Of a DNA stretch of 64,000 nucleotides, positions 1-64,000 are shown in pieces. The stretch comes from Leucoraja erinacea (Eukaryota). The notes under the pieces were generated by a model. That model was not told the DNA's origin. It did no database searches and worked only from the letters and a program-made list of their open reading frames with translations. The translations under genes and the position numbers were made by a program. How positions within the stretch are numbered: the stretch's first letter is position 1; every line of letters starts with the position of its first letter. Location of the stretch: positions 82,522,001 to 82,586,000 of the forward strand of contig NC_073382.1 of the NCBI RefSeq assembly GCF_028641065.1, given 5' to 3'.

Positions 1-129
1 GCGATTAGTGGGCAAAATTAGGACCCATGATATTGGGGGTAGAGTACTGACATGGACAGAAAATTGGTTGGCAGACAGGAAACAAAGAGTAGGGATTAAC
101 GGGTCCCTCTCAGAATGGCAGGCAGTGAC
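1..129 (+). mobile_element. CR1-clade LINE ORF2 (reverse transcriptase) fragment
   Basis: Translates to ...HDIGGRVLTWTENWLADRKQRVGINGSLSEWQAVT, the CR1 RT segment that precedes SGVPQG; truncated at ~129. Confidence 0.85.
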
Positions 130-182
130 ATCGCAGCACAGTGGGCAAAAAGCGGTCAAGATCAGAGTTTTAGTAATATGGA
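130..182 (-). mobile_element. Short 5'-terminal fragment of a non-autonomous Helitron
   Basis: Reverse complement reads A|TCCATATTACTAAAACTCTGATCTTGACC, homologous to the Helitron 5' end at 9800 (TCTATATTACTAAAAGTAAGATCTTGACC). Confidence 0.6.
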
Positions 183-3100
183 TAGAATATACATCTCTAT
201 GGTAGAATGGAAAGTAATCAAAATGTGCGTTTAAAAAGTGCCTGCGAGTTAATGGACCAAACAGATCTAAGCTACATTTTAATATAAAATTGGATACATG
301 TAAGCCTAGAAGGAACAAATGTAAAAAACAATAATTTAATTAACTAGAGCCTGGAAAACCAATTGGCGAAAAACCAGTCATGGGTGCTTTGGCTTGAAGT
401 TGATAGGCACTACTTACTGCAAATGGAGGCGTGGGTGTACTGGCATGAAGTTGAAAGGCACTACTTACTGCAAATGGTGGCATGTAGTTGAAAGGCAATA
501 CTTACTGCAAATTGTGGCTTGGGTGCTTTGGCTTGAAGTTAAAAGGCACTACTTACTGCAAATGGTGCCTTGGGAGCTTAGGTTTGAAGTTGAAAGGCAC
601 TACTTACTGCAAATGGTGGCTTGGGTGCTTTGGCTTGAAGTTGAAAGGCGCTACTTACCGCAAATGGTGGCTTGGATGCTTTGGCTTGAAGTTGAAAGGC
701 ACTACTTACTGCAAATGGTGGCTTGGGTGCTTTGCTTGAAGTTGAAAGGCACTACTTACTGCAAATGGTGGCATGAAGTTGAAAGGCACTACTTACTACA
801 AATGGTGGCTTGGGTGCTTTGGCTTGAAGTTGAAAGGCACTACTCACTGCAAATGGCGGCGTGGGTGCATTGGCTTGCAGTTGAAAGGCACTACTTACTG
901 GTGGCAAATGGTGGCATGAAGTTGAAAGGCACTACTTGCTGCAAATGGTGGCTTGGGTGCTTTGGCTTGAAGTTGAAAGGTACTACTTACCGCAAATGGT
1001 GGCGGGAGCTTTGGTTTGAAGTTGAAAGGCACTTCTTACTGCAAATGGTGGCTTGGGTGCTTTGGCTTGAAGTTGAAAGGCACTACTTACTGCAAATGGT
1101 GGCATGTAGTTGAAAGGCACCACTTACTGCAAATGGTGGCTTGGGTGCTTTGGCTTGAAGTTGAAAGGCACTGCTTACTGCAAATGGTGGCTTGGGTGCT
1201 TTGGCTTGAAGTTGAAAGGCACTACTTACCGCAAATGGTGGCGTGGATGCTTTGGCTTGAAGTTGAAAGGCACTACTTACTGCAAATGGTGGCTTGGGTG
1301 CTTTGCTTGAAGTTGCACTACTTACTGCAAATGGTGGCATGAAGTTGAAAGGCACTACTTACTACAAATGGTGGCTTGAGTGCTTTGGCTTGAAGTTGAA
1401 AGGCACTACTTACTGCAAATGGTGGCATGAAGTTGAAAGGCACTACTTGCTGCAAATGGTGGCTTGGGTGCTTTGGCTTGAAGTTGAAAGGTACTACTTA
1501 CTGCAAATGGTGGCTTGGGTGCTTTGGTTTGAAGTTGAAAGGCACTACTTACTGCAAATGGTGGCTTGGGTGCTTTGGCTTGAAGTTGAAAGGCACTACT
1601 TACTGCAAATGGTGGCGGGGGTGCTTTGGCTTGAAGTTGAAAGGCACTACTTACTGCAAATGGTGGCTTGGGTGCTTTGGCTTGAAGTTGAAAGGCACTA
1701 CTTACTGCAAATGGTGGCATGAAGTTGAAAGGCACTACTTACTGCAAATGGTGGCTTGGGTGCTTTGGCTTGAAGTTGAAAGGCACTACTTACTGCAAAT
1801 GGTGGCTTGGGTGCTTTGGCTTGAAGTTGAAAGGCACTACTTACTGCAAATGGTGGCATGAAGTTGAAAGGCACTACTTACTGCAAATGGTGGCTTGGGT
1901 GCTTTGGCATGCACTTGAAGTTGAAAGGCACTACTTACTGCAAATGGTGGCTTGGGTGCTTTGGCTTGAAGTTGAAAGGCACTACTTACTGCAAATGGTG
2001 GCATGAAGGCTTGAAGTTGAAAGGCACTACTTACTGCAAATGGTGGCTTGGGTGCTTTGGTTTGAGTTGAAAGGTACTACTTACTGCAAATGGTGGCTTG
2101 GGTGCTTTGGTTTGAAGTTGAAAGGCACTACTTACTGCAAATGGTAGCTTGGGTGCTTTGGCTTGAAGTTGAAAGGCACTACTTACTGCAAATGGTGGCA
2201 TGAAGTTGAAAGGCACTACTTACTGCAAATGGTGGCTTGGGTGCTTTGGCTTGAAGTTGAAAGGCACTACTTACTGCAAATGGTGGCGTGGGTGCTTTGG
2301 CTTGAAGTTGAAAGGCACTACTTACTGGAAATGGTAGCTTGGGTGCTTTGGCTTGAAGTTGAAAGGCACTACTTACTGCAAATGGTGGCTTGGGTGCTTT
2401 GGCTTGAAGTTGAAAGGCACTACTTACTGCAAATGGTGGCTTGGGTGCTTTGGCTTGAAGTTGAAAGGCACTACTTACTGCAAATGGTGGCTTGGGTGCT
2501 TTGGCTTGAAGTTGAAAGGCACTACTTACTGCAAATGGTGGCATGAAGTTGAAAGGCACTACTTACTGCAAATGGTGAATTGGCTTGAAGTTGAAAGGCA
2601 CTACTTACTGCAAATGGTGGCATGAAGTTGAAAGGCACTACTTACTGCAAATGGTGGCTTGGGTGCTTTGGCTTGAAGTTGAAAGGCACTACTTACTGCA
2701 AATGGTGGCGTGGGTGCATTGGCGTGAAGTTGAAAGTCACTACTTACTGCAAATGGTGTAATGAAGTTGAAAGGCACTACTTACTGCAAATGGTGGCTTG
2801 GGTGCTTTGGCTTGAAGTTGAAAGGCACTACTTACTGCAAATGGTGGCTTGGGTGCATTGGCTTGAAGTTGAAAGGCACTACTTACTGCAAATGGTGGCA
2901 TGAAAGTTGAAAGGCACTACTTACTGCAAATGGTGGCTTGGGTGCTTTGGCTTGAAGTTGAAAGGCACTACTTACTGCAAATGGTGGCGTGGGTGCGTTA
3001 GCTGAGGTTGAAAGGCATTACTTACTGCAAAGGGTGAAAAAGGCACTACTTACTGCAAATGGTGGCTTGGGTGCTTTGGCTTGAAGTTGAAAGGCACTAC

Positions 3101-4683
3101 TACTTACTGCAAATGGTGGCGTGGGTTCATTGCTTGAAGTTGAAAGGCACTATTTGGCATGAAGTTGAAAGGCACTAGGCACGTCAAACGGTGGTTTGGG
3201 TGCTGTGGCTTGAAGTTGAAAGGCACTATTTACTGCAAATGGTGGCTTGGGTGCTTTGGCTTGAAGTTGAAAGGCACTACTTACTGCAAATGGTGGCTTG
3301 GGTGCTTTGGCTTGAAGTTGAAAGGCACTACTTACTGCAAATGGTGGCTTGGGTGCTTTGGCTTGAAGTTGAAAGGCACTACTTACTGCAAATGGTGGCT
3401 TGGGTGCTTTGGCTTGTAGTTGAAAGGCATTACTTATTGAAAATGGTGGCTTGGGTGCTTTGGCTTGAAGTTGAAAGGCACTACTTACTGCAAATGGTGG
3501 CATGAGGTTGAAAGGCACTACTTACTGCAAATGGTGGCTTGGGTGCTTTGGCTTGAAGTTGAAAGGCACTACTTACTGCAAATGGTGGCTTGGGTGCTTT
3601 GGCTTGAAGTTGAAAGGCACTACTTACTGCAAATTGTGGCTTGGGTGCTTTGGCTTGAAGTTGAAAGGCACTACTTACTGCAAATGGTGGCTTGGGTGCT
3701 TTGGCTTGAAGTTGAAACGCACTACTTGCTGCAAATGGTGGTGTGGGTTAATTGGCATGAATTTGAAAGGCACTACTTACTGCAATTGGTGGCTTGGGAG
3801 CATTGGATTGAAGTTGAAAGACTTCTTACTGCAAATGGTGGCTTGGGTGGTTTGGCTTGAAGTTGAAAGGCACTACTTACTGCAAATGGTGGAATGAAGT
3901 TGAAAGGCACTACTTACTGCAAATTGTGGCTTGGGTGCTTTGGCTTGAAGTTGAAAGGCACTACTTACTGCAAATGGTGGCTTGGGAGCTTTGGTTTAAA
4001 GTTGAAAAGCACTTCTTATTGCAAATGGTGGCTTGGTGGCTTGGGTGCTTTGGCTTGAAGTTGAGAGGCACTACTTATTGCAAATGATGGCTTGGGTGCT
4101 TTGCCTTGAAGTTGAAAGGCGCTACTTACTGCAAATGGTGGCGTGTGTGCTTTGGCTTGAAGTTGAAAGGCACTACTTACTGCAAATGGTGGCTTGGGTG
4201 CTTTGCTTGAAGTTGAAAGGCACTACTTACTGCAAATGGTGGTTTGGGTGCTTTGGCTTGAAGTTGAAAGGCACTACTTACTGTAAATGGTGGCTTGGGT
4301 GCTTTGGCTTGAAATTGAAAGGCACTACTTACTGCAAATGGTGGCTTGGGTGCTTTGGCTTGAAGTTGAAAGGCACTACTTACAGCAAATGGTGGGTTGG
4401 GTGCTTTGGCTTGATGTTGAAAGGCACTACTTACAGCAAATGGTGGGTTGGGTGCTTTGGCTTGATGTTGAAAGGCACTACTTACTGCAAATGGTGGCGT
4501 GGGTGTATTGGCATGAATTTGAAAGGTACTAATTACTGCAAATGGTGGCATGAAGTTGAAAGGCACTACTTACTGCAAATGGTGGCTTAGGTGCTTTGGT
4601 TTGAAGTTGAAAGGCACTACTTACTGCAAATGGTGGCTTGGGAGCTTTGGTTTTAAGTTGAAAAGCACTTCTTACTGCAAATG

Positions 4684-5139
4684 TCGTCAGCAGCGGCCTC
4701 GGCAGCCCGTCTGCGTTTTTATTATTTTTTGTCTTTGTTTTTATGTAGTTTTTGTTATTTTTTGTTGTGGTGTGTGTGTGGGGGGGGTGGGGGTGGAGTG
4801 GGTGGGAGGGAGTAACGTTTAATCTCCCCCTGCATGGGAGACCCGACCTTTTCTTTGTCGGGTCTCCGTTGTCGTTGGGGCTGCAACGAGGAGCGGCCTC
4901 CAACAGGAAGACCGGGGGCTCTGGTGCCGACTACTCACCTCACCGTCGCGGAGCTGGCCGAGTCGAGAGCGGGTGGAGCGCTGCTGCGGCCCGACCTCCG
5001 TGGAGAGATAAGTTTTTTTGGCCTTCCATCACAGCAATGTGATGGATGTTTATGGGAAATTATGTTGTGTCTTGGGTCTATTTGTTTGTAATGTATGGCT
5101 GCAGAAACGTCATTTCGTTTGGACCTCAAGGGGTCCAAA
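4684..5139 (+). mobile_element. Non-LTR-type interspersed repeat inserted in the satellite (copy 1, internally deleted)
   Basis: Starts TCGTCAGCAGCGGCCTC; near-identical to 6795-7135; its 3' part matches 29910-30060, which ends in a (TCTTGA) tail. Confidence 0.7.
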
Positions 5140-6794
5140 NNNNNNNNNNNNNNNNNNNNNNNNNNNNNNNNNNNNNNNNNNNNNNNNNNNNNNNNNNNNN
5201 NNNNNNNNNNNNNNNNNNNNNNNNNNNNNNNNNNNNNNNNNNNNNNNNNNNNNNNNNNNNNNNNNNNNNNNNNNGAAGTTGAAAGGCGCCTTACTACTTA
5301 CTGCAAATGGTGGCATGAAGTTGAAAGGCACTACTTACTGCAAATGGTGGCTTGGGTGCTTTGCCTTGAAGTTGAAAGGCACTACTTACTGCAAATGGTG
5401 GCGTGGGTGCTTTGGCTTGAAGTTGAAAGGCACTACTTACTGCAAATGGTGGCTTGGGAGCTTTGGTTTTAAGTTGATAGGCACTTCTTACTGCAAATGG
5501 TGGTTTGGGTGCTTTGGCTTGAAGTTGAAAGGCGCTACTTACTGCAAATGGTGGCATTAAGTTGAAAGGCACTACTTACTGCAAATGGTGGCTTGGGTGC
5601 TTTGCCTTGAATTTGAAAGGCAGTACTTACTGCAAATGGTGGCGTGGGTGCTTTGGCTTGAAGTTGAAAGGCACTACTTACTGCAAATGATGGCATGAAG
5701 TTGAAAGGTACTACTTACTGCAAATAGTGGCTTGGGTGCTTTGGCTGGAGGTTGAAAGGCACTACTTACTGCAAATAGTGGATTGTGTGCTTTGCTTGAA
5801 GTTGAAAGGCGCTACTTACTGCAAATGGTGGCTTGGGTGCTTTGACTTTAAGTTGAAAGGCACTACTTACTGCAAATGGTGGCACGAAGTTGACAGGCAC
5901 TACTTACAGCAAATGGTGGCTTGGGTGCTTTGGCTTGAAGTTGAAAGGCACTACTTACTGCAAATGGTGGCTTGGGTGTTTTGCTTGAAGTTGAAAGGCA
6001 CTACTTACTGCAAATGGTGGCGTGGGTGTATTGGCTTGAAGTTGAAAGGCACTACTTACTGCAATTGATGGCTTGGGAGCATTGGCTTGAAGTTGAAAGG
6101 CACTACTCACTGCAAATGGTGGCTTGAATGCTTTGGCTTGAAGTTGAAAGGCACTACTTACTGCAAATGGTGACGGGTGCATTGGCTTGAAGTTGAAAGG
6201 CATTACTTACTGCAAGTGGTGGCTTGGGTGCTTTGGCGAAGTTGAAAGGCACTACTTACTGCAAATGGTGGCATGAAGTTGAAAGGCACTACTCACTGCA
6301 AATGGTGGCTTGGATGCTTTGGCTTGAAGTTGAAAGGCACTACTTACTGCAAATGGTGTCGTGAGTGTATTGGCTTGAAGTTGAAAGGTTCTACTTACTG
6401 CAAATTGTGGCATGAAGTTGAAAGACACTACTTACCGCAAATGATGGCTTGGGAGCTTTGGTTTGAAGTTGAAAGGCACTACTTACTGCAAATGGTGGCG
6501 TGGGTGTATTGGCTTTAAGTTGAAAGGCATTACTTACTGCAAATGGTGGCTTGGGAGCATTGGATTGAAGTTGAAAGACTTCTTACTGCAAATGGTGGCT
6601 TGGGTGGTTTGGCTTGATGTTGAAAGGCACTACACTGCAAATGGTGGCTTGGGTGCTTTGGCTTGAAGTTGAAAGACTTCTTACTGCAAATGATGGCTTG
6701 GGTGGTTTGGCTTGAAGTTGAAAGGCACTACTTATTGCAAATGGTGGCTTGGGAGCTTTGGTTTTAAGTTGAAAGGCACTTCTTACTGCAAATG

Positions 6795-7488
6795 TCGTCA
6801 GCAGCGGCCTCTGCAGCCCATCTGCGTTTTTATTATTTTTTGTCTATGTTTTTATGTAGTTTTTGTTTTTTTTTGTTGTGGTGTGTGTGTGTGGGGGGGG
6901 GGGGGGGGGGGGGGGGTGGGGGGTGGGAGGGAGGGAGTAACTTTTAAATCTCCCCCTGCACGGGAGACCCGACCTTTTCTTTGTCGGGTCTCCGTTGTCG
7001 TTGGGGCTGCAACGAGGAGCGGCCTCCAACAGGAAGACCGGGGGCTCTGGTGCCGACTACTCACCTCACCGTCGCGGAGCTGGCCGAGTCCAGAGCGGGT
7101 GGAGCGGTGGTGGAGCGCTGCTGCGGCCCGACCTCCAGAGATTCGGAGGCTGCAACTGCGGGTCTGGCGGACGGCGGCACTGGGAGCCCGCGGGTCCCTG
7201 GAGGGAGACCGCTTTTCAGGGCTCCCGCAATGGTGACTTCTCCCGCCCGAGTTGCGGGGTCAAAGAGCTCCTGGAGCGGGGCCTTACAGCACCACCCCGC
7301 GCGGCTTGGAATGGCCGCGGGACTCTGCGAGCGCACGCCGGGGGCTCTAACATCAAGAACCCGGTGTGCGACCTTGCATCACCCGGCGTGGCTTTAATGG
7401 CCGCGGGACAATCGCCATCGCCAGCCGGGGGCTTTGACTTTGACTCTGGGGGGGGGGGGGGGGGGGGGGGGGGATGCAGTGGAGAGAT
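6795..7488 (+). mobile_element. Same interspersed repeat (copy 2, lacking the 3' tail)
   Basis: Same left junction as copy 1; 7340-7488 matches 29775-29920. Confidence 0.7.
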
Positions 7489-8830
7489 GCTTTGACTTTA
7501 AGTTGAAAGGCACTACTTACTGCAAATGGTGGCACGACGTTGACAGGCACTACTTACTGCAAATGGTGGCATGAAGTTGAAAGGCACTACTCACTGCAAA
7601 TGGTGGCTTGGGTGCTTTACCTTGAAGTTGAAAGGCTCTACTTACTGCAAATGCTTGAAGTTGAAAGGCACTACTTACTGCAAATGGTGGCGTGAGTGTA
7701 TTGGCTTGAAGTTGAAAGGCTCTACTTACTGCAAATGGTGGCATGGAGTTGAAAGGCACTACTTACTGCAAATGGTGGTGTGGGTGCTTTGGCTTGACGT
7801 TGAAAGGCGCTACTTACTGCAAATGGTGGCATGAAGTTGAAAGGCATGACTTACTGCAAATGGTGGCTTGGGTGCTTTGCCTTGAAGTTGAAAGGCACTA
7901 CTTACTGCAAATGGTGGCTTGGGAGCTTTGGCTTTAAGTTGAAAGGCACTACTTACTGCAAATGGTGGCACGAAGTTGACAGGCACTACTTACTGCAAAT
8001 CGTGGCTTGGGTGCTTTGGCTTCAAGTTGAAAGGCACTACTTGCTGCAAATGGTGGCGTGGGTGCTTTGGCTTGACGTTGCAAGGCGCTACTTACTGCAA
8101 ATGGTGGCATGAAGTTGAAAGGCACTACTTACTGCAAATAGTGGTTTGGGTGCTTTGGCTTGAAGTTGAAAGGCACTACTCACTGCAAATGGTGGCTTGG
8201 ATGCTTTGGCTTGAAGTTGAAAGGCACTACTTACTGCAAATGGTGGCGTGAGTGGCTTGAAGTTGAAAGGCTCTACTTACTGCAAATGGTTGAAAAAGGC
8301 TCTACTTACTGCAAATGGTGGCCTGAGGTTGAAAGGCACTACTTACTGCAAATGATGGCTTGGGTGCTTTGGCTTGAAGTTGAAAGGCACTACTCACTGC
8401 AAATGGTGGCTTGGGAGCTTTGGCTTGAAGTTGAAAGGCACTACTTACTGCAAATGGTGACTTGGGTGCTTTGGCTTGAAGTTGAAAGGCACTACTTACT
8501 GCAAATGGTGACTTGGGTGCTTTGGCTTGAAGTTGAAAGGCATTACTTACTGCAATTGGTGGCATGAAGTTGAAAGGCACTACTTACTGCAAATAGTGAC
8601 TTGGGTGCTTTGGCTTGAAGTTGAAAGGCACTACTCACTGCAAATGGTGGATTGGGAGCTTTGGCTTGAAGTTGAAAGGCACTACTTACTGCAAATGGTG
8701 ACTTGGGTTATTTGGCTTGAAGTTGAAAGGCACTACTTACTGCAAATGGTGACTTGGGTGCTTTGGCTTGAAGTTGAAAGGCACTACATACTGCAAATGG
8801 CGGCTTGGGTGCTTTGGCTTGAGGTTAAAA

Positions 8831-9799
8831 CGCAGTACTGCAAATGCACTTACTTCCTGTTTGCACTGTCTATTGATTTTAGATAAAACGCTAGCCACTT
8901 AAGGCTGTGATTTTTGGCCATCTTACTCACTCCCCCCTCCGCTAAGCAGGTGCAGAGAATTCTTCCCTTCAATGAAAAATAAAAGTGTTATTAGTGTTAA
9001 AAAATGTTGAGAATCTCTCTCCTGTCAATCACACCATGAAAGCCACACCTTTTCCGGTGAGAGGGGGGGGGAGTTATAAAACCCGGAATTGTGGGTGTGG
9101 CTCAGTCTCTGCATGATGGTGGAGGGAGAGGTCATGACTCTGTCTGAGCTGTGAATCAACTGAGCACACTGAATGTCTGCTGAACTGTGAGTTTGGTGTT
9201 TTGTGTGGTTTTATGGTGGTTTCACCCTGTATGAAATGGTATGAAGATGCATTTGAATTTGATGGCCTTGCACCCTGCTTGAAGTGGAATGAAACTGCAC
9301 TTGAATTTTGCGGCCTTGCATCCTGCTTGAAGTGGTATGAAACTGCACTGAATTTGGTGGCCTTGCACCCTGCTGAAAGTGGTATGAAACTGCTCTTGAA
9401 TTTGGTGGCCTTGGATCCAGCTTGAAGTGGTATGAAACTGCACTTGAATTTGGTGGCCTTGCACCCTGCTCATAGTGGTAAGAAACTGCACTTGAATTTG
9501 GTGGCCTTGCACCCTGCTCGAAATGGTAGGAACATGGATTTGAATTTGGTGGCCTTGCACCCTGCTTGAAATCCAATTTCAAGGAATAGTCATGAGAACT
9601 GCCAGTCCACCAGCCGTGAGTGAGCTGCCAGCAGATCAGGCTTGAGGGACTGAGCTGCCACCCCAAGAACCCATACCAGCACTCCACAAAGCCCCCCCAC
9701 TGGCCACCAATATTGGAATTGGTGGAGAGGTGGAATATTGCGTCGGGGGACCAGCCCTCCCGTGTGAACATGGGACCCAACGGGTCCCACTTAGTCTAG
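8831..9799 (+). mobile_element. 3' portion of non-autonomous Helitron A (the satellite upstream is probably internal to it)
   Basis: Ends with hairpin TGGGACCC-AAC-GGGTCCCA (9771-9789), then CTAG (9796-9799) followed by T, the canonical Helitron 3' terminus. No Rep/helicase ORF seen. Confidence 0.75.
9225..9570. repeat. 48-bp minisatellite (~7 copies)
   Basis: Unit GAAATGGTATGAAACTGCACTTGAATTTGGTGGCCTTGCACCCTGCTT; further copies at 10665-10835. Confidence 0.9.
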
Positions 9800-10838
9800 T
9801 CTATATTACTAAAAGTAAGATCTTGACCCCTTTTGACTCACTGAGATGTGATTTCCGAGAGAACACCGCCATTTACGGCCATCATTTTTGGCCACCTTGC
9901 TCAGAGCCTCATTCCGCCAGACTGGACTGGAGGATTTTTCCCATCGATGAAAAATCAGATATTAATGTTTTAAAACATTTCGCCATTCTCTCTGCTGCCC
10001 CTGCTGGAGGGAGGGGGGAGGGACTATAAAACCCTGAAGTGGTGTGCTTCAGTCTCTGCAAGATGGAGGAAGCAAGAGGGTCACGTCTCTCTGAGCTCTG
10101 ACTAACACTGAACACATGTCTACTCAACTGTGAGTGCCCTGAATGGGGTTTGAAAATATGGTTGCTTTCAAATGCTGCACAGCAAAAAAAATGGTTGTTG
10201 TTGGTGGTGGTAACTGCTTTGAAAGGCTGCACTGCAAAAAAAAAATGGCTGTTGTTGATGATCGTAACTGCTTTGAAAGGCTGCACTGCAAAAAAAAAAA
10301 ATCCTGTTTGCACTGAATATTGATTTTAGATAAAATGCTACCACTTACGGCTGTGATTTTTGGCCATCTTACTCAGTTCCTCGCCACTCATCAGGCGCAG
10401 CGGATGAAAAATAAAAGCGTTATTAATGTTTAAAAAAATGTTGAGAATCTCTCTCCAGTCAATCACGCCATGAAGGTCACACCCCTTCCAGTTGGAGGGG
10501 GAGGGATTATAAACCCCGTAAGTGTGGGTGTGGCTCAGTCTTTGCAAGATGGGGGAGAGGTCACGACTCTGTCTGAGCTGTGAATCAACTGAACACACTG
10601 AATGTCTACTGAACTGTGAGTGTGGTGTTTATGTGGTGGTTTGTGTGGTTTTATGGTGGTTTCACCCTGCTTGAAATGGTATGTGAAACTGCACTTCAAT
10701 TTGGTTGTCTTGCACCCTGCTTGAAGCGGTATGAAACTGTACTTGAATTTGGTGGCCTTGCACCCTGCTTGAAATGACATGAAACAGCACCAGCATTTGG
10801 TGGCCTTGCACCCTGCTTGAATTGACATGAAACTGCCT
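9800..10838 (+). mobile_element. Non-autonomous Helitron B, 5' portion, head-to-tail with Helitron A
   Basis: Begins TCTATATTACTAAAA immediately after CTAG; 10302-10680 is homologous to 8855-9235; carries the same 48-bp repeat; truncated at ~10838. Confidence 0.7.
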
Positions 10839-11039
10839 GAAAACCGTGACCTCCATGTTCAGGAACAGCTTGTTCCCACCAACCATCAGGCTCTTAAACA
10901 CTGCACAACACTAACCTCAGCAACTGATCTTTAGTTGCACTACAGACTTTGGCTTAGTACTATTAAGGATACATAATACTGTAATTATAATTAAAGATAG
11001 ACACAAAATGCTGGGGGTAACTCAGTGGATCAGGCAGCA

Positions 11040-11530
11040 TGGAGTCACAGAGTGTGCAAACAGGCCCTTCGCCCCAACTTGCCCACACCGGCCAACATGC
11101 CATATCTACACTAGTCCCACCTACCTACGTTTGGTCCATATCCCTCCAAACCTGTCCTATCCATGTCTAACTGTTTCTTAAATGTTGGGATAGTCCCAGC
11201 CTCAACTACCACCTCTGGCAGCTTGTTGCATACACCCACCACCCTTTATGTGAAAACATTACACCTCAGATTCGAATTAAATCTTTTCCCCTTCATCTTG
11301 AACCTATGTCGTCTGGTCCTCGATTCCCCTACTCTGGGCAAAAGACTCTGTGCGCCAACCCGATCTATTCCTCTCATGATTTTATACACCTCTATAAGAT
11401 CCTCCCTCATGCTCCTGCGCTCCATGGAATAGAGACACAACCTACTCAACCTCTCCCTATAGCGCACACCCTCTAGTCCTGGCAACATCCTCGTAAATCT
11501 TCTCTGTACCCTTTCCAGCTTGACAACGTC
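11040..11530 (-). mobile_element. CR1 LINE 3' end fragment
   Basis: Translates to MLPGLEGVRYRERLSRLCLYSMERRSMREDLIEVYKIMRG...TRRH, the CR1 ORF2 C-terminus, plus 3' UTR. Confidence 0.9.
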
Positions 11531-11705
11531 TCTGGAGAAAATGGATAGGTGGTGGTTGAGGTCAGGACCCTTGATTATTTTTTATTGATTATTGTACATT
11601 TGCCTGTGTGTTTCTGTGCTGCAGTCCCAGGGAAGCTGCAGCAAGTAAAACAATCATTTCTGTTGCTGAGAGACGACAATTAGACACTCGACACTGTCGG
11701 GAAAC

Positions 11706-11711
11706 TTTAAT
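11706..11711 (-). terminator. Candidate TIMM10B polyadenylation signal ATTAAA
   Basis: ATTAAA on the minus strand ~440 nt after the stop codon, near the end of unique sequence; not verified. Confidence 0.4.
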
Positions 11712-12152
11712 CGGCTCTCCGCTGTGTGTGCTCAGTGTTCATTGTTCGGTGGCTGCCGTTTGTGACAGCATCCTCAGTCTGGGCAGTCTGTCTGTACAGT
11801 CAGGCCCACGCCCCCTAGCCCAGGAAACTTGCAACCGTCCACCTGCCACTCGGCAGGGCTGGGGCAAGGGGCAGATCGGGGGCGGTGGCAGGGTGGGGTG
11901 GGTACAGGGGCAGGCCGGGAGCAGGGCAGGGGCAGGGCAGGGTGGGGGCAGGCGGGCACACTCAACCTTCACTCGTTCTGTAATCACAGTCAGGTCACAG
12001 AGGCCACTATGTTTAGTGCTGAGCGGGAGGAGCAGTGTTCCCGGAGGGGGAGAGTGGGATGGGAGTTTCTGGGCACCAAGTTTCACTGGATCGCCGGTCA
12101 GCAGCGCGGTGTCGTCCTGTTCACATCACTGCTCGTTCCCACATGTGACCAG

Positions 12153-12353
12153 TCACTCTGCTCCACTCGTCACCTCCAGGCTCGAGGCTGGGGCCGTCTC
12201 TGGCACTGGGGCCGCCTGGGCCACCTCTGCTGCTCTCCTCTCGTATTCCGCCAGCCGTTTCTGCACGATCGCCGGCATCAGCTGCACGTATGCGCCCATC
12301 AGCCGGTGATTGGTACGGATCAGCTTCCCCGCACACCCATTGATGCAGCTCTC
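12153..12353 (-). CDS. TIMM10B: TIMM10B (Tim9b/FXC1) coding exon 3
   Basis: Acceptor tctag|GAG; encodes [66 protein letters not shown], with the second CX3C; matches recalled human [33 protein letters not shown]. Confidence 0.95.
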
Positions 12354-12371
12354 CTAGACAGGGGCACAATG

Positions 12372-13143
12372 TTTTTTTTGGTTTTTTTGTTTCACATTAA
12401 TACATCGGATATATCTTATTACATTATGTTGTACCACTTCATTTTTTGAGCTTTAAAAAAGATAGAAATAAAAGAAATAAGGAAAGTAAGCAAGAATCGT
12501 GAAGGTGCAGGAAAGTGTTGGGAGAAGAGAACCCCTTAGGGAAGGAATTAGAGAAGGAAGTAAAGAAAAGAAATAAGACCCTAGAAAGAAAAGAAAAAAA
12601 AGAAGAAAGGAAAATCAATCGCTCTATTGTAACACAAAACTCCGCAAAAAAGGATATACCAACCATGTTTTTATTAAAAATTTATTTTATACCCCCCCCA
12701 TTACCAGGTCCTGGTAGCCTTTATGTCTTAACTTATTATTGCACCTTATGCTTGTAATAGTTCCATAAATGCAGACCACGTCTTTTGGAAGTGATCTGCT
12801 TTGCCTGCTAGGAGGAGTCTCATCTCTTCCAAGTGTAGTGTTTCGAACATGTTTGAAATCCACATTTTTGTTGTTGGTATCGGAGCATTTTTCCAAAATT
12901 TAAGTATAAGCTTTTTTCCCATTATTAGCCTATAATTAAGTAAGTTCTTTTGAAAACTATTTAATTCTGGGTTACCTTCCGATATTCCAAAAATGATCCA
13001 TTCTACTTTGGGTAGTAGTTTTGTTTTAAATAATTTTGTGAAGATTTCAAATATTTTGTTCCAGAATTTTTGGATTTTTATACAGAAAACAAAAGAGTGC
13101 GCTATGTTAGCTTCTTGTGACTGACATTTATCACAAATGTTAA
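12372..13143 (-). mobile_element. L1/Tx1-clade LINE 3' end (ORF2 C-terminal CCHC, 3' UTR, A-rich tail)
   Basis: CDKCQSQEANIAHSFVFCIKIQKFW zinc-knuckle motif; A-rich tail at 12372-12392 on the minus strand. Confidence 0.8.
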
Positions 13144-13179
13144 ACCTCACACACACACCTCGCATATGATGAAAGAACG

Positions 13180-13405
13180 GGTCGACTGAGCTTGCATTGA
13201 CTGGAATTTAGAAGGATGAGAGGTGATCTTATAGAAAGATATAAAATTCTTATGGGATTGGACACGCTAGATGCAGGAAAAATGTTCCCGATGTTGGGGC
13301 AGTCCAGAACCAGGGGTCACAGTGTAAGAGAAAAGGGGAGGCTATGACTGAGACAAGGAAAAACATTTTCACTCAGTTATGATTCTGTGGAATTCTCTGC
13401 CACAG
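13180..13405 (+). mobile_element. CR1 LINE fragment
   Basis: LEFRRMRGDLIERYKIL and SRTRGHS motifs. Confidence 0.85.
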
Positions 13406-13409
13406 AGCG

Positions 13410-13622
13410 CAGTGTCTGTGAGTCTACGTGTCTGTGCATCTATGTGTCTGTGTGTCTACGTGTCTGTGTGTCTGTGTGTCTGTGTCTACATGTCTGTGTG
13501 TCTGTGTCTACGTGTCTAAATGTCTGTGCATCTACGTGTCTGTGCATCTGTGTGTCTGTCTGTATGCGTGTCCACGTCTGTGTGTCTACATGTCTGTCTA
13601 CGTGTCTGTACATCTGCGTCCG
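13410..13622. repeat. Degenerate (TGTC/TGTG) simple repeat
   Basis: Repeated TGTCTACGTGTCTGTG motifs. Confidence 0.85.
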
Positions 13623-13700
13623 TGACTCAGACCTATTTCTCCCCTCCCCCTACATTCCTTCCTCTGGCTTCGCAATTCGCAACGATTCACACAAACCAAC

Positions 13701-15415
13701 TGTAGATTGGTTACATTACTGACTAACCAATGTAGTGCTTCATTAATATAAGCTCCGCCTACTACTACACCATTCATATTATCGCGACCCGACGTGCTGT
13801 TAGTTGGTGATGCAGCACGGTAGAGCTAACATGTTGTAGTGTGTTAGTATACGTTACTCAATACTGTTGTGTGATTTACTCAACGTGGTGTCAGATGTGG
13901 TCAACCCACTCCGCGTTTAAATAGATCGGTATTTATTTTCTTTCCAGTGTTTTATTTCACGCGTTTTGTCCCATATCTCGTGTTGCAATGGCCAATTAAT
14001 TCCGTAAACCTGATCCCCTCATTTTTGACTCAGACCTCGCTGAAGGTTGGCAGATCTTCGAGCTTGACTTTAATTTTTACATTTGTGCTGCTCTTCGCAA
14101 TGATCAACTAGACCACCGTGCCTCTGTACTTCTCAACATCGCTGGCCCAGAAGCTATCAAACGAGCAGAGCGCTTCGACCTTGCTCCTACAGTTCTGGAT
14201 CACACCAATCAGATTGTGGTACCTGTTGAAACTTTAGATTATCCCGAAGTTGTGATCAACAAATTCAGACAGTTATGTGACCTTCGCACTAACTCTGTAC
14301 TGGAACGTACTGAATGATTTGTTCGTAATCAGCTACAAGGCGAACCTGTAGAGATTTATATCAGCACTCTAAAACATATTGCTGCACGCTGCCATTTTGG
14401 GAATCTGTGTGATGAACTCGTCCGCAACAGACTGGTGGGTGGAATCCTCAGTGACAAAGTATGTGATGAATTACTCTGTGATACTGAACTAACCCTGGTC
14501 AGTGCTGAAATTGCTTGTTGCATTGCTGAACTCACCGAGTCTCACACTAAATCAATGGGGCCCGGACTGCATTCCTCGTACCGTGTTGATGCTACTGACA
14601 CCTCCTACCGCACACAACGCTCACAGCCCAATATATCATCTTGACAATCTCACAGATTTATTTAGAAGTGTTCTAACTGTGGCGGGTCACACCCCGCTGA
14701 CCGCAAACTTTGCCCTACATTTGGAAAATTATGCCACTTTTGCAAAAGAAGTAATCATTTCATTAACTGCTGTCGAGCCCGTGGGAATCTCTCAGTTCCA
14801 AGGCAGCCTGTGCACCTGTTAAAACATGAAGATTCTGATATCGAATACCAGGAGCTACCAGCACCTCCTCCGCTTACTCTCTCCGAGCCTGAAGCTAACA
14901 GACATAACATACACTCCCTGGTTGTGTCTCCAGCTCCCTCACCGCCACGCTCGGTGCCCCGCTCGCCAGCCTCGCTGTGTTTGTCCCCCCAGGCCCAGTG
15001 ACGGGAGGAGATGCGGATCTGAACCGTACGTGCGCGGGACGGGTTTGTAGGCCGCCCCTTAAATACAAGGACTTTGTTTGAACCACCTGAACTTGTTTGC
15101 GCTATCAGTGTTTCGGTTGCATTATTAATCAGTCAGCACCTAGTAACGTGCTTATACATATATATCACTTTATTGTAGATGTGGTTCACTTATTATTCTT
15201 ACAAGGAAAGATGTAGATTGGTTACATTACTGACTAACCAATATAGTGCTTCATTAATATAAGCTCCGCCTACTACTACACCATTCATATTATCATGACC
15301 CGACATGTGCTGTAGTTAGTGATGCAGCACGGTAGAGCTAACATGTTGTAGTGTGTTGTATACGTTACTCAATACTGTTGGACCAGCTCCGTGAGTATGT
15401 GTGATTTACTCAACA
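13701..15415 (+). mobile_element. Internally deleted Gypsy/Ty3 LTR retrotransposon in TIMM10B intron 2
   Basis: 5' LTR 13701-13885 and 3' LTR 15212-15415 (TGT...ACA); PBS TGGTGTCAGATGTGG at 13886-13900 (tRNA-Leu-like); PPT AAGGAAAGA at 15203-15211; TSD CCAAC/CCAAT; decayed gag from ATG 13988 with knuckles CSNCGGSHPADRKLC and CHFCKRSNHFINCC; no pol core. Confidence 0.92.
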
Positions 15416-15842
15416 CCAATCTCCCTTCGATACACTCCATCTACACCTCACCCTGCCTCAGCAAGGCCAACAGCATCATCAAGGACCAGTCTCACCCCGG
15501 TCACTCCCTTTTCTCCCCTCTCCCATCGGGCCAGAGGTACAGAAGTGTGAAAACGCACACCTCCAGATTCAGGGACAGTTTCTTCCTGGCTGTTATCAAG
15601 TAACTGAACCATCCTACCACAACCAGAGAGCAGCGCTGAACGACTGTCTGTATCTTTGGTGACCCTCGGACTATCCTTGATCGGACTTTGCTGGCTTGAC
15701 CTTGCACTAAACGTTATTCCCTTATCATGTATCTGTACACTGTAATTACTCGATTGTAATCATGTGTTGTCTTCCTGCTGACTGGTTAGCACGCAACAAA
15801 AAACTTTTCACTGTACCTCTGTCCATGTGACAATAAACTAAA
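15416..15842 (+). mobile_element. Non-LTR LINE 3' end (Rex1/Babar or L2-like) hosting the Gypsy insertion
   Basis: SIIKDQSHPGHSLFSPLPSGQRYRSVKTHTSRFRDSFF motif, followed by a 3' UTR ending in CAATAAACTAAAC. Confidence 0.8.
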
Positions 15843-16530
15843 CGTTTAAAAAACAGTTAGACAGGTACATGGATAGGTCAAGTTAGGAGGGATATGGACC
15901 AAGCGCAGGCAGGTGGGACAAGTGTAGCTGGGACATGTTGACTGTTGTGGGCAAGTTGGGATGAAGGGCCTGTTTCCATGCTGTATCACTCTGTGACTCA
16001 AAACTGAATGTTAAAAAAAAACGGAACTTCAATCCTTTGTCTCACCTTCTGTTTTTCCATCTCTGGTCCAATCCTCTACTTAACATTAATCAATAATGTT
16101 TTATTATTGTTTAATGTTTAATGTATCATTCTTAACTGTCACTGTATGTCATGTTGTCACTTGTGGACGGAGCACCAAGGCAAATTCCTTGTATGTGAAT
16201 ACTTGGCCAATAAACTTATTCATTCATCAAACTGCATCCAATGTTCACATATCACCTGCCACACTTTGTCCTGTCCTGTCCCTTTCCTCTTCCAGCTTCT
16301 CTCCCTCCAGAAGGGTCTTAACCCAAAACATCACCTATCCATGTGTACAGTTACTGCCCGACCCACTGTTACTCCAGCACTTTGTGCCTTTTTATGTAAG
16401 TCAGCATCTGCAGTTGCTTGTATCTGCATGCGGTGTTAAAGTGGCATGACGGTAAGCAGAGACATGATGGGCAGAAGGCCTGTTCCTGTGGCCACTCTTC
16501 CATGTACGTGTGAGGGTGTGGGGTCGTTAC

Positions 16531-16626
16531 CTCAATTTGAGTGAGGCTTCTGTAGTTCAGGTTGGTCACACATTTATTGAAGCAGCTTTCTGTCATCTTG
16601 TTGTAAACCAGCAGAAAATCCCGGAG
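16531..16626 (-). CDS. TIMM10B: TIMM10B coding exon 2
   Basis: Acceptor tttcag|CTC and donor GAG|gtaac; 96 nt encoding [32 protein letters not shown], with the first CX3C. Confidence 0.96.
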
Positions 16627-17324
16627 CTGAAACGCAATGGAGAGAGTTTACTGATTGGGCGAGGAAATGGCGGGTGTGTGGGGGAAATGGGAGGTATGGG
16701 TGGGGAGGGGGAGGGGGGGGTAGGGGGAATGGGAGGGATGGGGGAAGAGGGGAGAATGAGCCAGTGGAGGACTGGCGGGTGGGTGGGTGGGGAGGGTGTG
16801 AGGACGGGTGGGTGTGTGGGTGGATGTGGAGGGTGCGAGGGTGAGTGGGGAAGGTGCGAGGTGTTGACACTATCCTCTCAGAGTCTGACTTTCACACCGC
16901 TCACTCTCTTTCTCTTTCTTCCCATCTTTTAAACTCTTCCCTTCTCTCCCAGCTCTCTCTCCTCCTCCCATTCTTCATCCTCTTTGTCCCCCTCCATCTT
17001 GCCCAGTCCCTTCCTTTGTGTACTTCCACTTCCTCTTTCCTTGCATCCCTTCCCTCCATCCATCTCTCCTTGTATAAAACCACTTCCCCCGATGTACCCC
17101 ATTATAACGTCTCCCCTTCTCTCACAACTCCATCCTCTCTCCTCCACCTCCATCCCATTGCCCTCCTATATCCCTCAATTCTCCGGACCCTATTCCCCCT
17201 CCAGACCATTCCCAACACTCATCCTGCCCCTCTATTTGCCTCATTTCATCCTCATCCTACTTCCCCCTCGTCCCCTCCCCACCCCTGTACCCTTCTGTCA
17301 CTCTCCCCTCTCCTCTCTCCCCTA

Positions 17325-17670
17325 AATGCTTGGATAGAGTGGACGTGGAGAGGATGTTTCCACTAGTGGGAGAGTCTAGGACTAGACGTCACAGCCTCAG
17401 ATTTAAAGGACGTTCTTTTAGGAAGGAGATGAGGTGGAATTTCTTTAGTCAGAGGGTGATGAATGTGTGGAATACTTTGCCACAGACGGCTGTGGAGGCC
17501 AAGTCAGTGGCAGAGATAGATAGATAGATTCTTGATTAGTACGGGTGTCAGAGCTTATGGTGAGGGCAGGAGAATGGGGTTAGGAGGAAGATATAGATCA
17601 GCCATGATTGAATGGTGGAGTAGACTTGATGGGCCGAATGGCCTAATTCTGCTCCAATCCCTTTTGACCT
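17325..17670 (+). mobile_element. CR1 (HER1-like) LINE 3' end
   Basis: DRVDVERMFPLVGESRTRRHSLR...FFSQRVMNVWN, plus the conserved 3' tail GATCAGCCATGATTGAATGG. Confidence 0.9.
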
Positions 17671-17779
17671 TCACAGTTCCATCTCGCCCCCCCCCCCCCC
17701 CAATCCCTTCCCCGCCGTCAAATCCTCCATCTCTGTCACCCTCCAGAACCCACTCCCCGCCTCTGATCGCTGCAGATCC

Positions 17780-20329
17780 CCACACTCACCCACCGCCCCC
17801 CACACACACCCACACACCACCCCTCCCCCACACTCACTCACCGCCCCCCCGCCCACCCACTCACCACCCCCCGTCCCCCACCCCCACTCACCACCGCCCC
17901 CCTCCCCCACACATACTCACCGCCCCTCCCCCACACCCACTCACTCGCCCCCCCCCCACACACTCACTCACCGCCCCCTCCCCCACACATACTCACCCGC
18001 CCCCTCCCCCACACACACACACCGCCCCCTTCCCCCACTCACTCACCCCCCCCCCACCCCACACCACTCACCGCCCCCTCCCCCACACCCACTCACCGCC
18101 CCCCCCCCCACACTCACTCACCGCCCCCTCCCCCACACACACTCACCGCGCCCCTCCCCACACCCACTCACCGCCCCCCCCCCACACCCCACTCACCGCC
18201 CCCTCCCCCACACCCACTCACCGCCCCCTCCCCCACACTCACTCACCCCACCCCCCCCCCCCACCCACACTCACCGCCCCTCTCCCCCCACACACACCCA
18301 CCCCCCCCCCCCACACCACACACCACCCCTCCCCCACACTCACTCACCGCCCCCCTCCCCCACACACACTCACCGCCCCCTCCCCCACACACACTCACCG
18401 CCCCCTCCCCCACACACACTCACCACCCCCTCCCCCACACACACACACTCACCGCTCCCTCCCCCCACACACACTCACCGCCCCCTCCCCCACACTCACT
18501 CACCGCCCCCTCCCCCCCCACACACACCCACACCTCATCCCCCCCCCCCCCCCACACACACACTCACCGCCCCCTCCCCCACCCCCACCACCCCCCACCC
18601 ACACCCCCCCCCCCCACACACACCACCGCCCCCTCCCCCACACACACCCCCCCCCCCCCCCCACACTCACCCCCCCCCCCCCCCCACCCACACACTCACC
18701 CCCCCCCTCCCCCACACTCACCGCCCCCTCCCCCCCCTCCCCCACACTCATCACCGCCCCCCCCCCCACCACACACACTCACCGCCCCCTCCCCCACACA
18801 CACTCACCGCCCCCTCCCCCCACACACAACCCCCCCCCCCCCCCCCACCTCACCCGCCCCCACCCCCACCACACACACACTCACCCCCGCCCCCTCCCCC
18901 ACACTCACCGCCCCCTCCCCCACACACCGCCCACTCCCCCCCCACCCCACACTCACACCCCCACCGCCCCCTCCCCCACACACAACACCCCCCCTCACCC
19001 CCACTCACCCACCCCCACCCCACACTCACCCCCCCCTCCCCCACACACCCCCCGCCCCCTCCCCCACACACACACTCACCGCCCCCTCCCCCACCACACA
19101 CTCACCGCCCCCCCCCCCCACACCCACACAACCCCCCCCCCACACACACTCACCCCCCCCCCCCCACACACACTCACCGCCCCCTCCCCCACACACACTC
19201 ACCGCCCCCCCCCCCCACACACACTCACCGCCCCCCCACCCCACCCACCCCCCCCTCCCCCACCCACTCACCGCCCCACCCCACACCCCCCCCACCCACC
19301 CCCGCCCCCTCCCCCACACACACTCACCGCCCCCTCCCCCACACACACTCACCGCCCCCCCCCCCACACACACTCACCGCCCCCTCCCCCACACACACTC
19401 ACCACCGCCCCCCCCCCCACACACACACTCACCGCCCCCCCCCCCACACACACTCACCGCCCCCCCCCCACACACACTCACCGCCCCCTCCCCCACACTC
19501 ACTCACCGCACCCCTCCCCCACACCCCACTCACCGCCCCCTCCCCCACACCCACCCACCGCCCCCTCCCCCACACCCCTCACACCCCCCCCCCCCCCCCC
19601 ACACCCACCACCGCCCCCCCCCCCCCACACCCACTCACCGCCCCCCTCCCCCACACCCTCACCCCTCACCGCCCCCTCCCCCACACTCACTCACCCGCCC
19701 CCCCCCCCCCACACACACTCACCGCCCCCCCCCCCCCCACTCACACTCACCACCGCCCCCTCCCCCACACACACTCACCGCCCCCTCCCCCACACCACTC
19801 ACCCGCCCCCTCCCCCACACACACTCACCGCCCCCTCCCCCACACTCACTCACTCACTCACCGCCCCCTCCCCCACACACTCACCGCCCCCCCCTCCCCC
19901 ACACACACACTCACCGCCCCCTCCCCCCCCCACACCACTCACCGCCCCCTCCCCCACACACTCACTCACCGCCCCCTCCCCCACCACTCACTCACCGCCC
20001 CCCCCCCCACACTCACTCACCCCCCCCCCCACACACACTCACCACCCCCTCCCCCACACCCACTCACCGCCCCCCTCCCCCACACCACTCTCACCGCCCC
20101 CTCCCCCCCACCCACTCACCGCCCCCTCCCCCACACCCACTCACCGCCCCCTCCCCCACACACACTCACCGCCCCCCCCCCCTCCCCACACTCACTCGCC
20201 CCCTCCCCCTCCCCCACACCCACCCACCGCCCCCTCCCCCACACCCACTCACCGCCCCCCCCCCCTCCCCCACACTCACTCACCGCCCCCCCCCCCCCAC
20301 ACCCACAACCCCTCCCCACACTCACTCAC
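17780..20329 (-). repeat. ~25-bp G-rich minisatellite starting at the TIMM10B intron-1 donor
   Basis: Plus-strand unit CTCACCGCCCCCTCCCCCACACACA; minus-strand unit GTGAGTGTGTGTGGGGGAGGGGGCG; ~2.5 kb with noisy homopolymers. Confidence 0.9.
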
Positions 20330-20365
20330 GTTGCGCAGTTGTTGTTGTCCGGGTTCCGCCGCCAT
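20330..20365 (-). CDS. TIMM10B: TIMM10B coding exon 1
   Basis: ATG at 20365; MAAEPGQQQLRN then donor AAC|gtgagt; the QQQLRN-LRDFLL junction matches recalled human TIMM10B. Confidence 0.93.
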
Positions 20366-20440
20366 GTCGCGGTGACCTTTGCCCCGGAGTTTCCGGGCGA
20401 CCCCGCTGACAGGTGAATGGATGTCGTCACTTCCTGGCGG
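20358..20440. promoter_or_regulatory. Bidirectional CpG-rich promoter shared by TIMM10B and ARFIP2
   Basis: ETS/CRE composite CGTCACTTCCTG (20425-20436); YY1-like ACATGGCGGC overlapping the TIMM10B ATG; the head-to-head arrangement is also present in human. Confidence 0.75.
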
Positions 20441-20471
20441 AGATCCCGCTGCAGCTCGCGGGCCGGACTGG
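20437..20471 (+). other. ARFIP2: Putative ARFIP2 non-coding exon 1 (start approximate)
   Basis: GC-rich segment ending at a strong donor TGG|GTGAGT (GT at 20472). Confidence 0.65.
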
Positions 20472-20918
20472 GTGAGTGAGGGAGGGAGCGCCGCGGTGGG
20501 CAGGGGGTGAGTGAGGGAGGGAGCGCCGCGGTGGGCAGGGGGTGAGTGAGGGAGGGAGCGCCGCGGTGGGCAGGGGGTGGGTGAGTGAGGGAGCGCCGCG
20601 GTGGGCAGGGGGTGAGTGAGTGAGGGAGCGCCGCGGTGGGCAGGGGGGGGAGTGAGTGAGGGAGCGCCGCGGTGGGCAGGGGGTGAGTGAGGGAGGGAGC
20701 GCCGCGGTGGGCAGGGGGGTGAGTGAGGGAGGGAGCGCCGCGGTGGGCAGGGGGTGAGTGAGGGAGCGCCGCGGTGGGCAGGGGGTGAGATGAGGGAGGG
20801 AGCGCCGCGGTGGGCAGGGGGGTGAGTGAGGGAGGGAGCGCCGCGGTGGGCAGGGGGTGAGTGATCCTTGTCCCGCTGCGCCGCGGTGGGCAGGGGGTGA
20901 GTGAGGGAGCGCCGCGGG
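20472..20918 (+). repeat. 35-bp G-rich minisatellite starting at the ARFIP2 intron-1 donor
   Basis: ~13 copies of GTGAGTGAGGGAGGGAGCGCCGCGGTGGGCAGGGG. Confidence 0.95.
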
Positions 20919-21039
20919 TTGGGAGAGGAGCAACAATGATGCAGGGGGGGAGTTGGTGGAGGGACATGGAGGAGGAGGAGGAGGTGCAGGGTGATGATGA
21001 ATGATGGGGGTGAAGGTGAGGGGGGGGGGGGGGAGGCTT

Positions 21040-21690
21040 TAGACCCGGAACGTCGCCCATTCCTTCTCTCCAGAGATGATCCTTGTCCCGCTGAATTACT
21101 CCAGCACTCTGTGTCTATCTTCAGTGTAAACCAGCACCTGCAGTTTCCTTCCCACACAGTGTTTCTGGAGACAGGTGACGTTTTGGGTCAGGACTGCTTC
21201 AGACTGATTCTGGGTGTGGGGAAAGAAAGGTGGAAAAGAGGAGGGGCAGGACAAAGTGTGGCAGGTAACAGGTGAACACAGGTGAGGGGCCATTTTTGAT
21301 AAACCTATCTGCCACTCTTTGTCCCGCCCACCCAACTTTTTAACCCTGCACCTCCCTCCCAAATCAAACTGATTTGGGTCCTGAAATGTCACCTGTCCAT
21401 GCTGCCTGACCCACTGAGTTACTCCAGCACTCTGTGAAATGTCACCTATCCATGTTCCCCACAGATGCTGCCTGACCCACTGAGTTACTCCAGCACTCTG
21501 TGAAACGTCACCTATCCATGTTCTCCACAGATGCTGCCTGACCCGCTGAGTTACTCCAGCACTCTGTGAAACGTCACCTATCCATGTTCTCCACAGATGC
21601 TGCCTGACCCGCTGAGCTACTCCAGCACTCTGTGAAACGTCACCTATCCATGTTCTCCACAGATGTTGCCTGACCCGCTGAGTTACTCCG
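21040..21690. mobile_element. Penelope-like element terminal-repeat fragments with a 66-bp tandem array (21385-21688)
   Basis: Unit CTCTGTGAAACGTCACCTATCCATGTTCTCCACAGATGCTGCCTGACCCGCTGAGTTACTCCAGCA; the same tail follows GIY-YIG-coding sequence at 50660-51500. Confidence 0.75.
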
Positions 21691-23199
21691 GTGTTTGTGG
21701 CTGTTTTTAGAAACCGTCATCTGTGGTGTTTACATAGAGAAGAGTGTAGGTTGTGCCATGTAGAGGCAGTGTGCTTTATGTGGGGATTGCGTGAGATTGA
21801 GGGTGTTCCTGTACTGAACTGTTCAATATCTATAAAAGGTGGGAGTTGTAAAAATATGACATTGAGTTTATTGTCATTTACGTGTGTAGTGAGGTGCAGG
21901 TGCAAAGCTCGCAGCAGCATCACAGACACATAGACACAGGTACAGCCAAACACAAAAAAATCATTATGAATAAGTTGGACATAAATCAATTTGTTTTGTA
22001 AAGAAAGAAGATTGCAAGATGCAGGACGTTTGTGCTAAATTATAATCAGAAAAGGGAACAAGACAGGCTCGCTTGCGTAAGAGGTGGTCCGTGGAGTTCC
22101 ATTGTCGAGGTAGAATTAGGGTTCAGTTCAGTTTAATGTCACATGTACCAAGGTACAGTGAAAAGCTTTTGTTGCATGCTAACCCGTCAGCGAAAGACAA
22201 TACATGATTACAATTGTGCCATTTACGTTGTACAGATACATGATAAGGTAATAACGTTAGTGCATGGTAAAGACAGCAAAGACTGATCAAGAATAGTCTG
22301 AGGGTCATGAAAGATGTAGATGGTAGTTCAGCACTGCTCTCTGGTTGTGGTAGGATGATTCCGTGCCTGATAACAACTGGAAAGAAACCTGGAGGTGTGA
22401 ACCTGGAGGTGTGCGTTTTACACTTGTGTGAGTCGGTTAAAGAACCTGACTGTTGCAGGAAAGTAGCTTTCCCTAGACCTGGTGGGGTGGAACTGGTGGG
22501 TAGGCTTCTTCACCAGAATATGATTCAACAGAGCAGCTTTGCTGGTGCTTCTGCCCATTGGGTTAACTCGGGCACGATCTCATACACTTTTATAAGATGT
22601 ATATTATCCCCCACCCTTGCACAGGGAATAATGAAGCTGACCAAAGATTTGGAAGGGAGGAAAGCAGAAAAGGTGGGAGGTAGAGATGTGGAAAGAGAAG
22701 GGAGAGCTGCGTGGCTGTGCTGACTGGAGCAGGACAGGTGAGCTGGAGGCAAGGGGAGAATGATGCTGAAACGTGCAGATAAAGGAGGCACTTTATCATT
22801 TCTATAGTTTCTGGATACACGCGTTTCAAACAAGTTGGGAAATAAAAGTGAAGCCGATTTTGTGCAGAGGAACCAATCACAGGGAAATCTTCAGACAGAC
22901 AGAAGCTGATCAGACCAGGCTGTGGGTTGAACTGAAGAATAAATGGAGCGGCCACGTTTTGGAAGTTCACTGCTTGTCTCCACAGAGAAAATGCTGGCAA
23001 ATCTCTGACAAGTTCCAAACCGGTCAGGTAGACAAACACAAGACGGTGAATATTGCTGTTGATTGTGACACGGCCAATGGAAACAAGGGTACACGGAAAA
23101 GAAAAAGCTGCAGATTGTAGAAATGCTCAGCACAAGGTTTCAGTTGAACACACTGTCATCTCGCTCAGTATTTGGAATGGGAATGTACAAAGCACAATC

Positions 23200-24305
23200 A
23201 GTACGTTTGCAGATGACAGTACAGTGTCATAGACGGTGAAGATGGTTATCAAACATCAATGCAGCATCCTGATCAGTTGGGCCCATGGGCTGAGGAACGG
23301 CAAATGGAGTTCAATGTTGTATTTTGGGAATCAAACCACAGCAGGACCTTCACGGTGAATGGTAGAGTCCGAGGACGAGTGATCTGGGAGTCTCAGGGGT
23401 TATGGGGTGAAGGCAGGAGAATGGGGTGAGTAGGGAGAGATAGGTCAGCCATGATTGAATGGGGGAGTAGACTTGATAAGCCAAATTGCCTAATTCTGCT
23501 CCTATTTCTTATGACCATATGAGTACAAGGACAGAGTTCCCTGAAGTAGTGTAGATAGATGGTAAAGAAGGCTTTAGGCATGCAAGCCTTCATCAGTTAA
23601 AGAATTGAGTATAGAAGTTTGGATGTTATGTTACAGTTGTATAAAACATTGGTGAGGCCCCATTTGGAGTTTTGGTAAGGCCTGAATAGAGTGGATGTGG
23701 AAAGGATGTTTCCACTAGGAGAGTCTAGGACTAGACATCTCAGCCTCAGAATTAAAGGACGTTCTTTTACAAAGGAGATGAGACATTTCTTTAGTCAGTA
23801 GGTGGTGAATCTGAGGAATTCATTGCCACAGAAGGCTGTGGAGGTCAAATCAGTGGATATATTTAAGACAGAGATAGATAGATTATTGATTAGTACAGTT
23901 GTCAGGGGTTATGGGGAGAAGGCAGGAGAATGGGGTGAGGTGGGAGAGCTAGATCAGCCATGAGTGAATGGCGGAGTAGACTTGGTGGGCTAATTTTACT
24001 CCTATTCTGTATGACCTTGTTGTGTTCCATTTTAGTCACCCTGCTGTGGGAAAGATGCCATTAAGCTGGAGACAGTGCAGAGATGCATGGGGATGTCACC
24101 AGGACTTGCGACATTGAGCTATAGGGAGAGGTGGGACAGGCTGCTTCTTTATTCCTTGGAGTGCAGGAGGCTGAGGTGTGAACTTATAGAGGTCCATAAA
24201 ATCATGAGGGGAATCGTTCAGGCGAGTACATGTTTAAAGTGAGATGGAAGAGAATGTAATAGGAACCTGAGGGGAAACTGTTTCCACACAGAGGGTGGTG
24301 GGTGT
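23200..24305 (+). mobile_element. Nested CR1 LINE fragments
   Basis: FADD motif remnant, LYKTLVRPHLE, ESRTRHLSLRIKG and several CR1 3' tails. Confidence 0.8.
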
Positions 24306-24359
24306 ATGGACCCATTTATGGCATTTGTCCACCCACCTGCCAACAAAACCCCCTCACCT

Positions 24360-24550
24360 GTACCCATAGAAGGGACTCGACCCGAAATGTCTCCTATCCA
24401 TGTTCTCCAGAGATGTTGCCTGACCCGCTGAGTTACTCCAGCACTCTGTGAAACGTCACCTATCCATGTTCTCCACAGATGCTGCCTGACCCACTGAGTT
24501 ACTCCAGCACTTTGTCTTTTTTTGTAAATCAGCATCTGCAGTTCCCGTGT
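24360..24550 (+). mobile_element. Penelope-like terminal repeat with two 66-bp units
   Basis: Degenerate hammerhead-like head AGAAGGGACTCGACCCGAAATGTC followed by 66-bp units. Confidence 0.7.
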
Positions 24551-60126: not shown

Positions 60127-61742
60127 CAGTGGCTTGCAAAAGTATTCATACCCCTTGAACTTTTCCACATTTTGTCACGTTACAACCACAAACGTAAATG
60201 TATTTTATTGGGATTTTATGTGATAGACCAACACAAAGTGGTGCATAATTGTGAAGTGGAAGGTAAATGATACATGGTTTTCAAATTTGTTTACAAATAA
60301 AAAACTGAAAAGTGTGGCGTGCAAAAGTATTCAGCCCCCCTGAGTCAATACTTTGTAGAACCACCTTTTGCTGCAATTACAGCTGCAAGTCTTTTGGGGT
60401 ATTTCTCGACCAGCTTTGCACATCTAGAGACTGACATTTTTACCCATTCTTCTTTGCAAAATAGCTCAAGCTCAGTCAGATTGGATGGAGAACGTCTGTG
60501 AACAGCAATTTTCAAGTCTTGCCAGAGATTCTCAATTGGATTTAGGTCTGGACTTTGACTGGGCCATTCTAACACATGAATATGCTTTTATCTAAACCAT
60601 TCCATTGTCGCTCTGACTGTATGTTTAGGGTCGTTGTCCTGCTGGAAGGTGAACCTCCGCCCCAGTCTCAAGTCTTTTGCAGACTCTTAACAGGTTTTCT
60701 TCCAAGATTGCCCAGTGTTTGGCTCCATCCATCTTCCCATCAACTCTGACCAGCTTTGCTGTCCCTGCTGAAGAAAAGCATCCCCACAGCATGATGCTGC
60801 CACCACCATGTTTCACAGTGGGGATGGTGTGTTCAGGGTGATGTGCAGTGTTAGTTTTCCGCCACGCATAGCGTTTTGCATTTAGGCCAAAAATGTCAAT
60901 TTTGGTCTCATCTGACCAGAGCATCTTCCTCCACATGTTTGCTGTGTCCCCCACATGGCTTGTGGCAAACTGCAAACAGGACTTCTTATGGCTTTTTTTC
61001 AACAATGGCTTCCTTCTTGCCACTCTTCCATAAAGGCCCGATTTGTGGAGTGCACGACTAATAGTTGTCCTGTGGACAGATTCTCCCACCTGAGCTGTGG
61101 ATCTCTGCAGCTCCTCCAGAGTTACCATGGGCCTCTTGGCTGCTTCTCTGATCAATGCTCTCCTTGCCCGGCCTGTCAGTTTAGGTGGACGGCCATGTCT
61201 TGGTAGGTTTGCAGTTGTGCCATACACTTTCCATTTTCGGATGATGGATTGAACAGTGCTCTGTGAGATGTTCAAAGCTTGGGATATTTTTTTATAACTT
61301 AACCCTACTTTAAACTTTTCCACAACTTTATCCCTGGCCTGTCTGGTGTGTTCCTTGGGCTTCATGATGCTGTTTGTTCACTCATGTTCTCTAACAAACC
61401 TCTGAGGCCTTTACTGAACAGCTGTATTTATACTGAGATTAGATTACACACAAGTGGACTTTTTACTAATTATGTGACTTTTGAAGGCAATTGGTTGCAC
61501 TGGATTTTATTTAGGGGTATCAGAGTAAAGGGGGCTGAATACTTTTGCACGCCACACTTTTCAGTTTTTTATTTGTAAAAAATTTTGAAAACCATGTATC
61601 ATTTTCCTTCCACTTCACAATTATGCGCCACTTTGTGTTGGTCGATCACATAAAATCCCAATAAAATACATTTACGTTTGTGGTTGTAACGTGACAAAAT
61701 GTGGAAAAGCTCATGGGGTATGAATACTTTTGCAAGCCACTG
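60127..61742 (-). mobile_element. Full-length Tc1 (DD34E, Passport/Eagle-like) transposon
   Basis: TA|CAGTGGCTTGCAAAAGTATTCATACCCC ... GGGGTATGAATACTTTTGCAAGCCACTG|TA; ~210-bp IR/DR-type TIRs; 1616 bp. Confidence 0.97.
60345..61365 (-). pseudogene. Tc1 transposase, inactivated
   Basis: MKPKEH...GRPPKL...WSDETK...FQQDNDPKH...[11 protein letters not shown]...GGSTKY*; +1 frameshift near 60690 and an in-frame TAA near 60589. Confidence 0.93.
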
Positions 61743-62569
61743 TATATCTTAATTTCATTGAACCAAATACTTGGTTGAATATGTGGCATTATTTTCATCT
61801 TGTTTATATAGTCAAAGGGTGAGGTTGATTGATTAATTTATTTGTGCAGAACAGTGATGGTAGTCTGACTCCTCTTGCCTTTCTATGGGGTTTTTTCTCT
61901 ATATATATGCATAACAGCATGAATTATAATCTGATTTCCATACATGAATATACTAAGGTCATTCATGTGCTGCACCTGTTGATCAGAGTGTGGCTCTATT
62001 GTGGAATGTAATTAGGAATGTAATTTAGCCTAACCTTATTCATACCTAATCCAATTTAAAGCATAAATGTTGCATTCAAATGTAAGTTAAAAGACTCGCT
62101 ACAGAATGCACCAGATTGCACAATTTCAAGCTGGAAAATGCAAAAGCTCCCCACCGTAGGAGGGGTGGACAACCCCCCTCGCCCCTCCTCCCCCCCCCCT
62201 CCCCTCAGTCGCTATGCTCCCTCACAATTTTTCACTCTCAACTTTCACCCAATGTTGCCAGCCCTGGGATGGGAGGTTAGTTTGTGGGATGGTCTGGGCT
62301 GCGTCCACAACTCTCTACAATTTCCTGTGGTCTTGGATGGAGCTGTTCCTACTGTTCCCTTGTGTGTTGGTGGGGAGGGGGGGTGAGAGCAGAGCTACGA
62401 GAGGAGATGGGGGTGAGGGATCCATCTGCGATATGTTATGGTGTTGTTCCTGTGACGCAGGTTTCTGGTCCGGGGAGAGTTGGTGACTCTGGTGACGGGA
62501 TGAGGATCGCTCGGCCAACTGGTTGTTGGATTCTGACTAACCGCAGCGAAGCAGTCAACGGAGCAGGTC

Positions 62570-62950
62570 TCAGTCACCATGACAACAGAGAAGGCCTCAG
62601 TCACCATGAAAACGAAGCAGGGCCCGGTCACCATGACAACAGAGCAGGCCCCGTTCACCATGGAAATGGAGCAGACCCCGGTCACCATGACAACAGAGCA
62701 GGCCCCGGTCACCATGAAAACGGAACAGGCCCCGGTCACCATGACAACAGAGCAGGCCTCGGTCACCATGACAACAGAGCAGGCCCCGGTCACCATGGAA
62801 ACGGAGCAGGCCCCGGTCACCATGACAACAGAGCAGGCCCCGGTCACCAGGGAAATGGAGCAGGCCCCAGTCACCATGACAACAGAGCAAGCCCCGGTCA
62901 CCATGAAAACGGATGGAACAGGCCCCGGTTACCGTGACAACGGATCAGAT
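62570..62950 (+). repeat. 27-bp minisatellite (13-14 units)
   Basis: Unit GTCACCATGACAACAGAGCAGGCCCCG; reads MTTEQAPVT in one frame. Confidence 0.95.
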
Positions 62951-63484
62951 CCCAGTAGTCGTGGTAACGCCACCAGATTTGGATTCTACACATTTGTTCC
63001 CACAAAACGGTCCTGGAGAATCGGCAAACTCTCCGGCACCACCCTCTGACCCCGGTAACCACGGGCAACAGTCCTCTGACCCCGATCCCAGTTGCCAAGG
63101 ACCTGCTCCCCCTCCCCCCTCCCCCCCCCTGCTCCTCCTCCCCCCACCCCCCCCTCTCCCCTCCCCCCCCCCCCCCCCTCCTCCTCCCCCTCCCCTCCCC
63201 CCTCCTCCTCCCTCCTCCCCCCACCCCCTCCCCCAGGCCTCCCCCCAGCGTCCGGCTTGCTCCGGCGATCGGCCCCGGCCCGACGTTCCCGCTTGCGCCG
63301 CTTTAACTGGGACGCCTTGCCGCAGCACCGTGTGGTGGGCCGGCAGAACATCTGGACAACGCAGACAGATGTTGCGCACATCGCCATCGACACCAGCAGA
63401 ATGGAGGAGCTGTTCGCCAGCAGCCAGGCCAAGGGGGTCCAGCCTACACGACAACCCTCCCCCCAGCGGGGAACCCGCACCGAG
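62913..63484 (+). CDS. FHDC1/INF1-family formin, first coding exon (FH1 poly-Pro and start of FH2). Start codon uncertain (62579 or 62913); apparent frameshift in the poly-C tract
   Basis: Poly-Pro, then RRSRLRRFNWDALPQHRVVGRQNIWT...IDTSRMEELF, matching the recalled FHDC1 pattern RMRSFFWKTIP...GKTNIWT...IDTKTIEELF; donor GAG|gtgagt at 63485; probable acceptor cgcag| at 62460. Confidence 0.82.
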
Positions 63485-63559
63485 GTGAGTGGGGGTCATC
63501 ACCCGAGGGGGAGGGAAGGGTGGAGATGGGGCTGCGAGAGGGGAGGGGGTCATGAGTTC

Positions 63560-64000
63560 ATATGTTCATCAGTGATAGGAGCAGAATTAGCCCATTCAGC
63601 CCATCAAGTCTACTCCGCCATTCAATCCTGGCTTATCTATCTCTCCCTCCTAATCCCATTCTCCTGCCTCTCCCCATAACCTTTGACACCCGTACTAATC
63701 AAGAATCTTTCTGTCTGTGCCTTAAAAATATCCACTGACTTGGCCTCCACAGCCGTCTGTGGCAAAGAATTCCACAGATCCACCACCACGCCAGGGACTA
63801 AAGAAATTCCTCCTCATCTTCCTAAAGGAACGTCCTTTTATTCTAAGGCCAAAGCCTCTGGCCCTAGACTCTCCCACTAGTGGAAACATCCTCTCCTCAT
63901 CCACTCTATCCAGGCCTTTCACTATTCTGTACATTTCAATGAGGTCATCCCTCATCATTCTAAACTCCAGCGAGTACAGGCCCAGTGCCGACAAACGCTC
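63560..64000 (-). mobile_element. CR1 LINE 3' end
   Basis: SALGLYSLEFRMMRDDLIEMYRIVKGLDRVDEERMFPLVGESRARG. Confidence 0.9.

What the first reader, a model, noticed from the sequence alone, without database searches (positions are those of the whole stretch)
17780..20918. Mirror-image arrays of 5' splice sites and G-tracts on both sides of a bidirectional promoter
Seen: each gene's first intron begins exactly with a minisatellite whose unit recreates the donor. TIMM10B has dozens of CG|GTGAGT units over 2.5 kb; ARFIP2 has ~13 units of GG|GTGAGT. The two units are otherwise different, both are G-rich on the transcribed strand, and GC skew flips at the promoter. Established: U1 binding suppresses premature polyadenylation and supports transcription; intronic G-runs bind hnRNP H/F; G-skew favours R-loops and G-quadruplexes. 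Inference: either a U1-loading/G4 module amplified independently in both directions, or a mutational process that seeds repeats at first donors. For TIMM10B, use of downstream donors would alter the protein.
Basis: partly seen in the sequence, partly recalled or inferred. Interest (0 to 1): 0.75.

Follow-up and report, generated by a model that had tools for sequence, protein, structure and literature searches.

The report
Skate introns stutter beside their exons
The two repeat arrays of splice-signal copies beside this shared promoter are in the sequence, but they are likely not a dedicated switch: about a third of the predicted exon ends in this gene-dense stretch carry such local repeats, which resembles the intron 'stuttering' so far described mainly in birds.

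Summary
Observation confirmed. RNA reads place both first donors where the arrays begin (TIMM10B AAC|GTGAGT at 20329, ARFIP2 TGG|GTGAGT at 20472). A ~99 x 25 bp and a ~12 x 35 bp G-rich unit follow, each carrying GTGAGT. A U1/G4 module specific to first introns is not supported. In 0.5 Mb around the window, 25 of 69 predicted internal donors and 14 of 75 acceptors abut a tandem array, against about 3% of random positions and 2 of 67 / 0 of 50 Ras-family exon ends elsewhere. GTGAG after donors shows no strand bias (79 sense, 65 antisense). Median intron repeat cover is 33% versus 0.8%. This resembles avian 'sequence stuttering' and the human F7/ABCA7 donor VNTRs. TIMM10B used its first donor in 12 listed junction reads; all 98 later GTGAG sites would give premature stops. 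About 2-3 ARFIP2 reads hint at later donors in its non-coding exon. Length polymorphism is untested, and the left array has no independent DNA support. The scan's earlier notes showed no similar finding.

The parts
20330..20373 (-). TIMM10B exon 1 (ATG at 20365, MAAEPGQQQLRN); transcript 5' ends at about 20373
   Evidence: (12 junction reads; 4 reads end at 20373 in a loose tail that I recognise from memory as a template-switch adapter)
17781..20329 (-). Left array: ~99 x 25 bp G-rich unit starting at intron 1 +1; 98 downstream GTGAG pseudo-donors, 26 G4 motifs; the unit dimer occurs only here in the genome
16531..16626 (-). TIMM10B exon 2 (zf-Tim10_DDP)
12153..12353 (-). TIMM10B exon 3, coding part
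20374..20422 (.). Short CpG-rich interval between the two divergent transcript starts (bidirectional promoter core; GGAA words nearby at 20354, 20391, 20431 on the minus strand)
   Evidence: promoter role inferred from the divergent RNA starts
20423..20471 (+). ARFIP2 non-coding exon 1 (reads start at about 20423-20443)
   Evidence: depth table and 3 junction reads
20472..20918 (+). Right array: ~12 x 35 bp unit starting at intron 1 +1; 6 G4 motifs; GGTGGGCAGG occurs 12 times
34446..34553 (+). ARFIP2 exon 2 (first coding exon, ATG at 34455)
35116..35859 (+). C-rich 31-32 bp array ending exactly at the ARFIP2 exon 3 acceptor
41045..41859 (+). C-rich ~35 bp array ending 2 nt before an ARFIP2 acceptor
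42547..43477 (+). Exon stutter: 3 copies of the acceptor plus the first ~34 nt of the next ARFIP2 exon (best 52 bits)
53408..53750 (+). Internal control: C-rich array 50 nt after a third first-exon-like donor (53358), without donor copies
   Evidence: this donor was not RNA-checked

Best explanation
Both arrays begin at RNA-confirmed first donors and are likely by-products of a regional repeat-expansion process ('sequence stuttering') that expands short GC-rich intron-edge sequence up to the exon boundary, rather than a selected U1/G4 device. Shown: tandem arrays cluster at predicted exon ends of every kind in this gene-dense, GC-rich part of chromosome C6, on either strand and with either skew, and the left unit is unique to this locus. 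Inferred: (1) G4-prone, low-complexity intron starts are duplicated by slippage, repair or non-crossover gene conversion; (2) purifying selection on the exon stops the array at +1; (3) GTGAGT is copied because it is the first intron word and a common GT/GTGA repeat word. The mirror symmetry follows from two divergent genes whose first introns start G-rich, a general vertebrate bias. The spliceosome would cope by taking the most upstream donor, as shown for F7. Leak to later donors would be degraded for TIMM10B and harmless for ARFIP2, where it only lengthens the 5' UTR.
For: 25 of 69 internal donors and 14 of 75 acceptors have an array starting or ending within ~30 nt, versus 3.1% and 3.3% of random intronic positions, 15 of 255 decoy donors (p=1e-9) and 38 of 1122 decoy acceptors (p=1e-6); 21 of 64 without the five donors I added by eye. 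Ras-family exon ends elsewhere: 2 of 67 and 0 of 50. Median TRF cover 33% in 50 local introns versus 0.8% in 75 Ras loci. GTGAG in the 400 nt after donors: 79 sense, 65 antisense. Skew after donors: 26 G-rich, 20 C-rich of 69. Donor-recreating arrays at internal exons: a cadherin exon at C6:82.72 Mb and a ligand-gated-channel exon at C12:0.2 Mb. CAGGTGAGT arrays on the antisense strand right after donors in two other genes. Exon copies above 42.1 bits at 2 of 144 intron sides, shuffled maximum 24.3. Left unit dimer: 6 of 6 matches inside this array. First donor in all 12 listed TIMM10B junction reads although 75 of 98 later sites score at least as high.
Against: Exon ends were predicted by my own codon/PWM model and curated by eye, unblinded; 44 of 83 candidate exons had a Pfam hit. 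Arrays starting exactly at +1 with sense-strand donor copies are a minority (5 of 69 with 2 or more copies, plus the cadherin array that my window missed), so two back to back, one with 98 copies, remain at the extreme end. Genome-wide CAGGTGAGT x3 matches outnumber the backwards control 334 to 45, though these are overlapping rows from few arrays. No first-intron sample from stuttering domains beyond 3 genes. Length polymorphism and the mutational mechanism are untested.
Confidence: 0.7

Rival explanations
1. The arrays are a selected U1-loading / G-quadruplex module that raises output or suppresses premature polyadenylation in both directions.
For: Both arrays start at +1 on the sense strand, with 98 and ~12 donor copies and 26 and 6 G4 motifs; 95 of 98 left sites pair with the U1 5' end at least as well as the real donor (U1 11-mer recalled). 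First introns start G-rich on the non-template strand in human through frog (PMC2275096, abstract).
Against: No strand bias of GTGAG after regional donors; unrelated units on the two sides; a C-rich array after the third first-exon-like donor; most GTGAGT arrays elsewhere are not at donors (1 possible of 17 loci on C1; 2 clear of 12). In TIMM10B every extra donor is a loss-of-function risk.
Confidence: 0.1
2. A mutational process acts specifically at first donors of CpG-island promoters, for example through R-loops or pausing.
For: Three first coding exons in the Ras set have long G-rich low-complexity intron starts outside this domain (L133, L138, L140). One C1 array (L069) follows a CpG-rich, first-exon-like donor.
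Against: Internal donors and acceptors are hit at high rates here. Only 2 of 31 Ras-domain-start exons had a TRF array, one of them a 66-bp repeat also common in this window.
Confidence: 0.1
3. The left array is inflated or garbled by assembly, so its size and internal variety are partly artefact.
For: Ragged G-runs of up to 17; no independent record spans the TIMM10B exon 1/array junction; a 17-nt piece in right unit 12 also occurs at 21077.
Against: The start of the right array is present in contigs of a second organism label; both flanks and exons are intact; similar arrays occur across the region and on other chromosomes.
Confidence: 0.07
4. G-rich 5' and C-rich 3' intron ends pair and bridge the splice sites, as in (GGG)m-(CCC)n introns.
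For: TIMM10B intron 1 ends in a C-rich tract; the mechanism is proposed in PMC4691745 (passages).
Against: Duplex energy -189 versus -178+-8 for composition-matched controls in TIMM10B, and -67 versus -74 in ARFIP2; no consistent regional skew at either intron end.
Confidence: 0.03

Closest known systems
Sequence stuttering of avian dot-chromosome genes (Hron et al. 2026, PMC12954441; abstract, passages, second half of Discussion and a supplement term search read)
   Same: Locally born imperfect tandem arrays confined to introns of GC-rich genes; exons intact; median intron repeat cover 33% (their dots 7-93%, other chromosomes near 0); occasional copies of an exon edge with its splice site (2 of 144 intron sides here; 3.4% of dot introns there).
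   Different: A cartilaginous fish (the label 'skate' comes from earlier scan notes), 5.4 Mb from the end of an 88-Mb chromosome, not a dot chromosome. Length variation between individuals is untested here. The two focal arrays copy the donor without the exon, so their exon screen would miss them. The authors did not find the pattern outside birds, except in gerbil GC-rich genes (data not shown).
F7 intron 7 37-bp VNTR (PMC1557585, abstract)
   Same: The real donor is followed by many identical pseudo-donors; the most upstream is used even when later ones pair better with U1.
   Different: The F7 unit spans the exon-intron boundary of an internal intron; here the units start at +1 of first introns, and ARFIP2 shows a hint of leak.
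ABCA7 intron 18 VNTR (PMC13747324, passages)
   Same: ~25-bp unit parsed from GTGAG, immediately beside the donor; use of donors inside it gives premature stops, as predicted for TIMM10B.
   Different: Internal human intron with measured length polymorphism and disease association; a single locus rather than a regional pattern.
G-rich 5' ends of first introns (Eddy and Maizels 2008, PMC2275096, abstract)
   Same: G-richness on the non-template strand at the start of intron 1, which explains the skew flip between divergent genes.
   Different: Those elements are not described in the abstract as kilobase tandem arrays of donor copies.

Membership tests
Sequence stuttering (Hron et al. 2026) | Introns heavily covered by simple tandem repeats | tested here: met
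   Median 33% in 50 predicted local introns (41 at 7% or more) versus 0.8% in 75 Ras loci
Sequence stuttering (Hron et al. 2026) | Local origin; arrays confined between intact exons | tested here: met
   Left unit dimer only at this locus (right unit not searched); exons translate intact
Sequence stuttering (Hron et al. 2026) | Occasional copies of exon edges in the adjacent intron | tested here: met
   2 of 144 sides above 42.1 bits, shuffled maximum 24.3: one tandem (ARFIP2), one single 54-nt copy 1.1 kb away; 2 weaker cases
Sequence stuttering (Hron et al. 2026) | Extensive intron length variation within the species | not testable with these tools
Donor-bearing VNTR (F7 / ABCA7 type) | Tandem array starts at the real donor and each unit repeats the donor | tested here: met
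Donor-bearing VNTR (F7 / ABCA7 type) | Most upstream donor dominates | tested here: met
   TIMM10B 12 reads and 1 contig at the first donor, none listed at the 4 later sites inside the laid stretch; ARFIP2 consensus upstream of exon 2 is the exon 1 end. Small numbers; decay may hide TIMM10B leak.
Donor-bearing VNTR (F7 / ABCA7 type) | Variable copy number between alleles | not testable with these tools
   As above
Selected first-intron U1/G4 module | Sense-strand and first-intron specificity of donor-bearing arrays | tested here: not met
   79 sense vs 65 antisense GTGAG after internal donors; arrays at 25 of 69 internal donors
Selected first-intron U1/G4 module | Deletion lowers expression or raises premature polyadenylation | not testable with these tools
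   Needs a minigene
(GGG)m-(CCC)n bridged introns | Pairing of intron ends beyond composition | tested here: not met
   about 1.3 SD for TIMM10B, weaker than control for ARFIP2

The most novel reading that the evidence does not exclude
Sequence stuttering, reported for bird dot chromosomes and not found by its authors in other vertebrates bar gerbils, also runs in GC-rich gene-dense chromosome-end domains of a cartilaginous fish. It nucleates at exon edges, is length-polymorphic, and already supplies working alternative donors (a 35-nt-step ladder of ARFIP2 5' UTRs).
Probability: 0.45. Interest if true: 0.62.

Novelty: new member of a known kind. Interest (0 to 1): 0.42.

Why it matters
As a regulatory module the finding has little support. 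As an example of stuttering outside birds it would extend a newly named form of genome instability to the other main branch of jawed vertebrates and tie it to GC-rich chromosome ends rather than dot chromosomes. It also adds a measurable feature, nucleation at exon edges (about 12-fold over random at donors). The TIMM10B/ARFIP2 pair is a natural test of upstream-donor choice: one array where leak would be destroyed and one where it would be free. I found no report of this in cartilaginous fish in searches or in passages of PMC10620051 and 10.1101/2025.06.08.657570. The library is partial, and bioRxiv supplements were closed.

Tried and rejected
A YY1/Kozak-like 13-mer as a first-exon sampler: 1032 matches, and the 30 loci read were mostly one or two dispersed repeat families, so it was dropped and no genome-wide first-intron rate was obtained. 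Backwards-pattern controls (3264 vs 2470; 334 vs 45) count overlapping rows from a few long arrays and were not used as enrichment tests. Intron bridging was rejected. One search listed no RNA holder on record; raw-read runs were laid instead. Runs X16, X6 and X23 gave nothing at ARFIP2 exon 2, and X22 gave mostly poly-C noise. Papers on two recalled human VNTR-splicing loci were not found. None of six queried gene names appears in the Hron supplement (one hit was TRIM39). Exon prediction in 21 further loci gave only about ten credible exons, too few for a replicate rate. Exon ends that looked exon-internal, terminal or masked were dropped before the counts.

Full report
Setting. The window is G000:C6:82522001-82586000 of a 2.19-Gb genome; C6 is 87.98 Mb long. 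Earlier scan notes call the animal a skate (not tested here). TIMM10B (minus strand) and ARFIP2 (plus strand) are supported by translation and by Pfam zf-Tim10_DDP and Arfaptin hits. Neighbours carry dynein heavy chain, F-box/WD40, formin FH2, RING/B-box/NHL and cadherin domains; the names DNHD1, TRIM3 and DCHS1 rest on those domains plus recalled human synteny.

The observation. The left array (17781-20329) has period 25 and ~99 copies; the right (20470-20909) has period 35 and 12.4 copies. They hold 93 and 13 GTGAGT, and skew flips from about -0.9 to +0.6. Raw poly(A) RNA reads fix both donors: 12 reads and one contig join 20330 to TIMM10B exon 2, and 3 reads join 20471 to ARFIP2 exon 2. Transcript starts lie at about 20373 and 20423-20443, so the shared promoter core is only 50-70 bases. 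A left-unit dimer matches 6 places in the genome, all in this array. Contigs of a run under another organism label cover ARFIP2 exon 1 and the first right units with small indels; nothing independent spans the left junction.

Are the extra donors used? For TIMM10B no loose end was listed at the four later sites inside the laid stretch (threshold 3 reads), although 75 of 98 later sites score at least as high as the real AAC|GTGAGT on a simple weight matrix. All 98 would give a premature stop, 95 inside the array and 3 in exon 2, so decay could hide leak. For ARFIP2 the depth table implies one read ending at 20475 and two at 20506, the bases before the +5 and +36 donors (arithmetic); their loose letters were not printed. 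At the exon 2 acceptor, 7 loose ends have the exon 1 consensus with agreement 0.76, between the 0.80 and 0.70 expected for 5:2 and 4:3 mixes with donor 2. Both calls read the same run, and the two reads could be one molecule, so this is a hint only. Extension to donors up to +314 adds no ATG.

Is it special to first donors? No. ARFIP2 itself has arrays ending at three acceptors and a tandem copy of an exon start. I fetched 480 kb of flanking C6, predicted exons (44 of 83 with a Pfam hit) and curated their ends by eye, dropping ends that looked internal, terminal or masked. 25 of 69 internal donors and 14 of 75 acceptors have a TRF array within about 30 nt, against 3.1% and 3.3% of random intronic positions, 15 of 255 decoy donors and 38 of 1122 decoy acceptors. 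Without five donors added after I had seen repeat flanks the count is 21 of 64. Ras-family exon ends from 75 loci across the genome (part of the 150 matches) gave 2 of 67 and 0 of 50. Intron repeat cover has median 33% locally and 0.8% in the Ras loci. After donors, GTGAG is 79 sense to 65 antisense and skew is G-rich in 26 and C-rich in 20 of 69. The third first-exon-like donor in the window is followed by a C-rich array.

Genome-wide look. GGTGAGT arrays are common; of 17 loci on C1 only one looked as if it followed a donor. The first 100 of 334 rows for a tripled CAGGTGAGT fall in 12 arrays, 10 within 7 Mb of a chromosome end. Two sit at coding donors on the sense strand and include some exon tail (a cadherin exon; a ligand-gated-channel exon on C12); two sit right after donors on the antisense strand; for eight I saw no coding donor. 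Elasmobranch chromosome ends are GC-richer and gene-denser (PMC10620051, passages). The right unit shares GGTGGGCAGG with the human hypervariable minisatellite core listed in PMC9069542 (passages).

Mechanism. Shown: regional, strand-neutral clustering of locally born arrays at exon ends, intact exons, and dominant use of the first donor. Inferred: expansion of G4-prone low-complexity intron edges by slippage, repair or gene conversion (the routes on which Hron et al. speculate), bounded by selection on the exon. The mirror image arises because both first introns start G-rich, a known bias (PMC2275096, abstract), and GTGAGT is their first word. Upstream-donor choice has experimental precedent in F7 (PMC1557585, abstract). 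Against this reading: two exact +1, sense-strand arrays back to back are at the extreme end of the regional pattern (5 of 69 plus one missed), and no function was tested.

Comparison. At locus level this is an F7/ABCA7-type donor repeat. At regional level it works like avian sequence stuttering (PMC12954441): intron repetitiveness and occasional exon copies are met (2 of 144 sides above their 42.1-bit threshold; one is a single displaced copy), while length variation could not be tested, so membership stays open. A human catalogue of splicing-linked tandem repeats (PMC10078293, passages) shows that repeat effects on splicing are widespread. PMC6792250 was seen only as a search listing.

Verdict. 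A real feature, a new member of a known kind. The proposed U1/G4 module is unlikely (0.1). The interest lies in a probable non-avian case of stuttering and a hint of array-borne donor use in ARFIP2. Interest 0.42.

Noticed in passing
window 20862-20878 and 21077-21093: A 17-nt piece inside right-array unit 12 is identical to sequence 215 nt downstream; template switch or polishing chimera.
   Followed up: partly
window 390-8839: Large 51/37-bp satellite downstream of TIMM10B, followed by 48-bp arrays at 9223-9570 and 10663-10836.
   Followed up: no
L153 minus strand (G000:C6:82720242-82720570): Cadherin (DCHS1-like) internal exon followed by about eleven 31-33 bp copies of exon tail plus CAG|GTGAGT; a cleaner F7-type case than the focal arrays.
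   Followed up: partly
L224 (G000:C12:200220-200830, minus): Ligand-gated ion-channel exon with CAG|GTGAGT arrays both before it and at its donor.
   Followed up: partly
L186 minus strand, about 1.1 kb after the exon at 725-929: A 54-nt, 94% identical copy of a dynein-gene exon tail followed by a GTAAG donor-like site, at the far end of a G-rich array.
   Followed up: partly
L223 (G000:C11:214517-214595): CAGGTGAGT array preceded by a possible 18-nt micro-exon between an acceptor-like and a donor-like site; unverified.
   Followed up: no
L164-L166 (G000:C6:82.826-82.856 Mb): About 30 kb that is 64-100% tandem repeat, 240 kb from the window.
   Followed up: no
L188-L217: A 13-mer start-codon-like motif begins a dispersed repeat family with about 1000 exact matches genome-wide.
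   Followed up: no
window 62556-62948: 27-bp in-frame-like repeat (14 copies) in a probable coding exon of the formin-domain gene.
   Followed up: no
L054 (G000:C6:81486402-81486662, minus): A Rho/Rac-like reading frame runs straight into a tandem array with no good donor nearby; array invading an exon, or an assembly error.
   Followed up: no

Follow-up and report, generated by a model that had tools for sequence, protein, structure and literature searches.

The described systems closest to the locus analysed here are the X-box of RFX factors (JASPAR MA0600.1; GTNRCC-N0-3-RGYAAC), which occurs as one or two copies near a transcription start site (TSS); the FHDC formins, of which mammalian FHDC1/INF1 has been connected with cilia length (PMC6080654); VNTRs that carry transcription-factor sites, for example MNS16A with its GATA1 sites (PMC5438627); and exonic enhancers (eExons) or duons, in which a coding exon doubles as a regulatory element (PMC4745165). 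The locus lies in a 64,000-nucleotide stretch of the skate Leucoraja erinacea (contig NC_073382.1; hereafter the window, in whose coordinates all positions are given). It is likewise a repeat that multiplies a predicted transcription-factor site, in a probably coding exon that may be regulatory, and in the skate both features would coincide in one coding VNTR of predicted RFX sites, with 11–15 tandem copies in a likely coding exon as against the one or two of the known X-box arrangement. A literature search, which left most subscription journals outside its reach, turned up neither an X-box minisatellite nor a coding VNTR made of RFX sites, and nothing on this skate gene or on RFX sites in FHDC3/4.

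The repeat is a 27-bp minisatellite at 62556..62981 (+), comprising 13 canonical units with starts at 62573 + 27n, preceded by a partial unit and followed, in register, by degenerate ones at 62928 and 62955; it reads (VTMTTEQAP)n ... VTVTT ... VVVVT, and TRF delimits it as 62556–62948 (period 27, 14.4 copies, 81% matches). The pattern GTHNYYATRRNAAC is matched by 11 of the 13 units, seven of which carry GACAAC, three GAAAAC and one GGAAAC; the two off-consensus units start at 62654 and 62843. This recount confirms what the sequence-only reading had claimed about the X-box consensus. Each of these 11 X-box-type 14-mers (62573..62910, +) lies over the codons V-T-M-[TKE]-T and contains an in-frame ATG. 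Elsewhere in the window the pattern occurs just once, at 58476, as a palindrome. Since the copies in the array descend from one site, they are not eleven independent observations, and what has to be weighed against chance is one site, amplified.

Predicted site strength was scored with the ChIP-derived JASPAR RFX2 matrix MA0600.1, taken from the supplement of PMC5838959 with its T row partly rebuilt from column totals. The three common unit forms (GACAAC, GAAAAC and GGAAAC) reach 17.1, 14.0 and 17.3 bits, with relative scores of 0.89–0.94 and p of ~1e-6 to 9e-6 per position, and the two off-consensus units reach 8.4 and 11.3 bits. All 13 units pass the 80% JASPAR threshold (0.82–0.94), 11 of them with at least 0.89. 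Nine validated human X-boxes span 7.0–21.1 bits on the same matrix; the RFX matrix scan that had been suggested earlier thus places 11 of 13 units, at 14–17 bits, within the validated human range. Outside 62570–63105 the top site of the window has 12.4 bits. The units also share with the X-box the form of a 14-bp imperfect inverted repeat, here with an AT spacer. They differ from it in their right half, where GACAAC or GAAAAC misses the strict RTNRCC-N1-3-RGYAAC consensus, of which the array has no match; several validated human X-boxes in the PMC5838959 supplement miss it as well. Judged from the letters, the units are strong sites on paper and are predicted to bind RFX. We take GTCACCATG to resemble a start-codon context, which would supply half of the motif without any involvement of RFX.

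Further RFX-type sites follow the array. The two that had been pointed out before fared differently: 62928 is a full site of 13.3 bits on the RFX2 matrix, whereas 63091..63096 (−) is a half-site only, with a relative score of 0.94 on the RFX5 matrix. The in-register degenerate unit at 62955 scores 10.3 bits (RFX2). At 63055..63069 (+) stands an X-box with a 3-base spacer, overlooked at first, which is the only strict-consensus match at this formin gene; it is out of the V-x-M-x-T coding register, being read as GNHGQQ.

The gene downstream is a formin, as had been proposed. An FH1 polyproline tract (63104..63244, +), in whose first C-runs the window has two more C than the single contig of sequencing run X1 that reaches them, stands directly before the start of an FH2 domain (63281..63484, +), so that FH1 and FH2 lie near the N-terminus. 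The FH2 piece ends at a GT donor at 63485; over its final 28 residues it shows 100% identity with the initial residues of XP_055493567.1, the L. erinacea FHDC1-like RefSeq model, which begins MEELF, downstream of the array. The profile PF02181 matches this partial exon with E=2.8e-4, under the curated cut-off. An FH2 tree (57 rows) divides the vertebrate sequences into three clades, namely FHDC1 (9 rows, a mammal among them), FHDC2 (13 rows) and FHDC3/4 (30 rows). XP_055493567.1 falls inside the 30-row FHDC3/4 clade (SH-aLRT 97), together with sharks, rays and a chimaera; the 11 best panel matches of the window's own FH2 piece are all in that clade; and forcing the skate protein into the FHDC1 clade is rejected (AU p=0.00035, 34 rows). 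The array gene is therefore a skate member of FHDC3/4, not FHDC1. It follows that the cilia result on mammalian FHDC1, which the sequence-only reading had invoked, concerns a paralog, not an ortholog, albeit one of the same family and domain order. No mammalian FHDC3/4 member is among the named matches listed.

The neighbouring genes help to place the formin as a paralog of FHDC1. Upstream of it lie a TIMM10B exon (12156–12353, −; PDB 7cgp_J, E=7e-17) and arfaptin-2-like exons (34452–45101, +; Pfam Arfaptin, PDB 1i49/4dcn). We take human FHDC1 to adjoin ARFIP1, and ARFIP2 to adjoin TIMM10B, so that the skate neighbourhood would be paralogous to that of human FHDC1. Database names are unreliable in this family: a Xenopus laevis protein called FHDC1 groups in the FHDC2 clade. 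Several shark and ray FHDC3/4 models, including XP_055493567.1, start within FH2 (MEELF or MGTQ), their N-terminus and FH1 probably missing, and the C-terminal half of XP_055493567.1 contains a proline-rich tandem repeat.

Whether the array is translated turns on the reading frame. The first array ATG (62579) and the FH2 start (63281) are in one frame, and the window's two shifts amount to +4 and +2 bases. The first consists of four extra bases at 62911..62914 (+), and the second lies in the C-tract, so that as assembled the array frame is broken twice. Four runs out of 24 listed, X1, X5, X6 and X24, were compared with the window over 62870–63101. One X1 contig spans 62896–63099 with the four bases as its sole gap. 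Its loose end, which is two C shorter than the window, reads cleanly as polyproline, and it is from 30 letters of this contig that the second shift is deduced. An X5 contig, too, is without the four bases, up to 62951. X6 leaves them out as well, but there the missing bases belong to an internal unit with a further unit behind it, which leaves X1 and X5 as the only tests of the terminal junction. X6 is an RNA run by guess only, and the RNA run X24, of which ~5% was read, gave no reads on 62870–63101. Given that the two shifts sum to six bases and are absent from contigs of other runs, they are probably assembly errors; the four bases could also be a private allele. In the X1 contig the open frame of the array is continuous with the gene as far as the FH1 start. 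Thus the array is probably coding, as (VTMTTEQAP)n at the N-terminus of the formin, a view built on DNA contigs, and this supports the earlier suggestion that it may double as coding sequence. The skate RefSeq model would then lack its N-terminus and FH1, probably because of the assembly frameshifts.

Alternatively, the array could be non-coding, either 5′ UTR or an internal promoter, with translation starting downstream as in the RefSeq model. Besides the broken frame and the MEELF start of that model, this reading can draw on an in-frame stop at 62534, upstream of the array, and, as weak evidence, on a search of 7353 candidate proteins in which the array peptide had no match at E<=1e-5. A second stop-free frame, (HHDNRAGPG)n at 62499–62937 (+), opened by an ATG at 62500, also counts against coding in the first; should the exon start ahead of 62500, this second frame would make an upstream, overlapping ORF. 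We nevertheless hold a non-coding array to be unlikely: the frame breaks are absent from the X1 and X5 contigs, the period of 27 bp is a multiple of three, the 12 units that it spaces at nine codons are stop-free in the (VTMTTEQAP)n frame, the unit resembles the N-terminal peptide of orthologs, and ~12 in-frame ATGs would capture scanning ribosomes. The context of the array ATGs is presumably that of the Kozak consensus.

Three other candidates were rejected. A 'MEQAP' start at 62913 fails since its ATG overlaps the four extra bases; the alternative frame PVTTGN...VAKDLL is contradicted by the X1 contig, which has no indel there and places polyproline in the other frame; and the Pfam matches of the array peptide (DUF6470 and others) are under the cut-off and compositional.

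The unit peptide probably predates the repeat. Like the skate gene, the FHDC3/FHDC4 formins (zebrafish fhdc3; the FHDC1-like proteins of amphibians and coelacanth) have FH1 then FH2 near the N-terminus and a VxM[VT]T peptide. In amphibian FHDC3/4 with an intact N-terminus, MVT is found within the first 30 residues in 20 of 20 rows and V[STA]MVT in 13 of 20; these rows, chosen by taxon name, come from related animals and do not count as independent (P0130, a Pleurodeles protein with a different N-terminus, was left out and P0266 used). The coelacanth has VTMVM and the paddlefish VIMVI, and lizards and one shark begin MVT, with one copy of the peptide before FH1. A looser motif is present in 26 of 90 FHDC3/4 N-termini (amphibians, coelacanth, paddlefish, lizards and one shark), with teleosts making up most of the misses, as opposed to 0 of 27 in FHDC2 and 0 of 23 in FHDC1. 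Tandem copies were found in none of the sampled FHDC3/4 orthologs, only in the skate, the other batoid and shark models having either no N-terminus or a short one. Since the orthologs carry a single V[STA]MVT-like peptide before FH1, the skate array is likely an amplification of that segment. We envisage that a skate ancestor had one string of codons for the N-terminal V[STA]M[VT]T peptide, and that slippage or unequal exchange made further copies of it. The expansion may have been tolerable, as a 27-base period leaves the frame intact and orthologs differ greatly in the length of the pre-FH1 region. Its outcome would be a longer, Thr/Glu/Pro-rich N-terminus with ~12 in-frame ATGs, which makes staggered starts possible.

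The array appears to be shared among runs and variable in its units. The distinctive tail of the second unit is present in runs X1, X5 and X6, which bear three species labels, and X6 and X1 have internal unit types that are missing from the window. Thus the array is common to these runs and differs among them in unit content.

Selection on the protein could explain the repeat if it made a short linear motif, conserved at the N-terminus of FHDC formins, multivalent, the likeness to an X-box being incidental. A short hydrophobic motif is indeed retained at the N-terminus in each of the three vertebrate FHDC clades, with a conserved peptide peculiar to each. However, the skate units turn the fourth residue of the motif from V into T, K or E, synonymous changes are not in excess among the unit variants (4 of 14 vs 25% expected), and the literature gave neither a partner nor a function of the motif. 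We regard this explanation as improbable.

The same T/K/E variants, radical for the peptide and yet keeping the consensus, speak for selection at the DNA level. An ancestral exonic X-box would have been preserved in this way, and its multiplication in skates would have produced a homotypic RFX enhancer which, while still coding, increases or adjusts expression of the gene. V-[ATS]-M-V-T has codings that form RFX2 sites of 18–21 bits, and only ~3% of the synonymous codings of VTMTT reach 17 bits, the skate having 17.1 of a possible 17.9. Of the third codon positions, none of the 3 in the box varies, against 4 of the 5 in the spacer (p=0.07), with two of the four confounded by lying at CpG. Furthermore, the strict X-box at 63055 and the half-site at 63091 are out of coding register, and 62900–63110 holds five canonical half-sites vs 0.3 expected; upstream 211-bp windows (at 16320, 21480 and 24350, the latter two in or beside 66-bp tandem repeats) nevertheless reach four RFX-type half-sites each.

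Expression data from other vertebrates bear on this scenario in both directions. An FHDC1-labelled Xenopus gene is reported as a direct RFX2 target, with log2FC −3.6 (a ~12-fold drop without Rfx2) and a ChIP summit at JGIv6.000045932:829626, within the gene span (PMC3889689), though this gene may belong to another FHDC clade than the skate one. An FHDC1-labelled Xenopus locus is in the core multiciliated-cell list of PMC5245798, while another such frog locus, from an egg library, was not induced by multicilin in the same dataset (log2FC −0.06 and 0.35). Mouse Fhdc1 is modestly down in Rfx2−/− ependymal cells (logFC −0.66; PMC7498320), but mouse RFX peaks are distal only, at +44 to +175 kb, and the testis table of PMC4498915 marks Fhdc1 only in its CREM column. 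Functional human X-boxes lie mostly <500 bp from the TSS (PMC5838959). Zebrafish fhdc3 is described as exclusively maternal and as required where yolk and blastodisc meet (bioRxiv 2021.02.19.432057), which we count against real use by RFX. All in all, a multiplied RFX enhancer kept by selection is possible, but it is not what we expect. In its farthest-reaching form, an RFX X-box would have sat in the first FHDC3/4 codons since early jawed vertebrates, fixing V[STA]MVT from the DNA side, and skates would have amplified it ~14-fold into a coding VNTR whose repeat count sets RFX occupancy, start-codon number and N-terminal length together; we put this forward tentatively, and doubt it rather more than we believe it.

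To the reading that the array is a coding minisatellite which RFX can likely bind, and whose multiplication is an unselected by-product of repeat expansion, not a selected dosage switch, we give an even chance. The arguments just given for a selected enhancer tell against the by-product part of it. What speaks for unselected copy number is that the N-terminal peptides of FHDC1 (VSLVS-like) and FHDC2 (MTVATK-like), similar as they look, cannot spell a strong X-box: 0 of 50 reach 17 bits by any coding. The amphibian and coelacanth peptides are compatible with X-box coding. The one ortholog DNA, a teleost fhdc4-like locus (L001, the single confirmed locus among 152 pattern matches of a metagenome scan), has no site of at least 7 bits within ~950 bases of the ATG, which also counts against an ancestral box kept by selection. 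Within the array, 5 of 14 box columns vs 9 of 13 spacer columns are variable, a difference that is not significant (p=0.09–0.17), and some box variants among the units damage the RFX site. X-box-coded peptides in FHDC tails number 0–2 per class and are uninformative. In Drosophila, degenerate X-box matches alone failed to predict RFX dependence (PMC2375033), and in C. elegans two X-boxes at one gene were not simply additive (PMC3245922).

If functional, the array would offer a natural allelic series for asking whether an exonic transcription-factor site constrains protein sequence over deep time, a test of whether a coding repeat acts as a regulatory dial, and a tie between a little-studied formin paralog and the RFX programme. 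Should it have no function, it would serve as a warning that one V-x-M-x-T codon string plus slippage can yield a striking but empty homotypic cluster.

Upstream of the array, 49600–49820 (+) is a CpG-richer, non-repeat stretch with a TGAGTCA motif and, at its end, a donor-like CAG|GTAGAC junction, followed by a 14-bp repeat. It may represent a non-coding first exon, with ~12.7 kb between it and the array. The window also contains a Pfam-confirmed Tc1/mariner (Sleeping Beauty-type HTH) transposase remnant at 60345–61377 (−), what looks like a related decayed Tc1/mariner copy at ~46560–48430, and a large satellite at 390–8839, with mixed 51-bp and 37-bp units over ~8 kb, interrupted near 6800–7500.
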